Shown: positions 1-64,000 of the stretch, piece after piece | How positions within the stretch are numbered: position 1 is the stretch's first letter | Layout of the letters: each line of letters starts with the position of its first letter | Assembly (NCBI GenBank): GCA_041661505.1 | Contig: JBAZUF010000002.1 | Span: forward strand, 76,201-140,200 | From: Patescibacteria group bacterium | Lineage (GTDB): Bacteria; Patescibacteriota; Patescibacteriia; Patescibacteriales; JBAZCA01 | DNA length: 64,000 bases | Direction of reading: 5' to 3' | Notes under the pieces: generated by a model | The model's input: the letters and a program-made list of their open reading frames with translations, nothing else | The model's database searches: none | Told to the model about the DNA's origin: nothing | Made by a program: the position numbers and the translations under genes

Positions 1-374
1 CCCCCTGGACCCGGGGCATAAAAAAATTATCTTTGCCGATTGCCCACGGCGAAGGCAAATATTTCGCGCAAAAAAAGGTTCTTTCCGGCTTGAATAAATC
101 TTTGGGCCTGGCCGCCCGATATATTAAAGGCGAAATATGCCAATACCAGAACCTGCCGGCTAACCCCAACGGCTCGATAATGGATATTGCCGCGGTATCG
201 GCTTACAACGGCCGGGTGCTCGGAATAATGCCGCATCCGGAAAGGGGTATGTTTTTCCACCACCTTCCCAACTGGCCGCTTAAAAAAGAGAAATTAATCC
301 GGGAGGGAAAGCCGCTTCCGGAATACGGCCCCGGTTTTCAAATTTTCAAAAACGCCGTCAGATATTTTAACTAA
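1..374 (+). CDS. FGAM synthase glutamine amidotransferase domain (PurQ, or C-terminus of a large PurL); 5' end lies outside the window
   Basis: Translation contains PIAHGEGKYF and GIMPHPER, then a W-rich tail ending GPGFQIFKNAVRYF. This resembles the E. coli large-PurL C-terminus. It sits first in a pur cluster. Confidence 0.8.
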   Translation, partial: PWTRGIKKLSLPIAHGEGKYFAQKKVLSGLNKSLGLAARYIKGEICQYQNLPANPNGSIMDIAAVSAYNGRVLGIMPHPERGMFFHHLPNWPLKKEKLIREGKPLPEYGPGFQIFKNAVRYFN

Positions 375-380
375 TATTAT

Positions 381-3232
<2,852 letters not shown>

Positions 3233-3300
3233 CTTTCAAAAACTAAACACTTTATTATAGATATAAAATATTTAATCAGCGCATCGTTCACGCGAGAAAT

Positions 3301-4698
3301 ATGAGAGAGTTAAACGAAAAATGCGGAGTATTTGGAATTTACGGCCGGGAATTGGATGTTTCCCGCCTGACTTTTTATGGACTTTTCGCGCTCCAGCATA
3401 GGGGCCAGGAATCGTCCGGCATCGCCACTTCAGACGGCCAGGAAATTGACTCATATAAAGACACTGGCCTGGTAACCCACGTCTACAATGAACGCATTAT
3501 CAAAAGCTTAAGAGGCCATATCGCGGTCGGCCACAACCGCTACTCAACTTCCGAGGGCACCGGCCTGGCGCACGCCCATCCGATAGTAATTGACCACAAG
3601 CTGGCTTTGGTGCATAACGGCAATTTGCCTTCAGTTACCGCCCTGATTGAATTTTTAAAAGACAAGGGCGTCGAAACCCAGGGCTGTTCGGATTCGGAAC
3701 TAATGGCTTACGCGATCGCCTGGTATTTAGATCAGGGGAAAAATTTGGAAGAGGCAGTTTTAGCTGCCTTTCCTTTATTTACGGGGGCTTTTTCCGCTTT
3801 AGCGATGACTTGCGATTCGCTCGTTGCTTTCCGCGACCAGTGCGGTATCCGGCCATTTTCCTTAGGCCGGCTGAATGGCGGATACGTTTTTGCCTCGGAA
3901 ACTTGCGCTTTCAAACTTATCGGTGCCGAATTTTTAAGAGAAATTAATCCCGGGGAAATAGTCGCTGTGTCTGAAGGCGGCTTGAAATCAATCCAGGCGG
4001 CGCCGTCCAATCCAAAAATCGACATTTTCGAATTTGTATATTTTTCCCGGCCGGATTCGGAAATTTGCGGCAAGCTGATTTACGAAGTCCGGCGAAATTG
4101 CGGCTTGACGCTCGCTAAAGAAAACCCGCTTGAAGCCGATATAGTCATTCCGGTTCCCGAAACCGCTATCCCGGTCGCTATCGGCTATTCCAAAGGCACC
4201 GGCATTCCTTTTGAAATGGGGCTAATCAAAAATCGCTATGTCCACCGCACTTTTATCGAACCGGACCAGCATACCCGCGACCTGGGTGTCCAGATGAAAC
4301 TAATCCCTTTAGCCAATGTGCTTAGGGGCAAGCGAGTGGTAGTAATCGACGACTCGATTGTCCGGGGAACGACTACCCAAAAACTTACCCAAGCCTTGTT
4401 CGACGCCGGCGCCAAAGAAGTCCATATGATTATTTCTTCTCCGCCGGTTAAATATCCGGATTTTTACGGCATTGATACGCCAAAGCAGGAGAAATTAATC
4501 GCTTCGAAAAAAACCGTTCCGCAAATCCGGGAATTTTTAGGCGCCACTTCCCTTTACTATTTATCCTTAGCCGGACTCATCGAATCCATCGGATTGCCGG
4601 CCGATAATTTTTCCACCTCCTGCTTTACCGGAATTTACCCGATAGACTTAAAAGAGCGCGCCAAAGATTACCGGCATCCGAGTTCATCCCTTGTATAA
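3301..4698 (+). CDS. purF: amidophosphoribosyltransferase
   Basis: Ntn-type CGVFGIYG after a short propeptide, plus a PRTase motif (VVVIDDSIVRGTT). Confidence 0.95.
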   Translation: MRELNEKCGVFGIYGRELDVSRLTFYGLFALQHRGQESSGIATSDGQEIDSYKDTGLVTHVYNERIIKSLRGHIAVGHNRYSTSEGTGLAHAHPIVIDHKLALVHNGNLPSVTALIEFLKDKGVETQGCSDSELMAYAIAWYLDQGKNLEEAVLAAFPLFTGAFSALAMTCDSLVAFRDQCGIRPFSLGRLNGGYVFASETCAFKLIGAEFLREINPGEIVAVSEGGLKSIQAAPSNPKIDIFEFVYFSRPDSEICGKLIYEVRRNCGLTLAKENPLEADIVIPVPETAIPVAIGYSKGTGIPFEMGLIKNRYVHRTFIEPDQHTRDLGVQMKLIPLANVLRGKRVVVIDDSIVRGTTTQKLTQALFDAGAKEVHMIISSPPVKYPDFYGIDTPKQEKLIASKKTVPQIREFLGATSLYYLSLAGLIESIGLPADNFSTSCFTGIYPIDLKERAKDYRHPSSSLV

Positions 4699-4710
4699 AA
4701 AATATTAAAT

Positions 4711-5433
4711 ATGAAGATAGCAATGCTCATTTCCGGCGGCGGAACGACGATGGCCTCGATTATCACTGCCGCAAAAGAAGGTCGGCTAAAAAACATCCTT
4801 CCGGCATTAGTAATTGCTTCGAGGCCTGAAGCGGGCGGCATTGAAAAAGCTTTGAACCTTGGAATTTCCAAAGAGGACATAGTGGTAATTCGGCCGAAAG
4901 ATTTTCTAACGCGGGAAGAGTTCGGCCGAAAGATAATTGATGAGTGTAAAAAACGCGGTGTTGAATTTATCGGCCAATACGGCTGGCTGCCCTTAACGCC
5001 GGCGAATGTAGTAAAAGAATATGAAGGCATGATCATTAACCAGCATCCGGTTCCCCTAGATCCCGGCCGACCCGATTTCGGCGGCAAAGGCATACATGGC
5101 CGGGCGGCAGTCTGTGCCCGGCTTCTCTTCGTAAAAAAAACCAACCGCGATTGGTGGAACGAAACTATTGCCCACAGGGTAGAAGAAGAGTATGACAAGG
5201 GCGCGGTAGTGAAAGCGTTACGGGTACCTATCCTGACCGACGACACCGTGGAATCCCTTTATAATGAAAGAATTTTTCCATCTGAGTATAAAACGCAAAT
5301 TCAAACTTTGCAGGACTTTGCGGACGGAACAGTTAAAGAAATAGTGCGAACCGAGCCTTTAGTAAAACCGGAGGAATACGGGATTTTGGAACAATGCAAA
5401 AAGGAAGCGATTGAATTATATCCGCACGGATAG
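4711..5433 (+). CDS. purN: phosphoribosylglycinamide formyltransferase-like (divergent, with C-terminal extension)
   Basis: Formyltransferase N-terminal pattern MKIAMLISGGGTT, and INQHP in place of the usual N-x-HPSLLP. pur-cluster context. Confidence 0.7.
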   Translation: MKIAMLISGGGTTMASIITAAKEGRLKNILPALVIASRPEAGGIEKALNLGISKEDIVVIRPKDFLTREEFGRKIIDECKKRGVEFIGQYGWLPLTPANVVKEYEGMIINQHPVPLDPGRPDFGGKGIHGRAAVCARLLFVKKTNRDWWNETIAHRVEEEYDKGAVVKALRVPILTDDTVESLYNERIFPSEYKTQIQTLQDFADGTVKEIVRTEPLVKPEEYGILEQCKKEAIELYPHG

Positions 5434-5439
5434 AAGTTA

Positions 5440-5609
5440 AAATAATTTCTGTCCGCTCGCAAAGAGAAAAATTTAGGATTTTAAATAAAATTTACGGACA
5501 AATTTTCAAACTCCCCGCCCTAGGCGGATCAAACAGTGAAAATTTGTTGCCTCAATTTTATTTAAAATCTAATCTAAATTTTTCTAATGCTCGCATTCAG
5601 AAATTATTT
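5440..5609. repeat. about 170-bp imperfect palindrome (long hairpin or MITE-like) in the purN-purD spacer
   Basis: AAATAATTTCTG (5440-5451) pairs with CAGAAATTATTT (5598-5609). Internal arm blocks also match in inverted order: AGAAAAATTTAG, GATTTTAAATAAAATT, ACAAATTTTCA. The centre is CCGCC-CTA-GGCGG (5515-5527). Confidence 0.8.
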
Positions 5610-5623
5610 AAACAAGAAACAAT

Positions 5624-6898
5624 ATGGCAAAAGTACTAATAATCGGTGGAGGAGGTAGGGAACACGCGATTGCCTGGAAATTAAAGCAGTCGCCGAAAGT
5701 CGATAAAATTTATATCGCGCCGGGAAATGCCGGTACGGCCGCCTTAGGTGAAAACGTAGCCTTAGCTTCGACCGACCTTCAGGGCCTCGTTAAATTCGCG
5801 AACGAAAATAATATTGACTTAACGGTAGTCGGCCAGGATGACCCTTTGGCTTTAGGCGTAGTGGACGCTTTCCAGGAGGCGGGATTAAAAATATGGGGAC
5901 CGACAAAAGCGGCCGCGCAAATCGAAGCTTCAAAAGCTTTTGCCAAAGACTTAATGGCCAGGCAAAAAATTCCTACGGCCGAGTATAAGACTTTCACTGA
6001 TTATGACGCGGCCTTTAAATATATAAACGAAAAAGGGGCGCCAATCGTTATAAAAGCCTCTGGTCTAGCCCTTGGCAAAGGCGTAACTGTTTGCCAGACC
6101 CTGGAACAGGCCGAAAAGGCGCTAAAAGAATCAATGGTTGATAAAGTTTTTGGCGAATCAGGTGCTACGGTGGTAATAGAAGAATGTTTAACCGGCCCGG
6201 AGTTTTCGGTCCATGCTTTTTGCGACGGAAAGAACTACAAGCTTTTCCCGACTGCCCAGGACCATAAGCCGGTTTTTGACGACGGTAAGGGGCCGAATAC
6301 CGGGGGCATGGGTACAATCGCGCCCGTGCCGTGGGTAACTCTGGAAATGATGGATAAAGTCGCGAAGCAGGTGGTCGAGCCGATCTTGGAAGGCTTAAAA
6401 AATGCCGGAGCGCCGTTTGTCGGGTTGATTTATCCCGGGATGATGGAAACTAAAGACGGATCAAAAGTCATTGAATTCAATTGCCGCTTAGGCGATCCGG
6501 AAACTCAAAGTTATATAAGACTACTAAAAACTGACTTGTATGACATATTTGAAGCGTCGGTGAACGGCAAACTGGCAGAAATGGAAATCGAATGGTATCC
6601 GGGCTTTGCCTGTTGCGTTGCCTTAGCCTCGGGCGGTTATCCGGGACCATATGAAAAAGGTAAAGAAATTACTGGGATTGAAGAGGCGGAAAAGATGGCC
6701 GACGTAATTGTTTTCCATGCCGGATCAAAACTGGATAACGGACGGGTGCTGACGAACGGCGGAAGAGTGCTCGGGGTAACGGCCACGGCCGATACTTTGC
6801 GCGGCGCCTTAGATAAAGCTTATGTGGCCATAAAGTTAATAAACTTCGAAGGCATGCATTACCGAACGGATATCGGGAAGAAATCATTAGAATCCTAA
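5624..6898 (+). CDS. purD: phosphoribosylamine-glycine ligase
   Basis: 424 aa ATP-grasp protein. Start MAKVLIIGGGGREHAIAWKL is typical of PurD. Confidence 0.95.
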   Translation: MAKVLIIGGGGREHAIAWKLKQSPKVDKIYIAPGNAGTAALGENVALASTDLQGLVKFANENNIDLTVVGQDDPLALGVVDAFQEAGLKIWGPTKAAAQIEASKAFAKDLMARQKIPTAEYKTFTDYDAAFKYINEKGAPIVIKASGLALGKGVTVCQTLEQAEKALKESMVDKVFGESGATVVIEECLTGPEFSVHAFCDGKNYKLFPTAQDHKPVFDDGKGPNTGGMGTIAPVPWVTLEMMDKVAKQVVEPILEGLKNAGAPFVGLIYPGMMETKDGSKVIEFNCRLGDPETQSYIRLLKTDLYDIFEASVNGKLAEMEIEWYPGFACCVALASGGYPGPYEKGKEITGIEEAEKMADVIVFHAGSKLDNGRVLTNGGRVLGVTATADTLRGALDKAYVAIKLINFEGMHYRTDIGKKSLES

Positions 6899-6908
6899 GC
6901 TTAACTTT

Positions 6909-7580
6909 ATGATTAAACTTGTCGCCTTTGACTGGAACGGCACCTTGCTTTCCGATACCCGCGCCTGCTGGGAAGGAGCCAACGAAGAATTAATGGCGGC
7001 TGGCGTAAAGCCGATGAGCCTGCAAAGATACCGGCAGACTTTTACCATTCCTTTCATCGACTGCCTGGTAAAAAACGGGGTGGAGCGAAAGTATGTATTG
7101 AAAAACAGCGAGAAACTATCTAACGCCTTTCATAGCTATTATGAGCCCCGGGCGGCTAAATGCCGGACCCGCGGAGGCGTAAGGGAAGTTCTTGCTTGGT
7201 TGAAAAAAAACCGTATCCAATCCATGATTTATAGTAATCACACTATCGTCGGCATTACCGCCCAGCTTAAAAGATTAAAGATCGGGCATCACATGGACGT
7301 AGTTTTAGCAAACGGAACGAAACAAGGGGCGCTGCATAAAAAAGGTAAAGGGCAAAAATTAAATGATTATGTCAAACGGCATAAGTTAAAACCAAGCGAA
7401 GTAATTTCGGTCGGTGACACAGAAGAAGAAATTGAAATCGGCAAACACTACGGTTATCATACTGTCGCCATAACCGGCGGCTATAATACTATTGCCCGGC
7501 TTAAAAAACATAAACCGGATTTTTTAATCCATAACATGAAAGAGTTGATCGGAATTATTAATAAATTAAATAGAAAATAG
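6909..7580 (+). CDS. HAD-superfamily hydrolase (phosphatase-like)
   Basis: Motif I variant LVAFDWNGTL and late motif VGDTEEEIEIG. Embedded in the pur cluster. Confidence 0.75.
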   Translation: MIKLVAFDWNGTLLSDTRACWEGANEELMAAGVKPMSLQRYRQTFTIPFIDCLVKNGVERKYVLKNSEKLSNAFHSYYEPRAAKCRTRGGVREVLAWLKKNRIQSMIYSNHTIVGITAQLKRLKIGHHMDVVLANGTKQGALHKKGKGQKLNDYVKRHKLKPSEVISVGDTEEEIEIGKHYGYHTVAITGGYNTIARLKKHKPDFLIHNMKELIGIINKLNRK

Positions 7581-7596
7581 AATTTTCAAAAATATT

Positions 7597-8088
7597 ATGA
7601 AACCACTTGTCGGTATATTAATGGGGTCTGATTCTGACTTGGGCGTGATGCAGGAAGCGGCAAAAGTACTGAAAGAATTCGGCGTGGGTTATGAAATAAC
7701 GGTCTGTTCGGCCCATAGGACGCCGGACCGGGCGCATCAGTATGCCGCGACAGCTCATGCCCGCGGTCTGAAAGTTATTATTGCCGGAGCCGGAGGAGCG
7801 GCGCACTTAGCTGGAGTGATTGCGGCTTCAACAGTGTTGCCAGTTATTGGCGTGCCGATCCATTCAAAATTGGATGGCCTTGATTCCTTACTTTCAACAC
7901 TGCAAATGCCGTCCGGCATTCCGGTCGCGACCGTAGCGATCGACGGCGCGAAAAACGCGGGGATACTGGCGGTGGAGATTTTAGCCACTTCAGATGATGG
8001 ACTGACAAAAAAGCTGGTGGAATACAAAAAGAAAATGGCGGACGCGGTAGACATGAAGGCCAAAAATTTGAAAAAAAAGATTAAATAA
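7597..8088 (+). CDS. purE: N5-CAIR mutase (class I PurE-like)
   Basis: 163 aa with GSDSDL and AGAGGAAHLAGV...LPVIGVP motifs. Confidence 0.9.
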   Translation: MKPLVGILMGSDSDLGVMQEAAKVLKEFGVGYEITVCSAHRTPDRAHQYAATAHARGLKVIIAGAGGAAHLAGVIAASTVLPVIGVPIHSKLDGLDSLLSTLQMPSGIPVATVAIDGAKNAGILAVEILATSDDGLTKKLVEYKKKMADAVDMKAKNLKKKIK

Positions 8089-8094
8089 TAATTT

Positions 8095-9210
8095 ATGCAA
8101 AAATCCGAATACGCGAAATCAGGAGTGGATTATACCGTTATGGAGCCGTTTAAGATGGCTATGATTGAAACCGGAAAAAAAACCTTGCACTTTCCCGAGA
8201 AGCGGGGAGTATATATCGTGAAAGACGCTATCCACGCCCACGGCGCGGTTTTCGAATACCGGGGAAAAGACCAGCCGATCTGGTGCAAAACCCAGGAAGA
8301 CTTAGGCAATAAGAACTGGATTGCCGAGTGGATGTATCAAAACACCGGTAAAACTTATTACGATTCGATCGCGATTGACACAGCTCTCATCGTCGTAAAC
8401 GACGTAATTGCCCAGGGCGCTATGCCGGTAGTTTTTAATGACCAGCTCGAAGCGTCGGGAAGCGAATGGTATGGCGACGAGAAACGGGCTAAGGATTTTG
8501 CCGCCGGATTACTAAAAATCTGCGAAGAAGTCGGGATGGCTTTACCGGCCGGCGAATCAGCCAGCTGTAAATATTTAATCAACCCCACTCCTCCGGTTAA
8601 GGAAATTGCGACTTTATCCGGTTCAGTGACCGGAATAATCGCGCCCAGGGAAAATTTAATAACCGGCCGGGACTTAGGGGCCGGAGACCATATTATTGCC
8701 GTTGCCTCTTCGGGCCTGCACGCCAACGGAATTTCCCTGGTCATAAGAAAGGCTCTGGAAATGCCGGAACAATTTTTAACCAAACTGCCTAATGGAAAAA
8801 CCCTTGGCGAGGAAGCTTTGATTCCAACCCGCTCTTACGTTAAGCTAATTGAAACTTTACTGGAAAACAAAGTAAAAATAAACGCCCTGCTTCCGGGCAC
8901 TGGCGACGGCGTCGGGAAAATCGCCTTTGATAAGCGCCCCTTAACTTATCGTCTCCATTCCTGGCTATCGATTCCTCCTTTGATGCAATATTTTCGGGAA
9001 ACTCTGGGTGTGCCGATGAAAGATTGCCTAAAAACTTTTAATTGGGGAGCGGGCTATTATATTTATGCCTCACCTGATCAGATAAAACAGATTTTGGAAA
9101 TCGGAAAAGAAGCCGGATACGAATTAGCTGATGTCGGAGTAGTTGAAGAAGGAAAAAGGCAGGTAATTTTTGAACCGGAAAATATAACTTTAGCGCCGCC
9201 GGGAGAATAA
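8095..9210 (+). CDS. purM: AIR synthase-related protein (divergent PurM)
   Basis: N-terminus YAKSGVDY (compare YKDAGVDI) and PurM-like length. The usual DGVGTK is replaced by QEDLGNK. pur context. Confidence 0.65.
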   Translation: MQKSEYAKSGVDYTVMEPFKMAMIETGKKTLHFPEKRGVYIVKDAIHAHGAVFEYRGKDQPIWCKTQEDLGNKNWIAEWMYQNTGKTYYDSIAIDTALIVVNDVIAQGAMPVVFNDQLEASGSEWYGDEKRAKDFAAGLLKICEEVGMALPAGESASCKYLINPTPPVKEIATLSGSVTGIIAPRENLITGRDLGAGDHIIAVASSGLHANGISLVIRKALEMPEQFLTKLPNGKTLGEEALIPTRSYVKLIETLLENKVKINALLPGTGDGVGKIAFDKRPLTYRLHSWLSIPPLMQYFRETLGVPMKDCLKTFNWGAGYYIYASPDQIKQILEIGKEAGYELADVGVVEEGKRQVIFEPENITLAPPGE

Positions 9211-9230
9211 TTTTATTATAAATATTGGCT

Positions 9231-10199
9231 ATGGATAAAAGCGTAATCGAAAAAAATTTAAACAAGGTATTGGACCAAACCGATTTTAAAAATTTAGGCG
9301 AAAGGCGGCAGGGAAAAGCGAGGGATATTTACACCCAGCCGGATAAGATAATATTAATTGCCACTGACCGCTATTCAGCCTTTGATTACCGGAATCTGGC
9401 TCTTATCCCCTTTAAAGGCGAGGTCTTAACTCAAACCAGCCGCTGGTGGTTTGAGCGGACGGCTGACATCGTGCCTAATCATGTTATTGATTTTCCCGAT
9501 CCAAGAGTGGTAGTAGCCAAAAAATGCCGGGTTATACCTTTAGAAATGGTTGTCCGCGGCTATATTTGCGGAGTGACCGACACTTCTCTCTGGACGCACT
9601 ACCAAAAAGGCAAAAGGGATTTCGGAGATTTTATTTTGTCGGACGGAATGGTCAAAAACCAAAAACTGGAAAATCCGGTTTTAACCCCAACCACTAAATC
9701 AGAAGAGCACGACCGGCCGATTTCGGCCAAAGAAATTTTTGATGAAGGGATTGTTAGCGAAGAAGTGTGGAAAAAAATATCCTCGGCGTCCGTTAAGCTG
9801 TATGAGCGCGGCCTTAAGCTGGCTAACGAAAGAGGGTTAATACTGGTTGATACCAAATATGAATTCGGCATGGATGAGGAGGGAAATGTTATGCTAATTG
9901 ATGAAATCCATACGCCGGACTCGTCCAGGTATTGGAAACTTAATACTTATAATGAAAGGTTCAGCGCCGGCCTTGAACCGGAATATTTTGACAAGGAGTT
10001 TTTAAGGCTTTGGTTTAAAGCCAATTGCGATCCGTATAATGATCCGGTTCTGCCTAAGGCGCCGGATGAGTTAGTAGCGGAAATTTCTTCCCGCTATATA
10101 CAAATTTACGAGCAGATTAGCGGAGAGCAGTATAAAACCGATATAAAGACCCCGATTTTAGAAAGAATAGAAAAGAATCTTTCCGCCTACAGAATTTGA
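9231..10199 (+). CDS. purC: SAICAR synthase (long form)
   Basis: SAICAR synthetase-like sequence (GKARDIY...LIATDRYSAFD). ATG at 9231; the ORF track starts at TTG 9225. Ends in TGA. Confidence 0.9.
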   Translation: MDKSVIEKNLNKVLDQTDFKNLGERRQGKARDIYTQPDKIILIATDRYSAFDYRNLALIPFKGEVLTQTSRWWFERTADIVPNHVIDFPDPRVVVAKKCRVIPLEMVVRGYICGVTDTSLWTHYQKGKRDFGDFILSDGMVKNQKLENPVLTPTTKSEEHDRPISAKEIFDEGIVSEEVWKKISSASVKLYERGLKLANERGLILVDTKYEFGMDEEGNVMLIDEIHTPDSSRYWKLNTYNERFSAGLEPEYFDKEFLRLWFKANCDPYNDPVLPKAPDELVAEISSRYIQIYEQISGEQYKTDIKTPILERIEKNLSAYRI

Positions 10200-10247
10200 A
10201 TTTCTTCACTAACATAATCTAGCGCCTCTAAGCGCATTATTAAATTT

Positions 10248-11639
10248 ATGAAATCTTTGCAAAATATTTCACCGGTTGACGGACGCTACAAGAAATACAC
10301 GGAAGCTCTTGCGCCGTATTTCAGCGAATACGCCTTATCAAAATATAAAGTACTGATGGAGTGCGAATATTTAATCGCTTTGTCGGAGACGCCGGGAATA
10401 AAAATGCGCGCCTTTTCCGGGAGCGAAAAAGCGCTCATAAGAAAGCTCTATAATGATTTTAGTCTGGAAGACGCCCAAATTATCAATGACATCGAGCTAA
10501 AAGGCTATAAAAATATTAAAGCTACTAACCACGACTTTAAAGCCATTGAGTATTTTCTAAAAGAAAAACTGGGGAAGACCAGCCTGAAAGATTCGCTCGA
10601 ATGGATTCATTTTGGTTTGACTTCGGAAGACGCGAATAATATCGCTTACGGCTTAATGATTAGCGAGAGTCTGAAAGAGGTGATGATTCCGGCTTTGGAA
10701 AAAGTGATTATAGAGATTAAGGGATTGGTTAGGGCCGGCAAAGACGCTCCGATCCTCGCCCGGACGCACGGCCAGCCGGCATCGCCGACTACCTTTGGGA
10801 AAGAGTTTAAAGTTTTCGAGGCGCGCCTTAAAAGCGTGTTCGATAAAATAAAGAGTCAGCGGGTAATGTCTAAATTAAACGGCGCGACCGGAAACTATAA
10901 TGCCCTGGTAGCGGCTTTCCCGAAAATCGACTGGATTAAATTTTCGCGGAATTTTATCGGGAAGCTAAATAAGCAAAGAAAAACTAACCTGGTAGTAAAT
11001 TTATTTACTACCCAAATCGAATCGCATGACAGTTATGCCGAGCTTTTCAATATGGTGCGGAGGGTGAATACGATATTAATTGATCTGGACCAGGATATTT
11101 GGCGCTATATTTCTGACGGCTGGCTTGGGCAAAAACAAGTGGCCGGAGAAATCGGCTCATCCACTATGCCCCATAAAATCAATCCTATTTTTGTTGAAAA
11201 TAGCGAAGGCAATTTAGGAATGGCTAACGCAATGCTTGATTTTTTTTCCATGAAGCTCCCGATTTCGCGCCTGCAAAGAGACCTTTCCGACTCCACAGTG
11301 CTTCGGAATATCGGCGCGGCCTTTGGGCACTGCCTTATCGGTTATAAATACTTAGGCCGTCAACTGGAACGGATTGTCATAAATAAGGATAAGGCCTTGG
11401 CTGATTTGGATAGCCACCCGGAAGTGATTGCCGAAGCGATCCAAACCATACTTCGGCGCGAAGGGGCGAGCATGCCTTATGAAAAATTAAAAGCTTTGAC
11501 CCGGGGAAAAGAAGTGGCCTTGAAAGATTTTCAAGAATTCATAGACGGCCTCGAAATATCCGGCGAGGTCAAAATTGAATTAAAAAAAATCCGGCCGGAA
11601 AATTATCTCGGGCTGGCGAAAAAATTGTCGAAGATTTAA
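10248..11639 (+). CDS. purB: adenylosuccinate lyase
   Basis: Fumarate-lyase signature GSSTMPHKINP; 463 aa. Confidence 0.95.
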   Translation: MKSLQNISPVDGRYKKYTEALAPYFSEYALSKYKVLMECEYLIALSETPGIKMRAFSGSEKALIRKLYNDFSLEDAQIINDIELKGYKNIKATNHDFKAIEYFLKEKLGKTSLKDSLEWIHFGLTSEDANNIAYGLMISESLKEVMIPALEKVIIEIKGLVRAGKDAPILARTHGQPASPTTFGKEFKVFEARLKSVFDKIKSQRVMSKLNGATGNYNALVAAFPKIDWIKFSRNFIGKLNKQRKTNLVVNLFTTQIESHDSYAELFNMVRRVNTILIDLDQDIWRYISDGWLGQKQVAGEIGSSTMPHKINPIFVENSEGNLGMANAMLDFFSMKLPISRLQRDLSDSTVLRNIGAAFGHCLIGYKYLGRQLERIVINKDKALADLDSHPEVIAEAIQTILRREGASMPYEKLKALTRGKEVALKDFQEFIDGLEISGEVKIELKKIRPENYLGLAKKLSKI

Positions 11640-11654
11640 GAGAATAGAAACGAA

Positions 11655-11728
11655 GGACAATTAGCTCAGTTGGTTAGAGCGCACGCTTCACACGCGTGAG
11701 GCCGGAGGTTCGAGCCCTCCATTGTCCA
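11655..11728 (+). tRNA. tRNA-Val (anticodon CAC)
   Basis: Hand-folded cloverleaf: acceptor GGACAAT/ATTGTCC, anticodon loop TTCACAC, T-arm GGAGG-TTCGAGC-CCTCC. No encoded CCA. Confidence 0.9.
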
Positions 11729-11780
11729 CTATTATTTTCTTTTCTTGATCCTTCTCCGGTCTTTAAAAAAAGGAGTTGCC

Positions 11781-12395
11781 ATGACTTATAAAATATTCAG
11801 GGCGGTCGGTAATCGGTGCGCGGTTATTCTCGGATGCCTGGGTCTTCATCTCTCTGACAGCGAAGCCCTGGAACAGCTTCGCTTAAAAGGCTTCAAAAAA
11901 GTGGAAGTGGACCTTATAAGCCTGGCCCGGCAATGTATTGGCAAAAGCCAATTCGTCCGGGGCGCGAAGATGTGCCTGGCGCCGGAAATCATTGATTGCG
12001 CCAGTTTTACCAAATGGCTTTATGCTCACCTAGGCATTTGGCTGCCGCGGCGTTCAGTCCAGCAGAGGGACTTTGGATTTCCTATCGAGCTCAAATACAT
12101 AGTCGCCAATGACCTGATTTTTACAACCGGCATAAAAAACTATAACAACGGCAATGACGGACACCGGATAGGACACGTCGGTATTGCGACCGGCGAGGGA
12201 ACGATAGTCCACGCCGCAAGTAAAGAGCTAGGAATTATAGAGAGCCCCATCGAGAGCTTTGTAATTGAGGTCAAGTTCCGGGGAATCCGCCGCTATCTGC
12301 CAAAAGGTCTGCCGGTAATTACATTTGAAATTCCACCCGAAATTGAAGTCGAAACTTCTGACGACATAAAGTGGCTTTTGATGCCAGCTTCTTGA
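11781..12395 (+). CDS. NlpC/P60 (C40) family peptidase
   Basis: Catalytic Cys context DCASFTKWLY and His context GHVGIATGEGTIVHA. AAAGGAG lies 5 nt upstream of ATG 11781. Confidence 0.8.
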   Translation: MTYKIFRAVGNRCAVILGCLGLHLSDSEALEQLRLKGFKKVEVDLISLARQCIGKSQFVRGAKMCLAPEIIDCASFTKWLYAHLGIWLPRRSVQQRDFGFPIELKYIVANDLIFTTGIKNYNNGNDGHRIGHVGIATGEGTIVHAASKELGIIESPIESFVIEVKFRGIRRYLPKGLPVITFEIPPEIEVETSDDIKWLLMPAS

Positions 12396-12423
12396 CCGAC
12401 CGTATCAGCAAAAAACCCAATAC

Positions 12424-12452
12424 AAAACGAGGATTTATCACCCTCGTTTTTT
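12424..12452. terminator. bidirectional rho-independent terminator between convergent genes
   Basis: AAAACGAGG-loop-CCTCGTTTT with flanking A and T runs. Confidence 0.7.
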
Positions 12453-12464
12453 CTATCTAATCTA

Positions 12465-13043
12465 TTATTTAGTTATCACTTTATCAATCAGCCCGTACTT
12501 CTTCGCTTCTTCCACGTTCATAAAATTATCCCGGTCCGTATCCTTTTCAATCGTCGCGAGTTTTTGGCCGGTATGGGTAGCTAAAATATTATTCAAGCGG
12601 TCTTTTAATCTTAAAATCCGTTCCGCTCCGATCTTGATATCCGTGGCCTGCCCCTCAATTCCGCCCATGATTTGGTGGATCATAATTTCCGAATTAGGCA
12701 GGGCAAATCTTTTTCCTTTAGCTCCGGCGGCGAGTAGAAACGCACCCATCGAAGCGGCTAAGCCGACACAGATCGTCGAGACATCCGGCTTGATATATTG
12801 CATAGTGTCGTAAATCGCGAGTCCTGACGAAACCGAACCGCCCGGAGAGTTAATATAGAATTTAATTTCCTTTTCCTGGTCTTGGGCGGCTAAAAATAAA
12901 AGCTGGGCGATTACGATATTAGCGACATGGTCGTTAATCGGCTCGCCTAAGAAAATTATCCGGTCTTTTAAAAGCCGGGAATAGATATCATAGGCTCGTT
13001 CGCCATGGGTTGATTTTTCGATTACGGTTGGTATTAATGGCAT
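12465..13043 (-). CDS. clpP: ATP-dependent Clp protease proteolytic subunit
   Basis: 192 aa with a typical ClpP sequence, including [14 protein letters not shown] (active-site Ser). Confidence 0.95.
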
Positions 13044-13319
13044 AATTTTTTCTTAAGATTATCTTAGCTTTAGATTATTAAAAACAAATTAACTGTCCCA
13101 GTAAATACGCAAAAAACCTAAACATTCTTCTTTTAAGACTTTACCTCACCTGCGGCTACTTGTCAAAACTGTCGAAAAATTGTACTAAGAATTGCAAAAA
13201 AAATCATTTTGGTTTATATTAATAGTACAGCTTGAAGTGGCAGCTATTTTATCAGCTGATTTTTTTATAGCAATTTTATAGCGTTCATTCAAATTATATA
13301 TATTCTTACTTTTGGCATT

Positions 13320-13835
13320 ACCTGCCGGATCTTTTCGGCAGTTTGCCCTTGTCGCTGATCGCCCAACGCTCACCTTGAAAGGAGGAGATAGGAGCGGACT
13401 TGGAATTACCACCGACGAATAGGCGATGGCGATAAGGCGTAACAAGGCCTCCAGGTGGAGGCCCGGGGTTTTTGCGGGGCTTTTGTGTTTCACGGATTTA
13501 GGGGGCTGGATTATTTTGAGCCAGCCCCCGCCTACCAAAGAGATGGAGATGACCTATGAAAACGTTCTGGGGAATGCCTTGTGCATTCCAAATCGACTTG
13601 CTGGTGACGCCGCCAATGCTGTGCGTCCCCAACATGCCCGGAAAGACACGCCAGAGCCTACAGCTGGGCCATAGCGCGACCGATCACGACACTCTCAAAC
13701 CCACCAAACTCATGCGGCGGTCCGATGTCGTCATCGCGTTCACCGACGCTTCCGTGGACACCAAAAACATCGCGAATACCTTTAAGATAAAAATGTGCAG
13801 CGGATGCGGCGGGAACAGGCCGGGTCAGATCGGAA
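13320..13835. other. GC-rich, hairpin-dense stretch with no credible ORF (candidate ncRNA or decayed foreign gene)
   Basis: Strong hairpins: CTGCCG-N8-CGGCAG (13322-13342), GGCCTCCA-GG-TGGAGGCC (13446-13463), GGGGGCTGG-N11-CCAGCCCCC (13501-13529). All six frames are broken or give non-protein-like peptides. Confidence 0.5.
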
Positions 13836-14150
13836 ATGAGCGAGCTTTTAAGCTGGTGGAAAAAAAATAAAAAAAGCCGGCAACACCCCTTGGCCCTGGC
13901 CGCGGACTTTCATCAGCGCTTTGAGCTTATTCATCCCTTTTCCGACGGCAATGGCCGGGCCGGACGATTAATCTTTAATTATATCTTACTGCGGTACGGC
14001 TATCCGCCAATTCTCTTTTTATACCAAAACCGGCAATCTTATTTTAGCGCTTTAAGCCAGGCTGACGAAGGAAAAAAAAATAAATGGCACTGGCAAGTAA
14101 TTAAAGTCTACAAAGACAGCGTTAGGTGGCTTCTAAAGGAAATGGAATAA
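13836..14150 (+). CDS. Fic/DOC family protein fragment (core motif present, N-terminal half missing; probable remnant)
   Basis: [12 protein letters not shown] matches HxFx(D/E)GNGRxxR. Only about 25 aa precede it, and the in-frame upstream sequence hits a stop at 13788. Confidence 0.7.
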
Positions 14151-14165
14151 TCTAATTCTTTGCGC

Positions 14166-14194
14166 TTGACATTTATATTACGTTTTGTTATGCT
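14166..14194 (+). promoter_or_regulatory. sigma-70-like promoter giving a probably leaderless abiEi mRNA
   Basis: TTGACA (14166-14171), 17-nt spacer, TATGCT (14189-14194). The ATG lies 7 nt after the -10. Inverted repeat CTGTAC-N6-GTACAG (14193-14210) spans the start codon. Confidence 0.5.
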
Positions 14195-14200
14195 GTACAT

Positions 14201-14779
14201 ATGAGTACAGTAAAAATAAACGTAAAACAAAACCGATTTGCCTTGCTCGCCCGTCTGAATGAGGAGATTTTTCATATTGATGACTTACAAAATTTATGGA
14301 ACATTAGAGAAAAAAATACTCTCCACACTACTCTTAAAAGATATGTCGATCAGGAGCTTTTGTATAGGATTTACCGGGGTTTTTATTCCCTTAAACCGCT
14401 TGATAAAATTGACCCTTATTTATTAGGAATAAAAGCTTTGCACGGTTATGGTTATGTAAGCACGGAAACAATACTGGCTAAAGAGGGAATTATCAGCCAA
14501 AATCTTGATAAAATAACTTTAATAAGCAGCCAGTCAAGACGCTTTTCCCTGGCCGGCCGCAACTACTATTCAAGGAAGCTCGACGATAAATTCTTATTTA
14601 ATCCGGCCGGGCTTCTAGAAAAGGCTGGAGTAAAATCCGCGGCTCTGGAAAGGGCGGTCGCCGATCTTCTTTACTTTAACCCCCGCTTTCATTTTGACGG
14701 AAAAATAATGATTGACTGGAAAAAAGTTAAAAATCTCCAGAAAGAAATCGGCTATCCGCCAACCTCAAAGCGGTATTAG
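14201..14779 (+). CDS. AbiEi-like antitoxin / transcriptional regulator (type IV TA)
   Basis: 192 aa immediately upstream of an AbiEii-type nucleotidyltransferase. N-terminal wHTH-like region as recalled for the AbiEi family. Confidence 0.65.
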   Translation: MSTVKINVKQNRFALLARLNEEIFHIDDLQNLWNIREKNTLHTTLKRYVDQELLYRIYRGFYSLKPLDKIDPYLLGIKALHGYGYVSTETILAKEGIISQNLDKITLISSQSRRFSLAGRNYYSRKLDDKFLFNPAGLLEKAGVKSAALERAVADLLYFNPRFHFDGKIMIDWKKVKNLQKEIGYPPTSKRY

Positions 14780-14815
14780 AGATTTTAATAACGGCCTTCA
14801 TGCCGCTTAAAAAAT

Positions 14816-15571
14816 ATGATTTTACCGAGCTCCAAAGACGCAGTCCATAAAGCCTGGCTTTACCGCCTGCTTTCGGCCATAGCCGAAGATAGCTTTTTAA
14901 CCGGGGCTTTATATTTTAAGGGCGGAACTTGCGCGGCTATGCGCGGGCTCTTGGACCGTTTTTCCATTGACCTGGATTTTGATTTACTGGCGCGGGGAGA
15001 TGAGGCGGTAAAAGTAAGAAAAAATCTGGAAAAAATTTTTCTTAATCTCGGGCTGGAAATAAAAGATAAAAGCCGAAATGTTCCGCAATACTTCTTAAGA
15101 TATCCGGCCGGCGCCGAGGAGAGAAATACTCTTAAAATAGACATAACTACCGATCCGCCGGAAAGTAATAAGTATGAGCCAGTCCGGCTTAACGATATTG
15201 ACCGGATAATGAATTGCCAGACCGTAGAGACAATGTTTGCTAATAAGCTTGTGGCCTTAATGGACCGCTTTGAAAAAAATAACTCTATTGCCGGCCGTGA
15301 TTTATATGATATCCATTATTTTTTTCTCCGCGGTTTCCGTTATAACGATAAAGTTATCGCGGAAAGAAGAAAAACCGGGATTAAACAATTTTTTTCCTCA
15401 CTCATAAGCTTTGTAGAAAAAAATATCAGTCTTACGATTATTGATCAGGATTTAAACGTTTTACTGCCTTACGATAAATTCATTAAAATTAGAAAAAACT
15501 TAAAATCTGAAACGCTTATTTTTCTAAAAGACGAACTTAAGAGATTGGGCGAATCCAAAAATTTATCTTAA
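14816..15571 (+). CDS. AbiEii/AbiGii-family nucleotidyltransferase toxin
   Basis: Motif FKGGTCAAMRGLLDRFSIDLDFDL (GGT...R.S.DLDF). 251 aa. Confidence 0.8.
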   Translation: MILPSSKDAVHKAWLYRLLSAIAEDSFLTGALYFKGGTCAAMRGLLDRFSIDLDFDLLARGDEAVKVRKNLEKIFLNLGLEIKDKSRNVPQYFLRYPAGAEERNTLKIDITTDPPESNKYEPVRLNDIDRIMNCQTVETMFANKLVALMDRFEKNNSIAGRDLYDIHYFFLRGFRYNDKVIAERRKTGIKQFFSSLISFVEKNISLTIIDQDLNVLLPYDKFIKIRKNLKSETLIFLKDELKRLGESKNLS

Positions 15572-17155
15572 TTGCTTAACCATATAACTATCTTTCAGCC
15601 TGTACCCTTGCCTTTTATAATACCCCCTCACCCCTACCCCGGAAATTATCATCATTTTTTTGAACCCACAATTCCGAGCGATTTTTTCCGCTTCCATTAA
15701 CAATTTCTTTCCTAAGCCGGCATGCTGTACCTGGCCTTCTTTGCCGATTTGGGTTAATTCGCCGTAGACATGTAATTCGCGGATCATGGCCGAATTAAAA
15801 ATTCCATTATTCTCGCCCGACAATCTTAACCGGCAAAACCCATAAAGCGTTTTTTTGTCTTTTGAATCAGCGCTTAAAAAATATTCTTCTCCGCCCGAAG
15901 CCTTGTATTTAATAACATTTAATTTCCAGGCTTTTGCCGGCCGCTCTTTAGCTTCCCGACAGCGGATGCAATGGCACTCCACGCCTAAGTCTTTCATAAT
16001 CTGCCGCAAATTAGTAATTTTATTGCCAGCCATGATTGATTCCCCTGGAATGTCGCGGATCAGGCGGATAATACGCACGTAAGGCGGAACAGCTTTTTTG
16101 CAGTCAATGATCAGCTGGCGCAAAACTTTATCCGAATAGGGTTTGTATTTTCCCTGTTTCCACCATTTATATAATAAACTGCCGCGCGTTACCACGGTCG
16201 GGTAAAATTTAATCTGGTCTGGCTGGAATCGCGCGTCGCAAAACAGCCTCTTGAACATTGCTAAATCTTTTTTAGCGGTCGATCCAGGAAGCCCGGGCAT
16301 TAAATGATAAGTTACTTTAAAGCCAAAATCTTTTAGTAGCTTTGTCGCTTTAGCTATTTCCGCGACGCCATGGCCGCGCTTATTTTGTTTTAAAATTTTA
16401 TCATCAATCGCCTGGACGCCAAGCTCCACCCGGGTGCATCCGAGTGCGCGCATCTCCCATAACTCTTTTTCATTTATATAATCTGGCCGGGTTTCTAGGG
16501 TCAGCCCGATAATATTATATCCAGCTTTCTCGTTTTTCTTTTGCTCTTTTTCCAGATCGGCTTTCAGCCTAGATAACTGAAGTTTTGAATTGAATTTTTT
16601 TTCTGTTTTATTTAACGTCTTCTGTCCGCTATATTCATTCGCCGCCCTGAAGCACTCTTTGGTATACCAATATTTGTAGTTTACGGGCAATACGCTCCAG
16701 GTTCCGCCGATAACAATGATCTCAATTTTAGTTGGATTATGTCCGTTGGCTTCCAAAGCGCGTAGGCGCAGCTGAACTTGCAGATAAGGATTATAGTCGC
16801 ACCGGATCGCCCGCATTACGGCTGGTTCATTCGATAGATAGCTTTGGGGGACGTTTTTTTCCGTCGGGCAATAGGCGCATTTACCCGGACAAGGATAAGG
16901 CATAGTTAGAACCGCTACTGGCGCGATCCCGGACATGGTCCTTACCGCCCGTTTACGCAGCAGGCGTTTTAACATGACATGTTTGACTCCGCTATTTCGC
17001 AACTCATTTAATATATCGGAATTTTTTAGTATCGGCATTCCGAACATTTTGGAAATTTTCCTTTTAGCCAGCATTAAATCCGCCTGATTTTTTATATCAG
17101 AATTATCCAGTAGATATTTTACGATTTCCTTTTTATTGGTCTCTGCCTTTGACAT
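15563..17155 (-). CDS. ELP3-like radical SAM / GNAT acetyltransferase (tRNA U34 carboxymethyluridine synthase homologue)
   Basis: CPGKCAYCP (CxxxCxxC radical SAM cluster) plus a C-terminal GNAT region (QHAGLGKKLLMEAEKIA). 530 aa. Overlaps abiEii by 9 nt, convergently. Confidence 0.85.
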   Translation of the reverse strand: MSKAETNKKEIVKYLLDNSDIKNQADLMLAKRKISKMFGMPILKNSDILNELRNSGVKHVMLKRLLRKRAVRTMSGIAPVAVLTMPYPCPGKCAYCPTEKNVPQSYLSNEPAVMRAIRCDYNPYLQVQLRLRALEANGHNPTKIEIIVIGGTWSVLPVNYKYWYTKECFRAANEYSGQKTLNKTEKKFNSKLQLSRLKADLEKEQKKNEKAGYNIIGLTLETRPDYINEKELWEMRALGCTRVELGVQAIDDKILKQNKRGHGVAEIAKATKLLKDFGFKVTYHLMPGLPGSTAKKDLAMFKRLFCDARFQPDQIKFYPTVVTRGSLLYKWWKQGKYKPYSDKVLRQLIIDCKKAVPPYVRIIRLIRDIPGESIMAGNKITNLRQIMKDLGVECHCIRCREAKERPAKAWKLNVIKYKASGGEEYFLSADSKDKKTLYGFCRLRLSGENNGIFNSAMIRELHVYGELTQIGKEGQVQHAGLGKKLLMEAEKIARNCGFKKMMIISGVGVRGYYKRQGYRLKDSYMVKQLR

Positions 17156-17211
17156 ATCCTAAATTAATGCCCATAATTACTTAAAACCGTTGCTATTTTA
17201 AATGAAAGGGG

Positions 17212-17427
17212 GTGAGTTTCTTGGCAAGGAGAAAGGAAAATTTTTGCAGAAAAAGGGGGACGCCAGCGGTAAATAACTGTTTGGCTACAGAGCCTGGTTT
17301 CATAGGCTCCTGCGTTCACGCTGATCACTACAAAAAGGGCAGGAAATTCTGCTTCTGGCGTATCGAAGGGGAAAACAGCACACTCTGTCTTTCCCCAGAC
17401 GCTGAAAAAGCCGCCGCCCTTGCATAA
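17212..17427 (+). CDS. hypothetical small basic Cys-containing protein (68-71 aa) or part of a structured sRNA
   Basis: ORF preceded by AAAGGGGG. An in-frame TTG at 17221 has better spacing. Followed by a strong terminator. No family recognised. Confidence 0.3.
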   Translation: MSFLARRKENFCRKRGTPAVNNCLATEPGFIGSCVHADHYKKGRKFCFWRIEGENSTLCLSPDAEKAAALA

Positions 17428-17446
17428 CGCAAGGAATCACGTCATA

Positions 17447-17480
17447 GGCCGGGCACCTCAAAGCCCGGTCTTCTTTTTTT
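17447..17480 (+). terminator. rho-independent terminator
   Basis: GGCCGGGC-N8-GCCCGGTC followed by TTCTTTTTTT. Confidence 0.8.
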
Positions 17481-17482
17481 CA

Positions 17483-17511
17483 TTGATTTTTAATCTGCTT
17501 ATTGCTAAGAT
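17483..17511 (+). promoter_or_regulatory. candidate promoter for the 17615 gene
   Basis: TTGATT, 17-nt spacer, TAAGAT. Followed by a structured leader (GCTTTTCC...GGAAAACAGC). Confidence 0.35.
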
Positions 17512-17614
17512 AAAGGCAAATAAGCTCATGCTTTTCCTGACGGCCATTCCTGGCCCAGCCGGGAAAACAGCATCTTAACTTCTTTAAATATTCTTATAAT
17601 TAAACCATAAAATT

Positions 17615-18754
17615 ATGAGAAAATCAATATTAGCGCTAACTCTGTTTTTTGCCTTTTTTCTTGTCCTGCCGATTAAGGCCTCGGCCTATGAATTAAAGAA
17701 AGGGGACGCGGTTACCATCCCTAAAGACCAGATTATAAACGACAACCTTTACGTCGCCGGGTCAAGCATTACGATTGAAGGCCGGATCCGGGGAGACGTC
17801 TTTTGCGTCGGCCAAAACATTAATATCAAGGGGCCGGTTGAAGGCTCGGTTTTTTGCGCCGGGCAGTCGATTAACCTGGACGGCCCGGTTTCCGGTTCAG
17901 TCCGCGTTGCCGGCAATACGGTTAATATTAATAGCATAGTCGGCCAAAACGTTGATGTTTTTGGCGCGGCTGTTAATTTGGGAAGTAACGCCAAAGTCGG
18001 CTGGGATATGCTAATCGGCGCCGCGGGCGCTAATATAGACGGCCAAATCGGTAAAGATCTGCACGGCGGCGGAGCTAACGTAATTATTAACGGCAAAGTC
18101 GGGAAAAACGTCAATTTAGCTTTGGGTGAAAAGAATTCCAGCCTAACCTTGGGCGACAATGCGGAAATTAAAGGAAACCTTACCTATAAAGCGCAAAAAG
18201 ACGCGTCTATTTCTTCCAAGGCTAAAGTCGCCGGCAAAACAGAGAGAAAGGAATATAATAAAGGCGACTGGCAAGGGAGGGCCGTTGGCCGAATCGTCGT
18301 CTGGGGTCTTTTATTCTCCATCTTCTCGGCCATCCTCATCGGCTTGGTCTTAATCGGCTTATTTAAAAAACCGGTTATAACAATAAGCGGCGTGATGCAG
18401 GAAAAAATCTCTTCTTCAATCGGCATAGGTTTTTTGACTATAATTTTAGGTCCAATCGCGTTAATCCTTCTTGCCCTAACAGTGGTCGGCATCCCCTTGG
18501 CTTTAATTTTGCTGGCCCTTTGGCTTATCTCGTTGGCGGTCAGTAAAGTAATGGCCGGAATTTTCATCGGCCGGATCTTAATCCAAAAATATTGGCCGGC
18601 GAAAAAGGATTCCCTAACCTGGCAGATGATTATCGGTATCCTCATCTTTACCCTGATTGCCATTATTCCGTTTATCGGCTGGCTCTTGGCTTTCATCGCC
18701 GTCTGCTGGGCCTTTGGCGGTATGCTAATCGCCTATAGAAAATCCCGAGCTTAG
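17615..18754 (+). CDS. membrane protein with bactofilin-like (polymer-forming, beta-helical) repeats
   Basis: N-terminal signal/TM segment, repeated G-x-V/I-x-G units (GDVFCVGQNINIKGPVEGSVFCAGQSINLDG...), and a C-terminal block of TM helices. Confidence 0.7.
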   Translation: MRKSILALTLFFAFFLVLPIKASAYELKKGDAVTIPKDQIINDNLYVAGSSITIEGRIRGDVFCVGQNINIKGPVEGSVFCAGQSINLDGPVSGSVRVAGNTVNINSIVGQNVDVFGAAVNLGSNAKVGWDMLIGAAGANIDGQIGKDLHGGGANVIINGKVGKNVNLALGEKNSSLTLGDNAEIKGNLTYKAQKDASISSKAKVAGKTERKEYNKGDWQGRAVGRIVVWGLLFSIFSAILIGLVLIGLFKKPVITISGVMQEKISSSIGIGFLTIILGPIALILLALTVVGIPLALILLALWLISLAVSKVMAGIFIGRILIQKYWPAKKDSLTWQMIIGILIFTLIAIIPFIGWLLAFIAVCWAFGGMLIAYRKSRA

Positions 18755-18767
18755 AAATTTAGTTCAT

Positions 18768-18814
18768 AAAATCCCCGTCCTCCGCCCGAAGCTCGGGCGG
18801 ACGGGCGGGGATTT
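18768..18814 (+). repeat. long GC-rich palindromic hairpin (probable terminator; related to the CCGCCCGAA palindrome family)
   Basis: Inner stem CCGCCCGA-AGC-TCGGGCGG and outer stem CCCCGTCC/GGACGGGCGGGG with flanking AAAT/ATTT. Lies 14 nt after the stop codon. Confidence 0.7.
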
Positions 18815-18868
18815 GCATTTAGCCTTTTATTCGTGTAAATTTAGAATATTGAAGTTAACTATATTCGT

Positions 18869-20248
18869 ATGAAAATCAATCCGGGAATTTTCAAAGCTTA
18901 CGATATCCGCGGCGTTTACGGAAAAGATTTTGACGAGGAGCTCGGGCTAAGACTGGGCGCGCAATTTGTCCAAATGAGGAAAAAAGAGCTTAGGAAAGAA
19001 AAGCTCCAGATCGTTGTCGGCATGGACATGCGGATTTCTTCTCCGGCGATTAAAGAAAAGCTGATCCAGGGCATTATCGGCGCCGGGGCGGACGTTATTG
19101 ATATTGGCCTCGCTTCCACTCCGACCTTTTATTTTGCCGTAGCTAATTACGGCTATGACGGCGGAATTTTAGTTTCGGCTTCGCACAACCCGGCCGAATA
19201 TAACGGCTTTAAAATGGTACGTGAAAGGGCGATTCCGGTTTCCGGCGATTCCGGGATATATGAATTAAGAGATAAAATAATGGCGTCGGCCGATAATCCG
19301 GTTGAAAGCGTCCTAGAGGAGAATAAGGGCAAGGTGGTTTTAAAAAATGAAGTTTTAGCCGATCAGGTTAAGCATGATTTAGCTTTTTGCCGCTCGCCGA
19401 AAATCAAGCGTTTTAAAATAATGATTGATCCGGCCAATTCAATGGGCGCGCAGTACTTTGACGAATTATTTAAGTATATTGATACTAATTTGGTCCGCAT
19501 AAACTGGGAATTAGACGGATCTTTTCCGGCCCATGAAGCCGACCCCTATAAGGAGGAAAACCTTATCCAAATTTCTAAAAAAATAGTTGAAGAAAAAGCC
19601 GATTTAGGCATCGCCACCGACGGCGACGGCGACCGGATATTTTTTATTGACGACCAGGGAGTAACCGTCGAACCGGGAATTGTCCGGGCAATACTTTCAA
19701 AAATATTTTTACGGGATAATCCGGGCGCGAAAATTTGCTACGACATCCGGCCGGGCCGTATCACGCAAGACACAATCACGGAAAACGGCGGCGTGCCCGT
19801 TGTCACCAAAGTCGGCCATTCGTTAATTAAGGAACAGGGAATAAAAGAGAACGCGGTTTTTGCCGGCGAATCTTCCGGGCACTATTACACCAAAATGGAA
19901 TTTGGCTTTTTCGACACTCCGCTCATTGCCACCCTGCTAATCTTAAAAGAATTGTCTGATTTTGACCGGCCACTGTCCGAATATATAAGACCCTTTAAAA
20001 GATATTTCCATTCGACTGAAATTAATTCTAAAGTGGCGAGCGTTCCGGCGGTTTTGGAAAAAATAAAGGAGCTTTATAAAGACGCGCGGATTAATGAGCT
20101 GGACGGTGTTACTATTGAATACGACGACTGGTGGTTTAATGTCCGCGGGTCTAACACCGAGCCAGTCATCCGCTTAAATCTTGAGGCTAGGTCAATAGAG
20201 CTGATGGAAAATAAGCGGGACGAGGTATTGAGAATAATCCGCGGTTAA
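18869..20248 (+). CDS. phosphomannomutase/phosphoglucomutase family protein
   Basis: Active-site SASHNPAEYNGFK and metal loop DGDGDR. 459 aa. Confidence 0.9.
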   Translation: MKINPGIFKAYDIRGVYGKDFDEELGLRLGAQFVQMRKKELRKEKLQIVVGMDMRISSPAIKEKLIQGIIGAGADVIDIGLASTPTFYFAVANYGYDGGILVSASHNPAEYNGFKMVRERAIPVSGDSGIYELRDKIMASADNPVESVLEENKGKVVLKNEVLADQVKHDLAFCRSPKIKRFKIMIDPANSMGAQYFDELFKYIDTNLVRINWELDGSFPAHEADPYKEENLIQISKKIVEEKADLGIATDGDGDRIFFIDDQGVTVEPGIVRAILSKIFLRDNPGAKICYDIRPGRITQDTITENGGVPVVTKVGHSLIKEQGIKENAVFAGESSGHYYTKMEFGFFDTPLIATLLILKELSDFDRPLSEYIRPFKRYFHSTEINSKVASVPAVLEKIKELYKDARINELDGVTIEYDDWWFNVRGSNTEPVIRLNLEARSIELMENKRDEVLRIIRG

Positions 20249-20284
20249 AATATCCGAGCGCGTTATTAATAACAGAATCATGCC

Positions 20285-21055
20285 ATGAGCACTCTTCACG
20301 CCCTTATCTTCGGTTTAGTCGAAGGCATTACCGAGTTCTTGCCAATTTCTTCGACCGGCCATCTAATGCTTACTTCCATAGTTTTGGGCCTTACCCAAAC
20401 TGACTTTTTAAAAACCTTTGAAATCTCTATCCAATTAGGCGCTATCCTTTCGGTAGTCGTCCTTTACTGGCGCCGTCTCCTTACCAACTGGGAAGTGATG
20501 AAGCGGATTGCGATGGCTTTCATCCCGACCGGAATTATCGGATTTTTCGTTTATAAGACCGTAAAAAATTTACTTTCCAATATTTCTATTGTCCCTTGGA
20601 CGCTTCTTATCGGCGGAATCCTTCTTATCATTTTTGAACTTTGGCATAAAAAAAGGCCAGAGGTTTCGGAACAAAAGTTAGAAGACATCTCTTACGCCAA
20701 ATATTTTCTGGTTGGCGTTATCCAGTCGGTTTCCATGATCCCGGGCGTATCCCGCTCAGCCGCCACGATTATCGGCGGACTGGGTTTGGGCTTTAGCCGG
20801 AAAAATATCGTGGAATTTTCTTTTCTTTTAGCCGTCCCGACTGTCCTCGCCGCCACCGGCTACGACTTATTAAAAAATGCCAGCGCTTTTTCCGCTTCCC
20901 AATTCAACTCCCTGGCTATCGGTTTTGTCGCGTCATTCATCACCGCCTTACTTGCCATAAAATTCTTAATGAGTTATATCCAAAAACACAGTTTTATCGC
21001 TTTTGGAATTTACCGGATTGCCATTGCCATATTATTTTTATTGGCCATCCTCTAA
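20285..21055 (+). CDS. uppP: undecaprenyl-diphosphate phosphatase
   Basis: BacA/UppP N-terminus (GLVEGITEFLPISSTGH). Polytopic, 256 aa. Confidence 0.95.
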   Translation: MSTLHALIFGLVEGITEFLPISSTGHLMLTSIVLGLTQTDFLKTFEISIQLGAILSVVVLYWRRLLTNWEVMKRIAMAFIPTGIIGFFVYKTVKNLLSNISIVPWTLLIGGILLIIFELWHKKRPEVSEQKLEDISYAKYFLVGVIQSVSMIPGVSRSAATIIGGLGLGFSRKNIVEFSFLLAVPTVLAATGYDLLKNASAFSASQFNSLAIGFVASFITALLAIKFLMSYIQKHSFIAFGIYRIAIAILFLLAIL

Positions 21056-21088
21056 TTTATTAATTTCACTTAACGGGCAAGCAGTACT

Positions 21089-21400
21089 ATGAACAAAACT
21101 AACTGCTGGGAACTTTTACAATGCGGCCGCGAGCCGGGCGGCTTAAAAGTCCATGAGCTTGGCTATTGTCCAGTGGCCCAGGACGGGATTGGCGAGGGAA
21201 TTAACGGCGGCCAAAACCGGGGCCGGATTTGCTGGGCCGTAGCCGGAACCTTTTGCGGGGGCGTTGTCCAGGGAACCTTTGCCAAGAAGAGAGAAACTTG
21301 CGCTCTGTGCCCGCATTATTTAATGGTGCAGGATGAGGAGGGTAAAAATTTTATCAAACTTTTACCTGGCCAGAAAGATACCAAAAATAGAAAATTATAA
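21089..21400 (+). CDS. small cysteine-rich protein resembling the two-CW domain family
   Basis: NCWELLQCGREPGG, RICWAVAGTFCGG and CALCPHY. Seven Cys in 103 aa. The family assignment is from memory of the motif only. Confidence 0.5.
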   Translation: MNKTNCWELLQCGREPGGLKVHELGYCPVAQDGIGEGINGGQNRGRICWAVAGTFCGGVVQGTFAKKRETCALCPHYLMVQDEEGKNFIKLLPGQKDTKNRKL

Positions 21401-21442
21401 CCTGCCTTCGCGGTTTGAATTTAAAATCTTACGTACCAAAAA

Positions 21443-21469
21443 CCCCTCAAAAAATGAGGGGATTTTTTT
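21443..21469 (+). terminator. rho-independent terminator
   Basis: CCCCTCA-AAAAA-TGAGGGG followed by T7. Confidence 0.85.
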
Positions 21470-21470
21470 G

Positions 21471-21569
21471 TGGCTGGGGAGAGGCTCGAACTCTCGACCT
21501 TGGCGTTATGAGTGCCACGCTCCCCGCCCGTACCGAACGGTACGTTCGGGCGGGTAACCAGCTGAGCTA
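21471..21569 (-). pseudogene. aberrant tRNA-Met(CAT)-like copy: 32-nt insertion in the D-loop and no 5' acceptor strand
   Basis: Aligns to the adjacent intact tRNA from position 8 to the 3' end. TCTAAGA replaces GGCTGGG. The insertion lies between GGTTA and GAGC. Confidence 0.75.
21523..21554. repeat. GC-rich palindromic element copy P1
   Basis: CCCGCCCGTACCGAACGGTACGTTCGGGCGGG. A near-identical copy lies at 24773-24805. Confidence 0.85.
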
Positions 21570-21585
21570 TCTTAGATTAAGTGTG

Positions 21586-21659
21586 TGGCTGGGGAGGGGA
21601 TCGAACCCTCGACCTTAGCGTTATGAGTGCTACGCTCTAACCAGCTGAGCTACCCAGCC
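21586..21659 (-). tRNA. tRNA with CAT anticodon (elongator Met or Ile2; not initiator-like)
   Basis: Acceptor GGCTGGG/CCCAGCC, loop CTCATAA, T-arm GAGGG-TTCGATC-CCCTC. Confidence 0.85.
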
Positions 21660-21676
21660 ATATTTAATTTTCTTTG

Positions 21677-21748
21677 TGCGCCCGGCAGGAGTCGAACCCA
21701 CACCACTTGGTCCGAAGCCAAGCACTCTATCCATTGAGCTACGGGCGC
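21677..21748 (-). tRNA. tRNA-Arg (anticodon TCG)
   Basis: Acceptor GCGCCCG/CGGGCGC, anticodon arm CTTGG-CTTCGGA-CCAAG. Confidence 0.8.
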
Positions 21749-21898
21749 GCTTTGCGGGAAATGTTCGCGCAATACTTATTAACACAAACTCGTCATTTAT
21801 AAATAGCCCCGATACCGGGACTATTTTGATATTAGAACAAAATCTCTCAAAAAGTCAAATCTAGCTGCTTTTTTAAGCGATTCTCTTTTTCCGCACTT

Positions 21899-22180
21899 TT
21901 ATCTCCCTTTTAAAGCGTCCTTCAAGGTTTTACCGGTTTTAAACTTGGCGACCGTCACTTCCGGAATCTGAATCCTTTCGTTAGGCTTTTGCGGATTAAC
22001 TCCGCCGCGGGAATGGCGCTTTCTCGGAATAAAAGTTCCGAAGCCGGCGATGCGGACTTCATTTCCGGCCTTGAGTTCGCTGATGATGATTGTCACCAAG
22101 GCTTCAAGCATGGACTCGGCCTGTTTTCTTGTTGCCGGGGCTTCAGCTGCGATTTTTTCGATTAGTTGGGCTTTGTTCAT
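21899..22180 (-). CDS. hup: DNA-binding protein HU
   Basis: 93 aa. MNKAQLIEKIA...GFGTF...R.GRNP-like arm (RHSRGGVNPQKP). Confidence 0.95.
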   Translation of the reverse strand: MNKAQLIEKIAAEAPATRKQAESMLEALVTIIISELKAGNEVRIAGFGTFIPRKRHSRGGVNPQKPNERIQIPEVTVAKFKTGKTLKDALKGR

Positions 22181-22184
22181 AATT

Positions 22185-22240
22185 GATATGAGCGGGTCCG
22201 CACGCTGACAGCGTGCGGACGAGCGAATAAAATTATATCA
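22185..22240 (-). promoter_or_regulatory. conserved promoter plus 5'-hairpin motif, copy R1 (upstream of hup)
   Basis: Minus strand reads TGATATAAT (extended -10), then TTCGCTCGTCC, a 10-bp hairpin GTCCGCACGC-TGTCA-GCGTGCGGAC, then CTCATATCAATT and the ATG. Paralogous copy at 43387-43436. Confidence 0.55.
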
Positions 22241-22253
22241 TTGATATATTGAA

Positions 22254-23060
22254 TTACTTTATTTCTACGAACTCCGTTATCCTTTTTATAGACTTGGCTT
22301 TTCTGGTTTTCTCGTCAATCGCAATTACCACCGCGTTGAATATCGCCCGCCCCCTATCCGGAATAACGTGGGCGCGGCTGATGCCATCCAAATAGGTCTC
22401 CAAAACTTTTTCTTTTTCCACTCCAATTATCCCGTCGGCGAACCCAGCCATTCCGGCATCCGTAATATACGCCGTTTTATTTTTCGTAATTTCTTCGTCC
22501 GCGGTTTGGACATGAGTATGCGTCCCTATCACTGCCGAAACCCTTCCGTCAAGGTAATTTTTCAAAGCAACTTTTTCCGAAGTGGCTTCAGCGTGGATAT
22601 CAATAATTATAGCAGAAAGGTTTTTAGCAGGCAAGCTAGGATTAGCTAAAATTCTATCTACCTCGCGGAAGGGGCAATCGTATGGAGTTTTGAAGAAAAC
22701 CCGGCCGATTAAATTTATAATCAGAACTTTAAATTTGTTTTTTTTCAAAACAAAGAATCCTTTTCCCGGCGCCGATTGCGGCCAATTAGCCGGCCGTAAA
22801 ATCGGTAAGTCAGACGGATATACATTCTCCAAACTTTTTTCCCGGTCAAAGGCGTGATCGCCGCCGGTAAAAAAATCGATTCCAGAATCCATCAACTCTT
22901 TAATCGTTGCTTCGGTAACGCCTTTGCCATGCGCAATATTGTCGGCATTGGCGATTACCAAATCGATTTTATTTTCTTTTTTTATTTTCGGCAAAAGTTT
23001 GGCAATGGCTTCCCGCCCGACTCTGCCCGACACGTCGCCGATAAAGAGAACCTTTAACAT
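22254..23060 (-). CDS. ymdB: YmdB-like metallophosphoesterase (TIGR00282 type)
   Basis: MLKVLFIGDVSGRVGR...NADNIAHGKG. Downstream of rny, as in Firmicutes. Confidence 0.9.
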   Translation of the reverse strand: MLKVLFIGDVSGRVGREAIAKLLPKIKKENKIDLVIANADNIAHGKGVTEATIKELMDSGIDFFTGGDHAFDREKSLENVYPSDLPILRPANWPQSAPGKGFFVLKKNKFKVLIINLIGRVFFKTPYDCPFREVDRILANPSLPAKNLSAIIIDIHAEATSEKVALKNYLDGRVSAVIGTHTHVQTADEEITKNKTAYITDAGMAGFADGIIGVEKEKVLETYLDGISRAHVIPDRGRAIFNAVVIAIDEKTRKAKSIKRITEFVEIK

Positions 23061-23074
23061 AGATTAACAATTAT

Positions 23075-23115
23075 CAATTATAAATTTTCAATTGATCATT
23101 GGAAATTTATAATTG
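23075..23115. repeat. perfect 13-bp AT-rich inverted repeat in the rny-ymdB spacer
   Basis: CAATTATAAATTT (23075-23087) and AAATTTATAATTG (23103-23115), separated by 15 nt. Confidence 0.8.
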
Positions 23116-23116
23116 A

Positions 23117-24631
23117 TTATCTCGCATATTCGGTTACCCGCATCTCGCGGATGACGTTCACTTTTATTTCACCCGGATATTTTAATTCTTCCTCGATTTT
23201 TTTGGCGATGTTTCTTGCCATATTATAGGATTCGACGTCGGATACGGTTTCTGGGGTAACGAAGATTCGGACTTCCCGTCCGGCTTGTATTGCAAAAGCT
23301 TTTTCCACCCCTTCAAACGAGGTGGCAATCCGCTCCAGTTCTTCTAACCGCTGGATGTAGCGCTCATAAGTATCCGACCGGGCGCCCGGCCTTGAAGCCG
23401 AAATGGCATCCGCCACCTTTACAATCACCGCCACCAAGCCTTTAGGCCGGTCGTCATGATGGGTTTCAATCGGATCGATAATTTCTTGGGGCAGGTTGAA
23501 TTTACGGGCAATATCCCGGCCGATTTCCGGATGAGTGCCCTTAACTTCATGGTCAACGGCTTTGCCGATGTCGTGCAAAAGTCCGCTCTTTTTCGCTAAA
23601 GTTACGTCGGCTCCGAGTTCCGAAGCTAAAAGCGTTGCCAAATGCGCTACTTCTACCGAGTGGTGCAAAGCGTTTTGGCCATAGCTGGTCCGATACTTGA
23701 GCCTTCCTAAAATTTGCACTAATTTAGGATCAAAGCCGGTTACGCCGACGTCAAACATAGCTTCTTCGCCGGCCTTTTTAATATCAATCGCCAGCTCCCG
23801 CTTTGATTCTTCAATCGCGTCTTCAATTTTAGTCGGATGAATCCGGCCGTCTAAAATTAGCTTGTCTAATGTCCTTTTGGCAATATGCCTCCTAATCGCG
23901 GAAAATCCGGAAACCGTAATGGCGTTTGGCGTATCGTCAACGATTATTTCGGTTCCGGTCAATTTTTCGATAGTTTTTATATTCCGGCCTTCGCGCCCGA
24001 TAATCCGGCCCTTCATTTCGTCTGACGGCAAATCAACGACCGTCGTCGTTACTTCCGGAGTATAGGAGGAAACGAGCCTTTGCATCGATTCGGCCATTAT
24101 GCACCGGGCTTTTTCTTCCCAAATTTCTGTCGCTTCGCATTCTAATTTCTTAATCCGAATCATTAAGTCCTCTTTTGATTCTTCCTCAATTTTTTTATAC
24201 AGCACTTCGCGGGCTTCTTCTTTATTCATTCCGGCAATTTCCTCAAGTTTTTTGGTTTGCGCCTCCATAATCTCTTTCACTTTGGCCTTAACTTCTTCCA
24301 CCCGGTTAACTTTGTCGTACAAAGCCTGCTGTTTTTCCTGCAGTTCCAAAAGCTTCTGGGAAAAAGTGCTTTCCCGTTTTTCTAAACGCGATTGCAGGCC
24401 TTTTAATTCCTGCCGGCGCCTTTCTTCATCCCGCTTGGCTTCTTCAATGATTTTTAAAGCCTTGTCCTGGGCTTTGAGTAAAACTTCCGTGTGTTTGGAT
24501 TTGGCTTCGGTTAAAATCTTTTCCGCTTTGTCTTCAGCCCCTTTGGTTCTCATGGCCTGCCGCTTTTTCATGGCAAAATAGCCAACAAAAAAACCGCCAA
24601 CAGCCAGAATTAATCCGATTAAATATTCCAT
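23117..24631 (-). CDS. rny: ribonuclease Y
   Basis: N-terminal TM segment, coiled coil, KH domain and HD domain (HHSVEVAHL...LLHDIGK). Confidence 0.95.
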   Translation of the reverse strand: MEYLIGLILAVGGFFVGYFAMKKRQAMRTKGAEDKAEKILTEAKSKHTEVLLKAQDKALKIIEEAKRDEERRRQELKGLQSRLEKRESTFSQKLLELQEKQQALYDKVNRVEEVKAKVKEIMEAQTKKLEEIAGMNKEEAREVLYKKIEEESKEDLMIRIKKLECEATEIWEEKARCIMAESMQRLVSSYTPEVTTTVVDLPSDEMKGRIIGREGRNIKTIEKLTGTEIIVDDTPNAITVSGFSAIRRHIAKRTLDKLILDGRIHPTKIEDAIEESKRELAIDIKKAGEEAMFDVGVTGFDPKLVQILGRLKYRTSYGQNALHHSVEVAHLATLLASELGADVTLAKKSGLLHDIGKAVDHEVKGTHPEIGRDIARKFNLPQEIIDPIETHHDDRPKGLVAVIVKVADAISASRPGARSDTYERYIQRLEELERIATSFEGVEKAFAIQAGREVRIFVTPETVSDVESYNMARNIAKKIEEELKYPGEIKVNVIREMRVTEYAR

Positions 24632-24772
24632 AGTCTTTAATTCCGCGTTTAGAGGTTTGGTGTGAACTGTTTATTAACAGTTGTTTGATTCAGTTTTCAA
24701 CTTTTGAGAATTACTTTTTGGCCAAAGCAAAATTAAGCAAATTGGCTTTGCCCGAAAGGAGATTTTGATAGA

Positions 24773-24805
24773 CCCGCCCGTACCGAACGGCACGTTCGGG
24801 CGCGG
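24773..24805. repeat. GC-rich palindromic element copy P2
   Basis: CCCGCCCGTACCGAACGGCACGTTCGGGCGCGG. Differs from P1 by one substitution and one 1-nt indel. Intergenic. Confidence 0.85.
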
Positions 24806-24975
24806 TAATTAGCATTTTGGCTAAAGTTTTGAAGATTTGGCTAATTATAGCTTTATAATTCTCAAATAATTTCATACCCGATTCCGAATTTTCCTCTAAA
24901 AACAGAACAATAATAAATTACTACTTAAAAGCTACCATATCGCCCGCTTCTTGGCAAGCTTGAAAATCAAGCGAG

Positions 24976-25004
24976 TTGACTAAACCCTCTTTTTCCCGTA
25001 AACT
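24976..25004 (+). promoter_or_regulatory. candidate infB promoter
   Basis: TTGACT, 17-nt spacer, TAAACT. Confidence 0.4.
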
Positions 25005-25023
25005 TAAATAAAATTAAGCGCTC

Positions 25024-27030
25024 ATGGGTCTGCTTTTATGCATGTCCGGGGCTAAAATATCAACCATGAATATCTCCGAGCTAGCCAGAAGACTCCGAAT
25101 CAACCCAGTCGAGCTAAGGGAAAAACTGCCTCTGCTCGGGATTCATATTGGACTAAAAGCCATTAAAATAGACGATCATACGGCCCAAAGGATCATCCGC
25201 GAATGGCCCCAGCTAATGAGGAGGCTAAACCAATCAATTCTGCCCGGTGAAATGGATAAGGCCCAAGCCCAGAGCGCGGAGAAAAAGAAGGTTTTGATTC
25301 CGCGGCAAATTAAAGTCCGGGAGTTTGCTGATTTGGCGCAACTGCCGGTTTCTAAAGTACTGGCCGAGCTCATGAAAAACGGGGTTTTTGTTTCCTTGAA
25401 CGAAGAAATAGATTTTGATACGGCCGCTGTAATCGGCGCCGATCTTGGTCTGGAAATTGAGGCGCTCCCTGAAACCGAGGCCCATGCCGCGAAAGACAAA
25501 ATATCCATTGATGATTTGATAAAAAAAGAAGTGGTCGGAGACTTAAAGCCCCGGCCGCCGGTAATCGTCGTTATGGGGCATGTTGACCACGGAAAAACCA
25601 AATTACTCGATGCCATCCGGCGCACTAACGTCGTCGACAAGGAAGCCGGAGGAATCACCCAGCATATCGGCGCTTATCAGGTGGAAAGGAAAGAGCGAAA
25701 AATTACTTTTATCGATACCCCCGGCCATGAAGCTTTTACAGCCATGCGTTCGCGCGGCGCTAAAGTGGCGGACATTGCCATTTTGGTTGTTGCCGCCGAC
25801 GACGGGGTTATGCCCCAAACAACCGAGGCGTTCCAAATTATCAAAGCCGCCGGAGTGCCGTTTGTCGTCGCCATCAACAAAATCGACAAACCGGAAGCCG
25901 ATATCAACAAAACCAAACAGGAGCTTTCGACAAAGTTAAATATCACGCCCGAAGACTGGGGAGGAAAAACCGTCGTTGTTCCGGTTTCAGCGAAAGTCGG
26001 AACCGGCATTGAAGAATTGCTAGACATCATACTGCTTACCGCCGATCTTGACCCGGAAAAGATTAAAGCCAATCCGGACACGGACGCGGTAGGAACGATT
26101 ATCGAATCGCATATCGACAAAGGCGAAGGGCCGGTCGCGACGATTTTAGTCCAAAACGGCCGCCTAAAAGTCGGCAATCAGCTTACCAAAGACGGAGTGA
26201 TCTTCGGGAAAGTTCGGGCCTTAAAAAATTATTTGGGAGAAAATATCGAATCCGCCGGACCGTCCAACCCGGCTAAAATCATCGGCTTGAAAGCCGCGCC
26301 GGCAGTCGGTGATATCCTGCAGGTCGGCGAAGGGAAAAGAGCGGTAATGCGCGATCTGCGCTTGCCGAAGAAAATGGGCGCCGGAAAGGAAAAACCGGCT
26401 GAAGGATTGTCGGCCGCCAAAACGATAAACGTCGTAGTTAAAAGCGATGTTTTAGGATCGGCCGAAGCTATTGACGAATCCTTGCAAAAAATTTCCAACC
26501 CGGAAGTAAAAATTGATGTCATCTTCAAGGGTTTGGGGAATGTTTCCGAATCAGATATCACCCGGGCCGAAGCGACCGGCGCGCAAATTTTAGGGTTCAA
26601 CGTAAAAGTGCCAGCCGCGCTTATCGAATTGGCCCGCGAGAAAAACGTAAAAATAACTTTGTATAGCATCATCTACAATTTGATTAATGACATTAAGTCG
26701 CAGATGGAGGATTTGTTTGAACCAGTAATCAAGCGGACGGATTTAGGAAAATTAAAAGTGCTCGCAATATTTAAAACCGAAAAGGCGCGGCAAGTTGTCG
26801 GCGGAAAAGTTATTGACGGAAAAATCGAAAAAGATTCGCTTATTGAAGTCGTCCAGGGCGATGAAATAAAAACCCGGGGCAAATTATTAAAGCTACAAAT
26901 CCAAAAGCAGGAAGTGCCGGATTGTTCTGAAGGCCAGGAATGCGGAATTGAATACGAAGGCGATCCGGTAATCGTGGCCGGCGACATTCTGCAATTCTAC
27001 AAAGAAGAAAAAATCAAAAAGAAATTCTAA
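25024..27030 (+). CDS. infB: translation initiation factor IF-2
   Basis: G domain GHVDHGKT...DTPGH...NKID. The alternative start ATG 25066 (MNISELARRL) is equally plausible. Confidence 0.95.
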   Translation: MGLLLCMSGAKISTMNISELARRLRINPVELREKLPLLGIHIGLKAIKIDDHTAQRIIREWPQLMRRLNQSILPGEMDKAQAQSAEKKKVLIPRQIKVREFADLAQLPVSKVLAELMKNGVFVSLNEEIDFDTAAVIGADLGLEIEALPETEAHAAKDKISIDDLIKKEVVGDLKPRPPVIVVMGHVDHGKTKLLDAIRRTNVVDKEAGGITQHIGAYQVERKERKITFIDTPGHEAFTAMRSRGAKVADIAILVVAADDGVMPQTTEAFQIIKAAGVPFVVAINKIDKPEADINKTKQELSTKLNITPEDWGGKTVVVPVSAKVGTGIEELLDIILLTADLDPEKIKANPDTDAVGTIIESHIDKGEGPVATILVQNGRLKVGNQLTKDGVIFGKVRALKNYLGENIESAGPSNPAKIIGLKAAPAVGDILQVGEGKRAVMRDLRLPKKMGAGKEKPAEGLSAAKTINVVVKSDVLGSAEAIDESLQKISNPEVKIDVIFKGLGNVSESDITRAEATGAQILGFNVKVPAALIELAREKNVKITLYSIIYNLINDIKSQMEDLFEPVIKRTDLGKLKVLAIFKTEKARQVVGGKVIDGKIEKDSLIEVVQGDEIKTRGKLLKLQIQKQEVPDCSEGQECGIEYEGDPVIVAGDILQFYKEEKIKKKF

Positions 27031-27146
27031 TATCTGGGCCGTCATATAATTAGCCCATCCATGCCATTTTTCATCATCAACAAAAAAGCGCCCCTTGCCT
27101 GGGACGTTTTTTTTAAGTTTAACCAATTTACTAGGCTGGTGCGTTT

Positions 27147-28328
27147 TCAAGCTTTTACTTTTCTTAAAGCCAGGCTAAAAGCTAATATTGAGATTACTCC
27201 GATGGCCGTGCCGAATAAAAATGTCGCTTCCGGATTTATTTTACTCCAAAGCATGCCGGCAATATATCCGGCCGGAAGAGCCGCCAAGCCGGTAAAGGTA
27301 TGGAAAGTCCCGAGAGCCGTACCTTTGATATCGGCCGGCGCGAGATCGGAGACAAAGGCGCGCTGGACGCCGTCCACCAAAGCAAAAAATATCCCGAAAA
27401 GGATAAAAGAAATTATCGTATAAACCATTCCGCTAAAAAGAAAAAGCCCGAAGGAAAGGACGGTAAACATGCCGTAGCCGGCTAGAAGCACGGGCTTTCT
27501 TCCGATTTTATCCGACCAGGAACCGGCTTTCATGGAAAGCAAAGTGTAAATTAAATAAAAAAGGGCGTAGAGCATAATAACTTTCTCATTTCCGAGTCCG
27601 TCATTTTTCGCCCGGAGCATTAAAAAAGCGTAATTGTAATTTCCCAAAGTAAAAATTGTCGCGATTAAAATAAAAATTTTTAGCTCCCGGGTTAACTCTT
27701 TAAATCCCACCCTAAGGGAAACTTTTTTTCTCTCAACCGCCGCCGCGCGCTTTGGCTCTTTAACAAAAAATATTACGGCTACGGAAATAAGGCCGGGAAT
27801 AATCGCGAGCTTAAACAGGCTGATAAACCCAAAAATCGGGAGAAGTAAAGCGGCGGCTACGGCTCCGCCGACCGAACCGGCGCCGTCCATGGCGCGATGA
27901 AAGCCGTAAGCTTTGCCCATGGTTTTTTGTTCGTTTGATTCGGCGATGATAGCGTCGCGCGGCGCGTCCCGGAGGCCCTTTCCTACCCGATCCAGAATCC
28001 GGATTCCTAATACCGCGCCCCAGTTGGCGGCAAAAGCTAAAACCGGCTTCATTATTGCCGATAAAGTATAGCCGAAAAATACAAACGGTTTCCGCTTTTT
28101 TATTTTGTCTGACCAAAAGCCGGAAACTACTTTTAATAATGAGGCGGTCGCTTCCGCCGCCCCTTCTATTACGCCAACCGCCACCGCGCCACCGCCTAAA
28201 ACTGACGTCACGAACAAAGGCAGTAAAGGAAAAACCATCTGCCCGCTTAAGTCAGTCAAAAGGCTAACTACACCGAGGATTATTACATTCCGCGATATGC
28301 CGGAGAAAATTTTTTTGAAGCTATTCAT
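27147..28328 (-). CDS. MFS transporter
   Basis: 393 aa with about 12 predicted TM helices. Loop motif GRILDRVGKG between TM2 and TM3. Confidence 0.85.
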   Translation of the reverse strand: MNSFKKIFSGISRNVIILGVVSLLTDLSGQMVFPLLPLFVTSVLGGGAVAVGVIEGAAEATASLLKVVSGFWSDKIKKRKPFVFFGYTLSAIMKPVLAFAANWGAVLGIRILDRVGKGLRDAPRDAIIAESNEQKTMGKAYGFHRAMDGAGSVGGAVAAALLLPIFGFISLFKLAIIPGLISVAVIFFVKEPKRAAAVERKKVSLRVGFKELTRELKIFILIATIFTLGNYNYAFLMLRAKNDGLGNEKVIMLYALFYLIYTLLSMKAGSWSDKIGRKPVLLAGYGMFTVLSFGLFLFSGMVYTIISFILFGIFFALVDGVQRAFVSDLAPADIKGTALGTFHTFTGLAALPAGYIAGMLWSKINPEATFLFGTAIGVISILAFSLALRKVKA

Positions 28329-28413
28329 AATATAAATATTCTAACACATTCATTAAATATTGATGAGGATAGCTTGCTAACATAAAAACACCCTATAAAG
28401 GATGTTTTTAGTG

Positions 28414-28487
28414 TGGACAATATAGGACTCGAACCTATAACCCCCTCGGTGTAAACGAGGTGCTCTAGCCAATTGAGCTAATTGTCC
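28414..28487 (-). tRNA. tRNA-Val (anticodon TAC)
   Basis: Acceptor GGACAAT/ATTGTCC (same as the CAC isoacceptor). Anticodon arm CCTCG-TTTACAC-CGAGG. Confidence 0.9.
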
Positions 28488-28491
28488 CGAC

Positions 28492-28537
28492 AGTGGGCGG
28501 GAGAGGACTCCCTGCCTGCCGGCAGGCAGGGAACCTC
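28492..28537 (-). pseudogene. tRNA-Leu-like 3' fragment (T-arm plus acceptor strand) split in the T-loop by a perfect 20-nt palindrome
   Basis: Removing CCTGCCTGCCGGCAGGCAGG (28511-28530) leaves GTGGGCGGGAGAGGACTCGAACCTC. This nearly matches the 3' end of tRNA-Leu(TAG) at 44549 (GTGGGCGAGAGAGGACTTGAACCTC). Confidence 0.7.
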
Positions 28538-28553
28538 AATTGCCTGCTATATG

Positions 28554-28637
28554 TGCCGCAGAAGGGACTCGAACCCTTACGCTCTTGAGAGCACCAGCCC
28601 CTCAAGCTGGCCTGTCTACCGGTTTCAGCACTGCGGC
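28554..28637 (-). tRNA. tRNA-Leu (anticodon GAG)
   Basis: Type II tRNA: acceptor GCCGCAG/CTGCGGC, anticodon arm CCAGC-TTGAGGG-GCTGG, long variable arm. Confidence 0.9.
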
Positions 28638-28653
28638 CTTTATCGCCGGCATA

Positions 28654-29016
28654 TTATTTAACCTTTTTCTCCTTAAGTTTCTTTTTGTAGCCGCGTTTTA
28701 AGAAGTAGAGTTTAGCGCGTCCGACTTTAGCTTGCCTTTTTATGTCCACCTTGGTGATGGTCGGCAAATGGACCGGAAAAATTTTTTCCACCTCCACTCC
28801 GTCGGACATTTTCCGGACCGTAACGGTTCCGCCCGGTTCTTTTCCGTGGCGGCAGGCGATCACCATACCCTCAAAATACTGGACCCTTTCCTTTTCCTCG
28901 CCTTTAACTGAAAGTTCTTTTATTTTTTGGTGGATGCGGACCGTCATGCCCGGTTTTAAGTCAAAAAGTTTAACGGATTTTTTTTCGGTTGTTTCCTTTA
29001 TTTTTGTAGCGGTCAT
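28654..29016 (-). CDS. rplS: 50S ribosomal protein L19
   Basis: 120 aa with a typical L19 core (FKPGMTVRIH...RVQYFEG...RK). Confidence 0.95.
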   Translation of the reverse strand: MTATKIKETTEKKSVKLFDLKPGMTVRIHQKIKELSVKGEEKERVQYFEGMVIACRHGKEPGGTVTVRKMSDGVEVEKIFPVHLPTITKVDIKRQAKVGRAKLYFLKRGYKKKLKEKKVK

Positions 29017-29188
29017 AATCGAAAATTAATGAAATTTTATTAAAATCGCAAGGTTAATCAAAAATAATCCCGCCAATAGCAGGATATGCATCAAACTATG
29101 CATTAAACATAGAAGAATTATACTACTTTTTGAAAAATAGTCAACCTGGGGCTCGATTTCCGGCCCCATTCCGCCGGGCGGACGATCC

Positions 29189-29217
29189 TTGATTTTCCCC
29201 CTAATCTATGTTATGCT
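29189..29217 (+). promoter_or_regulatory. candidate rpsO promoter
   Basis: TTGATT, 17-nt spacer with a TG at the extended -10 position, then TATGCT. Confidence 0.45.
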
Positions 29218-29288
29218 TTGGGTAATCTTAAAAATTAATTCTATCCCTTTCTCGGGTTTAGGCGCGGACTAACGCCACTCCTGGGAAA

Positions 29289-29687
29289 ATGGAAAAACCT
29301 ATGCTAGACAAAGACACTAAGCAAAGAATCATTAACAAGTTCAAAGTCCACGAGACTGACACCGGATCTTCCCAGGTTCAAATCGCAATTTTGACCGAAG
29401 AAATCAAACGCCTAACTGACCATTTAAAATCGCATAAACACGACCATTCTTCCCGCCGGGGACTCTTAAAGAAAGTCGGCGAGAGAAGAAAACTTTTAAA
29501 ATATCTCCAAAAGGAGAGTGAAGAGGCCTTCCGCGAATTGGCCAAAAAGCTCAAGCTGAAAATCGCCAAAAAAATGATTGAAGACGAAGAAGAGGAAAGA
29601 AAACGGCTGGAAGAAGAGCTGGGGCCCAAGGTTGAAACCGAAGAAACGGCTGTCGAAACCCAGACTGAAGAAAAAGAGAAAAAGTAA
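29289..29687 (+). CDS. rpsO: 30S ribosomal protein S15 with about 45-aa Lys/Glu-rich C-terminal extension
   Basis: S15 core [53 protein letters not shown], then a charged tail. Alternative start at 29301. Confidence 0.9.
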
Positions 29688-29696
29688 TTTAAATTC

Positions 29697-30209
29697 ATGA
29701 TTAAACACAAGGAACAGCGGGTGGGAGTATTAGTGGATGTTTCCAACATGTACCACTCGGCTAAGAATCTCTATAAAAAACGGGTAAACTTCGGGGAAAT
29801 ATTAAAAGCGGGCGTGGCCGGCCGGAAATTAATCCGGGCGGTAGCTTATGTTATCCGCACCGAAACCGAAGAAGAAGCGCATTTTTTTGAAGCTTTAAGC
29901 CAGCAAGGCTTTGAAGTTGAAATGAAAGACCTGCAGATTTTCGCCGGCGGAATAAAAAAAGCCGATTGGGACGTCGGTATCGCGATTGACGCGATTAAAT
30001 TAGGCAACAAGCTGGATGTTATCGTCTTAGTTTCCGGCGACGGCGATTATATTCCCTTGGTAAATTATCTGCAAAACACCATGGGCTGTATCGTTGAAGT
30101 AATGGCTTTCCGCCAGACTACTTCATCCAAACTCATAGAAGCCGCCGACGATTTTACCAATTTAAGCGAGAGCAAGAAATTTTTACTGAATCAAGGCAAT
30201 TACAAGTAA
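29697..30209 (+). CDS. NYN domain (LabA/DUF88-like) protein
   Basis: VGVLVDVSNMY...DVGIAIDAI...VLVSGDGDYIPLV. Confidence 0.8.
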   Translation: MIKHKEQRVGVLVDVSNMYHSAKNLYKKRVNFGEILKAGVAGRKLIRAVAYVIRTETEEEAHFFEALSQQGFEVEMKDLQIFAGGIKKADWDVGIAIDAIKLGNKLDVIVLVSGDGDYIPLVNYLQNTMGCIVEVMAFRQTTSSKLIEAADDFTNLSESKKFLLNQGNYK

Positions 30210-30293
30210 GCGATAGATTCACATATTTTCATCGTTCATTTGACAACAACGCGTGGCGGGTTTGCCCGCTACAAAAACAAAGGAGGGAAACAG

Positions 30294-30575
30294 ATGAGCA
30301 AAAAGGCTTTTTTGGCGACTGATGTCTGTGGTATGAGAACCGGACTGAATATTCTTGTCATTCCCCAGGAAAGCGGAAACAGTCTGGCAGTACACATTGC
30401 GGATGAAATATGGATTGAAGAAGAGAAAGGACGGCCAGGGCCGGAAAAAGTTGGACTGGCCGAAATCAATCTCCCCGTAGCGCTCTACGTGGAAGTAATC
30501 TGTGGCTACAAAGCCAATGTCTTATTCGACCATGTCATGGCGCGCCTGAAGGAGCTGGTCAAAAAAACAGAATGA
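30294..30575 (+). CDS. hypothetical 93-aa protein in a GC-rich cassette
   Basis: AGGAGGG lies 6 nt upstream of ATG 30294. Followed by a terminator. No family recognised. Confidence 0.5.
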   Translation: MSKKAFLATDVCGMRTGLNILVIPQESGNSLAVHIADEIWIEEEKGRPGPEKVGLAEINLPVALYVEVICGYKANVLFDHVMARLKELVKKTE

Positions 30576-30622
30576 AGGCGGAGAACACTACAAAACAATA
30601 GTGCGAATAAGCTCATTTTGTA

Positions 30623-30652
30623 GCGGGCGCAACCATTGGCCCGCAATCTTTT
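30623..30652 (+). terminator. rho-independent terminator of the small-ORF cassette
   Basis: GCGGGC-N10-GCCCGC then AATCTTTT. Confidence 0.65.
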
Positions 30653-30807
30653 AAAGAACCAGTTTACATAAATAAAAAAATCATTTAAAGTCGTTTATTA
30701 ACAATTAAATCCTGCCGTTGGCAGGTTAACTAAATAACTTGGCCGCCGGATACAAAGGCTCGTGAGATAATCTCATAGTCTCCAATCTGTCGGCCAGGCA
30801 AAAAACT

Positions 30808-33093
30808 ATGCAAGGAAAAGAGCAAGTTTTCGAGATGGAGTGGCTTGGCCGCCCTCTAACAATTAAAACCGGCCGGCTCGCGAAACAAGCGCACGCCGCC
30901 GTAACGGTCCAATACGGAGAGACCGTGGTTTTGGCTACCGTAGTCGAAGCCAAACAGGCTAAGGAAGGGATTGATTACTTCCCTTTAATGGTGGATTTTG
31001 AAGAAAGGCTTTACGCCGCCGGGGTAATTAAAGGTTCCCGCTGGGTTAAAAGAGAAGGCCGCCCGACTGACGACGCGGTTTTAGCCGGCCGGATGATTGA
31101 CCGTTCAATCCGTCCTTTGTTTGACGAAGCATCAAAAAAGGACGTGCAGGTTATTTTAACCATCCTTTCCGCTGACCGGGAAAACGACCATGATATCGTC
31201 GCCTTAAACGCCGCTTCGGCCGCCCTATCCATTTCCGGATTGAACTGGCACGGCCCCTTAGGCGGAGTCCGGGTCGGACGCGTTGAAGGTAAATTCGTAT
31301 TTAACCCGACTTACGAAGAAAGGGAAAAAAGCGATTTGGATTTAATTGTCGCCGGCACAAAGGAAAGAGTAATCATGATTGAAGCCGGAGCTTCGGAAGT
31401 AAAAGAAGAAGAAATCTACGAAGCCATCTTAGCCGGACAAAAAGAATTACTGGGCTCAATCAAGCTGATTGAGGAATTAAAGAAAAAAATTGGCAAGACT
31501 TACGAAGCCCGGGAAAAGAAAAAAGTTTTGGACGAAGAGGAAATGAAAAAGGAAGCGGAAAAAGACGCCGCTTTTGAATTAGCGCGCAAATGGCTGGAAA
31601 AAAATGTCCAAAAAATTCTTTTTGACAAAGAGCACTATACTAAGGGCGAAAGAAAATTAGCTGTTGCCGCCATTAAAGAAAGTCTGGAAGAATATCTCTT
31701 AAACGAAAAAGTGCATAAGGACTTAAGACATAAAGCTATTAAAGAATTAGTCGAGCCGGCGATTGAAGCCGAAGTGACTCGCGGCATCTTAGAAAAAAAA
31801 CAGCGGGTGGATGGAAGAAAGCTGGATGAAATCCGCTTACTTGAAGCCTCGACCAGTATCTTGCCGAGAAACCACGGCTCCGGCCTCTTTAACCGCGGCG
31901 AGACCCAAGTTTTGTCGGTCGTAACTTTAGGCGCGCCGGGACTGGAACAATCTTTGGAAGGCATTGAAGGCGTTGGCACTAAAAGGTTCATGCACCATTA
32001 TACTTTCCCGCCTTATTCGGTCGGCGAAGTTAAATTTATCGGCTCAACCGGACGCCGGGAAATCGGCCACGGCGCTTTGGCCGAAAAAGCTCTAGCCGGC
32101 ATGATTCCGGATAAAGAAACTTTCCCCTATACTATCCGCGTAGTTTCGGAAACTTTAGGCTCAAACGGCTCATCCTCCCAGGCTTCGGTCTGCGGTTCTT
32201 CTTTAGCTTTGATGGACGCCGGCGTACCGATTAAAAAAGCCGTAGCCGGAATCGCTATGGGCCTGGCTTCAATTCCAGACATGTCAAAATGGGAAGTCCT
32301 AACCGATATCCAGGACTTGGAAGACGGTAAAGGCGGCATGGACTTTAAGATCGCCGGCACCCGCGAAGGAATTACGGCTATCCAGCTTGATACAAAAACC
32401 ATTGGGCTGGATAAAGATATAATAAAAAAGACGCTGGAGCAGGGAAAAAAGGCAAGAATGAAAATTTTAGATGTTATGGAAAAGGAAATTTCCGAACCGC
32501 GTCCGGAATTGTCAAAATACGCTCCGCGCATTACTACCTTGCGCATTCATCCGGATAAAATCCGCGAGGTTATCGGCACCGGCGGAAAAATCATTAACGC
32601 GATTATTGCCGCGACCGGCGTATCGATCGATATCGACGACGACGGATTAGTAATGATCTGCGGCACGGACGCCGAGAAAGCCAAAGAAGCTTACGAATGG
32701 GTGAATAACATTGTCCGCGAAGTCGAACCCGGAGAAATCTTTACCGGAAAAGTTGTCAGAATGTTAGACTTCGGCGCTTTCGTTGAAATTCTCCCGAACC
32801 GCGACGGCATGGTGCATGTCTCGGAAATGGCCCCTTACCGGGTTGGCAAGCCTTCTGACTTTTTAGAGATTGGCCAAACTGTTTCGGTTAAAATAAAAGA
32901 AATCGACGACCAGGGCCGGGTTAACCTGACAATGAAAATTCCGGAAAACGAAGCCCTCTGGGTCGGAGAAAAAGGAAAACAGGAAGGCAACGGCTTTGGA
33001 AATGGCGGCGAGCACCGCCCCCGCCGGGCTTTTGGCGGCGGCGGACGCGGCGGAGACCGTGATCGCGGTTCGAGACCTCCGAGAAGATTCTAA
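30808..33093 (+). CDS. pnp: polyribonucleotide nucleotidyltransferase (PNPase) with Arg/Gly-rich C-terminal tail
   Basis: Two RNase PH domains, KH and S1 domains. The tail is GFGNGGEHRPRRAFGGGGRGGDRDRGSRPPRRF. Confidence 0.95.
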   Translation: MQGKEQVFEMEWLGRPLTIKTGRLAKQAHAAVTVQYGETVVLATVVEAKQAKEGIDYFPLMVDFEERLYAAGVIKGSRWVKREGRPTDDAVLAGRMIDRSIRPLFDEASKKDVQVILTILSADRENDHDIVALNAASAALSISGLNWHGPLGGVRVGRVEGKFVFNPTYEEREKSDLDLIVAGTKERVIMIEAGASEVKEEEIYEAILAGQKELLGSIKLIEELKKKIGKTYEAREKKKVLDEEEMKKEAEKDAAFELARKWLEKNVQKILFDKEHYTKGERKLAVAAIKESLEEYLLNEKVHKDLRHKAIKELVEPAIEAEVTRGILEKKQRVDGRKLDEIRLLEASTSILPRNHGSGLFNRGETQVLSVVTLGAPGLEQSLEGIEGVGTKRFMHHYTFPPYSVGEVKFIGSTGRREIGHGALAEKALAGMIPDKETFPYTIRVVSETLGSNGSSSQASVCGSSLALMDAGVPIKKAVAGIAMGLASIPDMSKWEVLTDIQDLEDGKGGMDFKIAGTREGITAIQLDTKTIGLDKDIIKKTLEQGKKARMKILDVMEKEISEPRPELSKYAPRITTLRIHPDKIREVIGTGGKIINAIIAATGVSIDIDDDGLVMICGTDAEKAKEAYEWVNNIVREVEPGEIFTGKVVRMLDFGAFVEILPNRDGMVHVSEMAPYRVGKPSDFLEIGQTVSVKIKEIDDQGRVNLTMKIPENEALWVGEKGKQEGNGFGNGGEHRPRRAFGGGGRGGDRDRGSRPPRRF

Positions 33094-33111
33094 ATATTTA
33101 TTGCGCATATC

Positions 33112-33147
33112 AAAACACCTCGCACAAACGCGGGGTGTTTTCTTTTC
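33112..33147 (+). terminator. rho-independent terminator after pnp
   Basis: AAACACCTCGC-ACAAAC-GCGGGGTGTTT then a T-rich run. Confidence 0.75.
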
Positions 33148-33175
33148 TTGACCCTGCGCCCCACTGCGATATAAT
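33148..33175 (+). promoter_or_regulatory. candidate promoter for the galT-like gene
   Basis: TTGACC, 16-nt spacer, TATAAT. Confidence 0.5.
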
Positions 33176-33280
33176 GAATTCAGGCTAATGGCATGTTTAA
33201 TCGCAAGCAGTTGTTTTTAACAACGGATATTTCTAAGGATTAAAATAAATTGAGCGCGTTAATTCCGTAACTATAAACTT

Positions 33281-34198
33281 ATGACTTCTGAATACCGCAA
33301 GCAATATTTTTTAAACAAGTATGTTTTAATTACCCCGGGACGGGCTAAGCGCCCGCATGAAATATTGGAACAAAGCCTGGAAGTTTCTAATTTTAAGTGC
33401 GAGTTCTGCCCCGAAGCGATTGAAAAAAGCGAATTGATAAAAACTTACGGGAAAGAAAAGCCCTGGAGCCTGGCAGTCTTGTCAAATAAATTTCCGGCAG
33501 TTGAATTAAAAAACGATAAGGCTTACGGCGTCCAAGAAATAATCGTCGAAACTCCGATCCATGAAAAACAATTCTCCAGCCTCGATATCGAACATCTCAC
33601 TCTTTATTTTGAGGTGTTAGCCGACCGGCTAAAAGAAATCTCCAAAGACAAAAAAATTGAATATGTTTTAGAGTTTAAAAACCACGGCTCTAAAGCCGGC
33701 GCTTCGATTAAGCACGAACATTCCCAAATTTTCGCCACTAACATCCTGCCGCCGGATATTTTAGAAGAATTAAAACTCGCGCAAAATTATAAAATTGAGC
33801 ACAACGCCTGCCCTTATTGCGATATTCTAAAAAAAGAGCTATCCGGCCCGAGAAAAATTTACGAAGACAGGCTAGCCGGAGCTTTCGCGCCCTTCGCGCC
33901 CGAATACCATTACGAAGCCTGGATTTTTACCAAGCGGCACGTAGATAATATTTCCCAAACAACCGCCGGAGAAAAAGAATCTTTGGCTCAATGCCTGAAG
34001 CTGATACTAGAGAAACTTAATTCCGCCGGCATTGATTATAATTTTTTCCTTCACCAGGTTGTTTCGCAAAAAGACCAGCATTTCTATATTAAAGTCCAGC
34101 CCCGCGACAAAAATATCTGGGGAGGCGTTGAACTCGGTTCGGGGCTGGTAATTAATTCTGTTTCTCCGGAAAAAGCCGCCGAATTCTATCAAAAATAA
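33281..34198 (+). CDS. galactose-1-phosphate uridylyltransferase-like (HIT superfamily) protein
   Basis: HxHxQ motif KHEHSQIF and an N-terminal CxxC (CEFCPE). 305 aa. Confidence 0.75.
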   Translation: MTSEYRKQYFLNKYVLITPGRAKRPHEILEQSLEVSNFKCEFCPEAIEKSELIKTYGKEKPWSLAVLSNKFPAVELKNDKAYGVQEIIVETPIHEKQFSSLDIEHLTLYFEVLADRLKEISKDKKIEYVLEFKNHGSKAGASIKHEHSQIFATNILPPDILEELKLAQNYKIEHNACPYCDILKKELSGPRKIYEDRLAGAFAPFAPEYHYEAWIFTKRHVDNISQTTAGEKESLAQCLKLILEKLNSAGIDYNFFLHQVVSQKDQHFYIKVQPRDKNIWGGVELGSGLVINSVSPEKAAEFYQK

Positions 34199-34331
34199 AC
34201 GCCTTTGATAAACAATAAGGCTGAAATTGAAAAGAATGTTAATTGCTGATATACTTTACTTAAATCGGCAATTATTTTTTAATAGCAATTAATTTTCATT
34301 CCAGCCTGCGTTGCCCATTTATCCATATTTT

Positions 34332-37241
34332 ATGACTTTCAGACATTTGGCCAATAAAACCAGAACCAATCAAAACTGGAGAGATTCTAAAAAATACTAC
34401 GTCAAAGGGCCGGGCGGTGGCGGGCGGCGTAAAAAGACCTCTATATTATCCCTTCTTCTTTCCCGGAGAATGTTCAAGGCCTATTTTTACTTGTTTGCGG
34501 GAACAGCCTTATTTATCCTAATATCTATCGCCGTTTTGTCCAGCGGCCTGCCTGATCCCAAACGCTTGATGACCCGCGAAGTTGCCCAAAGCACAAAAAT
34601 TTACGACCGCACCGGACAAACCGTGCTCTATGAAGTATATGGAGACGAAAAGCGAACTTTAGTCAACCTGAATGACATTCCGGATTACGTGAAGAACGCG
34701 ACTATCGCCGTTGAAGACAAGGATTTTTACAAGCACGGAGGATTTAGCTTGTGGGCGATATTTAGGACCGCGGTTACGGACGTTTTATTCGGGAAAAAAG
34801 CCGGCGGCTCAACCCTGACCCAGCAATTCATAAAAAACGCGGTCTTAACCAACGAAAAAACCGTTACCAGAAAACTAAAGGAGTTGATTTTGGCTTACCG
34901 GGCGGAAAAAAAATTCACCAAAAACGAAATTCTCCAGATGTATTTTAATGAAATTCCCTATGGCTCTACGGCTTACGGAGTCGAAGCCGCCTCGCAAAAA
35001 TATTTTGGCAAACCGGTAAAAAACGCAACCCTGGGCGAAGCGGCAATTTTAGCCGCCCTGCCCCAGGCCCCCAGTTTTTACTCGCCTTACGGCCCGAATC
35101 TGGACAGGCTTTTTGACCGCCAAAAATATATTTTGGGTTTAATGGCCGAGCAAGGATACATTTCAAAAGACCAGGCCGAAACTGCCAAAAATGAAAAAAT
35201 TGTCTTCAAGGAACAAGACAATAATATTCTAGCCCCGCATTTTGTCATGTATATTAAAGCGCTTTTATCGGATAAGTATGGGGAAAAAATGGTTGAACAG
35301 GGCGGTTTAAAAATTTATACCACATTAGACCTCTATAAGCAGAAAGCGGCCGAAGAAGTGATCGCGGAAAAAGCGCCGGCTAACCAGTCTAAGTACGACG
35401 CCTGGAACGCGAGCCTGGTCTCGATTGACCCTAAAACCGGCCAAGTATTGGCCATGGTCGGCTCCAAAGACTTTTTTGGGGAATCACAGCCGGCTAATTG
35501 CGTTTCCGGAAAGAGCTGCAAATTTGAGCCTAATGACAATGTAGCCTTGCGCCTGCGCCAGCCCGGCTCGTCCCTTAAACCAGCCGTATATGCCACCGCC
35601 TTTTTAAGAGGCTATACTCCGGACACCATCCTTTATGACGTGGTTACTAATTTTTCGACTGACCCGTCCAATCCTTATGAACCGCATAATTACAATTTAA
35701 AAGAGTACGGGCCGATTTCCATGCGCCGGGCGCTGGCCGGCTCCTTAAACGTTCCGGCGGTAAAAACGATTTATCTGGCCGGAATCGGAAATGTTATTGA
35801 CGTAGTTAATGACCTGGGCTATACCACCCTAAAAGATAAAGACCGGTTTGGGTTATCTTTGGTTTTAGGCGGAGGCGAAGTAAAGCTTCTGGAGCATACT
35901 AACGCTTACGGAGTTTTTGCCCGGGACGGAGTCTATCATCCGGTTTCGCTGATTTTAAAAGTAGAGGATAAAAACGGCAATGTCCTGGAAGAGTATAAAA
36001 ACCAGGAAAGCACAGTTTTAAATCCCCAGGTTGCCCGGCAAATAAACAGCATTCTGTCCGATAATAACGCCCGCTCATACATCTTTAGTCCGAGTAATTA
36101 CCTTACTTTAGGCGGCCGGCCGGTCGCGGCCAAGACTGGAACTACCAACGACTACCGCGATGCCTGGACGCTCGGGTTCACCCCGTCTATAGTAACCGGG
36201 GTTTGGGTCGGCAATAATAATAATTCGCCGATGAAGCGCGGCGCGGACGGATCAGTGGTAGCGGCGCCCATCTGGAATGCCTATATGAAAAGAGTTTTAG
36301 GCGATACGCCGGTTGAATATTTTAAAGCGCCGGACCCGGTTAGAACCGGCAAGCCGGTTTTGGATGGCAGTGCCGGACAGGTGGTAAAAATCGACAAGTA
36401 TTCCGGCCTTTTAGCCACGGAAAATACGCCGCCAGACCAAGTGATCGAAAAAACCTTTCAAGACCCGCATTGCATCCTTTACTATGTCAACAAGAACGAC
36501 CCAAGAGGCGCTTACCCCAAAAGTCCCGCTGACGACCCCCAATTTAGCCTGTGGGAGGGCGCTGTGCAGTCTTGGGCTAAGAGAACGGGTGTTGTTGCCA
36601 CCTCGACGCCTCCGACCGAAAAGGACAATATCCACTTGCCTGAAAACAAGCCCGCGCTTTTCATTACCAACCTTGAAGACGGACAAACCATTACTTCCTC
36701 TTTACTCGATATTTCTATTAATGCCCAAGCGCCGCGCGGGATCGCCAAGGCGGAATATTATTTTGACGGATCATTGGCTTTTACTAACACCCAATTTCCT
36801 TTTAACTTTAACCAGGAGATTGACTTCCTTTCTAACGGCTTCCATAAATTAAAAGTTCGGGTTTGCGACGACGCGAACAACTGCGCGGAAAGCGAATTAA
36901 ATTTAAATATTAATTTAAGCAATCAAACTCAAAAATTTAGCTTAAAATGGATTGAGCCGGCTAACGGGGCGGTATTGAGCGTAAATGACTTTCCTATTAA
37001 TCTAGCCTTAAAATCCGATGACTATAAAGACATAAAAAAGGTTAATTTTTATTTTGCTAAAGCTGATGGTTCTTCGCCAACCCTGATAGGATCGGTTACA
37101 TCCCCCCAAAACAGCATTATAAACGCTTCCTGGGCCCAGCCGCCGACGACCGGATCGGGTGATTATAAAGTTTACGCCATTATCCACTCCAAAAACGGCG
37201 CGGTCAAAAAATCAGACGAAAGAAACGTGTTTATTAAATAG
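34332..37241 (+). CDS. class A penicillin-binding protein (transglycosylase/transpeptidase) with long C-terminal extension
   Basis: GT51 motifs (AVEDKDFYKHGG, GGSTLTQQ) and transpeptidase motifs (SSLKP, KTGTT). The ORF opens at TTG 34311; ATG 34332 is preferred. Confidence 0.9.
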   Translation: MTFRHLANKTRTNQNWRDSKKYYVKGPGGGGRRKKTSILSLLLSRRMFKAYFYLFAGTALFILISIAVLSSGLPDPKRLMTREVAQSTKIYDRTGQTVLYEVYGDEKRTLVNLNDIPDYVKNATIAVEDKDFYKHGGFSLWAIFRTAVTDVLFGKKAGGSTLTQQFIKNAVLTNEKTVTRKLKELILAYRAEKKFTKNEILQMYFNEIPYGSTAYGVEAASQKYFGKPVKNATLGEAAILAALPQAPSFYSPYGPNLDRLFDRQKYILGLMAEQGYISKDQAETAKNEKIVFKEQDNNILAPHFVMYIKALLSDKYGEKMVEQGGLKIYTTLDLYKQKAAEEVIAEKAPANQSKYDAWNASLVSIDPKTGQVLAMVGSKDFFGESQPANCVSGKSCKFEPNDNVALRLRQPGSSLKPAVYATAFLRGYTPDTILYDVVTNFSTDPSNPYEPHNYNLKEYGPISMRRALAGSLNVPAVKTIYLAGIGNVIDVVNDLGYTTLKDKDRFGLSLVLGGGEVKLLEHTNAYGVFARDGVYHPVSLILKVEDKNGNVLEEYKNQESTVLNPQVARQINSILSDNNARSYIFSPSNYLTLGGRPVAAKTGTTNDYRDAWTLGFTPSIVTGVWVGNNNNSPMKRGADGSVVAAPIWNAYMKRVLGDTPVEYFKAPDPVRTGKPVLDGSAGQVVKIDKYSGLLATENTPPDQVIEKTFQDPHCILYYVNKNDPRGAYPKSPADDPQFSLWEGAVQSWAKRTGVVATSTPPTEKDNIHLPENKPALFITNLEDGQTITSSLLDISINAQAPRGIAKAEYYFDGSLAFTNTQFPFNFNQEIDFLSNGFHKLKVRVCDDANNCAESELNLNINLSNQTQKFSLKWIEPANGAVLSVNDFPINLALKSDDYKDIKKVNFYFAKADGSSPTLIGSVTSPQNSIINASWAQPPTTGSGDYKVYAIIHSKNGAVKKSDERNVFIK

Positions 37242-37321
37242 CCTATAGAACGAGCCAATATAAAAGAGTCTGGTGTTTTACCAGACTCTTTTTTGAAAAC
37301 ATTTTTTTACGCTTCACCCAC

Positions 37322-38464
37322 CTATCTTTTTATCGGCATGATTATATATAAATAATCCGGGTCCCCTTCGGGCTTTAAGAGGCAGGGCGAATTATTATCT
37401 ACCACTTCCAGCCTAACCATATCGCTCTTTATGTTATTTAGCCCGTCTAAAAGATACCGATAATTCAAAACCAGGGCATTATCCAATCCTTTGGTGGCGG
37501 CTTCGATCTCGGCCAAATTTTCTCCAATATAATCCGAACATGAAGAGATAATAATTTTATTCTTTCCCTCGGGAATGTCCATGTTAATATCATTCACTTC
37601 GCTTCGGGAGAATATCGAAGAGGTCTTGGTGGCCCGCAATAACTCCTGCCGGCTGATTAAAATTTCAGTCTTTTTTGCCTTGGGGATAATCTGTGTATAG
37701 TCGGGAAATTGGCCTTCAATCAGGCGCGAAACCAATTCAGTTGATCCAAACTTAAACAATATCTGGTTTTCCGATATGTAGCATTTTACGTCTTTTTCCC
37801 CGTCCAGCATCTCATCTTCTTCGCCAATATTGCTTAAAATTCTAATTACTTCTTGGACCGTCCTCGCTGGAACGATTATTTTTCTGTCTTCAATATCTTT
37901 ATCGGCGTTGCTTTTTACGATAATTTTTTTCTCGGCCAGCCGATAACTATCAGTGGCGGCTAAAGTTAATTTTTCTCGGTTAAAAGTAAAAAACACTCCG
38001 GATAATTCAAGGCGGGACTCATTCCCTGAAGCCGCGAATATTACTTGTGAAAGGGCGCTTTTTAATTCCTCGGCGCTGGCGATAGCGTAATAAGTATTTT
38101 TTTCCACGCTGGGAATTAAAGGAAAGTCGTCTGACGGCTGTCCGTTTATTTTAGTTTTATATTTGCCGCAGGCCACGGCAATATGGTTGTCTTTTTGTTC
38201 TAAGTCAACTTTTTCGTTAGGCAGGAGGCCGATATAATTAGTTAAAATTTTAGCGTCGACCGTAAAGCCGCCCTCTTTTTCAATCTTCCCCCGAATTGAA
38301 TGGGTTACTCCTATCTCAAGGTTGGTCGAAACTAAAGTAATCATTCCCTTTTCAGCCTTAATTAAAACGTTGTTTAAAATCGGCAGGTTAATATTTTTAC
38401 TGGTAATATTGCCAACCAAACCCAATCCCCGCTTAAAGTTTTTTTCCAGTATTGAAATTTTCAT
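37322..38464 (-). CDS. dnaN: DNA polymerase III beta sliding clamp
   Basis: 380 aa, downstream of dnaA, with a typical DnaN N-terminus. Confidence 0.95.
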   Translation of the reverse strand: MKISILEKNFKRGLGLVGNITSKNINLPILNNVLIKAEKGMITLVSTNLEIGVTHSIRGKIEKEGGFTVDAKILTNYIGLLPNEKVDLEQKDNHIAVACGKYKTKINGQPSDDFPLIPSVEKNTYYAIASAEELKSALSQVIFAASGNESRLELSGVFFTFNREKLTLAATDSYRLAEKKIIVKSNADKDIEDRKIIVPARTVQEVIRILSNIGEEDEMLDGEKDVKCYISENQILFKFGSTELVSRLIEGQFPDYTQIIPKAKKTEILISRQELLRATKTSSIFSRSEVNDINMDIPEGKNKIIISSCSDYIGENLAEIEAATKGLDNALVLNYRYLLDGLNNIKSDMVRLEVVDNNSPCLLKPEGDPDYLYIIMPIKR

Positions 38465-38565
38465 ATATGAATTTGAGATCGCTTGTGAGTTTAAATTACG
38501 GCTTTAACCCAGCGGCAAAAAATTAATAAATTAATATAATATAAGATAGTAATAGTAATAAGCGG

Positions 38566-38729
38566 TGTTGATAACTGTTAATAATCTTAATTTAATCTTA
38601 ATCTTAGCCTTAATCCCGCCTTAATAATCCCGGGAAAACCTCTTAATCTAGCTTGTTGAAGAAAAGTGGATAACCCGGCATTCTGAAATCGCCGGGTATA
38701 ACCTGTTATCAACTAAGGAGTTATACACC
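38566..38729. other. dnaA-dnaN spacer: DnaA-box-like sites plus five CTTAAT hexamers phased about 11 bp (candidate oriC part)
   Basis: TGTTGATAA (38566), AGTGGATAA (38665), TTATCAACT (38706), TTATACACC (38721). CTTAAT at 38586, 38597, 38609, 38620 and 38642. Confidence 0.5.
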
Positions 38730-38743
38730 CCTATCTCCCCAGC

Positions 38744-40087
38744 TTATCCATCCTTAATTAACTGCTTAATCGCTTCAATTTCCTGCTTAATCCGGCTATT
38801 ATCTTCTATCTCTTTACTAACTTTGCTAAAGGCGTGCATGGCAGTGGTGTGGTCGCGGCCGCCCAATTCATCCCCAATAGTCGGGTAAGAAATATTTAAT
38901 TCGGAACGAAGTAAATACATAACAATCTGCCGGGGCTTTACCAGGTCTTTTTTTCGGCTTTTACCAATAATGTCTTTAACTTCGGTCTCATAAAATCCGG
39001 AAACCGCTTCTAGAATTCTTTTAGTTGAAGTCGGCCGGGCGGAAACAGTGATAATATCGCCTAGAATTTGCTTAGTTGAATCAACTGTCGGCTTGGTGTT
39101 GTTGAATTCGTGGTAAGCGATTAGGCGGTTTAATACCCCCTCAAGCTCTCTAATATTGGAGATGATATTTTCGGCGATATAGTTTAAAATATCCAAAGGG
39201 ATAAGGAAATTTCGTTCCCGGCATTTGGCGTCTAAAATCGCGACCCGGGTTTCTAGATCAGGCTGCGATATATCGGTTATCATCCCCCATTCAAAGCGGG
39301 ACAAAAGCCTCTTCTCCAGGTAAGGGATTGATTTTGGCGGCCGGTCTGACGCCACCACAACTTGCTTGTTGGATTGGTGGAGCTCGTTAAAGGTGTGGAA
39401 GAACTCTTCCTGTGTGCTTTCCTTGCCGCTAATGAACTGGATGTCGTCAACTAATAAAAGGTCAACGTTGCGATAGGTGTCTTTAAATTCTTTAGCCTTG
39501 CCGTTTCGGACGGCTTGGATATAGTCATTAGTGAATCTTTCTGAAGAAACAAATAAAATTTTATTGGTTTTTTTGGCTAATTCATGGCCGACGGCTTGAA
39601 TGAGGTGGGTCTTTCCCAAGCCTACTCCGCCGTAAATAAATAAGGGATTGTAGGCCCGGCCGGGATTGGAGACTACGGCCTGGCAGGCCGCGTGGGCGAG
39701 CTCGTTTCCCTTGCCGACAATAAAGTTATCAAAAGTATAGCGGTTGTTTAAGCCAAAGCGGTTTTGCGGCTGGGGTTCAAAGGCTTCGTAAGCGCCTTGG
39801 GCGATTGGCTGATCGGCCCGCCGGGGAGCCTCGCGCTTAATCGCTTCAATTTTGTAAATAATCTCCTTAATTTTTTTATTAACAATCCTTTCTAAAGCCA
39901 GGCCGATTTCTTTGTGGTATTTTTTTTCCAGCCAGGTTTTTGTAAAATTATTGGGCACGCTGATAATTACCCGATCTTCCTCTATATCGGAGATTGAGGT
40001 GTGCTTAAACCAGGTGGTGAAGTTGGCGCGGGATAAGTTCAATTCGATTTCACCCAAAACGACTTGCCAAATTTGCTCCTTATCCAT
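38744..40087 (-). CDS. dnaA: chromosomal replication initiator DnaA
   Basis: Walker A GGVGLGKTHL and a C-terminal DNA-binding domain. 447 aa. Confidence 0.97.
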   Translation of the reverse strand: MDKEQIWQVVLGEIELNLSRANFTTWFKHTSISDIEEDRVIISVPNNFTKTWLEKKYHKEIGLALERIVNKKIKEIIYKIEAIKREAPRRADQPIAQGAYEAFEPQPQNRFGLNNRYTFDNFIVGKGNELAHAACQAVVSNPGRAYNPLFIYGGVGLGKTHLIQAVGHELAKKTNKILFVSSERFTNDYIQAVRNGKAKEFKDTYRNVDLLLVDDIQFISGKESTQEEFFHTFNELHQSNKQVVVASDRPPKSIPYLEKRLLSRFEWGMITDISQPDLETRVAILDAKCRERNFLIPLDILNYIAENIISNIRELEGVLNRLIAYHEFNNTKPTVDSTKQILGDIITVSARPTSTKRILEAVSGFYETEVKDIIGKSRKKDLVKPRQIVMYLLRSELNISYPTIGDELGGRDHTTAMHAFSKVSKEIEDNSRIKQEIEAIKQLIKDG

Positions 40088-40345
40088 AAAAAATCTCCTT
40101 TAAAAATTAACCTATATAAGAGTTCAGAGAGTATAGTCTAAATTATAATTTAAATAAAAAAATATGAGAAGTACACAACCTGTTGATAAGCTGTGGAAAC
40201 GGGAAAATAATTAAAAGGCCGGCGCTTAGCAATCTTATTCTATAGGGAAGAAAAATAATTGGCAATAGCCTGGGACGATTTTTTAAGCCCAAGCGCACAA
40301 GCGCTGAAGAGGCGATAAGAATAAAGACTGTAAACGGGCTTTTTG

Positions 40346-40374
40346 TTGACTAAATCAAAGGCTAATGTTATCTT
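40346..40374 (+). promoter_or_regulatory. candidate rpmH operon promoter
   Basis: TTGACT, 17-nt spacer ending in TGT, then TATCTT. Confidence 0.45.
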
Positions 40375-40417
40375 TTAGTTATCGCGATAAAAGTTAACTG
40401 AATTATTTAAAGAAATT

Positions 40418-40555
40418 ATGCCAAAACGAACCTTTCAGCCTAAAAAGAGACAGGCTAAAAAAAAGCACGGCTTCAGGAAAAGAATGCAAACTAAAAACGG
40501 ACAAAAAGTGTTAAAGAAGAGAAGGCAAAAGGGCCGCCAGCGTTTGTCTAAATAG
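40418..40555 (+). CDS. rpmH: 50S ribosomal protein L34
   Basis: Hand translation gives [45 protein letters not shown] (45 aa). It is below the ORF-track length cutoff. Confidence 0.95.
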
Positions 40556-40557
40556 TC

Positions 40558-40908
40558 ATGCTTCCCCAACCATATCGATTAACAAAAAACAAAGAGTTTG
40601 ACCAGGTTTTTACCAAAGGAAAAGCTTATTATACTGATTGTCTTGGGGTAAAATGCGCGAAAAATGGCTTAGAAATAAGCCGTTTTGGTATTTTAACCGG
40701 CACTAAAGTCTCGAAAAAAGCGGTTATCAGGAATAAAATTAAAAGAAGAATCAGGCAAGCCCTGATAACCCAGATGGATCTTTTAAAATCCGGTTATGAT
40801 TGCGCCATAATTTGCCGGCCGCCGGTAGTTAAGAAGGACTATCAGGATATTCTAAAGCTTCTTCAGCACTCGTTTTCAAAGCTTAAGCTGTACAAAAAAC
40901 CGCTTTAG
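40558..40908 (+). CDS. rnpA: ribonuclease P protein component
   Basis: 116 aa, basic, directly after rpmH. Confidence 0.9.
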   Translation: MLPQPYRLTKNKEFDQVFTKGKAYYTDCLGVKCAKNGLEISRFGILTGTKVSKKAVIRNKIKRRIRQALITQMDLLKSGYDCAIICRPPVVKKDYQDILKLLQHSFSKLKLYKKPL

Positions 40909-40955
40909 GCAGTTCGCGGCATTAATACGCCGTTTTAGCGATTCTATGCCCTTTT

Positions 40956-41213
40956 ATGAAAGATTATTTTACCTACTTCCCCCGCCATGTTGCCTTATTT
41001 CTTATCCGTTTTTACCAAAAGACCCTGTCTTTTGACCATGGCCTTTTGCAATACCTCTTTCCTTATGGCTATTGCCGGTTTAAGCCGACTTGCTCCGAAT
41101 ACGCCATTAGCGCTATTGAAAAATACGGACTATTCCGGGGCGGAGCCAAAGCTGTTTGGAGGGTGCTTCGCTGCAACCCTTGGAACAAAGGAGGACATGA
41201 CCCATTAAAATAA
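40956..41213 (+). CDS. yidD: membrane protein insertion efficiency factor YidD
   Basis: CRFKPTCSEYAISAIEKYG motif. Confidence 0.9.
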   Translation: MKDYFTYFPRHVALFLIRFYQKTLSFDHGLLQYLFPYGYCRFKPTCSEYAISAIEKYGLFRGGAKAVWRVLRCNPWNKGGHDPLK

Positions 41214-41238
41214 ATTAAATAGCTTTTAGCCCTCAATT

Positions 41239-41961
41239 ATGTATAGTATTTATCATGAATTTTTCTATCGCCCGGTCTTTAATTTGCTAGTCTATATTAC
41301 CCATGTTATTCCTGGAGGCGATTTGGGGCTGGCCATCATTATTTTTACGATCATTATTAAATTAATCCTTTTGCCCTTATCCAAGAGCTCGATTAAATCC
41401 CAGAAGTCTTTGCAAGACCTTCAGCCCAAAGTGGACGAGGTAAAGGCCAAATATAAGGATGATAAAGAAGCCCAGGGCCGGGCAATGCTCGAGCTTTATA
41501 AAGTGCACAAAGTAAATCCGTTTTCTTCCTGTCTTCCCCTTATAGTACAGTTCCCTTTTTTAATCGCAATTTTTCGGGTTTTTCGGGAGGGAATTAACGC
41601 GAGCCAAGCTAACCTCCTTTATTCTTTTGTCCAGATGCCGGCGCACATAAATAATATGTTTTTAGGAATCCTTGACCTTTCCAAGCCAAACATCGTTTTG
41701 GCCATTTTGGCCGGCCTGGCCCAGTTCTGGCAGGCTAAAATGATGACTACTAAACGGGCGGAAATAAAGGCTCCGGCGGCTAAAGATGAGGATTTTACGG
41801 CTATTTTAAACAAGCAAATGCTATATTTTATGCCGGCCATGACGGTTTTTATCGGCTTGACCCTGCCCGGCGGATTGTCGCTTTATTGGCTAATCACTAC
41901 GGTTTTGACCGCTCTTCAGCAGGTTTATATCTTTAAACAAAATAAAAAACCGGCAACTTAA
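41239..41961 (+). CDS. yidC: membrane protein insertase YidC (short form)
   Basis: 240 aa. Conserved LPLSKSSIKSQKSLQDLQP...NPFSSCLP region. Confidence 0.9.
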   Translation: MYSIYHEFFYRPVFNLLVYITHVIPGGDLGLAIIIFTIIIKLILLPLSKSSIKSQKSLQDLQPKVDEVKAKYKDDKEAQGRAMLELYKVHKVNPFSSCLPLIVQFPFLIAIFRVFREGINASQANLLYSFVQMPAHINNMFLGILDLSKPNIVLAILAGLAQFWQAKMMTTKRAEIKAPAAKDEDFTAILNKQMLYFMPAMTVFIGLTLPGGLSLYWLITTVLTALQQVYIFKQNKKPAT

Positions 41962-42069
41962 GCCGTGTTTAGCAACGTTTTTTCAGTTTAAAACAGTCCG
42001 CGGTTTTTCTGCCAGCATGCTAATCAGGCCAGAAACGGCTGATTCTCTTGCTCTTGGGAGGGCGGCAGG

Positions 42070-42819
42070 CTAAAAGCTTCGGTCTTTTCCTACAATGACG
42101 TTTAGAGCGCCGTGCGCCGCCATAATATCGATATTGCCGGTTACCTTGAGGAAGTCATTAAAAATTATTGGGTTTTTGCTTCGCAAGCCGGCCCTTTTAA
42201 AAGTAAAAACGCTTTCGAAATTATTTTCGCTGAATATCACTTTTTTCGGCTTCCTGGTTTCTAAAAGAAGCTGTAAGCTTCCGTCTTGCGGACTGAAATT
42301 CACGCCCTGGGGCAAGGCAATGTCAGAGGTGGCTAAATTAATAACCCGGATAGAGCCGGGCTTTTTTAATTCGACCGAATATCCGGAATCGATTTCAAGA
42401 TTCAAATCCTCCGAAGCGGTCGTCAGTTTGGAGAGGAAATAAAAATTGCCGATCATTCCCAAGTCCATTTTTTCCACGCGGCGGGCAGACAAGATGTCGC
42501 AGGATGCGACTTCCGGTTCAATGCCTAAAGACTCGGCGATATAATTATTCTTTTTTCCTACCGGAATTATGCCTAAAGGGACGCTCGAATTGGCCATACA
42601 GCGGACGATCTTTTCAATCGTATCGTCATTGCCTACGGCAATGATAGTTTTGGCCCCTCTTTTTATTTCGTCCCTTACCAGCTCGTTGGTTTTTTTCATT
42701 ACTCCCAGCCGCCCGATTTTTCCATTCAAGCCAAGATCAGTAATGCGCGCCTCGATTTGCGCTAATATTCGGGTATATTTACCCTCATTTAGAAAATTAT
42801 CGTAGATATAAACATGCAT
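42070..42819 (-). CDS. diacylglycerol kinase-family lipid kinase (YegS-like), divergent
   Basis: DAGK catalytic-domain pattern with AVGNDDT in place of GGDGT, then PLGIIPVGKKNN. Confidence 0.65.
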   Translation of the reverse strand: MHVYIYDNFLNEGKYTRILAQIEARITDLGLNGKIGRLGVMKKTNELVRDEIKRGAKTIIAVGNDDTIEKIVRCMANSSVPLGIIPVGKKNNYIAESLGIEPEVASCDILSARRVEKMDLGMIGNFYFLSKLTTASEDLNLEIDSGYSVELKKPGSIRVINLATSDIALPQGVNFSPQDGSLQLLLETRKPKKVIFSENNFESVFTFKRAGLRSKNPIIFNDFLKVTGNIDIMAAHGALNVIVGKDRSF

Positions 42820-42880
42820 AATCGCTTAGCAATTACCCGCCTTGACGGTCGTCTAGCCGGCGCGGAATAAGTTCGCGTTA

Positions 42881-43279
42881 TTATTTCGGCGCCGTTTTGC
42901 CGTTTTCTTTTGTTGGCTGGCCTTCTTTAGTCATTTGGCATTGGCCGTTAAAAATTGCTCCCTTGGCAATGGAAATTATTCCGGCTTCAATATCCCCTAA
43001 AATTTTCGCGGTTTCGGTAATTTCTAAATAGCCGCTCACCTTAACGTTGCCTTTTACTTCCCCGCCGATGATAGCCTCTTTGGCGGAAACGTCGGCCGAA
43101 ATTCGGGACTTATTTTTTAACTGAAGCATGTTCCCGCAGCGCAGGTTTCCTTCCACTTCGCCTTCAACAACAATATTGCCCTCACAGTGGAAATCGCCTT
43201 TGACTTTTACCGAAGGGCCGACAATAGTTTCCACCTCTTTCAAATTTACGTTCGAATCCCCGTTTGATTTTGTAAACAT
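42881..43279 (-). CDS. bactofilin (polymer-forming cytoskeletal protein)
   Basis: Beta-helical repeats (VKVKGDFHCEGNIVVEGEVEGNL...). ATG 43279 is preferred over TTG 43315. Confidence 0.85.
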   Translation of the reverse strand: MFTKSNGDSNVNLKEVETIVGPSVKVKGDFHCEGNIVVEGEVEGNLRCGNMLQLKNKSRISADVSAKEAIIGGEVKGNVKVSGYLEITETAKILGDIEAGIISIAKGAIFNGQCQMTKEGQPTKENGKTAPK

Positions 43280-43386
43280 AATTTTATTTCTATTTGATAA
43301 ATATGTTAAGGACAAGGCTAATTCAAGTTTAAATCAATTCCCGGCGAAAAACAACATTGACATTTGATAGGCTATTAATTATAATC

Positions 43387-43436
43387 GATATGAGTGAGCC
43401 CCGCATTACGCGGGACGAACGAATGAGATAATATCA
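43387..43436 (-). promoter_or_regulatory. conserved promoter plus 5'-hairpin motif, copy R2 (upstream of bactofilin)
   Basis: Minus strand reads TGATATTAT, then TTCGTTCGTCC, hairpin CCCGC-GTAAT-GCGGG, then CTCATATCGATT. Same flanks as R1 but a different stem sequence. Confidence 0.5.
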
Positions 43437-43524
43437 TCAGACATATTTAGTTTATAAGCATAGCATGAGCTATGTTTTCTAAGTGAAAATTTGCTTTAAA
43501 ACGACAAAAGGCAAAATCACTTTT

Positions 43525-43596
43525 GCCTCCATAGTTCAATGGATAGAACAAGGGACTCCTAAGCCCGAAATCCAGGTTCGATTCCTGGTGGGGGCA
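43525..43596 (+). tRNA. tRNA-Arg (anticodon CCT)
   Basis: Acceptor GCCTCCA/TGGGGGC, loop CTCCTAA, T-arm CCAGG-TTCGATT-CCTGG. The anticodon stem has only three clean GC pairs. Confidence 0.7.
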
Positions 43597-43606
43597 CAAA
43601 AGGGAC

Positions 43607-43632
43607 TTAAGTCCACAGTTCTCTGGACTTAA
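43607..43632. repeat. GTTAAGTCCA hairpin family, copy 1
   Basis: TTAAGTCCA-CAGTTCTC-TGGACTTAA, directly after tRNA-Arg. Confidence 0.8.
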
Positions 43633-43642
43633 CTATTCTGGC

Positions 43643-43855
43643 TGTGGATAAGTGGGGAAGTTAAGTCCACAGTTCTCTGGACTTAACTCAATCTGGGTGT
43701 AAAATCCGTTCTCGCAACAAGGCTGTTGATAATATGGAGATAAGTCAGGTAAATTGTGGGAATAAGTGATAGATAAAGTTAATATTTTAGCTAAAGTTAG
43801 CCAAATATTAGCTTAATCAATAATTAATCAAATTTTGTGGATAATCTGTGGGTAA
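43643..43855. other. DnaA-box cluster with AT-rich tract (candidate oriC or DnaA-regulated site)
   Basis: Perfect TGTGGATAA at 43643 and 43836. One-mismatch boxes at 43724 (TGTTGATAA) and 43847 (TGTGGGTAA). All share one orientation. AT-rich tract at about 43770-43835. Confidence 0.55.
43660..43687. repeat. GTTAAGTCCA hairpin family, copy 2
   Basis: GTTAAGTCCA-CAGTTCTC-TGGACTTAAC (10-bp stem). Confidence 0.85.
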
Positions 43856-43901
43856 GACAACAGAAGACCGCATTAAGAATAGGCCAAGCAGTTTAGAATA
43901 A

Positions 43902-43975
<74 letters not shown>

Positions 43976-44040
43976 CCGTGTATATACTCAAGATCCCCGC
44001 GATACAGAAAATTAATCGTTTTTGTGAAAACTCTACAAAT

Positions 44041-44349
44041 ATGAGTGAAGAAAAATTAAGTTTAACCGCTGTTGAAAAAATCCAGGGGCTATTATTGATT
44101 GATTTTTTTGCTCCTTGGTGCGGACCTTGTCGCACAATGTCTCCGATAATTGATGAAATTAAAGAAGAATATAATGGTAAAATAGTGGTGGAGTAGGTAA
44201 ATGTTGACGAGAATGGAGAGTTCTCGGAGAAATTCAATATTATGAGCATCCCGGCCTATATTCTTTTTAAAGATGGGAAGGTGGTTGAGCAGATAACGGG
44301 CGCGAGGACTAAAGATAGTCTAAAAGAGATGCTTGATAAGCATTTATAG
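44041..44349 (+). pseudogene. trxA: thioredoxin interrupted by an in-frame TAG at 44194-44196
   Basis: MSEEK...[60 protein letters not shown]...DKHL. Both halves are in one frame and together give a normal-length thioredoxin. Confidence 0.8.
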
Positions 44350-44381
44350 GTTGAAACATATTATAACATAAAATGACTATT

Positions 44382-44410
44382 GTCCACAAAACTGTGGACT
44401 TTTCTTTTTA
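44382..44410 (+). terminator. rho-independent terminator after trxA
   Basis: GTCCACA-AAAC-TGTGGAC followed by TTTTCTTTTT. Confidence 0.75.
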
Positions 44411-44444
44411 TTTTAGACCATACTAATATTAGCCAAATAAAAAA

Positions 44445-44472
44445 GTTAAGTCCAGGCTACTGTGGACTTAAC
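44445..44472. repeat. GTTAAGTCCA hairpin family, copy 3
   Basis: GTTAAGTCCA-GGCTACTG-TGGACTTAAC. Same stem and same ACTCAAT 3' flank as copy 2, with a different loop. Confidence 0.85.
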
Positions 44473-44548
44473 TCAATAAGAGAAAATGACACATTCCAAA
44501 AAAGATAATTGGCTATCAGTCTGGAAGGAGTCGTGTTGTGTGCTAAGG

Positions 44549-44630
44549 TGGGCGAGAGAGGACTTGAACCTCCACGGGTTGCCCCACATGCTCCTAAGGC
44601 ATGCGTGTCTGCCAGTTTCACCACTCGCCC
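44549..44630 (-). tRNA. tRNA-Leu (anticodon TAG)
   Basis: Type II tRNA: acceptor GGGCGAG/CTCGCCC, anticodon arm CATGC-CTTAGGA-GCATG, long variable arm. Confidence 0.9.
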
Positions 44631-44890
44631 TTTTCTATAATTGTGTAATTTGTTTGCCTTCGCAAAAATTAGGTAGGATAATCTTTTATAAAGGCCGGTC
44701 GTTAATAACCGGCTCTTTCTTCAAAGCGAATACATCCAGACTCTTTTTATTGTCGTTTAATGTAAAATGTTTGTCAAGAACTTACTGCTAAAAACTACGT
44801 AAAAAACTTAAAAAATTAGCTATTGAATTATAATAATAAAGCTGATAAAATTAATTCATAAGACTAACTCATTATCCAAAAGCCTATATT

Positions 44891-45256
44891 ATGATGGATG
44901 AAAAAAAATCCCAAGGGCGGGGTGTAAAAAATGAATCTGAAACGGGCGGCAAAGAAGAGAAAGTTGACGTGGAAAATAATAAAGCAGTCGCGGCATTGTC
45001 TTATATTTTCATTCTGTTTTTAGTTCCGTTATTAGCAAGAAAAGACTCAAAGTTCGCCCAATTTCACGCTAAGCAAGGATTGGTTTTGTTCGCGCTCGAG
45101 TTGTTGGTATTTATTTTCATTTGGGTTCCGTTATTGGGCCAGCTAGCCATGCTGGCTCTTTTGATAATATCGGTTTTAGCGATTGTGAAGACGTTGAACG
45201 GCGAGCGTTGGGAGATCCCTTATGTAGGCGAATGGAGCAAAAAGATTAACCTATAA
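44891..45256 (+). CDS. DUF4870-like small membrane protein
   Basis: KAVAALSYIFILFLVPLL...AKQGLVLF pattern. 121 aa. Confidence 0.6.
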   Translation: MMDEKKSQGRGVKNESETGGKEEKVDVENNKAVAALSYIFILFLVPLLARKDSKFAQFHAKQGLVLFALELLVFIFIWVPLLGQLAMLALLIISVLAIVKTLNGERWEIPYVGEWSKKINL

Positions 45257-45335
45257 ATTAGTATTTATTATTCATTCTGCGGGCTTTATTGAAATTATTT
45301 TTAGCTAATTTCATAAATTCCATTTCAAATTATTT

Positions 45336-47693
45336 ATGTCCAAGTTTGTAAAATTTTTTAATGAAATCGGCATTAAAGACGTTCCGACTGTCGGCGGCAA
45401 AAACGCATCATTGGGCGAGATGTTCCAAAATCTTACTGAAGACGGAATTAAAGTTCCTAATGGGTTTGCGACTACTTCCGAGGCCTACAATTATTTTATA
45501 AAAGGATCTGGAATGGATATAAAAATAAGAGAAATTTTGGCTGGCCTTGATACAAAAAATATGCTAAGTTTAGCTAAAAAAGGCTCGGCGGTGCGCGAGG
45601 CGATAGTTAAGGCGGAATTTCCTGATGACTTAAAAAATGAAATATTTGAAGCTTACCGCCAGCTGGGAAAATTGTATAAAACCAAAAATCTGGACGTAGC
45701 GGTTCGGTCATCGGCTACGGCCGAAGATTTGCCGGACGCTTCTTTTGCCGGCCAGCAGGAAACTTTTCTAAATATCCGCGGCGAAAAAGAAATTTTGATT
45801 GCCGTAAAAAAATGCATTGCCTCGCTCTTCACCAACCGGGCCATTTCCTACCGCCATGACAAGGGCTTTGACCATTTTGACATCGCCTTGTCGGTCGGCA
45901 TCCAAAAAATGGTGCGGAGTGATTTAGGATCTTCCGGGGTGATGTTTACGATCGATACCGAATCGGGTTTTCGCGATGTAGTTTTAATTAATTCTATTTA
46001 CGGGCTTGGGGAAAATATCGTCCAGGGAAAGGTGAATCCGGACGAATTTTATGTTTTTAAGCCGACTAAAGCCATAATTTCCCGAAACATCGGAAAAAAA
46101 TCCTTAAAGATGATATATAATAGCGACCCCAAGCATCCGGTAAAGGATATAAAAGTAAGCGAGGCCGACCGCTTGAAGCCCTCTATTACCGACGCCCAGG
46201 TATTAAAACTGGCCGAATGGGGCATGGCCATTGAAAAGCACTACAAGCGGCCAATGGACATCGAATGGGCTTTAGACGGAAAAACCAAAGAACTTTATAT
46301 CATCCAGGCCCGGCCGGAAACGATCCACTCCACCCGCGACTATAATATTATTGAAGAGTTCAAGCTGGAAAAAAGAGGAAAAATAATCGCCAAAGGGAAA
46401 AGCGTCGGCTACAAAATCGGCGCGGGAAAAGCCAACCGCATTATGAGCGTAAAGGAAATTTCCAATTTTAAGCCGGGTGAAGTTTTGGTTACCGAGATGA
46501 CGGACCCAGACTGGCAGCCAATCATGAAAATCGCTTCGGCCATAGTTACCGACAAAGGCGGCCGGACCTGCCACGCGGCCATTGTGTCCCGCGAATTAGG
46601 CATCCCTTGCGTTGTTGGCACTAACGACGCCTCCAAGAAAATTAAAACCGGCCAAAAGGTTACGGTAAGCTGTACTGAAGGGGAAGAAGGTATTGTTTAT
46701 GACGGCGAAGTGAAGTTCAAAGTCAATAAAATTAACGTAAAAAAGCTGAAAAAGCCCGAGGTTAAAATAATGATGAATATTGGTACGCCAAAATCGGCTT
46801 TCGGGTTTTCCTTTATCCCGAACGACGGAGTCGGCCTCGCACGCCAGGAATTTATAATAAACGACTCAATAAAAATCCACCCCATGGCTTTAATTAATTT
46901 TGATAAAGTTAAAGATCAAGCCGCAAGAAAGAAAATCGAGGAAATGACCGCCGGCTATAAAGACAAAAGCCGATTTTTCATCGACAAGCTCTCGGAAGGA
47001 ATCGCCATGATTGCCGCCGCCTTTTACCCGAAAGACGTAATTGTCCGGCTGTCTGATTTTAAATCCAACGAATATTCTAACTTGATTGGCGGCAAGATTT
47101 TTGAGCCCGAAGAATCCAATCCGATGATTGGCTGGCGCGGGGCGTCCAGGTATTACGACGAAAAATACCGCCCGGCTTTTGAGCTGGAATGCAAGGCTTT
47201 GTGCCGGGTGCGGGACGAGATGGGCCTCACTAACGTTAAAATCATGGTGCCTTTCTGCCGAACCGTTGAGGAAGGAAAAAGAGTGGTGGAGATAATGAAC
47301 GAATGCGGATTGAAGCAAGGGAAAAACGGGCTGGAAATTTATGTTATGGCCGAAATTCCCTCTAATATAATTCTGGCCGAAGAATTTGCTAAAGTTTTTG
47401 ACGGCTTTTCCATCGGTTCCAATGACCTTACCCAGCTTACCTTGGGCATGGATCGCGACGCCGGCGGCGGCTACAGGGTTGCCGGCGAATCAAACGAAAA
47501 AAATCAGGCCGTAAAATATCTGATAAAAAATTTAATTCAGGCCGGAAAAAAAGCCAAAAGAAAAGTCGGCATCTGCGGCCAGGGACCGAGCGACTTTCCG
47601 GACTTTGCCGAATTTCTCTTAAAAGAAGGCATCGACAGCATTTCTTTAAATCCGGATACGGTTATAAAAACCATGATGAGTTTGGGAAAATAA
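45336..47693 (+). CDS. ppsA: phosphoenolpyruvate synthase (pyruvate, water dikinase)
   Basis: 785 aa. Phosphohistidine region GGRTCHAAIVSRELGIP and a C-terminal PEP-utilising domain. Confidence 0.95.
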   Translation: MSKFVKFFNEIGIKDVPTVGGKNASLGEMFQNLTEDGIKVPNGFATTSEAYNYFIKGSGMDIKIREILAGLDTKNMLSLAKKGSAVREAIVKAEFPDDLKNEIFEAYRQLGKLYKTKNLDVAVRSSATAEDLPDASFAGQQETFLNIRGEKEILIAVKKCIASLFTNRAISYRHDKGFDHFDIALSVGIQKMVRSDLGSSGVMFTIDTESGFRDVVLINSIYGLGENIVQGKVNPDEFYVFKPTKAIISRNIGKKSLKMIYNSDPKHPVKDIKVSEADRLKPSITDAQVLKLAEWGMAIEKHYKRPMDIEWALDGKTKELYIIQARPETIHSTRDYNIIEEFKLEKRGKIIAKGKSVGYKIGAGKANRIMSVKEISNFKPGEVLVTEMTDPDWQPIMKIASAIVTDKGGRTCHAAIVSRELGIPCVVGTNDASKKIKTGQKVTVSCTEGEEGIVYDGEVKFKVNKINVKKLKKPEVKIMMNIGTPKSAFGFSFIPNDGVGLARQEFIINDSIKIHPMALINFDKVKDQAARKKIEEMTAGYKDKSRFFIDKLSEGIAMIAAAFYPKDVIVRLSDFKSNEYSNLIGGKIFEPEESNPMIGWRGASRYYDEKYRPAFELECKALCRVRDEMGLTNVKIMVPFCRTVEEGKRVVEIMNECGLKQGKNGLEIYVMAEIPSNIILAEEFAKVFDGFSIGSNDLTQLTLGMDRDAGGGYRVAGESNEKNQAVKYLIKNLIQAGKKAKRKVGICGQGPSDFPDFAEFLLKEGIDSISLNPDTVIKTMMSLGK

Positions 47694-47710
47694 CAATTTA
47701 CTAAGAATTT

Positions 47711-47737
47711 AAAAACCACCCGCGAAAAGGTGGTTTT
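47711..47737 (+). terminator. rho-independent terminator after ppsA
   Basis: AAAAACCACC-CGCGAAA-AGGTGGTTTTT. Confidence 0.85.
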
Positions 47738-47784
47738 TGATTGGAGTATTTGTTTAATATAAGCCAATTCTCCCGGATTGGCAA

Positions 47785-47813
47785 TTGACAACGGATGGGT
47801 TTTGTGCTATATT
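47785..47813 (+). promoter_or_regulatory. candidate promoter of the 47969 small-ORF cassette
   Basis: TTGACA, 17-nt spacer, TATATT. Followed by an about 150-nt leader with an 11-bp stem CTCCAGTTCTC/GAGAACTGGAG. Confidence 0.5.
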
Positions 47814-47968
47814 GTAAATTGTCGTGCCTTGCGGCAGGCAAGCTCTTTAAAACGCTCCAGTTCTCGAATTTTGCGCCATATATTTATTATGTGGGTAGTA
47901 TTGGAGAACTGGAGTAACGTATTCATTTTATTATCTTTCTTACTAACTAACAAATTAGGAGAGTAAAA

Positions 47969-48295
47969 ATGAACAAGTTTTATAAGGTCGTGACGGTTAT
48001 TTTTAGACTCCTCATGTGTGCATGTGGGGGGTGCATCGCTGTCCTCTTTTTATTTGACAGCGGGGCGAGATATTTGAAGGAAGATTTCAACCGGACCCCA
48101 TTGTGGATTTATTTCGCCTTGGTGGCCGGGGTAGCGATATTTGCGGTCCTCGCTTGGATTTCGGACTGGCATAATCAGCCAGTGCTGAAAACGCTACCCC
48201 CAAACCCCACAGAATCCGAGCCCGAATTCTCTGAAGAGGAGGATCGTTCCCCGCTTCAGATTGTCTTACAAAGGAGGGGTGAGAAAGCACACTAG
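47969..48295 (+). CDS. hypothetical small membrane protein (2 TM helices, acidic tail)
   Basis: AGGAGAG lies upstream of the ATG. Two hydrophobic helices. Has its own promoter and terminator. No family recognised. Confidence 0.55.
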   Translation: MNKFYKVVTVIFRLLMCACGGCIAVLFLFDSGARYLKEDFNRTPLWIYFALVAGVAIFAVLAWISDWHNQPVLKTLPPNPTESEPEFSEEEDRSPLQIVLQRRGEKAH

Positions 48296-48305
48296 CAGCA
48301 TACTG

Positions 48306-48363
48306 ACCGGAGTTCAGCACACGCGCATTTACGACGTGTTGCTGGCCTCCGGTTTTCTCTTTT
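48306..48363 (+). terminator. long compound hairpin terminator
   Basis: Outer stem ACCGGAG/CTCCGGT, inner stem CAGCACACG/CGTGTTGCTG, then TTTTCTCTTTT. Confidence 0.7.
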
Positions 48364-48387
48364 AACGGGAGTTGGTATAATAGAAAC

Positions 48388-49230
48388 ATGATTAATTTTC
48401 TCCATACTTTCCAACCCAACCCGATCATGTTTTCGGTTGGCCCTGTCCATATCTACTGGTACGGTTTTTTTATTGTCTTGGGGATTGTTGCCGCGATTAG
48501 CGTTGGCCTTAAGCTGGCGAAATATTACGGTATTAAAACCGATTATATTCTTGATTTAAGCTTTTGGCTCGTTATCGCCGGAATTGCCGGAGCAAGAATT
48601 TTTCATATTTTAATCGAGTGGCAATATTATTTAAGCCAGCCTTCAGAAATTTTTAATTTCCGGCAGGGCGGACTAGCAATTCACGGCGCGATTATTTTTG
48701 GACTGGCGGCGTTATATATTTTTACGAAAAAAAGGAAAATTAATTTTTGGATTTTGTCCGGCCTTTTGGTTCCGGGCCTGGCTTTAGCCCAAAGCTTTGG
48801 AAGATGGGGAAATTATTTTAACCAGGAGCTTTTTGGCAAAGCAACCAGCTTGCCCTGGGGAATCCCTATAAAAATAATGAACCGCCCATTTGAATATATG
48901 AACTTCAATTATTTCCATCCGGCATTTTTATACGAAAGCCTCGGCGACTTGATTATATTTATAATCCTAATAGCCTGGCATGTTATAATTTTGAAAAAGA
49001 AATCCCCCGGCAAGCCATTCAGTTCGGCTGGTAAAAAAATAGTTTTGAGCTATCTGGTTTTATACTCCTTTTTGCGATTTATGACTGAATTTATTAGGGT
49101 TGATCCGGCCTATGTGTTTGCAGGATTAAGGCACGCGCAAATTACGAGCTTGTTGATAATAGCCGCGGCTGGAGCCTGTCTCTTGTATGGATTACGGAAA
49201 ACCGAAGTTAAAATAAAGCCAGCCCCTTGA
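48388..49230 (+). CDS. lgt: prolipoprotein diacylglyceryl transferase
   Basis: 280 aa polytopic protein. Lgt signature region GRWGNYFNQELFG. Confidence 0.95.
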   Translation: MINFLHTFQPNPIMFSVGPVHIYWYGFFIVLGIVAAISVGLKLAKYYGIKTDYILDLSFWLVIAGIAGARIFHILIEWQYYLSQPSEIFNFRQGGLAIHGAIIFGLAALYIFTKKRKINFWILSGLLVPGLALAQSFGRWGNYFNQELFGKATSLPWGIPIKIMNRPFEYMNFNYFHPAFLYESLGDLIIFIILIAWHVIILKKKSPGKPFSSAGKKIVLSYLVLYSFLRFMTEFIRVDPAYVFAGLRHAQITSLLIIAAAGACLLYGLRKTEVKIKPAP

Positions 49231-49303
49231 AAAATAACGGCGATTATGCTAATAATATACTATCTCTCACACATTTTTATAAAGACTTAAAGCATTATTT
49301 ATT

Positions 49304-49576
49304 ATGCCCAATCTACCTTCGGCAAAGAAAGAATTAAGAAAAAGCATCAAGCGGCGGGAAAAAAATCAAAAAGTAATTACTGATTTGCGAAAACTCGTCA
49401 AGAAAGCAATCAAGGCTATTGAAGCCAAAGACGCAGGCGCCAAAAAACTTTTGACCGACTCTTTGAAAGCTATTGATAAGGCCGCCCAAAAACGGATTAT
49501 CAAAAAAAATAACCGCGACCGGAAAAAATCAAGGTTGCATATCCGCTACAATAAAGTTTTTTCGGAAAAAAAATAA
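49304..49576 (+). CDS. rpsT: 30S ribosomal protein S20
   Basis: MPNLPSAKKELRKSIKRREKN... 90 aa, basic. Confidence 0.9.
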   Translation: MPNLPSAKKELRKSIKRREKNQKVITDLRKLVKKAIKAIEAKDAGAKKLLTDSLKAIDKAAQKRIIKKNNRDRKKSRLHIRYNKVFSEKK

Positions 49577-49585
49577 GCTTACAAT

Positions 49586-49615
49586 AAAAATCCCTGCCAT
49601 CCGGCAGGGATTTTT
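49586..49615. terminator. bidirectional terminator between rpsT and holA
   Basis: AAAAATCCCTGCC-ATCC-GGCAGGGATTTTT. Confidence 0.85.
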
Positions 49616-49632
49616 AATAGGCTGACGCGATA

Positions 49633-50613
49633 TTATTTTAGCCCGGCGATTAAAAGATTTAAATTAGTTTTTAAATCCCCTTTCCCGGTTTTTAGATCAA
49701 AGTCGATTTCAACTAACTTACTGACTATTGTCTTCAGGTTTTCGACTTTAAAAAATCGGGCCTGGCTCATTCCTTTTTGGACGATAAACGGATGGAGTTT
49801 TAATATGGAAGCGATATTTCTCGAATTTCCGCCCGAGTCCAGCGCCTGGCGGATGCCTAAAATAATCTTAAATTGCCTTAAAATCATAGAGAGGAGATAA
49901 GAGTCGTTGGCTCCGGACTGGAATTGATCTTCTAAAAGTTTTAGGGCCAGCGCTTTGTTTTTGGCGCCGATGGAATCAGTCAAGGCGAAAATATTGGTAT
50001 CCAGTTTTCCTTTTACCATCTCATGAACGTCGCTTTCCTCAATTTGCGCCTTTTCTCCGGCCGGGGTAATCGCCGCCTTGTAAGCGGCAATTTTTCCCAA
50101 TTCGCTGTTTAACTGCCAGGAATTTTCCGCTAAAGCCATAAGTAAGTCGAGGGCTTTAGGCGTAATTGACGCGCCCAAATCCGAAATCTCCTTTTTTATC
50201 CATCGGGCCAAGTCTTCGCGCGAGAGTTCCTTGAATTCTTGGGAATACTTCTGGGCGGCTAGAAATTTAAAAAGTTCGTTTTTTTCCCCGGCTAATTTTT
50301 CTTTTGACGAAGCCGGGTCTAAAAAAATAATTATATTTTCCCCTTTCTCGTTCTTTTTTAAAAATTTCAGCAGTTCGGCGAAAAGGCCGGCTGACTTATT
50401 AGAGAAAACATTCTCAATGACCGCCATCCGTTTTTTTGAAAATAATGATGCCGGGCTGACCAGCTCGTTAATTTGGTTAAGTGTTGCTTTCTCGCCGTCC
50501 ACCGCGACCAAATCGTTTCCGGCGATGTCTATTTCCCGGCGGAATTTATCTTTTAGCTCGCCTAATTTTCTTTTGGCCCTAAAAGAATCCGGGCCGTAAA
50601 GAAATATAATCAT
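49633..50613 (-). CDS. holA: DNA polymerase III delta subunit
   Basis: 326 aa. N-terminus IIFLYGPDSF...LFSKKRMAVIEN is typical of HolA. Confidence 0.8.
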   Translation of the reverse strand: MIIFLYGPDSFRAKRKLGELKDKFRREIDIAGNDLVAVDGEKATLNQINELVSPASLFSKKRMAVIENVFSNKSAGLFAELLKFLKKNEKGENIIIFLDPASSKEKLAGEKNELFKFLAAQKYSQEFKELSREDLARWIKKEISDLGASITPKALDLLMALAENSWQLNSELGKIAAYKAAITPAGEKAQIEESDVHEMVKGKLDTNIFALTDSIGAKNKALALKLLEDQFQSGANDSYLLSMILRQFKIILGIRQALDSGGNSRNIASILKLHPFIVQKGMSQARFFKVENLKTIVSKLVEIDFDLKTGKGDLKTNLNLLIAGLK

Positions 50614-50620
50614 ACTTGGT

Positions 50621-51943
50621 TTATTTAAGCTTTTTCACTTCCTTCTTAAATTGATTTCCTTTGTCTATGAAGTTTTTAAATATGCTGTAGCTGGGAGAGG
50701 CAGTCGATAAAAGGCAGACTTTGCCTTCTTCGGTATTTTTATAGGCGAATTTTACGGCTTGGGACATTTTTTTGGTTTCCAGCTTCAAGGGGAGCTTCTC
50801 GCCCCGGGCGCGGCAGGCCTTAACGATTTCTTTCCAGATTTTAGCTCCTGAATCAGGAAACAAAACAACATTTTTAACCCGGTATTTTAATATAATTTTA
50901 GCCAGACGGGAAAAGTTATACCCGCGGTTCTCGCCGCCCAATATTATTGTTCCTAAATTATCGCCAAACACTTCAATTGCCGCGATAGTTGATTCGGGCG
51001 TAGTGGAGATGGCGTCGTCGTAAAATTTTATGCCTTTATAAACGCGCGCTAATTCCAGCCGGTGCGGAAGGCCTTTGAAATTTTTTATTGCCTCCCGGAT
51101 AACGGTATTCGAAACTTTTAGGATTTTAGCCGCCGTTATACAGGCGAAAATATTTTCTAGATTGTGTTTCCCTAAAAGCTTGATATCTTTTTGGGAAATG
51201 ATTTTCTCATTCTTATAGTAAACTGCCCCATTCTTGGCCGAACAGGTTTTTGTATAGCTTACCGCCCGGCCTTTCGCGCTTTTCGCCAGGTTAGCCAGGA
51301 ATCGGTAATCGGAATTATAAATGAAGCAGTCATCGCCTCCCTGAAATTTTTCTATATTGGCCTTAGCCTTTTGATAATTTTTAAAACTGCCGTGATAAGG
51401 CATGTGGTCCGGAAAGATGTTTAGAAAAACCGCGATCCAGGGGCTTTTTTTCAAGTCATTTAGCTGATAGCTCGACAACTCATACACGAAAATTTTTCCT
51501 TTACCCGAATTTTTATCTAGAAAATCTAACGGCGGGTTGCCGATATTTCCGACCAACGAGGACTTAATTTTCGCCTTCTTCAGTATTTCGTAAATTAGAG
51601 TGGAAGTGGTGCTTTTTCCTTTTGTTCCGGTTACGCCGATAATTTTTCCCCGGCAGGCTTCAAAAAAGAGTTCTGTCGCCGAAGTAAGCCTGGCTCCTTT
51701 TTTTACGGCTTTGGCAATATCTTTTTCACGGAGGCTTATTCCCGGCGACTTAACGATCAAATCGTATCCGCCGATGTTTTTTAAATAATTTTTCCCGGTG
51801 AAAGTCCGCCCCCTAAAAGAGGAATCAATCTTATTTTTATCGGCAATGGCAAAAGCGGCTTTGGGGTATTTTTTTTTAAGATAGCTAAAAGCACTTTTAC
51901 CTTCAATCCCGAAACCAAGAATTATAATATTTTTATACCCCAT
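50621..51943 (-). CDS. murD: UDP-N-acetylmuramoyl-L-alanine--glutamate ligase (MurD family)
   Basis: GVTGTKGKSTT P-loop and Mur ligase architecture. 440 aa. Confidence 0.9.
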   Translation of the reverse strand: MGYKNIIILGFGIEGKSAFSYLKKKYPKAAFAIADKNKIDSSFRGRTFTGKNYLKNIGGYDLIVKSPGISLREKDIAKAVKKGARLTSATELFFEACRGKIIGVTGTKGKSTTSTLIYEILKKAKIKSSLVGNIGNPPLDFLDKNSGKGKIFVYELSSYQLNDLKKSPWIAVFLNIFPDHMPYHGSFKNYQKAKANIEKFQGGDDCFIYNSDYRFLANLAKSAKGRAVSYTKTCSAKNGAVYYKNEKIISQKDIKLLGKHNLENIFACITAAKILKVSNTVIREAIKNFKGLPHRLELARVYKGIKFYDDAISTTPESTIAAIEVFGDNLGTIILGGENRGYNFSRLAKIILKYRVKNVVLFPDSGAKIWKEIVKACRARGEKLPLKLETKKMSQAVKFAYKNTEEGKVCLLSTASPSYSIFKNFIDKGNQFKKEVKKLK

Positions 51944-51947
51944 AGCT

Positions 51948-53285
51948 TTATCTGGATTTAGAAATTAATTTTCCAAATCCGCCTGGTAAATTTATCGCAT
52001 GAATTTTCAAGGCGGCATTAATTAAGCCTCTTTTATTTTTTATACCCGGCGTTATTTTATTACTGTATTGCTTTAAAATAAAGCTGTTATTTAATTCACC
52101 CTTTTTTAAAGCCAGCTCCATTCCGGCTGTTACTTCTTCGGGCGTACCGACGCAGTCAAAGGGTTTTATATCCTTTTTGCCCAGTAATTCAAGATATAAG
52201 CCTAAAAGCTTCCGGTCATCATACAGGTTTTTCTCGAAAATTCCCAATAGTTCCTTCTTGGAAAGAAAGGCGGAAAGCTGGGAAAAAACAAAAGCGCACT
52301 TAGGGCATTTACCGCACCACCTTTTTTTACTCTTGCCTTTGATTTTAAAATTATTATTGCAACTGGAAAAATAAGGAAAATATTTTTTATGCCTGGAGAA
52401 AATTTCGGAAATTTTCAGTTCAGAAAAAGGCCGAAGCAGGCTGAACGTGGTTATGTCCGGGGTGATGAATTTTTGCACGTAATTATTAAAATCTTTTTCC
52501 GCTTCAAAGCTCTTTGAATATTGATGGTTGATATTTTTTCCCAGGTATTTGACGTTTCCAAAGTTGGCGCTTTGCTCATTGGAAAAAATTATATATTTGT
52601 AGCCATATAAGATTCCGGCCAGGAGCGCGGAAAACGAATAAATGGATGAAATGGGAATATGGCCGTTATAGGCCCCCTTTAGCCCTAAAAGTTTTTTATC
52701 TAAAGTCCTTTCAAACAAAATCCGCTTTTTTCCTATTATCCTCGACACCTCTTTTTGTATTTTACTGTCGCCGAGGCTAAATAAGGAGAAATTAAAATGC
52801 CCGCTATTTAATAATTCAGCTGAAACTATGGAATCTTTTCCTCCGCCGACCGGTACCAGAAAGCTGTTTTTTATTCCTATCTTAACCGGCAAAGTTTTTT
52901 TATCAGCAAAAGGAAATTTGACCAGTTTTCTAAAATCAATTTTGTTTTTATAATAGAATTCGCCCAGTCCAATCGTATAAAGCTTATTCCAATAATCGGC
53001 CTGGGCCTTGCTCAAGGCTCCCGATTTAATGATTATTTTTTTCGGGCAATAGGCTTTCCAATAGCTTACGCCCATTGCCAAATGCAGGCCGAACAGGGCT
53101 TCATTCAGGGCGGCTTTGTTAATTTTGTCCCAGGCGGCCTTATTTTTTAGCTTCAATGTTTCGACAAAATTTGTTTTTTCTCCCAAGCGGTAAAAGAACC
53201 GGATCTCGTTCCTGAATTTGTCCAGTTCAAATTTTTCAAAAGCGAAAGTGTCGATTGATTTTTTTTTCGGTTGACTTTGGGGCAT
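51948..53285 (-). CDS. PP-loop ATPase-like protein with C-terminal Cys cluster; possible MurL-type epimerase
   Basis: VPVGGGKDS (SGGxDS-like) and SSCNNN...WCGKCPKC. The stop lies 4 nt upstream of the murD start. Confidence 0.4.
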   Translation of the reverse strand: MPQSQPKKKSIDTFAFEKFELDKFRNEIRFFYRLGEKTNFVETLKLKNKAAWDKINKAALNEALFGLHLAMGVSYWKAYCPKKIIIKSGALSKAQADYWNKLYTIGLGEFYYKNKIDFRKLVKFPFADKKTLPVKIGIKNSFLVPVGGGKDSIVSAELLNSGHFNFSLFSLGDSKIQKEVSRIIGKKRILFERTLDKKLLGLKGAYNGHIPISSIYSFSALLAGILYGYKYIIFSNEQSANFGNVKYLGKNINHQYSKSFEAEKDFNNYVQKFITPDITTFSLLRPFSELKISEIFSRHKKYFPYFSSCNNNFKIKGKSKKRWCGKCPKCAFVFSQLSAFLSKKELLGIFEKNLYDDRKLLGLYLELLGKKDIKPFDCVGTPEEVTAGMELALKKGELNNSFILKQYSNKITPGIKNKRGLINAALKIHAINLPGGFGKLISKSR

Positions 53286-53354
53286 ATTTATGGCAAGGTT
53301 TTGTTAAGACAAAAATATTTTTAATGTTCCTTTTTAGCGTGCGAGGAGGGCATA

Positions 53355-53660
53355 GTGAAAATTATTGATATGGGCTTATTGGAGGCATTGTCGAGTCTAG
53401 GCGTTAGCTTTGCCTGTTTTGTTGCCGGTATATTTTTTGCGCTGGTAATCAGAACCAAAGACATTGCCACGAACTATCAACTGGCGATTGCCATTGGCCT
53501 CGTTCTCGCGGTCATTGTAATTGGCATTATAGTTGGCCTTGAAGGCATCCGGTACTTTTATCCCGCCTTCCTAAAGCGGTTCTTCGGACGGATAGCCTTG
53601 GCTTGCTACGAATTGCCAAACACATTGACTAGCATGGCCAAAAGGCTGGGCATGTTCTAG
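53355..53660 (+). CDS. hypothetical small membrane protein (2 TM helices)
   Basis: GTG start preceded by GAGGAGGG. Followed by a strong terminator. No family recognised. Confidence 0.5.
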   Translation: MKIIDMGLLEALSSLGVSFACFVAGIFFALVIRTKDIATNYQLAIAIGLVLAVIVIGIIVGLEGIRYFYPAFLKRFFGRIALACYELPNTLTSMAKRLGMF

Positions 53661-53665
53661 ACCCG

Positions 53666-53695
53666 CCGGGGCAATTTCCGCCCCGGTTTTCTTTT
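53666..53695 (+). terminator. rho-independent terminator (overlaps the polA stop on the other strand)
   Basis: CCGGGGC-AATTTCC-GCCCCGG then TTTTCTTTT. Confidence 0.8.
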
Positions 53696-56636
53696 ATCCG
53701 ACAACCTCCATCTCTCCCCAATTCTTCCCGACTTTGGCCTCAACCTCAATCGGAATTTTAAGACTTACAACGTTCTCCATTATATCTTTAATTATTTTGG
53801 CCCATTTTTCAGCCTCATCTTCGCGCACTTCAAATAATAATTCATCATGCACTTGCAAAAGCATTCTGGCGGAAGAATCTTTCAGATTTTTAATTTTTAC
53901 TTCCGGCAAAGCTTCGGCTACTTTAATCATGGCCAGTTTCATGATATCAGCGGCCGCGCCCTGTAAGGGCGTGTTGATGGCCATCCGCTCGGCCGCCTTT
54001 TTAATCTGCATCACCGAAGAATTGATTTCCGGCAAATATCTTTTCCGTCCGAACATGGTCTCGGCATAGCCTTTTTCTTTGGCTTTTTCTAGACTGTCTT
54101 CGATATATTTTTTAATTCCAGTGTGGGCCGCGAAATATTTGTCGATAAATTCTTTGGCGCGATCGTAGGGGATATCCGCGTTTTGAGAAAGTCCATGCGG
54201 ACCCTGGCCGTACAATATTCCAAAATTAGTGGCTTTAGCTTCCCTTCTCATCTGCGGCGTCACCTCTTCTAATTTGACCTGGTTAATTTCAGCGGCGGTT
54301 GATTTATGAATGTCTAGACCATCGCGAAAAGCCCTCGTCATTACTTTATCGCCGGAAACATGAGCGGCCAAACGCAATTCGATTTGGGAATAATCAAGCG
54401 ACAAAAGCCGGCAGCCTTTTTCGGCGATAAACGCTTTTCTTATCTCCCGGCCCAGTTCGGTGCGTATCGGAATATTTTGCAGGTTCGGTTCGGTTGAAGA
54501 CAACCGGCCGGTTGAAGTTATTGCCTGGTTGAAGCTCGTATGCAGGCGCCCGGTCGGTTTAGTAATTAATTCCGGCAAGGCGCGGATGTAGGTGCTTTCC
54601 AGCTTGGTTAATTCGCGGTATTCCATGATTAGAGGAATAATCGGATGCCGATCGCGCATTTTAATTAATTCATCGGCCGAAGTTGATATCCCGGTTTTGG
54701 TTCTCCCGATCCCGGCGGTAGAAATTCCAAGATCAACGAAGAGCACTTCTTTTAACTGCTGGGTAGAGCTTATATTGAATTTTTTTCCGGCCAGCTTGAG
54801 AATTTTTTCTTCCAGTTTTTCTATATCGCGGTTGATATTTTTTCCCATGGCTTTTAAAAAATCAGTATCGATTTTTACGCCGGTTAATTCCATGTCCGCT
54901 AAAATTTGTACTATAGGCATCTCAATGCCAAAGAATAATTTTATCTGGTCCTGCGCCTTTAGCTCTTTTTCTAATTTTTTGGCTAACCTAGCCGTAAAAT
55001 CGGCATCTTCACAGGAATAAAGGCTTAAATTTTCCGCCGAAATTTGCGAAAATGAAATTTTATTTTTTCCCTTCCCCAAAAGCTCTTCCTTGGAAATTTT
55101 TTCAAAGCCGAATTCGGAAAAAGCCAAAGCGTCCAGTCCGTGCTGGCGCGTTCCGGGATTTAGAATGTAAGAAGCGATCATGGTATCGAAATATATTCCT
55201 TCCATTTCCATTCCGAAAGCCTTCAATATTTTATAATCAAATTTTATATTTTGCCCGACTTTTTTTATTTTCGGATTATTTAAAATTGGTTTCAGGCGGG
55301 AAACAATTTTTTCCAGTTCAATGCCTTTTTTGCCGGCCGAAGCAGCCGGAAAAATATCTTCTTTCGCGCTGGCGCTTTGATCAAATAGATTTAAATTTCT
55401 GGCCTTGGCTTCGCAGGCCCCCAGGACGTTTTTTACCTTAACAAAATACGCCTCTTTTTCTTTCCAGGAAAAGCTGACGCCGAGTAAAAGAGAACAATGC
55501 GGATCAAATTCCGAAGTTTCCGTATCGATGGCGAATATCTTTTGTTTTTTTAATTCTTTAACGAATTTTTCAAATTCTTTTTCATCGTCAATCAGCCGGT
55601 AGCTGAAAAGTTTTTTATTTCTTTCGAATTTATCTTCGCCGGATCCGGCCCTGGCCTGGCCGCTCTCCCCGCCGGAATCTTTTTTTATTTTTCCTCCGGG
55701 TGACAGCCCCTGGTTTATTGTAAATTGGGCGTCTATTTCCCTGATTTTTGGAAGGAGAGATTTGAATTCCAGTTCGCTTAACAGCTGAACCAGTTTTTCT
55801 TTGTCATATCGGCCGAATTTCGAATTGGCCAAGCTAAAATCGGTTTTAACGCGGCATTCAATTCGCGCCAGTTTTTGGCTTAAATACGCCTGCTTCTTGT
55901 TTTCAGCTAATAATTGCGCGATGCGCGGCTTGATTTTGTCCGTTTTTTTCTTTCCTTCAAGATATTTATATACGCCATCTAAAGTTTTGAACTTTAATAA
56001 AAGTTCTATGGCGGTTTTTTCTCCGACGCCGGGCACTCCCGGTATATTGTCCGAAGGGTCGCCGCGCAAAGCCTTGTAATCGACCATTTGGGCGGGAACC
56101 AATCCCAGGAACCTTTCTTTGACCTTTTTTTCGTCGTAGATTACATTATCCGAAAGGCCGTGGCTCATGGTATAGACTTTGGTGTGCGGATTAACTAGCT
56201 GCAAGGTATCCAAATCGCCGGTAACGATTATTTTATCGACCGCCCCGTCGACTGTCTGGACAATTGTTCCAATTAAATCGTCCGCCTCATAGCCGGACAT
56301 TTCATAAATTGGGATGCCAAAAGCCCGGGAGACTTCCTTAATTCGCGGAATTTGTTTGTATAATTCCATCGGAGCCGCCGCCCGGTGGGCTTTATATTGT
56401 TCGTAGGCCGCGTGGCGGAAAGTCCGGTCTTTTTTATCCAAAGTCAAAGCGACATATTCGGGCTTTAGTTCTTTTAGGGCCTTCAAAAGCACCATAATAA
56501 AGCCGTAAATCGCGTTGGTCATCTCGCCGGATTTAGTTGTCATCGTTGCCGGCAAAGCGTGAAAACTGCGGTGGATCAGGGCGTTTCCGTCAATGACTAA
56601 TAATTTTGGTTTTTTGATTGAAGCCATTTTTTTCAA
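53694..56636 (-). CDS. polA: DNA polymerase I
   Basis: 5'-nuclease, 3'-5' exonuclease and family A polymerase domains (DYSQIELR, QVHDELLFE). The first ATG is at 56627; the TTG at 56636 opens the ORF. Confidence 0.95.
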   Translation of the reverse strand: MKKMASIKKPKLLVIDGNALIHRSFHALPATMTTKSGEMTNAIYGFIMVLLKALKELKPEYVALTLDKKDRTFRHAAYEQYKAHRAAAPMELYKQIPRIKEVSRAFGIPIYEMSGYEADDLIGTIVQTVDGAVDKIIVTGDLDTLQLVNPHTKVYTMSHGLSDNVIYDEKKVKERFLGLVPAQMVDYKALRGDPSDNIPGVPGVGEKTAIELLLKFKTLDGVYKYLEGKKKTDKIKPRIAQLLAENKKQAYLSQKLARIECRVKTDFSLANSKFGRYDKEKLVQLLSELEFKSLLPKIREIDAQFTINQGLSPGGKIKKDSGGESGQARAGSGEDKFERNKKLFSYRLIDDEKEFEKFVKELKKQKIFAIDTETSEFDPHCSLLLGVSFSWKEKEAYFVKVKNVLGACEAKARNLNLFDQSASAKEDIFPAASAGKKGIELEKIVSRLKPILNNPKIKKVGQNIKFDYKILKAFGMEMEGIYFDTMIASYILNPGTRQHGLDALAFSEFGFEKISKEELLGKGKNKISFSQISAENLSLYSCEDADFTARLAKKLEKELKAQDQIKLFFGIEMPIVQILADMELTGVKIDTDFLKAMGKNINRDIEKLEEKILKLAGKKFNISSTQQLKEVLFVDLGISTAGIGRTKTGISTSADELIKMRDRHPIIPLIMEYRELTKLESTYIRALPELITKPTGRLHTSFNQAITSTGRLSSTEPNLQNIPIRTELGREIRKAFIAEKGCRLLSLDYSQIELRLAAHVSGDKVMTRAFRDGLDIHKSTAAEINQVKLEEVTPQMRREAKATNFGILYGQGPHGLSQNADIPYDRAKEFIDKYFAAHTGIKKYIEDSLEKAKEKGYAETMFGRKRYLPEINSSVMQIKKAAERMAINTPLQGAAADIMKLAMIKVAEALPEVKIKNLKDSSARMLLQVHDELLFEVREDEAEKWAKIIKDIMENVVSLKIPIEVEAKVGKNWGEMEVVG

Positions 56637-56741
56637 TTAACAATTGGCAATTTTAAATTATCAATTGGTTATTTGCCTGATATTATTATACCTTACGGCA
56701 TTTTACAAGTAAATGAAAGTGGTCAAATTTAAGCCAAAATA

Positions 56742-56769
56742 TTGACAACCGCTGATAATTTGTTATAAT
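56742..56769 (+). promoter_or_regulatory. strong consensus promoter upstream of tRNA-Glu
   Basis: TTGACA, 16-nt spacer, TGT-TATAAT (extended -10). Confidence 0.6.
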
Positions 56770-56846
56770 AATTCAAGCTCTGGCAAAGAGCTTTTCTTTT
56801 ACTAAAATTATTGAAAATTGATAATTGTTGATTGAAGATTGATTTT

Positions 56847-56918
56847 GGTCCCTTCGTCTAGTGGTTAGGACACCAGGTTTTCATCCTGGTAACAGGGGTT
56901 CGATTCCCCTAGGGACTA
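56847..56918 (+). tRNA. tRNA-Glu (anticodon TTC)
   Basis: Anticodon arm CCAGG-TTTTCAT-CCTGG and T-arm AGGGG-TTCGATT-CCCCT. Confidence 0.9.
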
Positions 56919-56998
56919 CAAGCACGAGTTAAAAAAACCGGGTTAATAGCCCGTTTTTTATTTTGTGTTTTATGCTAATTGGGGTAAAATTGGGTTAT

Positions 56999-58111
56999 AT
57001 GAAAACAGGAAGCCAGCATTATCGGACTATCTGGATTTCGCCGGATGATCCGAAAATTATCCAAATTATCGACCAGACCCGCCTGCCGCATGAATTTATT
57101 ATTGAGGATTTAAAGACAGTGGCAGACGCGGCCGGGGCTATAAAAGAAATGAAAGTGCGGGGAGCGGGATTAATCGGCGCTACCGCCGGTTATGGCATGT
57201 ATTTAGCCGCCTTGGAGTCCGCTCACAGCACGTCCTTTGACGATTATATAGAAAGCGTCGGAGAAAAGTTAAAGACCACCCGGCCGACCGCGGTTAATTT
57301 GGCTTGGGCAGTAGAACGCCAGCTTAGAATTATTAGAAGCAAGGACGCGCCCGAAGAAAAAATTACCGCCGCTTTTAAAACTGCCAATGAAATTGCCGAG
57401 GAAGACGCGGCGTACTGCAAAAAAATCGGCGAGCATGGCTTAATATTAATTGAGGAAATAAGCCGAAAGAAAAACGGCGAGACCGTAAATATATTAACCC
57501 ATTGCAATGCCGGCTGGCTGGCCTTTGTTGATTATGGCTCGGCTACCGCCCCTATGTACGCGGCCTATGATCGGGGAATTAAAATTCATGTTTGGGTGGA
57601 TGAAACCCGGCCAAGAAACCAGGGAGCCGGCCTTACCGCCTGGGAATTGGGTCAGCACGGCGTCCCGCATACGCTTATCGCTGATAATACCGGCGGGCAC
57701 CTTATGCAGCATGGTTTAGTAGATATGGTCATCGTCGGCGCTGACCGGGTAACGAGAACCGGCGACGCCGCCAATAAAATCGGTACTTACTTAAAAGCTC
57801 TGGCCGCCAAAGATAATAATATTCCTTTTTACGTGGCCCTGCCCTCTTCGACTTTTGACTGGGAAATAAAGGACGGCCAAAAAGAAATTCCGATTGAGGA
57901 AAGAGATGGAAGCGAAATTAAATATGTTTCCGGCTGGCATGACGGAAGCATAAAAAAAGTATTAATCTGCCCGCCGTCCAGCCCGGCCTTAAATTACGGC
58001 TTTGACGTTACTCCGGCCCGGCTTATAACCGGCCTTGTAACCGAGCGCGGGATCTGCGAGCCAAATGAGAAAAGCTTAATAAATTTATTTCCCGAACATG
58101 AAACCTGTTAA
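56999..58111 (+). CDS. mtnA: eIF-2B alpha/beta/delta-like isomerase (methylthioribose-1-phosphate isomerase or ribose-1,5-bisphosphate isomerase)
   Basis: MtnA-like sequence (IWISPDD...LIDQTRLPHE...VRGAGLIG...TRPRNQGA...VGADRV). ATG at 56999. Confidence 0.8.
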   Translation: MKTGSQHYRTIWISPDDPKIIQIIDQTRLPHEFIIEDLKTVADAAGAIKEMKVRGAGLIGATAGYGMYLAALESAHSTSFDDYIESVGEKLKTTRPTAVNLAWAVERQLRIIRSKDAPEEKITAAFKTANEIAEEDAAYCKKIGEHGLILIEEISRKKNGETVNILTHCNAGWLAFVDYGSATAPMYAAYDRGIKIHVWVDETRPRNQGAGLTAWELGQHGVPHTLIADNTGGHLMQHGLVDMVIVGADRVTRTGDAANKIGTYLKALAAKDNNIPFYVALPSSTFDWEIKDGQKEIPIEERDGSEIKYVSGWHDGSIKKVLICPPSSPALNYGFDVTPARLITGLVTERGICEPNEKSLINLFPEHETC

Positions 58112-58718
58112 AACAAAAGACGGGTATATTAAATTTGACTGCCGTTGGAAAGAAGCTAGACCCATCCCGGCTGGTAGATTAAAAACGATCAATTACTGGC
58201 GAAAAAAATTATACGCTTTGGGAATGATTGGAAGTGATAAAAAAGGAATCGGTTTTGGGAATATAAGCCAAAGGATTGGCCGGACCGATATGTTTATAAT
58301 CACCGGAAGCGCTACGGGAAAATTTAAGAAATTAAATAATAAGCATTATACGCGGGTTACGGGTTATGATTTTAAAAAGAATAGTTTGAATTGCCAAGGC
58401 CCGGTAAGAGTTTCTTCCGAATCGTTATCGCACGCGGCAGTATATAAGTCAAATAAAAACGCGAACTGCGTTATTCACATCCATAACCAAAAGCTATGGA
58501 AAAAATTAAAGAATAGAGTTCCGGCCACTTCTCCTAAAGCGGCTTACGGCACCCCGGCAATGGCCAGGGAAATAGAAAAATTGTTTAAGCAAACCGATGT
58601 AAAAGATAAAAATATTTTTGTCATGGCCGGCCACCGTTACGGGCTAGTAGCTTTCGGCCCTGATGCCGCTTCGGCCGGGAAGGTTATTATTATGGCTAAT
58701 AGGGGGCTTTATTTTTAA
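58098..58718 (+). CDS. class II aldolase/adducin N-terminal domain family protein
   Basis: GNISQR...IITGSATG...SSESLSHAAVY...CVIHIHN pattern. Overlaps mtnA-like by 14 nt. Confidence 0.65.
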   Translation: MKPVKTKDGYIKFDCRWKEARPIPAGRLKTINYWRKKLYALGMIGSDKKGIGFGNISQRIGRTDMFIITGSATGKFKKLNNKHYTRVTGYDFKKNSLNCQGPVRVSSESLSHAAVYKSNKNANCVIHIHNQKLWKKLKNRVPATSPKAAYGTPAMAREIEKLFKQTDVKDKNIFVMAGHRYGLVAFGPDAASAGKVIIMANRGLYF

Positions 58719-58759
58719 ACTATTAATCCGAAGAAATCATATTAATAAAAAAGACCGGG

Positions 58760-59323
58760 CTATCCCCGGTTTTTTGATTGAGTGGATGTGTATTCTTGGG
58801 CGGCGGTTTTTTTCGGCCTTTTAATGTTTTTTATCGCTTCGATTTCGCTAATCAAGTTTTGAAGCTGGCCTTCAATTTTTTCTAGAGAGCGCTTATTTTG
58901 GACATCGAACTGCTCTTCCTCCTCGTCTTCCTTTTGGATTTCTTCTACATCTTCCTGAATTTCGTCGACATCCTTCTGAATCTCATCTACATCTTCCTGA
59001 ATTTCGTCGACATCCTTCTGAATCTCATCTACATCTTCCTGAATTTCGTCGATGTCTTCCTCGACTTCGGTCAAGCTTTTAATGTTTTGGTTTACCGCCA
59101 TCTGGATAAAAATGGCGAGATAAATCGCTTCCAATGAAACCAGGGTGGTAATGATCAATAGTACCTTGTCGGCATTGAATCCGAGAAAAACCAAAGAAAA
59201 CGCGACGCCAAAAAGAAGCGTATGCACTAAAAGAGATGATACCGACCCGATCCAGTCCATAATCCAGTGGGAAAAATCGGTAAGCATGCTGAACCTGAAT
59301 TGGCGGCTGAAAAATTTTGGCAT
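58760..59323 (-). CDS. membrane protein (DUF1003-like N-terminal region) with acidic heptad-repeat tail
   Basis: Two TM helices, then six DVDEIQ(E/K)-type heptads and a coiled-coil-like end. Confidence 0.6.
   Translation of the reverse strand: MPKFFSRQFRFSMLTDFSHWIMDWIGSVSSLLVHTLLFGVAFSLVFLGFNADKVLLIITTLVSLEAIYLAIFIQMAVNQNIKSLTEVEEDIDEIQEDVDEIQKDVDEIQEDVDEIQKDVDEIQEDVEEIQKEDEEEEQFDVQNKRSLEKIEGQLQNLISEIEAIKNIKRPKKTAAQEYTSTQSKNRG
58932..59056. repeat. tandem repeat: 21-nt period (six copies) with a 42-nt higher-order unit
   Basis: TCTACATCTTCCTGAATTTCGTCGACATCCTTCTGAATCTCA occurs exactly twice in tandem (58944-59027), with partial copies on both sides. Confidence 0.9.
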
Positions 59324-59398
59324 AAGAAATTAAAAAAGAATTTCTGATAGCTAAATATTACCAGCAAAAAAGATTCTAGTCCAGTAATCAAAAATCAT

Positions 59399-59422
59399 AA
59401 AAAAGCCGGGCCTTTCGGCCCG
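59399..59422 (-). terminator. rho-independent terminator after the GlsB-like gene
   Basis: Minus strand: CGGGCC-GAAA-GGCCCG then GCTTTTTT. Confidence 0.7.
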
Positions 59423-59434
59423 CCTTTCGATTTT

Positions 59435-59707
59435 TTATCTTGAATGAGTGATGGTGCTTTTAGGAATCAGACCCGTTAGTAGTAGTAATACTATCGAACC
59501 AACGGCGGCTGTCAAAAGGGATATCCAAAAGTCGATGGACGCAACCCCGAACAAGGCAAATATATTGCCGCCAATCAACGCCCCGACTATGCCGACTATC
59601 ATATCGCCGGCAATCCCCAGTCCGCTTCCGGTCATAATTTCTGAAGCGATCCAGCCGGCCACCAGCCCAATAACTATAAAAGCAATTATGCTTCCTGCAG
59701 TGATCAT
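59435..59707 (-). CDS. GlsB/YeaQ/YmgE-family transglycosylase-associated small membrane protein
   Basis: 90 aa, Gly-rich TM helices (GLVAGWIA...GIVGALIGG). Confidence 0.8.
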   Translation of the reverse strand: MITAGSIIAFIVIGLVAGWIASEIMTGSGLGIAGDMIVGIVGALIGGNIFALFGVASIDFWISLLTAAVGSIVLLLLTGLIPKSTITHSR

Positions 59708-59738
59708 AATTTCACCCCCTTTCTAAATTAAGATGATA

Positions 59739-59924
59739 TTATCTTCGGCGCAGAGTTTTTGCCCTGGCTTTACCGCCTTTTTTTCCGGCCTTCCTTGCCT
59801 CTTCGGAGGTGAACTCATGGGCCGTACCTTTAGCGTGGGCCGCTTTTCCGCCTTTCGACGCAATCTTTCTTTGTTTTTCCGGATCCATTGATGCAAAGCC
59901 TCTTTTCGCTGTTCTTTTTGCCAT
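59739..59924 (-). CDS. KGG-repeat general stress protein
   Basis: SKGGKAAHAKG...KAGKKGGKA repeats. 61 aa. Confidence 0.75.
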   Translation of the reverse strand: MAKRTAKRGFASMDPEKQRKIASKGGKAAHAKGTAHEFTSEEARKAGKKGGKARAKTLRRR

Positions 59925-60313
59925 ATTATTGAATTAAATATTAATCATTTTTTAATTATCGTCCGCTACAATAGCGAAGCAGTTTGATTAATCTATATGA
60001 AACCAGACGCTCTGCCATTTAACATATTTCATTAATAATTTGAATTAAATATATGCATATAAGAAAATCGGCTAAAAACCTAGTGAATCCCTTAAGCTTT
60101 AATAGCAGGCTTTTTTCAAGAATTTTTGTTTTAGGTAATTTCTATTCCAAAGAACGGGAAACCGTACTGGGGAAAATCGGCAAGAGCTTGCAGTTTTTCG
60201 GCAGGAATTTGAAGCTTTTAAAGCCGAAATACTAAAAACAGGCGATAAATGGATTAATCTCGAAATGAAAGAACGTTTCCGGGAGGGCGTCATAAATTAG
60301 AAAAACAGAGCTT

Positions 60314-60844
60314 TTATTCGGCAACAATTTTATTGTTGCCGTTTTTGATCTTGTTTTTTAAAAGTTTCATTCCACGGTGGATGATAACGCTTATGTTATT
60401 GGGCGACCGGCCGGTTAGCCTGGAAATCTCGGTTATGCTTAGCTGGTCGACATAGCGATAGGTAATTATTTTTTGGTGATGGTTTTTAAGTTCGCCAAGA
60501 TATTTTTTAAAAGTCTCCATTTCAATGTTAATGTCCATTTCTTTTTCCTGGACCGGGTCGACGATTGTCTTTTTAGGACTGACACTTTCCAAAGATACCG
60601 GGTACTTGTCTTTGCGGCGGTAATGGTCGATAATCAAATGGTTGGCGACCATGTAAAGAAACTTTTTGTAATCCCTAACCTGGTTATTTGCCGAGGAAAT
60701 GTATTGCCAGGTTTTAAAAAAAGTTTCCTGGGTAAGGTCTTGGGCCATCTCCCAATTAGAAACCCGAAAATATATATGCTTCAAGATTATCGGCGCATAA
60801 TCGTTATAAGCCCGTGCGAAGGCGTTGTTTTCCGCTCTATCCAT
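60314..60844 (-). CDS. RNA polymerase sigma-70 family (ECF-type) sigma factor
   Basis: Region 2 (DLTQETFFKTWQ) and a region 4 HTH (SITEISRLTGRSPNNISVIIHRGMKLLK). 176 aa. Confidence 0.85.
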   Translation of the reverse strand: MDRAENNAFARAYNDYAPIILKHIYFRVSNWEMAQDLTQETFFKTWQYISSANNQVRDYKKFLYMVANHLIIDHYRRKDKYPVSLESVSPKKTIVDPVQEKEMDINIEMETFKKYLGELKNHHQKIITYRYVDQLSITEISRLTGRSPNNISVIIHRGMKLLKNKIKNGNNKIVAE

Positions 60845-61070
60845 ATAATTGGGGCGCTAGTAGCTATTCCTAAGCTAATTTTTTAGTCCATAATAATTAT
60901 TCCGTCAAGCTAAGCTATAATATATTATACGCACGCCGATTAATTAATGATGAAGCCGAATTGAAAATGCCCCGAAAAAGGAGCATTTTTGTTATGCCCC
61001 CAAATCTGTACATGGCCTTAAATAGGCAGAATATGTTATAATTGATGAGTAATAATTAATAAAAATCTCT

Positions 61071-62075
61071 ATGCTAGACAACATGCCCGGGATTGTTAAA
61101 AAAGGCTTAATAGCTATCGGCATCCTGTTTTTGGCATGGATCGCCTTTGCCATTTTTTCCTATGCCAATCGGTCGGCGATCGTATATAGATCGACAATGT
61201 CAAACGGCGATTTGTCGATTAATCCGGGTGGCTCGGGCTACGGGGAAGCCAGCGTTGAAGATTTTTCAATTCTAAAAGAGAAAAAAGGTCAAGCGGGAGG
61301 TGTCGCGTCATCGCCTAGTTTAGATGTTAATCAGGAGATATCCGGCCCGGGAGCAAAGAGCGTTTCCCAAAATAATGTTAACGCAGTTGATAAAAAAATA
61401 ATCAAAACCGGAAATTTGAGCCTTACAGTGGCAAAGGCTGATACGGCGGCGGAAAAAATCGGACAAATCGCGAAAGAAAATCAGGGCGAAGTCTATTCTT
61501 CGGATTTTTATGAAACAACAAACGGGTTAAAAAGCGGAACGATTACTATCCGGGTGCCGCATTCCAGTTTTGAAAAAGTTTTTAACGAAATAAAGAAAGC
61601 GGCAACCCAGGTTTTAAGCGAGTCAACCAACGCCCAGGATGTAACCCAGGAATACATCGATTTGGAGGCGCGTTTAAAAAATAAAAAAGCCGAGGAAAAA
61701 TCTTTTGTAGACCTCCTGAATCGTTCCGGGAAAATTGAAGAGATTTTAGCGGTAACCCAGGAGGTGGCGAGAGTAAGGACCGAGATTGACTTGATGGAAG
61801 GCCAGATCCGCTACATGAATTCCCAAACCGATAGGTCAACGATATCGGTCTATTTAACCGAAGACGCGACAATAGTTCCCGAGAGCAATGCCTGGCGGCC
61901 GCTGCAGGTCGTAAAAGCGTCGGTTAAGATGCTTCTTATTAACGGGCAGAATTTTATCGACGGATTGATCAGCTTCCTGATTGTCACTTTGCCCATGCTC
62001 TTAATGTGGGCTCTTATTCTCTGGCTTTTCTATATTGCCGGAAGAAAAGTTTACCGCCGATTGAGGAATAAATAA
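61071..62075 (+). CDS. DUF4349-like membrane-anchored protein
   Basis: N- and C-terminal TM helices. Central region (KTGNLSLTVAKADTAAEKIGQIAKENQGEVYSS...) is typical of DUF4349. Divergent from the sigma factor. Confidence 0.65.
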   Translation: MLDNMPGIVKKGLIAIGILFLAWIAFAIFSYANRSAIVYRSTMSNGDLSINPGGSGYGEASVEDFSILKEKKGQAGGVASSPSLDVNQEISGPGAKSVSQNNVNAVDKKIIKTGNLSLTVAKADTAAEKIGQIAKENQGEVYSSDFYETTNGLKSGTITIRVPHSSFEKVFNEIKKAATQVLSESTNAQDVTQEYIDLEARLKNKKAEEKSFVDLLNRSGKIEEILAVTQEVARVRTEIDLMEGQIRYMNSQTDRSTISVYLTEDATIVPESNAWRPLQVVKASVKMLLINGQNFIDGLISFLIVTLPMLLMWALILWLFYIAGRKVYRRLRNK

Positions 62076-62096
62076 ATATAAAATAGGCCGTAGCAG

Positions 62097-63494
62097 CTAT
62101 TTGAGATTTTTTGAGAGATAACTCTCTAACTCATCAATTTTAATTCTCTCTTGCTTCATCGAATCCCGGTCGCGGACAGTTACCGCCTGGTCTTTCAGGC
62201 TGTCGTAATCAACCGTCAGGCAGTAAGGCGTGCCGATTTCGTCCTGCCTCCGGTAGCGCTTGCCGATGGAGCCGGTTTCATCATACTCGGTAACGAATTT
62301 ATCTTTTAAGCTGTTAAAAATTTCCATAGCCGCTTCGGGCAAGCCGCCTTTTTTCATTAAGGGGAAAACGGCGGCTTGGATCGGGGCGATTTTTTTCGGG
62401 AATTTTAAAACTACCCGGGTTTCGCCTTCCACTTCTTCTTCGTTATAGGCGGCTAAAAGCGCGACTAAAACAGTCCGGTCTACGCCAAAGGTGGGTTCTA
62501 GGACGTGCGGGACATAGCGCTCGTTATTCTCGGCGTCAAAATATTCCAACTTTTGGCCGGAGAATTTCGCGTGCTGGGTTAAATCAAAATCGCTTCGGTG
62601 GGCAATGCCGTAAAGCTCTTTAACGCCAAAAGGAAATTTATACATGGTGTCGATGGTTTTCTTTGAGTAATGGGAAAGTTTTTCTTTCGGGTGCTCGTAG
62701 CGGGACACGTCTTCTTTTTTCGCGCCGATTTCCAAGGCGAATTCTTCCTGGAGCTTTAGCCAGTTTTCAAACAGCGGCTCCCACTCGGTTTTTGGATGGA
62801 TGAAGTATTCGATCTCCATCTGCTCGAATTCCCTTAAACGGAAGATGAAATTTCCGGCGACGATTTCATTCCTAAAAGCTTTTCCGATTTGGGCGATGCC
62901 AAAAGGAATTTTTACCCGCATTGAATCCAAAACGTTCTTAAAATCAACGAAGATGGCGCCAGCGGTTTCCGGCCTTAAATAGACCGGAAGGCTTTTTCCT
63001 TCGGCGTCGGTAATCCCGTTCATCTCGGTTTTAAACATCATGTTAAAAGTCCGGGCTTCAGTCCAGTCGGAAGCTCCGCAGTTCGGGCATTTGATTTTTT
63101 TCTCTTTTAAAACTTTGGTCATGCCTTCTAAGTTGCCCTCCATATCTTCTCCGGTGGCTTCTTCGACTATATGGTCGGCCCGGAACCGCTTTTTGCATTT
63201 TTTGCAATCAACCATGGCGTCGTTAAACCCGCCGACGTGGCCCGAAGCTTCCCAGAGTTTGGGATGTAAAAGTATCGGGCCGTCAATGCCGACAATATCC
63301 GGCCGGCCGGAAACGAATTTTTTCCACCAAAGCCTTTTGATGTTATTTTTCAGTTCGGTGCCGTAAGGGCCGTAAGAATAGGCGTTCGCGAAGCCGCCGT
63401 AAATTTCGCAGGCCGGGAAAATAAAGCCTCTTCTTTTGCATAAAGAGACAATTTTTTGCATTAAGTCGCTACTGTTGTCGTTGTTTTTTGCCAT
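62097..63494 (-). CDS. glyQS: glycine--tRNA ligase (dimeric GlyQS type)
   Basis: KRRGFIFPACEIYGG...YGPYG and class II motifs. ATG 63494 is preferred; a longer ORF runs to ATG 63548. Confidence 0.93.
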   Translation of the reverse strand: MAKNNDNSSDLMQKIVSLCKRRGFIFPACEIYGGFANAYSYGPYGTELKNNIKRLWWKKFVSGRPDIVGIDGPILLHPKLWEASGHVGGFNDAMVDCKKCKKRFRADHIVEEATGEDMEGNLEGMTKVLKEKKIKCPNCGASDWTEARTFNMMFKTEMNGITDAEGKSLPVYLRPETAGAIFVDFKNVLDSMRVKIPFGIAQIGKAFRNEIVAGNFIFRLREFEQMEIEYFIHPKTEWEPLFENWLKLQEEFALEIGAKKEDVSRYEHPKEKLSHYSKKTIDTMYKFPFGVKELYGIAHRSDFDLTQHAKFSGQKLEYFDAENNERYVPHVLEPTFGVDRTVLVALLAAYNEEEVEGETRVVLKFPKKIAPIQAAVFPLMKKGGLPEAAMEIFNSLKDKFVTEYDETGSIGKRYRRQDEIGTPYCLTVDYDSLKDQAVTVRDRDSMKQERIKIDELESYLSKNLK

Positions 63495-63596
63495 AGAGTT
63501 TGTCAGCCACTGGCTACTGGGAATAGCCTCATGGCAGTTAGAAAGCATCTTTAAAAATCTGAATTTATTGTAATTATAGCTGAATTTTCTATCTTG

Positions 63597-64000
63597 TCAA
63601 TTTTTTATCCAAACGAGGTACTCGATATTATCGCCTTTTTTTCCGCTTATCGGGGACTTTATAATATCCTTAACTTTAATCTTTATCTCCTTTAATTCCT
63701 CTTTTACCATTAAAACAATCTCGTCTAAACGCTCTTCATCCACCTTGCCTTTTTTTAGCCATTGCCGGGGTGCTTCGTAATGCGGTTTTAATAGCGAAAT
63801 CATCTCTCCGCCGGGCTTTAAAAATTTCAAGGCGGTTGGCAGAATATTTTTTTGCCGGGTCCAGCTGGTGTCGATAGAAATAAAATCCACAAGCTCGGGA
63901 AGCTCGACGTGCATGGCGTTAGTCCGTTCCATAACAACTACTCGGGCGTCGTTTCTTAAGTTCCAATCAAGGAGGCCGTAGCCGGTTTCCACGGCATACA
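63597..64000 (-). CDS. tlyA: TlyA-family rRNA 2'-O-methyltransferase; N-terminus lies outside the window
   Basis: FtsJ-like C-terminal half (DFISIDTSW...LKPGGEMISLLKPHYEA). The ORF runs off the window edge. Confidence 0.8.
   Translation of the reverse strand, partial: YAVETGYGLLDWNLRNDARVVVMERTNAMHVELPELVDFISIDTSWTRQKNILPTALKFLKPGGEMISLLKPHYEAPRQWLKKGKVDEERLDEIVLMVKEELKEIKIKVKDIIKSPISGKKGDNIEYLVWIKN

Follow-up and report, generated by a model that had tools for sequence, protein, structure and literature searches.

We analyzed the 0.8 kb between clpP and a fragment of a Fic gene in a Patescibacteria group bacterium, as part of a stretch of 64,000 nucleotides that is called the window hereafter. 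The first-pass annotation, made from the letters alone, had described this region as the largest gene-free stretch in the window. With mechanical ORFs discounted, it is the longest one without a tRNA or an ORF of at least 80 aa (the next-longest has 587 nt), but a coding ORF lies inside it. The genes and control elements of the region and its neighborhood are as follows:

13044–13137, minus strand: probable clpP 5' UTR, placed by the promoter position, between the predicted -10 box and the clpP start (13043)
13138–13166, minus strand: clpP promoter-like site TTGACA-17-TAAAGT, 10 of 12 consensus matches
13192–13220, plus strand: putative promoter TTGCAA-17-TATATT of the resident unit, pointing away from that of clpP
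13545–13549, plus strand: Shine-Dalgarno (SD) sequence GGAGA, with the GGAG core at 13545–13548 and 7 nt (13549–13555) before the ATG
13556–13808, plus strand: first ~84 codons of the resident orphan ORF, recognized by periodicity, a homologue and a synonymous excess
13571–13589, plus strand: 7-bp hairpin within codons 6–12 of this ORF (-8.3 kcal/mol, z -4.5)
13800–13835, no strand: ORF/Fic junction; the sequence resembles both parents, and the breakpoint is somewhere within this range
13809–14150, plus strand: Fic 3' fragment, residues ~199–311 of a ~311-aa relative; a 104-aa ORF can be called with the ATG at 13836 as its start
14201–14779, plus strand: abiEi (PADLOC AbiEi, E 4e-24)
14816–15571, plus strand: abiEii (PADLOC AbiEii, E 7e-30)

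The G+C content rises from 0.29–0.38 (13100–13399) to 0.52–0.565 (13300–13899), so that the step-up noticed by eye at about 13320 was borne out, with values near 0.3 ahead of it. Compared to the window mean of 0.44 (sd 0.05), the values for 13300–13899 are among the highest in the window, but they are not unique.

The comparison relies on a related Patescibacteria contig (L088), where a 158-aa protein (P0008) is encoded in the order clpP (minus), ORF (plus), elp3 (minus), DUF8173 and PGM. The gene order in the window is the same plus fic and abiE, neither of which occurs within 12.6 kb of the L088 leader and ORF. Nucleotide identity between the window and L088 is 86% for clpP, 76% for elp3 and about 74% for the leader/ORF unit. 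The unit is intact in L088 and consists of the leader, the 158-codon ORF and a hairpin-rich 3' UTR (five hairpins, z -5.5) that abuts the convergent elp3; this 3' part has no match in the window. L088 keeps both divergent promoters, an 11-nt box and the leader helices H1, P2, H3 and H5, described below. For the clpP promoter, both hexamers and the 17-nt spacing are present (tgtcaa 7587–7592, acttta 7564–7569), and the first ~34 nt upstream of clpP can be aligned. For the plus-strand promoter, which had been proposed earlier and is indeed present at 13192–13220, the hexamers are identical in L088 (7618–7646) and the spacer is again 17 nt long, with a different sequence. It should be noted that damage to the elp3 N-terminus in the window was considered and rejected, as both genes share the MSKAE start; the longer L088 elp3 gene call is probably over-extended. 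Judged from the sequence comparison, 13192–13808 is a resident unit in which a putative promoter and a structured 5' UTR of ~330 nt precede an orphan ORF.

According to the first-pass annotation, the region holds no credible gene, and its translations are short or of low complexity. This view has to be abandoned, because the plus strand contains an ORF at 13556–13870 (104 codons) that is periodic and has a homologue with the same Met start. In a HMMER search the ORF matched residues 1–81 of P0008, beginning from residue 1 (E 4e-12), and only the window's own gene call and P0008 were returned among 1.84 billion representatives. The G+C content by codon position is 0.48/0.44/0.73 (permutation p about 0.0009). 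The third-position G+C content (GC3) is 0.73 in the window ORF and 0.68 in the L088 ORF, versus 0.49 +/- 0.037 (maximum 0.57) for 42 window ORFs, and the high GC3 is maintained in both A+T-leaning lineages despite saturated synonymous sites. The 3-base periodicity is confined to the ORF and coincides with the boundaries of the plus-strand ORF in L088. Nucleotide conservation starts at the ATG, and the SD and ATG are both conserved (the L088 SD is GGAGG, 5 nt upstream of the ATG). In codons 1–19 there are 10 synonymous versus 2 nonsynonymous differences (Sd/S 10/12, Nd/N 2/45); the dN/dS of the whole ORF is about 0.27, with the synonymous excess being clear only in codons 1–29. The first 19 residues are very strongly conserved, whereas the middle of the protein evolves almost neutrally. 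In the first conserved block, the plus frame is the best of all six, the antisense frame included. Periodicity, synonymous excess, conserved start and SD, and the open frame in L088 thus identify, at the level of sequence, 13556 to ~13808 as the first ~84 codons of a predicted lineage-specific gene, which has 158 aa in L088. Past 13808, the frame stays open into Fic-derived DNA, which it reads out of frame until the TAA at 13868–13870, giving 104 codons in total.

Two segments of the ORF have additional properties. The stem at 13571–13589 is identical in L088, including three wobble positions, whereas 9 of the 12 degenerate wobble positions that codons 1–19 have outside it differ. The second conserved block (MRRSD.VIAF) shows no reading-frame preference, and constraint at this block could act on the nucleic acid.

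Homologues of the unit were sought widely. Pfam, NCBIfam, PADLOC, PHROGs and PDB gave nothing significant for P0008 or the window ORF, P0008 retrieved only itself from 5.8 billion proteins, and the AlphaFold2 model of P0008, built on a two-sequence alignment, is uninformative (pLDDT 31). A search for related loci with the ORF in GTDB genomes, JGI metagenomes and viral contigs (collections that exclude the window itself) found none, and blastn in "distant" mode with 13300–13900 had no match among plasmids and phages. The region and the L088 unit were compared by blastn, tblastn and nhmmer to 80 ClpP loci from GTDB, again with no match; elp3 is beside clpP in 0 of these 80. ClpP and Elp3 from both genomes each fall into singleton clusters at 90%, and no closer relatives were reached in this way. 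Across the region, two further contigs of this species show 100% identity and are hence uninformative on constraint. Any function given to the leader or the protein is presumptive.

Peptides on the minus strand that continue across a frame change had been taken as a sign of a decayed gene; they are the antisense shadow of the GC3-rich sense ORF. It is exceedingly improbable that a minus-strand gene extended from ~13830 down to ~13320 and decayed by frameshift, although the minus frames of the window do contain protein-like stretches, and the L088 antisense frame is open over 238 codons (7907–8623) and resembles the window minus frame. The minus frame has 18/28 identities versus 21/29 in the plus frame (BLOSUM 88 versus 121), its similarity stops exactly at the start of the plus-strand ORF, and the periodicity ends at the stop of that ORF and not at the antisense start. 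The coding sequence of such a gene would also have to span H5 and H3, both of them conserved hairpins. Since the minus frames have wobble positions in common with the sense ORF, the high GC3 forces them both to stay open and to appear conserved. The concatenated translations of five frames (two plus, three minus) matched nothing among 5.8 billion proteins, in a weak search that missed the region's own short gene calls as well. Shadow (antisense) ORFs of GC3-rich genes are a textbook artefact, and the present case agrees with it without any difference: an open minus frame looks conserved through the third positions it shares with the sense ORF. It is an example of a GC3-rich ORF that generates convincing antisense "pseudogene" peptides.

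Upstream of the ORF, the plus strand contains the following elements in addition to the promoter and the SD:

13241–13266, plus strand: small 5'-proximal hairpin, then U7 (-4.5 kcal/mol, weak); GCTGATTTTTTTATAGC is identical in L088
13279–13289, plus strand: conserved box TAGCGTTCATT, located where the leader is AT-rich, 11/11 identical to L088 7710–7720
13322–13341, plus strand: hairpin H1, 8 bp (-11.7 kcal/mol, z -4.9)
13345–13439, plus strand: P2 domain (-35.6 kcal/mol, z -3.3), whose variable branched interior holds the SD-like GAAAGGAGGAG
13446–13463, plus strand: hairpin H3, GGCCUCC AGGU GGAGGCC (-13.7 kcal/mol, z -3.5)
13501–13529, plus strand: G+C-rich hairpin H5, 9 bp (-19.3 kcal/mol, z -4.0)

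The hairpins H1, H3 and H5 had been recognized in the first pass, and they fold far better than shuffles, while a further one at 13461–13482 is as weak as claimed (z -1.3). The description "packed with strong hairpins" is correct for 13300–13560 (z -3.5 on the plus strand and -3.1 on the minus strand; -3.9 for the L088 leader), but not for 13560–13835, as the ORF part is unstructured (z -0.6 on the plus strand of the window and +0.7 in L088).

The two genomes do not differ in the strands of P2 or in the cores of H3 and H5, while the loops and linkers have diverged. H1 is found at the same place in L088 as CUGCCGC-UAGAU-GUGGCAG; the loop is different, as are pair 6 (G-C in the window, G-U in L088) and pair 7 (G-U in the window, C-G in L088). 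The P2 domain is closed by a long-range helix, CCUUGUCGC/GCGAUAAGG (13347–13355 with 13429–13437), and its 9-nt strands are identical in L088 despite a separation of 72 nt in the window versus 92 nt in L088. The inner P2 helix, AUCGCC/GGCGAU in the window versus ACCGC/GCGGU in L088, has one U-A to C-G exchange. The P2 interior is not conserved and, with a 20-nt indel, is the most divergent part of the leader. The SD-like GAAAGGAGGAG pointed out earlier at 13378–13388 is present there, but it lies within a predicted stem and is not conserved in L088. The H3 stem is followed in the window by a U-rich tail at 13464–13487 (CGGGGTTTTT) that gives it a terminator-like look; L088 keeps the core GCCUC/GAGGC, whereas the U-run, which had been reported correctly for the window, is absent there. 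The H5 core GGGCUGG/CCAGCCC is identical and its loop is different. Leader stems are mostly invariant rather than covarying, in a comparison of two sequences (only two lineages carry the unit), and conservation is only slightly higher in paired than in unpaired columns, with 16 of 219 circular shifts doing as well. When metagenomes were scanned for the pattern of the two P2 strands, ten hits came up, all of them chance matches inside unrelated genes.

We infer from its position between the conserved promoter and the SD and ATG that 13227–13555 is a ~330-nt untranslated leader of the ORF; this reading is suggested because a conserved structured segment lies directly upstream of a conserved SD and ATG. 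The layout of a cis-regulatory leader is present (promoter at 13192–13220, structured segment, SD and ATG at 13545–13558) and is the same in L088. A conserved aptamer core, i.e., conserved junction or loop nucleotides and covarying stems, was not found in the two sequences compared, and the non-conserved P2 interior does not fit a ligand-binding aptamer. As to an expression platform, H3 with its U-run is terminator-like in the window only. Both genomes show complementarity between the box TAGCGTTCATT and the region of the translation start, in different registers; pairing is predicted with 13549–13556 in the window and 8001–8009 in L088, only for some ends of the folded segment, and vanishes with others. 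A conserved SD-sequestering structure was not supported in the two genomes. An upstream ORF through P2 and H3, considered in view of a weak periodicity at 13410–13559, was rejected, as the frames differ after H3 and the changes are mostly nonsynonymous.

The covariance-model scan proposed in the first pass was run with Rfam 15 (4227 families), and no family matched: there was no hit with E <= 1 in 12000–15000 of the window, and L088 7400–8800 had a chance-level ncS025 hit in the 3' region only (20 bits versus a gathering threshold of 46, E 0.82). Across the whole window Rfam returned only tRNAs, and ARAGORN found no tmRNA. This result bears on the possibility that the window leader is a free-standing small RNA of ~230–260 nt, extending from the 13192–13220 promoter to H3 and its U-rich tail (13446–13487) and maybe acting on neighbors, including the Fic/AbiE genes, with the ORF being irrelevant. 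We consider it unlikely. The promoter is conserved, 13300–13560 is strongly structured, H3 with the U-rich run scores as terminator-like in the window, and the ORF behind the leader is truncated and so probably useless. However, in L088, which has the leader without fic or abiE, there is no U-run and the leader is directly followed by an intact ORF with its SD and ATG. Furthermore, the U-run begins 5 nt past the stem, which is a poor terminator geometry, Rfam gave no match, and the window contains neither a second copy nor target-like complementarity.

Long G+C-rich intergenic regions are known to be enriched for structured RNAs (PMC6429828), and the whole ~1-kb G+C-rich unit that is intact in L088 might be viewed as one large structured non-coding RNA in an A+T-rich genome, with the 158-codon frame (MKTFWGMPCAFQI...) as a by-product. 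The strong folding of the leader (z -3.9) and of the 3' region (z -5.5) in L088, the protein with no homologues and an AlphaFold pLDDT of 31, and the second block, whose nucleotide conservation favors no frame, would all be in line with that. It is nevertheless very improbable, as the ORF part folds no better than shuffles, the 3-base periodicity is restricted to the ORF, the SD and ATG are conserved, and the L088 frame is open over 158 codons. Moreover, the 10 synonymous versus 2 nonsynonymous changes in codons 1–19 include a TTG/CTA leucine change.

Downstream, the ORF-like similarity to L088 (GCGGATGCG, CCGG..ATCGGAA) extends to about 13835. In tblastn with full-length Fic, homology begins abruptly at 13809, which corresponds to residue 199 of the relative, and no trace of Fic residues 1–198 was found in any frame of 13000–13808. 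The Fic fragment noted in the first pass is real (Pfam Fic profile, positions 40–93 of 93, E 6.5e-15). It carries the core motif HPFx[D/E]GNGRxxR within 13836–14150, and the profile match is limited to positions 40–93, so that the complete Fic fold with its N-terminal helices is not present. The AbiEi-AbiEii pair is intact, with its own promoter and inverted repeats, and the abiEii stop overlaps the 3' end of elp3 (15563–17155, minus strand). The GC3 of abiEi and abiEii is 0.40, the lowest of the 42 window ORFs, which makes them compositional outliers. Signs of an insertion sequence or transposon were not found: flanking repeats are just 10–16 nt long and imperfect or located in A+T-rich sequence, and there was no transposase similarity, no second copy of the region in the window and no plasmid or phage match.

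These data bear on the two readings offered in the first pass. The first, a structured non-coding RNA linked to the toxin-type genes, is right in that a conserved structured RNA segment exists; however, this segment reads as a 5' leader, and there is no link to the toxin genes because the same leader and ORF are located between clpP and elp3 in L088, without Fic/AbiE. At the L088 locus, the homologous leader and ORF occur without abiEi/abiEii, whereas co-occurrence would be expected if AbiE were the owner of the G+C-rich region. The second reading, in which a gene came in by horizontal transfer, truncated a resident fic and is now a wreck, is correct in that a truncated gene is joined to the Fic fragment, but this gene lies on the plus and not on the minus strand, and by synteny it is the resident one and fic-abiE probably the newcomer. 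A GC3 of 0.73, about 6 sd above the window genes, the position of the piece next to the Fic breakpoint and the near absence of homologues anywhere are what an acquired gene would show. We regard this origin as quite improbable, since L088 has the unit at the same locus without fic, at a divergence like that of the flanks (about 74% versus 76–86%), and in a complete version that includes the 3' half missing from the window; in addition, abiEi and abiEii are the low-side compositional outliers, and no terminal repeats (inverted or direct) or transposase were found. A pseudogene of a known family is not indicated either: the six-frame pieces have no Pfam match, no known protein among 5.8 billion was matched with frameshifts, and the sole homologue is the uncharacterized 158-aa ORF.

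Taken as a whole, the region is best explained, with good though not overwhelming probability, as the leader and remaining stump of a resident gene whose 3' half was replaced by the fic-abiE block. Within this explanation, 13044–13166 is the probable clpP 5' UTR and promoter on the minus strand, and 13192–13220, by its conservation, the divergent plus-strand promoter. The putative leader at 13227–13555 supplies the hairpins and part of the G+C excess, with the rest coming from the ORF from 13556 to ~13808 through its G+C-rich third positions. As for the direction of the event, a block consisting of a 5'-truncated fic and abiEi-abiEii appears to have replaced the segment from ORF codon ~85–93 to the elp3 stop, which would result in the chimeric 104-codon frame and the headless Fic ORF. 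What remains of the gene is most likely dead or dying; its promoter and leader may still be transcribed, and H3 with the U-rich tail would stop most transcripts ahead of the ORF in the window. In the intact unit, the leader might control translation or stability of the ORF mRNA, its most likely role; possible routes are base-pairing between the region around the start codon and the conserved box TAGCGUUCAUU, and the conserved hairpin 15 nt into the ORF. It is rather unlikely that the intact unit is a previously undescribed RNA-centred Patescibacteria element, either a new class of cis-regulatory leader or a dual-function RNA, of which the window copy would persist as a promoter-to-H3 small RNA after the loss of the ORF.

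The 0.8 kb "gene-free" stretch is made of ordinary parts and is a local genomic scar, not a new toxin-tied RNA system. A false lead is thereby removed, as the G+C-rich hairpin cluster is accounted for by a resident gene stump and its leader, not by a toxin-linked RNA or a foreign wreck. The fic-abiE block is marked as the probable incoming DNA at this locus. What is left as a candidate is a conserved structured leader with an orphan protein, so far in only two Patescibacteria lineages.

The locus can be compared to several known systems. The neighboring block, with the Fic core motif and an intact AbiEi-AbiEii pair, resembles Fic/Doc and AbiE defence islets; however, the leader and ORF are not part of that system, since the L088 unit occurs without it, and Fic lacks its first ~198 residues. 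The search for long G+C-rich intergenic regions in A+T-rich genomes has yielded structured 5' leaders and riboswitch-like cis-regulators (PMC6429828, PMC8632094). The leader described here shares with them the G+C-rich island in an A+T-rich intergenic region, the stable helices kept in a relative, the position between the promoter and SD/ATG and, in one of two genomes, a possible terminator hairpin. It differs in that it matches none of 4227 Rfam families, the multi-branch interior, the expected place of a ligand pocket, shows the lowest conservation, L088 lacks the terminator-like U-run, and the two representatives provide no covariation support. The protein is similar to the ORFan proteins of Patescibacteria/CPR in being short, without a family match, and limited to two lineages among billions of proteins. 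Unlike these ORFans, it has a GC3 far above that of host genes in both lineages, it combines 19 conserved N-terminal residues with a near-neutral middle, and it is flanked by long structured UTRs on both sides.

The stretch between clpP and the Fic-domain ORF lies in a piece of a Patescibacteria (CPR) genome with a G+C content of 44%. The G+C fraction is 0.29-0.38 up to ~13400 and 0.52-0.565 over 13300-13900, compared to a background mean of 0.44 (sd 0.05; 300-nt windows across the window); the stretch is among the most G+C-rich of the window, and three or four other places are similar. Its borders and hairpins are as follows.

13043, minus strand: clpP start codon, left border
13322-13341, plus strand: hairpin H1, -11.7 kcal/mol, z -4.9
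13446-13463, plus strand: hairpin H3, -13.7 kcal/mol, z -3.5
13461-13482, plus strand: weak hairpin, -9.4 kcal/mol, z -1.3
13501-13529, plus strand: hairpin H5, -19.3 kcal/mol, z -4.0
13836, plus strand: start of the Fic-domain ORF, right border

Folding of the entire segment 13300-13560 gave z -3.5 on the plus strand and z -3.1 on the minus strand, and consensus scans detected the promoter-like TTGCAA-17-TATATT and the terminator-like hairpin 13446-13463. The first-pass annotation had described 13044-13835 as gene-free and hairpin-rich; its descriptive observations are borne out in the left half of the G+C-rich part, and the right half is coding and folds ordinarily on the plus strand (13560-13835, z -0.6).

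In that right half, the G+C fractions by codon phase (13556-13808) are 0.48/0.44/0.73, a spread reached by only 0.085% of position shuffles, and the phase is constant from ~13560 to ~13830, being that of a plus-strand ORF at 13556-13870 (104 codons). No such 3-base periodicity of G+C was found in 13320-13560. HMMER, run in full with this ORF against 1.84 billion representative proteins, returned two matches, the window's own gene call and P0008. The latter has 158 aa, of which residues 1-81 align with the ORF (51% identity, E 4e-12), and is encoded on an ENA contig of related Patescibacteria (L088) and on an identical Logan contig (L089). Between the window and L088, codons 1-19 (MKTFWGMPCAFQI[D/S]LLVTP) show 10 synonymous differences at 12 sites and 2 nonsynonymous differences at 45 sites; the dN/dS of the ORF is ~0.27 overall, with codons 20-52 almost neutral. 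GC3 of the L088 ORF is 0.68 along all 158 codons, and in both lineages GC3 of the ORF is ~6 sd above that of the window's genes, despite saturated synonymous sites. The ORF portions are no better folded than shuffles (z -0.6 in the window, +0.7 in L088), which argues against one large structured RNA. On this comparative evidence, the right half of the G+C-rich stretch is protein-coding, on the plus strand. The orphan protein had no family or structural match in Pfam, NCBIfam, PADLOC, PHROGs or PDB, and its AlphaFold model was uninformative. A pseudogene of a characterised protein was rejected, P0008, itself without a family match, being the sole non-self homologue in the scan; an IS remnant was rejected after a repeat search of the region.

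The antisense frame that has its wobble positions in common with the plus-strand ORF stays open in L088 over 238 codons and is similar to the minus-strand peptides of the window, earlier taken for a decayed gene. Over the same block, this frame falls short of the plus frame in identities and in BLOSUM sum; a TTG/CTA leucine change is silent on the plus strand only; conservation begins exactly at the plus-strand ATG; and the periodicity stops at the plus-strand stop, not at the antisense start. Because the antisense frame is weaker on these four counts, the supposed decayed gene is a shadow of the sense ORF. A second conserved block, MRRSD.VIAF (ATGCGGCGGTCCGATG.CGTCATCGC), showed no frame preference in a six-frame comparison of the window and L088. 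In L088 it holds a perfect 14-nt palindrome, CGATGACGTCATCG (~8176-8189), the window counterpart of which, CGATGTCGTCATCG (13723-13736), has one mismatch. There are no synonymous changes over the 8 codons of this block, suggesting a constraint at the nucleic-acid level.

The L088 locus is syntenic with the window but contains neither fic nor AbiE.

L088: clpP (minus), P0008 (plus), elp3-type radical-SAM/GNAT (minus), DUF8173 (plus), phosphoglucomutase
Window: clpP (minus), promoter-leader-ORF unit (13192-13808), fic fragment, abiEi and abiEii (plus), elp3 (minus), DUF8173, phosphoglucomutase

Nucleotide identity is 86% for clpP, 76% for elp3 and 74-86%, in patches, for the unit. Since L088 has a complete unit without fic or abiE, membership in the Fic or AbiE systems was rejected, and with it the toxin-linked ncRNA proposed in the first-pass annotation. 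Among the closest 80 ClpP loci from 185,579 GTDB species, none has elp3 nearby and none has similarity to the region; therefore, the unit is lineage-specific, restricted with its neighbourhood to a narrow, sparsely sampled lineage. The relevant 90% protein clusters are all singletons, and two other samples have the window arrangement at 100% identity. It should be noted that on the far side of clpP L088 has a nucleotidyltransferase (NTP_transf_2/Polbeta) gene with a small partner gene (5813-6807), where the window has an NlpC/P60 gene; in this lineage, the clpP flanks therefore seem to form a hotspot of small insertions of the toxin-antitoxin type.

Comparison of the two genomes delineates the following elements.

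13166 to 13138, minus strand: clpP promoter TTGACA-17-TAAAGT, hexamers and spacing also in L088
13192-13220, plus strand: divergent promoter TTGCAA-17-TATATT, hexamers identical in L088 (7618-7646)
13241-13266, plus strand: weak hairpin and U7 in the A+T-rich 5' segment, identical in L088
13279-13289, plus strand: 11-nt box TAGCGTTCATT in the same segment, identical in L088
7 nt before the ATG of the ORF 13556-13870, plus strand: Shine-Dalgarno GGAG(A)

The spacer of the plus-strand promoter has equal length and different sequence in the two genomes, a pattern expected of a real promoter. The H1 hairpin is kept in L088, with changes in its loop and in pairs 6 and 7. The strands of helix P2 (13345-13439), CCUUGUCGC and GCGAUAAGG, are identical in both genomes, spaced 72 nt in the window and 92 nt in L088; the inner helix has one compensatory exchange (U-A to C-G), and the interior is highly diverged. 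An SD-like GAAAGGAGGAG lies within this unconserved interior, paired inside a stem. The cores of H3 (GCCUC/GAGGC) and H5 (GGGCUGG/CCAGCCC) are kept in L088, and the U-run after H3 is present in the window only. The L088 leader is also well folded (z -3.9), and in both genomes the leader is followed by an SD, an ATG and the ORF. In L088, the ORF continues to 158 codons, followed by 235 nt with five strong hairpins (z -5.5) abutting the elp3 stop; nucleotide comparison did not find this 3' part in the window. A 12-mer, GGCGTAACAAGG, occurs between P2 and H3 in the window leader (13436-13447) and just after the ORF stop in the L088 3' UTR (8485-8496); it is absent from the homologous leader position of L088, and chance alone would give ~0.1 such matches.

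To locate the junction, we used a 311-aa Fic relative reconstructed from contig L006, where the copy is itself interrupted by an in-frame TAA. The alignment of this relative with the window (75% identity) begins only at residue 199, position 13809, and residues 1-198 left no trace in any frame of 13000-13808. Similarity to the L088 ORF is traceable to ~13835, which places the breakpoint between ORF and Fic DNA within 13800-13835, perhaps where a short sequence is similar to both parents. From there, the orphan frame runs 20-odd codons through Fic DNA, out of frame, to a TAA at 13868-13870. Both abiEi and abiEii are intact, and among 42 ORFs of the window their GC3 is the lowest (0.40). The abiEii stop (15569-15571) falls within the final codons of elp3, a convergent gene with its stop at 15563-15565; the annotated 3' ends overlap by 9 nt, counting the stop codons. 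This overlap leaves no room for a terminator at a position where L088 has its hairpin-rich 235-nt spacer. Because the L088 unit is complete without fic and abiE, and the window lacks the 3' half and 3' UTR of the unit, the simplest history would be that a block of fic, 5'-truncated already or in the same event, and abiEi-abiEii replaced the distal unit. The earlier reading as the wreck of an acquired gene stands in that a truncated gene adjoins the Fic fragment; in the simplest history, the incoming DNA would be the fic-abiE block.

Several further observations concern this block. Where the chimeric ORF ends (13860-13875), A8 is followed by T and A7, and loss of one A from A8, e.g., by transcriptional slippage, would join the orphan frame to the Fic frame; this is probably coincidental, because relatives encode WW(K/N)KNKK there. 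The closest full-length Fic relative (L006 122-1057, ENA ERZ27253369) has its in-frame TAA after ..NAIEGSKLS, and other close relatives, also P0005 and P0006, are annotated as pieces of 86-148 aa; the genes around these relatives vary, and AbiE is present at none of them. This Fic subfamily seems to be often fragmented in Patescibacteria assemblies. At 14166-14231, a 27-nt inverted repeat (14172-14198/14205-14231) that spans the abiEi start overlaps a promoter-like TTGACA-17-TATGCT with extended TG; the arrangement resembles an autoregulatory operator. Elsewhere in the window, a ~690-nt patch of purB (10708-11393 within 10248-11639), ~13% divergent, holds all 90 differences over 9.3 kb from L003, a same-species ENA contig identical in the remainder, and has the look of a short tract imported by recombination. 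A borderline Rfam tRNA match at 21471-21528 (minus strand; 29.3 bits, gathering score 29; only 58 nt), adjoining tRNA-Met and tRNA-Arg and without an ARAGORN call, may be a truncated tRNA remnant.

As judged from two genomes, the two divergent promoters, the multi-helix leader and the translation start are conserved. The leader would be the 5' UTR of the orphan gene, modulating translation or stability. In one candidate mechanism, the conserved box would pair with the start region; this pairing is predicted in both genomes, in differing registers, and is not robust. Another candidate would act through a hairpin 15 nt inside the ORF; no change is seen at the three wobble positions of this hairpin, against changes at 9 of the 12 other degenerate wobbles in codons 1-19. 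Folding of the window and L088 found no conserved SD-sequestering structure. The window copy has a truncated ORF and, at H3, a U-rich tail that was acquired (or kept); what remains is most likely a stump that is transcribed but yields no protein, and it may have a residual small-RNA role. Improbable readings are an RNA-centred element of a new kind and an exapted small RNA. Genomic scar is the best description of the window locus, and what is new is limited to an uncharacterised leader-plus-ORFan unit, from two lineages. Rfam scans of the region and its L088 homologue found no family. A riboswitch is expected to have a conserved core, which this region lacks; it would work like the long structured 5' leaders ahead of small genes that are recovered in G+C-rich-IGR screens (PMC6429828).

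Follow-up and report, generated by a model that had tools for sequence, protein, structure and literature searches.

A probable remnant of a native tRNA-Met gene, interrupted by a dispersed 32-bp palindrome, in a Patescibacteria genome

The stretch of Patescibacteria DNA analysed here (64,000 nucleotides, hereafter the window) contains, next to an intact tRNA-Met gene, a second tRNA-Met-like unit with a GC-rich palindrome in its D-loop and no 5' acceptor strand. Does this unit matter for decoding, does it fulfil another role at the end of its operon, or is it a relic, and where does the palindrome come from?

Anatomy of the locus and coding capacity of the unit

The features needed to follow the argument are given below, the palindrome being designated PAL.

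21829..21858, minus strand: promoter-like site (TTGACT, 18-nt spacer, TAATAT), a candidate from a consensus scan only
21677..21748, minus strand: tRNA-Arg(TCG), first gene of the operon (ARAGORN, and Rfam at 66.5 bits)
21586..21659, minus strand: intact tRNA-Met(CAT), the working copy, with the putative replacement allele in its 3' part (ARAGORN, and Rfam at 68.3 bits)
21570..21585, minus strand: 16-nt spacer, CACACTTAATCTAAGA (direct sequence reading)
21555..21569, minus strand: pseudo-tRNA-Met, positions 8-21 (5' D-stem strand and D-loop), TAGCTCAGCTGGTTA, 14/14 against the intact copy
21523..21554, no strand assigned: PAL copy 1, CCCGCCCGAACGTACCGTTCGGTACGGGCGGG, 32 bp, GC-rich, exact match
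21471..21522, minus strand: pseudo-tRNA-Met, position 22 to discriminator, native allele of the lineage (100% identity to L126 and L127)
21436..21461, minus strand: intrinsic terminator (CCCCTCATTTTTTGAGGGG, then a T-tract), end of the operon (terminator scan and RNA fold)
24773..24804, no strand assigned: PAL copy 2, solo, two mismatches, in the intergenic region of the divergent pair rny and infB

The promoter-like site is upstream of the tRNA operon, and the gene order HU, Arg, Met, (Lys) is kept in relatives. The intact tRNA-Met is not an initiator, because it has a G1:C72 pair. The pseudo-tRNA-Met unit (21569-21471, minus strand) begins 16 nt after it and ends just before the terminator, which was scored as such on both strands. 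As it lies between a working tRNA and a terminator, the unit is probably transcribed, then discarded as 3' trailer. Over 2,595 nt (window 20531-23125), the region is 100% identical to JGI contig Ga0172379_10081504, which may share its sample with the source assembly of the window.

The first-pass annotation of this locus, all coordinates of which proved correct, had described two breakages, and both are present. The 32-mer sits exactly between GGTTA and GAGC of the D-loop, at tRNA position 21|22 (TTA|GAG), as a clean insertion: after its removal 21555..21569 runs without a break into 21522-21471. The other breakage is at 21576-21570 (minus strand), where TCTAAGA is read instead of the expected GGCTGGG; these are the last 7 nt of the spacer, which fill the place of the absent 5' acceptor strand. 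Nothing similar to the spacer was found in the fetched loci, except in the identical JGI contig. The word palindrome is exact for the outer 8-bp arms, which are perfectly complementary, and not for the central 16 nt, whose asymmetry gives PAL an orientation.

ARAGORN called the intact tRNA-Met only, with or without the 32-mer deleted. The unit lacks both the 7-bp acceptor stem (positions 1-7 with 66-72) of a functional tRNA and an intact D-arm and elbow, a 32-nt hairpin being present between positions 21 and 22. Its predicted RNA fold (-57.9 kcal/mol, z = -4.3) has a cloverleaf-like shape, in which G18 and G19 would be sequestered in a GCUGG:CCAGC helix, not free for contact with the T-loop. 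PAL itself is a hairpin in both DNA and RNA fold predictions. The Rfam tRNA family (RF00005) matched 21528-21471 at 29.3 bits, for a gathering score of 29.0, skipping the D-arm and using as pseudo-acceptor the GGCGGGG of the palindrome's 3' arm. Apart from this marginal match, no Rfam family reached its gathering score for the unit or for PAL, and nothing relevant appeared at E<=10.

That alignment, 0.3 bits above the gathering score, is the argument for a working tRNA that would be rid of its palindrome by intron splicing, would accommodate it as an extra arm, or would do without a D-arm. However, the 5' acceptor strand is missing, and the pseudo-acceptor contains a G:A mismatch and would require melting of an 8-bp G-C stem. 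Moreover, 32 nt is far below the size of a group I intron, no Rfam intron family matched at E<=10 this insert lodged in a D-loop, and among the 132 PAL copies examined not one yielded an ARAGORN-callable tRNA, that is, an intact gene, upon deletion of the 32-mer. The group I introns reported in a preprint on Patescibacteria tRNAs are at position 35/36 and are unrelated to PAL. We give next to no credence to a working tRNA. The flagged unit is without role in decoding, and the concern that a recently broken CAT tRNA would matter for decoding is unlikely to be justified, as the same transcription unit contains a complete tRNA-Met of that type, 16 nt upstream of the broken one.

Two alleles of tRNA-Met

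From position 22 to 73, the pseudo-copy and the intact copy have 5 differences, consisting of two base pairs and one T-loop base. Pair 28:42 is A-T in the intact copy and G-C in the pseudo-copy, pair 52:62 is G-C and A-T, respectively, and the T-loop reads GATCC in the former and GAGCC in the latter. The relatives nearest to this lineage are L126 and L127 (HU identity to the window's protein 90% and 89%, respectively), and each has one tRNA-Met after tRNA-Arg. It is uninterrupted, so that these genomes offer an empty site at the orthologous gene where the window is filled. Its positions 22-73 are identical to the pseudo-copy (52/52) and thus differ from the intact copy at 5 positions. With the 32-mer removed, the unit gives 60/60 matches to the functional tRNA-Met of a relative, a likeness far above chance. 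Among the seven nearest relatives, the tRNA-Met allele has 0-2 differences from the pseudo-copy. The allele of the intact copy is closest (2 differences) to that of L202, a distant relative with a 66% identical HU, and whether it is foreign or evolved fast locally is judged from 5 positions only.

Since the single tRNA-Met of the relatives matches the 3' part of the pseudo-copy, we infer that the pseudo-copy is the native gene, and its intact neighbour a replacement allele. This origin would explain the two pair differences, which had been read as compensatory changes. The differences are real, but they are differences between alleles, and give no sign of selection on the pseudo-copy. That the unit evolved as a folded tRNA is right in so far as its positions 22-73 are, base for base, the functional tRNA-Met of the nearest relatives. 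Its 3' part is free of decay, which would mean that the event is recent or that the sequence is under some constraint. Pseudo-copy and intact copy are also different alleles in L092, L130 and L140, and the same allele in L169.

A dispersed palindrome and its insertion sites

The palindrome turned out not to be private to tRNA-Met. Shuffles gave an expectation of 0 PAL matches in the window. Copy 2 recurs, 100% identical, in an ENA assembly of independent origin (L206), and one Logan unitig ends within it, which is typical of a repeat. At least 130 near-identical copies were found in other genomes, the hosts among the matches listed being Bacteroidota, many Patescibacteria, Bdellovibrionales, Planctomycetota and one Gammaproteobacteria-labelled MAG. 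Cultured isolates, found in the Bacteroidota, include Cecembia lonarensis LW9 (L051), Zeaxanthinibacter enoshimensis DSM 18435 and Ulvibacterium marinum. The survey is based on at least 120 listed loci and 124-126 distinct contexts, with up to 132 copies examined. PAL starts with CCCG and finishes with CGGG, has an A/G variant at position 14, and is bordered by variable flanks. The cultured isolates, the many independent assemblies and the position-14 variant rule out a sequencing adapter or assembly artefact as the source of PAL.

Such near-identical copies in unrelated contexts, in several phyla, are what is expected of a mobile element. An uninterrupted, empty-site paralogue was found within 1.5 kb of PAL for 26 of 125 copies, and for none of the controls. 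No target-site duplication of the kind expected of a MITE was observed in the 31 tRNA-embedded copies, in which no base was duplicated or lost. PAL was found in none of the viral, plasmid and phage collections searched (IMG/VR, PLSDB, INPHARED), nor was any description of it found in the searchable literature or Rfam; literature searches on GIY-YIG proteins with tRNA, small mobile palindromes and Patescibacteria tRNA fragments returned analogues only. Judged from these sequence comparisons, PAL is a dispersed, cross-phylum mobile element, apparently undescribed. Near-invariant across at least four phyla, it is among the smallest mobile DNAs described.

In 31 of the 126 distinct copies the surroundings are tRNA-derived, and in all 31 the match to the tRNA runs straight across the junction. 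The tRNA-derived share of a genome is well below 1%, which makes this enrichment highly significant (p=1e-33). Nineteen copies are located at exactly 21|22, of which 6 have the sense and 13 the antisense orientation. A target preference is visible: position -2 is T in 79/124, and position +2 is A in 72/124. It holds outside tRNA contexts (T at -2 in 44/76, p=3e-7; A at +2 in 39/76, p=5e-5). Two sites in tRNA genes fit the resulting T-N|N-A target, TTA|GAG in the D-loop and TTC|GAT in the T-loop. Many of the interrupted pieces adjoin an intact version of their tRNA. The layout of the window recurs independently in L169, L063 and L092, and for 5S rRNA in L094. Equivalent units elsewhere are cut off at variable points, carry PAL either way round and contain other, unrelated hairpins, and they are either upstream or downstream of the intact gene. 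More generally, GC hairpins mark the break points of pseudo-tRNAs (Mann-Whitney p=1e-15).

ORF clustering at 120 loci revealed only one protein family that recurs within 1.5 kb of PAL, a small GIY-YIG protein found at 16 loci, at a median distance of 42 nt; no transposase or RAYT partner recurs within that distance. The protein matches Pfam PF01541, and its nearest solved structures are the UPF0213 proteins 1YWL and 1ZG2. In loci sampled without regard to PAL, GIY-YIG genes were associated with pseudo-tRNA fragments (6/7 loci versus 16/73, p=0.0014). Such genes are present in relatives (L140, L186, L203, L198/L199 and L154). No GIY-YIG ORF was detected in the 64-kb window at E<=10, and an involvement of such a protein at this locus could be proposed by analogy only.

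Origin of the unit and comparison with known systems

We think it probable that the unit is a non-functional remnant of the original tRNA-Met of this lineage, bearing one copy of the 32-bp mobile palindrome. The 3' part of the replacement tRNA-Met would have arrived by recombination, and related loci suggest as its source a type of tRNA-linked cassette that often contains a small UPF0213-type GIY-YIG gene. The native copy, having become redundant, would then have lost positions 1-7; it holds PAL, which may have entered before or after the replacement.

A more active scenario is that a selfish tRNA-targeting cassette replaced the gene, the nuclease gene having since been lost from the window. 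PAL would form one end of the cassette and the replacement tRNA segment the other, often with a UPF0213 GIY-YIG gene in between; the native tRNA would be cut or invaded at a loop T-N|N-A site, and the host would then rely on the cassette copy. The position of PAL, exactly at the border of the putative incoming material and the native 22-73 part, speaks for it, as do the allele mismatches in the window, L092, L130 and L140, the hairpins at pseudo-tRNA break points, and, at 16 loci, the GIY-YIG genes located between an intact tRNA and a partial copy with PAL. In L103 and L113, tRNA-GIY units form tandem repeats, an amplification that the phage nuclease SegB is known to drive (PMC13096335). However, a nearby GIY-YIG gene is lacking for 110 of the 126 PAL copies, distance and orientation between the two are not fixed, and L186, L203, L198/L199 and L154 have GIY-YIG cassettes free of PAL. 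UPF0213 proteins, of about 80 aa, are devoid of the DNA-binding domains of known homing endonucleases, and GIY-YIG enzymes hydrolyse DNA, so that strand joining would be beyond them alone. We regard such an active replacement at this locus as unlikely. The two copies of L169, being of the same allele, would rather fit a plain duplication, and the window too could derive from a tRNA-Met duplicated locally in tandem, one copy of which decayed neutrally and later received PAL, the allele differences arising in place. The full-length, same-allele duplicate of L169, with PAL and a second hairpin, illustrates this path, and the unrelated, even nested hairpins in the pseudo-copies of L140, L004 and L127 suggest ongoing insertion into neutral DNA. 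In the window, though, this path would require the working copy to have fixed both compensatory pairs and a loop change while the dead one stayed 52/52 identical to relatives at 90% HU identity, and the quarter of PAL copies that reside in tRNA-derived sequence indicates strong loop targeting, not passive landing. A simple duplication thus seems rather improbable here.

It had also been suggested that the unit serves as a processing or termination module. More broadly, an RNA module at the 3' end of the operon could act in processing, stability or termination, or as a decoy for tRNA-binding factors. The location of the unit inside the transcription unit, tRNA on one side and terminator on the other, its undecayed 3' part, the marginal Rfam match and the similar Met plus pseudo-Met layout in L169 and L063 would all be consistent with this, and so would the predicted cloverleaf-like fold, in which the D-loop GCUGG would pair with the 3' acceptor CCAGC and the PAL hairpin would replace the D-arm. 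But termination or processing has no positive support, the unit being absent from the nearest relatives, which have terminators of their own; equivalent units end at different points, on either side of the intact gene; PAL is inserted both ways at 21|22, which argues against a role at the RNA level; and neither the unit nor PAL belongs to an Rfam family. A functional module is very unlikely in our opinion. As for an assembly artefact, or a chimera produced where a tRNA sequence is repeated, it could be suspected from the Logan unitigs, which end at window positions 21498 and 21710. Yet unitigs break where co-occurring relatives share tRNA k-mers, the JGI contig is identical over the whole region (with the reservation of a possibly shared sample), and the same architecture is found in the cultured C. 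lonarensis LW9 and in dozens of unrelated assemblies. An artefact is hardly conceivable.

Several known systems resemble parts of this picture. Elhai et al. 2008 (Genome Res 18:1484) are said to have described very small dispersed repeats (SDR) in heterocystous cyanobacteria, which are mobile hairpins of reportedly about 21-27 nt. Like PAL, they are said to form nested insertions and to have no known enzyme. SDR differ in being restricted to cyanobacteria and in having other sequences, and links to partial RNA-gene duplicates or GIY-YIG genes are not known as a feature of them. REP/REPIN elements, served by RAYT (Y1 HUH) enzymes, are imperfect palindromes of 20-40 bp which share with PAL a high GC content, a dispersed distribution, the lack of coding capacity and a presumed mobilisation in trans. 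Two REP superfamilies are defined by a terminal GTAG or CGTC tag (PMC3733652). PAL has neither tag, no RAYT or other transposase recurring in its vicinity, and strongly occupies remnants of tRNA and 5S genes; furthermore, REP families are specific to a species or genus, whereas PAL is near-invariant across phyla. The GC clusters of yeast mitochondria (GC42) are GC-rich hairpin elements measuring about 30-45 bp within a genome richer in AT, with a constrained hairpin, and it was proposed that they are mobilised by endonucleases encoded elsewhere, or exchanged by recombination between conserved flanks (PMC4478555). In contrast to the clean insertions of PAL, they duplicate an AG target site, and they are organellar and lineage-restricted.

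The nuclease side of the association is reminiscent of SegB, a free-standing GIY-YIG homing endonuclease of the T-even phage tRNA gene cluster, which cuts tRNA-containing DNA and drives tandem tRNA-plus-nuclease amplification by recombination (PMC13096335). The GIY-YIG genes between tRNA genes and the repeats of L103 and L113 are SegB-like in this respect. However, SegB is a full-size phage enzyme, against catalytic domains of about 80 aa (UPF0213, YhbQ/YazA/Slx1-type) in cellular genomes, no palindrome partner was described for it, and the window is devoid of a GIY-YIG gene. A SegB-like resistance of one allele to cleavage would be compatible with the differences at 28:42 and 52:62, which are no proof of it. 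Integrase islands (attL/attR) likewise leave an intact tRNA and a displaced partial copy, the element supplying the completing part, and the two copies can be different alleles. The window differs from them in the lack of an integrase, in its near absence of cargo (16 nt), in a GC hairpin at the break, and in a duplicate that starts at position 8 rather than in the anticodon loop or T-loop; at other loci, partial 5' copies upstream are equally common. Finally, IS200/IS605 elements and PATEs share with PAL the lack of target duplication, a short preferred motif and hairpin ends, and their single-strand DNA logic would fit the loop positions of a gene able to form a cloverleaf. But no TnpA or TnpB is near PAL, these elements are much longer and have two different subterminal hairpins instead of a single one of 32 bp, and PAL enters in either orientation a symmetric T-N|N-A site, unlike them.

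We consider it doubtful, while worth stating, that PAL and related YCCGCC...GGCGGR hairpins are the DNA end of an unrecognised class of selfish elements which target tRNA and 5S genes and have the tiny UPF0213 (Slx1/YhbQ-type) GIY-YIG nucleases as partners. A host RNA gene would be broken at a loop T-N|N-A site, a replacement segment installed, and the native part left interrupted by a hairpin. If true, this class would drive horizontal replacement of tRNA alleles across Bacteroidota, Patescibacteria, Bdellovibrionota and Planctomycetota, and would give a function to the long-orphan UPF0213 family.

For the annotation of this genome, the unit is to be treated as a pseudogene plus a repeat, a harmless relic and not a decoding defect. 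Beyond it, the strong occupancy by PAL of tRNA and 5S remnants, always beside an intact copy or supplanted by one, suggests allele replacement as the way in which RNA genes of streamlined genomes turn over. Such turnover would affect the use of tRNA genes as phylogenetic or integration-site markers, and would explain assembly breaks at such loci. The recurrent association of PAL with UPF0213 genes opens this orphan nuclease family to experiment, for which there are cultured hosts.

Anatomy and origin of the interrupted tRNA-Met copy

The tRNA genes of the operon lie on the minus strand, together with an interrupted tRNA-Met copy (the pseudo-copy) that is split by a 32-nt palindrome, PAL.

Features of the tRNA operon, 5' to 3', and of the second PAL copy
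21858-21829, minus: promoter-like site
21748-21677, minus: tRNA-Arg(TCG)
21659-21586, minus: intact tRNA-Met(CAT), Rfam 68.3 bits
Between intact tRNA-Met and pseudo-copy, minus: 16-nt spacer CACACTTAATCTAAGA
21569-21555, minus: TAGCTCAGCTGGTTA, tRNA positions 8-21 of the pseudo-copy
21554-21523, within the pseudo-copy: 32-mer CCCGCCCGAACGTACCGTTCGGTACGGGCGGG (PAL)
21522-21471, minus: GAGCGTGGCACTCATAACGCCAAGGTCGAGAGTTCGAGCCTCTCCCCAGCCA, pseudo-copy positions 22 to discriminator
21461-21436, minus: intrinsic terminator
24773-24804: solo PAL copy 2, CGCGCCCGAACGTGCCGTTCGGTACGGGCGGG, 2 mismatches, in the divergent rny/infB intergenic region, ~140 nt upstream of rny

Every coordinate of the first-pass annotation proved exact. 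With the 32-mer either kept or deleted, the intact tRNA-Met was the sole ARAGORN call. Against the Rfam tRNA model the pseudo-copy scored 29.3 bits (gathering score 29), a score reached only because the alignment skips the D-arm and uses GGCGGGG of the palindrome for a pseudo-acceptor that contains a G:A mismatch. JGI contig Ga0172379_10081504 has the entire arrangement in identical form. Close by, a 103-aa Cys-rich ORF (21089-21400, plus) converges on the operon terminator; its product belongs to the two-CW domain proteins (NCBIfam NF045718, 98 bits), and the precomputed gene table had assigned it no Pfam family. Elp3, a radical-SAM/GNAT tRNA U34 modification enzyme uncommon in bacteria, is encoded at full length at 15563-17155, minus (TIGR01211, 551 bits).

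The locus was compared with 80 syntenic loci fetched via the adjacent HU gene and chosen irrespective of PAL. In this sample the ancestral operon comprises HU, tRNA-Arg(TCG), tRNA-Met(CAT) and, usually, tRNA-Lys(CTT). The nearest relatives, L126 and L127, with HU 90% and 89% identical to that of the window, have a single tRNA-Met each, which reads base for base as positions 1-21 of the window's intact copy followed by positions 22-73 of its pseudo-copy; the allele of the seven nearest relatives has 0-2 differences from this type. The window's intact allele (A28:T42, G52:C62, T-loop GATCC) is closest to that of L202 (2 differences), whose HU is only 66% identical, and its features are also seen in other distant relatives. 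From this distribution, the native gene is the pseudo-copy, and the 3' part of the working copy is a replacement. This also explains the differences at 28:42 and 52:62, which had been read as compensatory changes in a sequence evolving as a folded tRNA: they are genuine, but they distinguish two functional alleles and do not reflect selection on a broken copy. Otherwise the two copies differ at one T-loop base. The leader upstream of the intact tRNA-Met resembles that of L126, and the sequence weakly suggests that this leader and positions 1-21 are native. In the simplest description, a segment consisting of 22'-73', the 16-nt spacer, 8-21 and PAL lies inserted between positions 21 and 22 of the native gene.

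Lying between a tRNA and a terminator, the interrupted unit is probably transcribed. Its RNA is predicted to fold at -57.9 kcal/mol (z = -4.3), in a structure where the PAL hairpin takes the place of the D-arm and which is closed by a fortuitous GCUGG:CCAGC helix. Co-option as a functional RNA module, the alternative offered by the first-pass annotation, is unlikely, because the nearest relatives lack the unit, its counterparts at other loci differ in architecture, and PAL is found in both orientations. Functionally the unit is an ordinary pseudogene; its interest lies in the element interrupting it.

A dispersed palindrome and its insertion sites

The palindrome is a repeat, not private to this tRNA. 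For copy 2, which was also found in an independent ENA assembly, the matches expected in shuffles were 0. A search with the 24-nt core in one genome per GTDB species gave at least 120 loci and at least ~130 copies. By host label, the matches listed include at least ~83 loci in Bacteroidota, among them the cultured isolates Zeaxanthinibacter enoshimensis DSM 18435, Zeaxanthinibacter sp. PT1, Cecembia lonarensis LW9 and Ulvibacterium marinum, at least ~25 in many classes of Patescibacteria, at least 5 in Planctomycetota (Scalindua), at least 4 in Bdellovibrionales and at least 1 in a MAG labelled Gammaproteobacteria. All copies listed are 32 nt long, A/G at position 14 being the one common variant, and their flanks are mutually unrelated. 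No match was found in IMG/VR, PLSDB, INPHARED or Rfam, and the sequence appeared in no paper of the literature searched. Outside RNA genes, at many Bacteroidota loci (e.g. L009, L016, L029, L062, L065, L072, L087, L100), PAL is often embedded in runs of short, 7-8-nt tandem repeats extending past it in both directions.

To map insertion sites, the 32-mer was removed from each copy and the rejoined flanks were compared with 222 tRNAs. Among the matches listed, tRNA-derived sequence hosts 31 of 126 distinct copies; this share of about 25%, against well under 1% of the genome, argues for real targeting over passive accumulation. In all 31 the tRNA match ran unbroken across the junction, so these are clean 32-bp insertions, with zero bases duplicated or lost. 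Nineteen lie at 21/22 (TTA/GAG, the slash marking the junction; 6 sense, 13 antisense), three at 9/10 and six in the T-arm (e.g. TTC/GAT). The split fragments derive from tRNAs for Met, Asp, Ala, Val, His, Ile, Lys, Arg and Tyr, and match the intact neighbour wherever that neighbour was readable, which makes the insertions independent events. Over all contexts, T occupies -2 in 79/124 copies and A occupies +2 in 72/124. The bias persists outside tRNAs with repeats collapsed (T 44/76, p=3e-7; A 39/76, p=5e-5), and the target is thus the symmetric T-N/N-A, a motif present almost universally in tRNA D-loops and T-loops.

PAL resides in a partial copy adjoining an intact gene. Its removal restored an ARAGORN-callable tRNA in 0 of 132 copies, and 26 of 125 copies had an uninterrupted "empty site" paralogue on the same strand no more than 1.5 kb away (controls, 0). 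L169, a relative of the window, has a full-length pseudo-Met downstream of its intact tRNA-Met, and a PAL variant splits this pseudo-Met at 21/22. The pattern is not limited to tRNA genes, since in L094, a Moraniibacteriota MAG, an intact 5S rRNA (417-523) precedes a PAL-split partial 5S copy (~600-720).

GIY-YIG genes and other hairpins at RNA-gene remnants

When all ORFs within 1.5 kb of PAL at the at least 120 loci were clustered, the sole recurrent family among the matches listed was one of ~80 aa (16 loci, median distance 42 nt); of 20 matches listed in an HMM search for it, 18 lay at most 305 nt from a PAL. This family corresponds to the GIY-YIG catalytic domain (PF01541); among solved structures, the UPF0213 proteins 1YWL and 1ZG2, of the YhbQ/YazA/Slx1 type (PMC7017083), come closest to it. 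Two layouts recur: a PAL-bearing partial 5' tRNA copy, the GIY-YIG gene and an intact tRNA; or an intact tRNA, the GIY-YIG gene and a PAL-bearing partial 3' copy. L092 has the second layout and carries, as the window does, different alleles in its two tRNA copies. The window resembles this layout minus the nuclease gene, no GIY-YIG ORF being found in its 64 kb. In the HU-syntenic sample, pseudo-tRNA fragments occur in 22 of 80 loci, namely 6/7 with GIY-YIG versus 16/73 without (p=0.0014). Tandem arrays of 2-3 such fragments are seen in the window relatives L189 (3430-3750), L163 (3240-3380), L186 and L203 (both near tRNA-Lys), each fragment starting or ending at a small GC hairpin (GGGGCTTCCGCCCC or TCCGCC..GGCGGA). 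A GIY-YIG ORF adjoins the arrays of L186 and L203; none was detected at those of L189 and L163.

In the same sample, DNA beside homology breaks had a far more stable predicted fold than random DNA (median -10.5 versus -3.3 kcal/mol in 36-nt segments, p=1e-15), and the recurring hairpin families include TCCGCC-loop-GGCGGA and GGGGCTTCCGCCCC. GC hairpins nest and travel: L140, a window relative, has a pseudo-Arg with PAL at 21/22 and a second GC hairpin nested at the PAL centre (~940-1000), and one double hairpin (TCCG(C/T)C..GGCGGA plus CCAGCCT..GGCTGG) lies at D-loop 17/18 both in L004 (Bdellovibrionales, pseudo-Ile) and in L192 (window relative, pseudo-Met).

The window holds further hairpins. 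Between tRNA-Leu(GAG) and tRNA-Val(TAC), at 28488-28552 (minus), a third tRNA survives as a remnant of its T-arm and 3' acceptor strand, GAGGTTC[CCTGCCTGCCGGCAGGCAGG]GAGTCCTCTCCCGCCCA, with a GC hairpin other than PAL inserted at T-loop TTC/GAG; this hairpin recurs in the flanks of L044, L053, L078 and L127, loci from other phyla. At 43598-43900, between tRNA-Arg(CCT) and tRNA-Ala(GGC), there are two copies of a 30-nt hairpin, AGTTAAGTCCACAGTTCTCTGGACTTAACT, and two TGTGGATAA motifs, which fit the DnaA-box consensus on the opposite strand; judged by its sequence, the interval is possibly origin-like. Only 16 strong GC hairpins were found in the 64 kb. One of them, GTCCGCACGCTGACAGCGTGCGGAC, has a perfect 11-bp stem and lies at 22196-22220, between ymdB and the HU gene.

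Formation of the arrangement and relation to known elements

PAL inserts precisely, without target duplication, at T-N/N-A in either orientation, and it occupies redundant RNA-gene copies; in the window the redundant tRNA-Met copy is the native allele. The 3' part of tRNA-Met would have been replaced by recombination with incoming DNA, possibly through co-conversion, by analogy with that around free-standing GIY-YIG homing genes. Phage SegB sits in a tRNA cluster, cleaves tRNA-containing DNA and drives tandem amplification of tRNA and nuclease (PMC13096335). PAL may have struck the native gene first, forcing its replacement; it may have arrived with the incoming segment, forming its end; or it may have entered dead DNA later.

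PAL behaves like the smallest known mobile palindromes, namely REP/REPIN elements, cyanobacterial SDRs and yeast mitochondrial GC clusters (PMC4478555), but it lacks their defining features. Unlike REPs, it has neither a GTAG nor a CGTC tag and no RAYT near the copies listed; unlike MITEs and yeast GC clusters, it makes no target duplication. No transposase was found among ORFs within 1.5 kb at the loci listed. What is new is that PAL is nearly invariant across phyla and is associated with remnants of RNA genes and with UPF0213 nuclease genes.

Follow-up and report, generated by a model that had tools for sequence, protein, structure and literature searches.

A perfect 20-nt palindrome interrupts a truncated tRNA gene between two intact tRNA genes in the 64-kb stretch of Patescibacteria DNA analysed here (the window). 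On the minus strand, the order is rplS, tRNA-Leu(GAG), 15 nt, the tRNA-Leu stub, 5 nt, tRNA-Val(TAC), and a terminator (Table 1). The genes around the locus encode IF-2, RNase Y, L19, S15, PNPase, and an MFS transporter. The L19 of the window finds its best match among the GTDB species genomes at 75% identity, and the host is placed near Falkowbacteria. A search of the window with Rfam 15 called nine tRNAs and a tRNA-Met stub, and no other family. The order rplS, tRNA-Leu(GAG), tRNA-Val(TAC) is kept in 64 related loci (loci are numbered here with the prefix L). Two further independent assemblies of the same organism, L236 and L237, are identical to the window at this locus, so the arrangement is not an assembly artefact. 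Both contigs match the window and so show no presence/absence polymorphism within the species.

The initial annotation reported that the palindrome splits the T-loop of a tRNA 3' fragment, that the fragment lies between intact tRNA-Leu(GAG) and tRNA-Val(TAC) genes, and that removal of the palindrome yields a canonical T-arm and 3' acceptor strand. The sequence and the gene calls bear this out. The stub has no 5' acceptor strand, D-arm, or anticodon arm because the gap between it and tRNA-Leu is only 15 nt. Within this gap, AGGC at 28544-28547 is possibly old variable-arm sequence, as judged from an alignment to L064. A tRNA intron, either of the archaeal bulge-helix-bulge type or group I, and a split tRNA were both rejected because there is no 5' half. 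Deletion of the palindrome in silico resulted in no new ARAGORN tRNA call in 160 loci.

Table 1. Features of the tRNA-Leu and tRNA-Met loci of the window
Feature	Coordinates	Strand	Basis or remarks
rplS	29016-28654	-	
PAL, perfect 20-nt palindrome CCTGCCTGCCGGCAGGCAGG	28511..28530		between T-loop C56 and G57 of the stub
tRNA-Leu stub (T-arm and 3' acceptor strand)	28493..28537	-	sequence and comparison with relatives' tRNA-Leu(GAG); 28537-28493 reads GAGG TTC CCTGCCTGCCGGCAGGCAGG GAGT CCTCT CCCGCCC A C
Stub, T-stem 5' strand GAGG	28534-28537	-	
Stub, TTC	28531-28533	-	
Stub, GAGT	28507-28510	-	
Stub, T-stem 3' strand CCTCT	28502-28506	-	
Stub, acceptor 3' strand CCCGCCC	28495-28501	-	
Stub, discriminator A	28494	-	
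Junction of incoming tRNA-Leu gene and relic	28538..28552	-	15 nt, too short for a 5' half
Intact tRNA-Leu(GAG), divergent allele, replacement copy	28553..28637	-	acceptor GCCGCAG/CTGCGGC; T-stem AAGGG/CCCTT
Intact tRNA-Val(TAC)	28413..28487	-	tRNA gene call; 5 nt downstream of the stub
tRNA-Met relic, positions 8-73	21471..21569	-	Rfam tRNA, 29.3 bits; 32-nt GC hairpin at 21523-21554
Intact tRNA-Met(CAT), replacement copy	21585..21659	-	compensatory pairs versus the relic in anticodon and T stems
tRNA-Leu(TAG)	44547-44630		

With the palindrome deleted, the stub has 1 mismatch in 24 to the 3' end of the tRNA-Leu(GAG) genes of L001, L016, L037, and L080 and 2 mismatches to those of more than 20 other relatives. 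It also aligns with the tRNA-Leu 3' ends of L064 and L065. The tRNA-Leu(TAG) of the window does resemble the stub, as initially pointed out, with 2 mismatches in 24, but the tRNA-Leu(GAG) genes of the four relatives named above, with 1, match it better. By this comparison, the stub is the displaced resident tRNA-Leu(GAG) linked to rplS and not a copy of tRNA-Leu(TAG). The nearest gene to the intact tRNA-Leu(GAG) is that of L024, with 76 of 85 positions identical; all others, including that of L001, the closest genome, share 67 or fewer. The L024 spacer contains tRNA-like debris and a GC hairpin.

The second case in the window, which was also recognised in the initial annotation and is the clearer of the two, lies 7 kb from the Leu locus. 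A tRNA-Met relic is found 16 nt downstream of an intact tRNA-Met. The relic is missing only positions 1-7, the 5' acceptor strand, and has a hairpin, CCCGCCCG...CGGGCGGG, between D-loop A21 and G22. Over the 53 nt located 3' of this hairpin, the relic matches the intact tRNA-Met of L001 at 100% identity, and the intact tRNA-Met of the window differs from the relic by compensatory pair changes in two stems. Both loci thus hold a foreign functional allele directly upstream of a truncated resident allele. The two resident genes have been displaced, as the stubs match the same-locus genes of relatives and the adjacent intact copies are divergent. A decayed tandem duplicate of the neighboring gene is excluded for both loci, as the stubs match the alleles of relatives and not the adjacent gene. 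Stubs are present at approximately 16 of 70 related Leu/Val loci, making this locus a hot spot.

The palindrome, hereafter PAL, occurs once in the window and is absent from 100 shuffles. Some perfect 20-nt palindrome is present in 22% of Markov-simulated 64-kb windows, so a palindrome of this length is not significant by itself. PAL is nonetheless non-random because it is identical to more than 170 copies elsewhere. A repeat finder gave the extent of the palindrome as 24 nt (28509-28532). This extension is due to chance, since the flanks of 172 copies elsewhere are complementary at the chance rate (29% at position 1). Exact copies of PAL occur at six further sites in four or five other Patescibacteria rplS loci, with a one-base variant in L044, in at least 120 metagenome stretches, and in 35 viral contigs of IMG/VR. 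No exact copy was found in 50,697 cultured phage genomes. Degenerate variants are found in assemblies of many projects and in complete genomes of cultured Flavobacteriia. The set analysed holds at least 176 copies in 160 loci and 173 distinct contexts, and the contigs that carry them range from 29 to 71% GC. The density of PAL ranges from the single copy in this 64-kb window to as many as 4 copies in 9 kb in L140.

PAL is a unit of 20 nt, mobile or copied, with a strong bias to tRNA stubs. The only difference between filled and empty sites is the 20 nt themselves, and target sequence is neither duplicated nor lost. Such pairs are found among paralogous hairpin repeats (L229 and L221, L230 and L201), between a structured element of L065 and its counterparts in L045 and L039, and between stub and intact copies within L232 and L174. 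A MITE was rejected because there is no target-site duplication and the difference between filled and empty sites is exactly 20 nt. The flanks contain no target motif apart from a depletion of T at position -1. PAL is depleted from long ORFs, and in low-GC contigs it is mostly located just upstream of ORFs or in intergenic sequence. A modest association with TGTCATYC repeats was observed (6 of 176 copies). Approximately 90% of the 176 copies are intergenic with no GIY-YIG gene or tRNA nearby, and PAL can therefore spread independently of the GIY-YIG cassettes described below.

The bias to tRNA-derived sequence is pronounced. Thirteen of the 176 copies of PAL interrupt tRNA-like sequence, compared with 65 of 16000 random positions in the same loci (0.4%; odds ratio 20, p 2e-12). 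Inside real tRNA genes lie 55 of these 65 random positions, and against tRNA-like sequence that is not called as a gene the odds ratio is 128, giving an overall range of 20- to 130-fold. Most of the thirteen copies lie in cloverleaf loops or at loop-stem junctions, and one (L124) is inside a D-stem. The initial proposal of an element that targets tRNA loops or DNA hairpins therefore holds in substance. It holds for the loops of tRNA stubs, where PAL is enriched, but general targeting of hairpin loops is not borne out, as the preference for such loops outside tRNA stubs is weak (14% versus 8%). In a single case, PAL lies in an otherwise intact tRNA, the variable loop of a phage tRNA-Met (L225). 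A long arm is tolerable in this loop.

The position of PAL within the stubs is recurrent. The 3' junction of the D-loop, between A21 and G22, is interrupted in eight independent stubs. These include tRNA-Leu (L040), tRNA-Val (L159), and tRNA-Arg (L174, Cellulophaga, and F. nitratireducens) stubs as well as three that most closely match Lys-, Thr-, and Asn-type tRNAs (two in L153 and one in L232). In L179, a PAL variant occupies the same A21|G22 position of a tRNA-Leu stub. Other sites are the 5' junction of D-stem and D-loop (L174), the anticodon loop (Kaistella and L132), the junction of T-stem and T-loop (L115 and L255), and the middle of the T-loop in the window.

PAL is not the only hairpin found in this setting. 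The family CCYGCCCG...CGGGCRGG has 4 members in 2.26 Mb, and 3 of these are in tRNA stubs, including the tRNA-Met relic of the window. The hairpin family seems to be matched to the type of cassette, with PAL accompanying the tRNA-Arg cassettes of Flavobacteriia and TCCGCTC...GAGCGGA accompanying the tRNA-Ser cassettes of Patescibacteria. The confinement of PAL to stubs may arise because insertions in the working copy are lethal, because cassettes with interrupted flanking repeats survive longer, or because PAL is a cis site of the element. The apparent match between hairpin family and cassette type favors the cis-site explanation.

Elsewhere, pairs of a stub and an intact tRNA bracket a GIY-YIG gene. 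When the 2306 ORFs within 2.5 kb of PAL were clustered, only one family was present in more than 4 loci. This family is a stand-alone GIY-YIG catalytic domain of 80-90 amino acids (PF01541, E 1e-15 to 1e-16). In six loci (L232, L153, L174, L124, L130, and L179), a 5' tRNA part is followed by the ORF and then by a complete copy of the same tRNA. The 5' part has one or two copies of PAL in its D-arm, and the ORF begins at approximately the anticodon loop. The complete copy in L124 is a tRNA-Asn. In L179, the palindrome is a variant and the ORF is degenerate.

Homologues of the L174 protein are Flavobacteriia proteins. In an independent sample drawn from the protein side, a tRNA-Arg(TCG) is located 2-120 nt from the ORF in 21 of 23 Flavobacteriia loci, which come from four protein clusters. 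A stub bearing PAL or a variant is present in three of the four clusters inspected; in the fourth (L244), the ORF and the tRNA are there but neither a stub nor PAL is recognisable. In Cellulophaga algicola DSM 14237 (CP002453.1), four tandem units, two of them degenerate, precede the intact gene. Each unit is composed of tRNA-Arg positions 1-21, PAL or a variant, positions 22-31, and the ORF. Flavobacterium nitratireducens has one unit with a PAL variant. In Kaistella, the intact tRNA-Arg is followed by a terminator, the ORF, and a 3' stub with PAL in the anticodon loop, and one strain has a second hairpin at the T-loop.

The Patescibacteria have a comparable arrangement at tRNA-Ser. The ORF ends 5-18 nt before an intact tRNA-Ser in 6 of 6 cases, all from different clusters. 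A clear 5' tRNA-Ser stub with TCCGCTC...GAGCGGA hairpins lies upstream of 5 of the 6 ORFs, and L265 has the hairpin only. In L273, the intact gene is followed by GGGTTCG, GC hairpins, and GAATCCCTCTCTCTCCGCCA; this 3' stub, its T-loop occupied by hairpins, has the same form as that of the window.

Related structures are also found at rplS loci that have no ORF. Whole tRNA genes are nested in an older copy between inverted GC arms in L004, L051, L159, and L005, and L003 has 5' halves with two hairpins each. In L012, L025, L047, L065, and others, tandem units end in the tRNA's own sequence from the T-loop to the 3' end. A profile search of six-frame ORFs of at least 20 amino acids found no GIY-YIG ORF or remnant in the 64-kb window (best E 2.4). 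The initial annotation, read from this window, had missed three points: the identity of the stub as the displaced resident tRNA-Leu(GAG), the newcomer status of its intact neighbor, and the presence of similar stubs elsewhere beside a GIY-YIG gene.

The stub is probably the relic of a tRNA-replacing GIY-YIG cassette whose nuclease gene has since been lost. At the window locus this role for a cassette rests on analogy with the loci described above, because the window has no GIY-YIG ORF or remnant. An incoming segment with a complete, divergent tRNA-Leu(GAG) would have landed in the resident gene and replaced its first approximately 47 positions, leaving the resident T-arm and 3' acceptor strand 15 nt downstream. 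The tRNA-Met locus would have arisen likewise. Pairs of an intact tRNA and a stub would then be the signature of a family of small cassettes, present in Patescibacteria, Flavobacteriia, and other bacteria, that place the 80-amino-acid GIY-YIG gene between two copies of one tRNA gene, one truncated and one complete. If the nuclease acts as free-standing GIY-YIG homing endonucleases do, it would break the tRNA gene, and repair would copy the cassette together with a working tRNA while the old gene persists as a stub. The nuclease ORF could be deleted later, as is suggested for the window, where the new tRNA-Leu and tRNA-Met genes may have been brought by a cassette or by an ORF-less derivative. 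PAL would be a cis element or a parasite of the cassettes that is mobilised in trans and tolerated only in dispensable copies. Its presence would also interrupt the homology between the repeats and keep the stub from folding like a tRNA.

The most economical guess is that the nuclease recognises the extruded cloverleaf structure and not a sequence, because the putative enzyme has no DNA-binding domain and the hairpins are concentrated in loops and at loop-stem junctions. A further-reaching proposal, advanced tentatively and judged possible rather than probable, is that PAL, CCCGCCCG...CGGGCGGG, and TCCGCTC...GAGCGGA are cis sites of unrecognised mobile elements driven by the 80-amino-acid, catalytic-domain-only GIY-YIG protein. 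Such a nuclease would recognise a structure and not a sequence, in the form of loop-stem junctions both of the cloverleaf DNA of tRNA genes and of the hairpins. The element would provide a replacement for the tRNA gene it enters, which would make it hard to lose. Its minimal non-autonomous form would be the 20-nt palindrome, spreading alone across phyla. Against the copying of PAL by a cassette, GIY-YIG enzymes are hydrolytic nucleases and not strand transferases, and we know of no mechanism by which a GIY-YIG enzyme would copy a 20-nt palindrome. Replacement of the whole tRNA-Leu, including both acceptor strands, could alternatively result from homology-facilitated illegitimate recombination of foreign DNA that involves no endonuclease.

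PAL could instead be a REP-like element that is mobilised in trans, is unrelated to GIY-YIG proteins, and inserts at extruded hairpins, with the stubs arising from ordinary illegitimate recombination of foreign tRNA genes. The stubs would then simply provide cloverleaf loops in DNA that can be dispensed with. This reading is unlikely, but it accounts for several observations: most copies of PAL have no GIY-YIG gene nearby, some are in loops of non-tRNA hairpins (L229/L221, L097, L144, and L065 at 10595), and insertion produces no target duplication, as for IS200/IS605-type and REP-type elements. It fits poorly with the weak preference for hairpin loops outside tRNA stubs and with the 2306 ORFs within 2.5 kb of PAL, among which no HUH/Y1 or other transposase recurs. 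PAL also does not have the GTAG/GTGG head of REPs, and the apparent pairing of PAL with tRNA-Arg and of TCCGCTC...GAGCGGA with tRNA-Ser cassettes is not accounted for by an unrelated element.

A selected RNA module, in which stub and hairpin serve precursor processing, an exonuclease block, or attenuation, is improbable. The T-stem and PAL do fold into a 15-bp hairpin, and the 241-nt precursor has a folding energy of -95.9 kcal/mol (z = -2.9). In at least 10 relatives, another GC hairpin, with compensatory changes in its stem, lies 3-5 nt upstream of tRNA-Val. A stub in L001 also carries a hairpin where the T-loop is interrupted in the window, which could mean that the structure is old, retained, and functional and not a recent relic. 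However, many relatives have a spacer of 2-16 nt with no hairpin, and a simple hairpin would need no tRNA-derived flanks. The identical 20-mer is also present in phage contigs, 5' of ORFs, and in other unrelated surroundings. The initial annotation had offered a module of stub and hairpin for 3' processing or termination as one of its two readings. This reading is not supported: the hairpin is followed by UCCCGCCCACUGUC and not by a U-run, a terminator scan makes no call there, the 20-mer recurs in unrelated contexts, and comparison of the locus across relatives found that the stub is not conserved among them. A side effect of the stub hairpin at the RNA level is possible.

A remnant of attR type, left by an integrase that inserted DNA into a tRNA gene, is a very unlikely origin of the stub. 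Phages and integrative elements create a second copy of the 3' end of the tRNA that they target, and the crossover by tyrosine integrases is commonly located in the T-loop. Such 3' fragments beyond an intact tRNA are the classical trace of integrative elements (PMC9897764). The stub, however, shares only the 7-nt T-loop with the 3' end of the adjacent gene, the intact gene has the new type of sequence in both its acceptor strands, and the gap between gene and stub is only 15 nt. An integrated island reaching from the stub to tRNA-Leu(TAG) at 44.5 kb was rejected, as these 16 kb hold S15, PNPase, and other core genes, and there is no integrase among the ORFs scanned around the locus. Chance or an assembly or sequencing artefact is hardly credible, for even though 22% of simulated windows contain some perfect 20-nt palindrome, three independent assemblies agree at the locus, the more than 170 copies and the degenerate variants come from many projects and include cultured Flavobacteriia genomes, and the placement is position-specific.

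The PAL 20-mer is in no paper of the searchable literature, and the literature on GIY-YIG proteins with tRNA genes, partial tRNAs, or the Candidate Phyla Radiation yielded only T4 SegB, fungal mitochondrial cases, and integrase-derived fragments. Free-standing GIY-YIG homing genes that bring a substitute for part of their target are already known, as are integrase-derived tRNA fragments and REP-type palindromes. Chromosomal tRNA-gene cassettes around 80-amino-acid GIY-YIG genes with hairpin-marked stubs are apparently undescribed.

If the cassette model is true, essential tRNA genes of streamlined bacteria such as the Patescibacteria, and of Flavobacteriia as well, would be repeatedly overwritten by selfish elements that bring their own replacement tRNA. 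This would explain why tRNA acceptor stems turn over fast here and where the many tRNA stubs that complicate annotation come from. Stand-alone GIY-YIG proteins of 80 amino acids are very abundant and, to our knowledge, have no known function; the cassettes would be their first biological context. PAL would rank among the smallest dispersed repeats, and its copying fits no known mechanism unmodified. The feature in the window is itself a relic, yet it points to a system that is widespread and open to experiment. Because Cellulophaga algicola DSM 14237, with its four-unit array, is cultured and completely sequenced, the question can be tested directly.

Several known systems share parts of this arrangement. 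In the mitochondrial atp6 gene of Allomyces, a GIY-YIG ORF brought a replacement 3' end and the old one was left downstream. T4 SegB is a free-standing GIY-YIG homing endonuclease whose gene is located in a phage tRNA gene cluster (PMC2330249). The cassettes resemble free-standing GIY-YIG homing genes in having a small ORF beside or inside an essential gene, with a tRNA neighborhood as for SegB. They also resemble them in that incoming DNA would give the working copy, the resident piece persists, and the alleles differ. The window has a relic beside a complete copy for both tRNA-Leu and tRNA-Met, with the intact gene as the incoming allele and the fragment as the resident, and it has no ORF at the locus. 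Unlike the homing endonucleases, the proteins described here are approximately 80 amino acids long and consist of the catalytic domain only, with no recognisable DNA-binding domain, and their cleavage activity is putative. Their targets are chromosomal tRNA genes (Arg, Ser, Lys, Leu, Asn, and Val) in several bacterial phyla, the stubs have GC hairpins, and the units can form tandem arrays.

REP and REPIN elements go with RAYT transposases. PAL is similar to these elements in being short, GC-rich, extragenic, non-coding, present in many copies, and presumably mobilised in trans with no target duplication. REPs are species-specific imperfect palindromes, whereas PAL is perfect and identical across phyla and across contigs of 29-71% GC. 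PAL starts with CCTG in place of a GTAG/GTGG head, is biased to tRNA stubs, and seems to have few copies per genome.

The tRNA fragments left by integrative elements (PMC9897764) are likewise partial, non-functional tRNAs beside an intact gene that mark the footprint of a mobile element. In contrast to these, the locus in the window has no integrase or island, and stub and adjacent gene do not form a direct repeat. Hairpins in the loops of the stubs, 5' stubs, and nested whole tRNAs (L004, L051, L159, and L005) also set the present cases apart. Yeast mitochondrial GC clusters and Rickettsia palindromic elements are short, GC-rich palindromic insertions that are tolerated in structured or constrained sequence. 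PAL is far shorter at 20 nt, differs from them in sequence and hosts, and is tied to tRNA stubs and GIY-YIG cassettes.

The window holds a second relic, at tRNA-Met. Here the truncated copy lacks positions 1-7 and carries a 32-nt hairpin, CCCGCCCG...CGGGCGGG, at A21|G22, and on the 3' side of this hairpin 53 nt match the intact tRNA-Met gene of the relative L001 with 100% identity. The tRNA-Leu(GAG) gene of the window (28553-28637) has the acceptor GCCGCAG, an allele shared with L024:10350 only. Because this unusual allele is common to the two loci despite L19 proteins that are ~70% identical, comparison of the sequences suggests that the gene has spread horizontally.

Nested tRNA genes offer a possible origin for PAL, the perfect 20-nt palindrome in the tRNA-Leu stub. 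In four loci, an older tRNA copy encloses a complete gene for the same tRNA, with inverted GC arms at both sides. The arms of L159, for example, CCCGCCTGCC ... GGCGGGCAGG, are similar to the two halves of PAL, so PAL may represent a pair of this kind that is empty and has closed up. PAL also forms the variable arm of a complete tRNA-Met on a high-GC viral contig, the only case of PAL in a possibly functional tRNA. At many of the non-tRNA sites, PAL is embedded in arrays of short motifs repeated in tandem (GGTGAGA/TCTCACC heptamers, for instance). These arrays form long hairpins themselves, and paralogous copies of them lack PAL.

Some tRNA genes are followed by tandem units, 86-180 nt in length, that repeat the tRNA 3' end. 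Every unit starts with a long hairpin that takes in the last acceptor bases and ends with an exact copy of the last 17-21 nt of its own tRNA. A conserved GC-rich element of ~170 nt, GCGAGTCTTGAGC..GGAA..GCGAAAAGGAGAGCG..., is inserted at a T-loop-like site ahead of a repeated tRNA 3' end. Its hairpin changes are compensatory among the four loci that carry it; it matched no Rfam family and could be a structured RNA. The motif AGTTTATGCCCC(N)GGGGTAA, a further hairpin family at the T-loop, directly precedes the 3'-end repeats of more than one tRNA (Val, Lys).

In the Leu-Val spacers of relatives, a simple GC hairpin is found 3-5 nt 5' of tRNA-Val (L050, L046, L014, L056, L034, L045, L074, L076, L078, and L070). 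The stems vary compensatorily between genomes (GGCGC/GCGCC, GGCAG/CTGCC, and GCGGC/GCCGC), and the structure may be either what erosion has left of a stub or a hairpin conserved for processing.

Coordinates of tRNA-associated elements and PAL sites
Feature	Location	Strand	Remark
tRNA-Met pair	window 21471-21659	minus	intact tRNA-Met, 16 nt, truncated copy, terminator
Tandem units	L012:10640-10811
Tandem units	L025:10516-10763
Tandem units	L047:8713-9193	minus
Tandem units	L065:14661-14964
GC-rich element	L045:10570-10739
GC-rich element	L039:10560-10752
GC-rich element	L065:10540-10760
GC-rich element	L064:12640-12785
AGTTTATGCCCC(N)GGGGTAA	L025:10578; L047:8744 (minus); L056; L050; L044:2976
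Nested tRNA gene	L004:10443-10628
Nested tRNA gene	L051:13120-13260	minus
Nested tRNA gene	L159:1-260
Nested tRNA gene	L005:10603-10860
PAL in viral tRNA-Met	L225:2239-2330; L202:8616
PAL in short-motif arrays	L209, L083, L126, L123, L224, L230/L201		PAL flanks
GIY-YIG/tRNA-Arg(TCG) cassette	L243:680-1663		Cellulophaga algicola DSM 14237, CP002453.1
GIY-YIG/tRNA-Arg(TCG) cassette	L239:1137-1522		Flavobacterium nitratireducens CP121111.1
GIY-YIG/tRNA-Arg(TCG) cassette	L254/L255:1006-1560		Kaistella

One subfamily of GIY-YIG nuclease genes in Patescibacteria is located at tRNA-Ser. A tRNA-Ser gene always starts 5-18 nt past the end of the ORF of this subfamily (L261, L265, L267/L269, L272, L273, and L033), and most of these loci have a tRNA-Ser 5' stub upstream of the ORF. 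The stubs contain one or two TCCGCTC...GAGCGGA hairpins, and in L261 the stub allele is unlike the neighbouring intact tRNA-Ser. In cultured Flavobacteriia, GIY-YIG genes lie between a PAL-bearing stub on one side and an intact tRNA-Arg(TCG) on the other. The Cellulophaga cassette is a tandem array of four units, two of which have degenerate ORFs.
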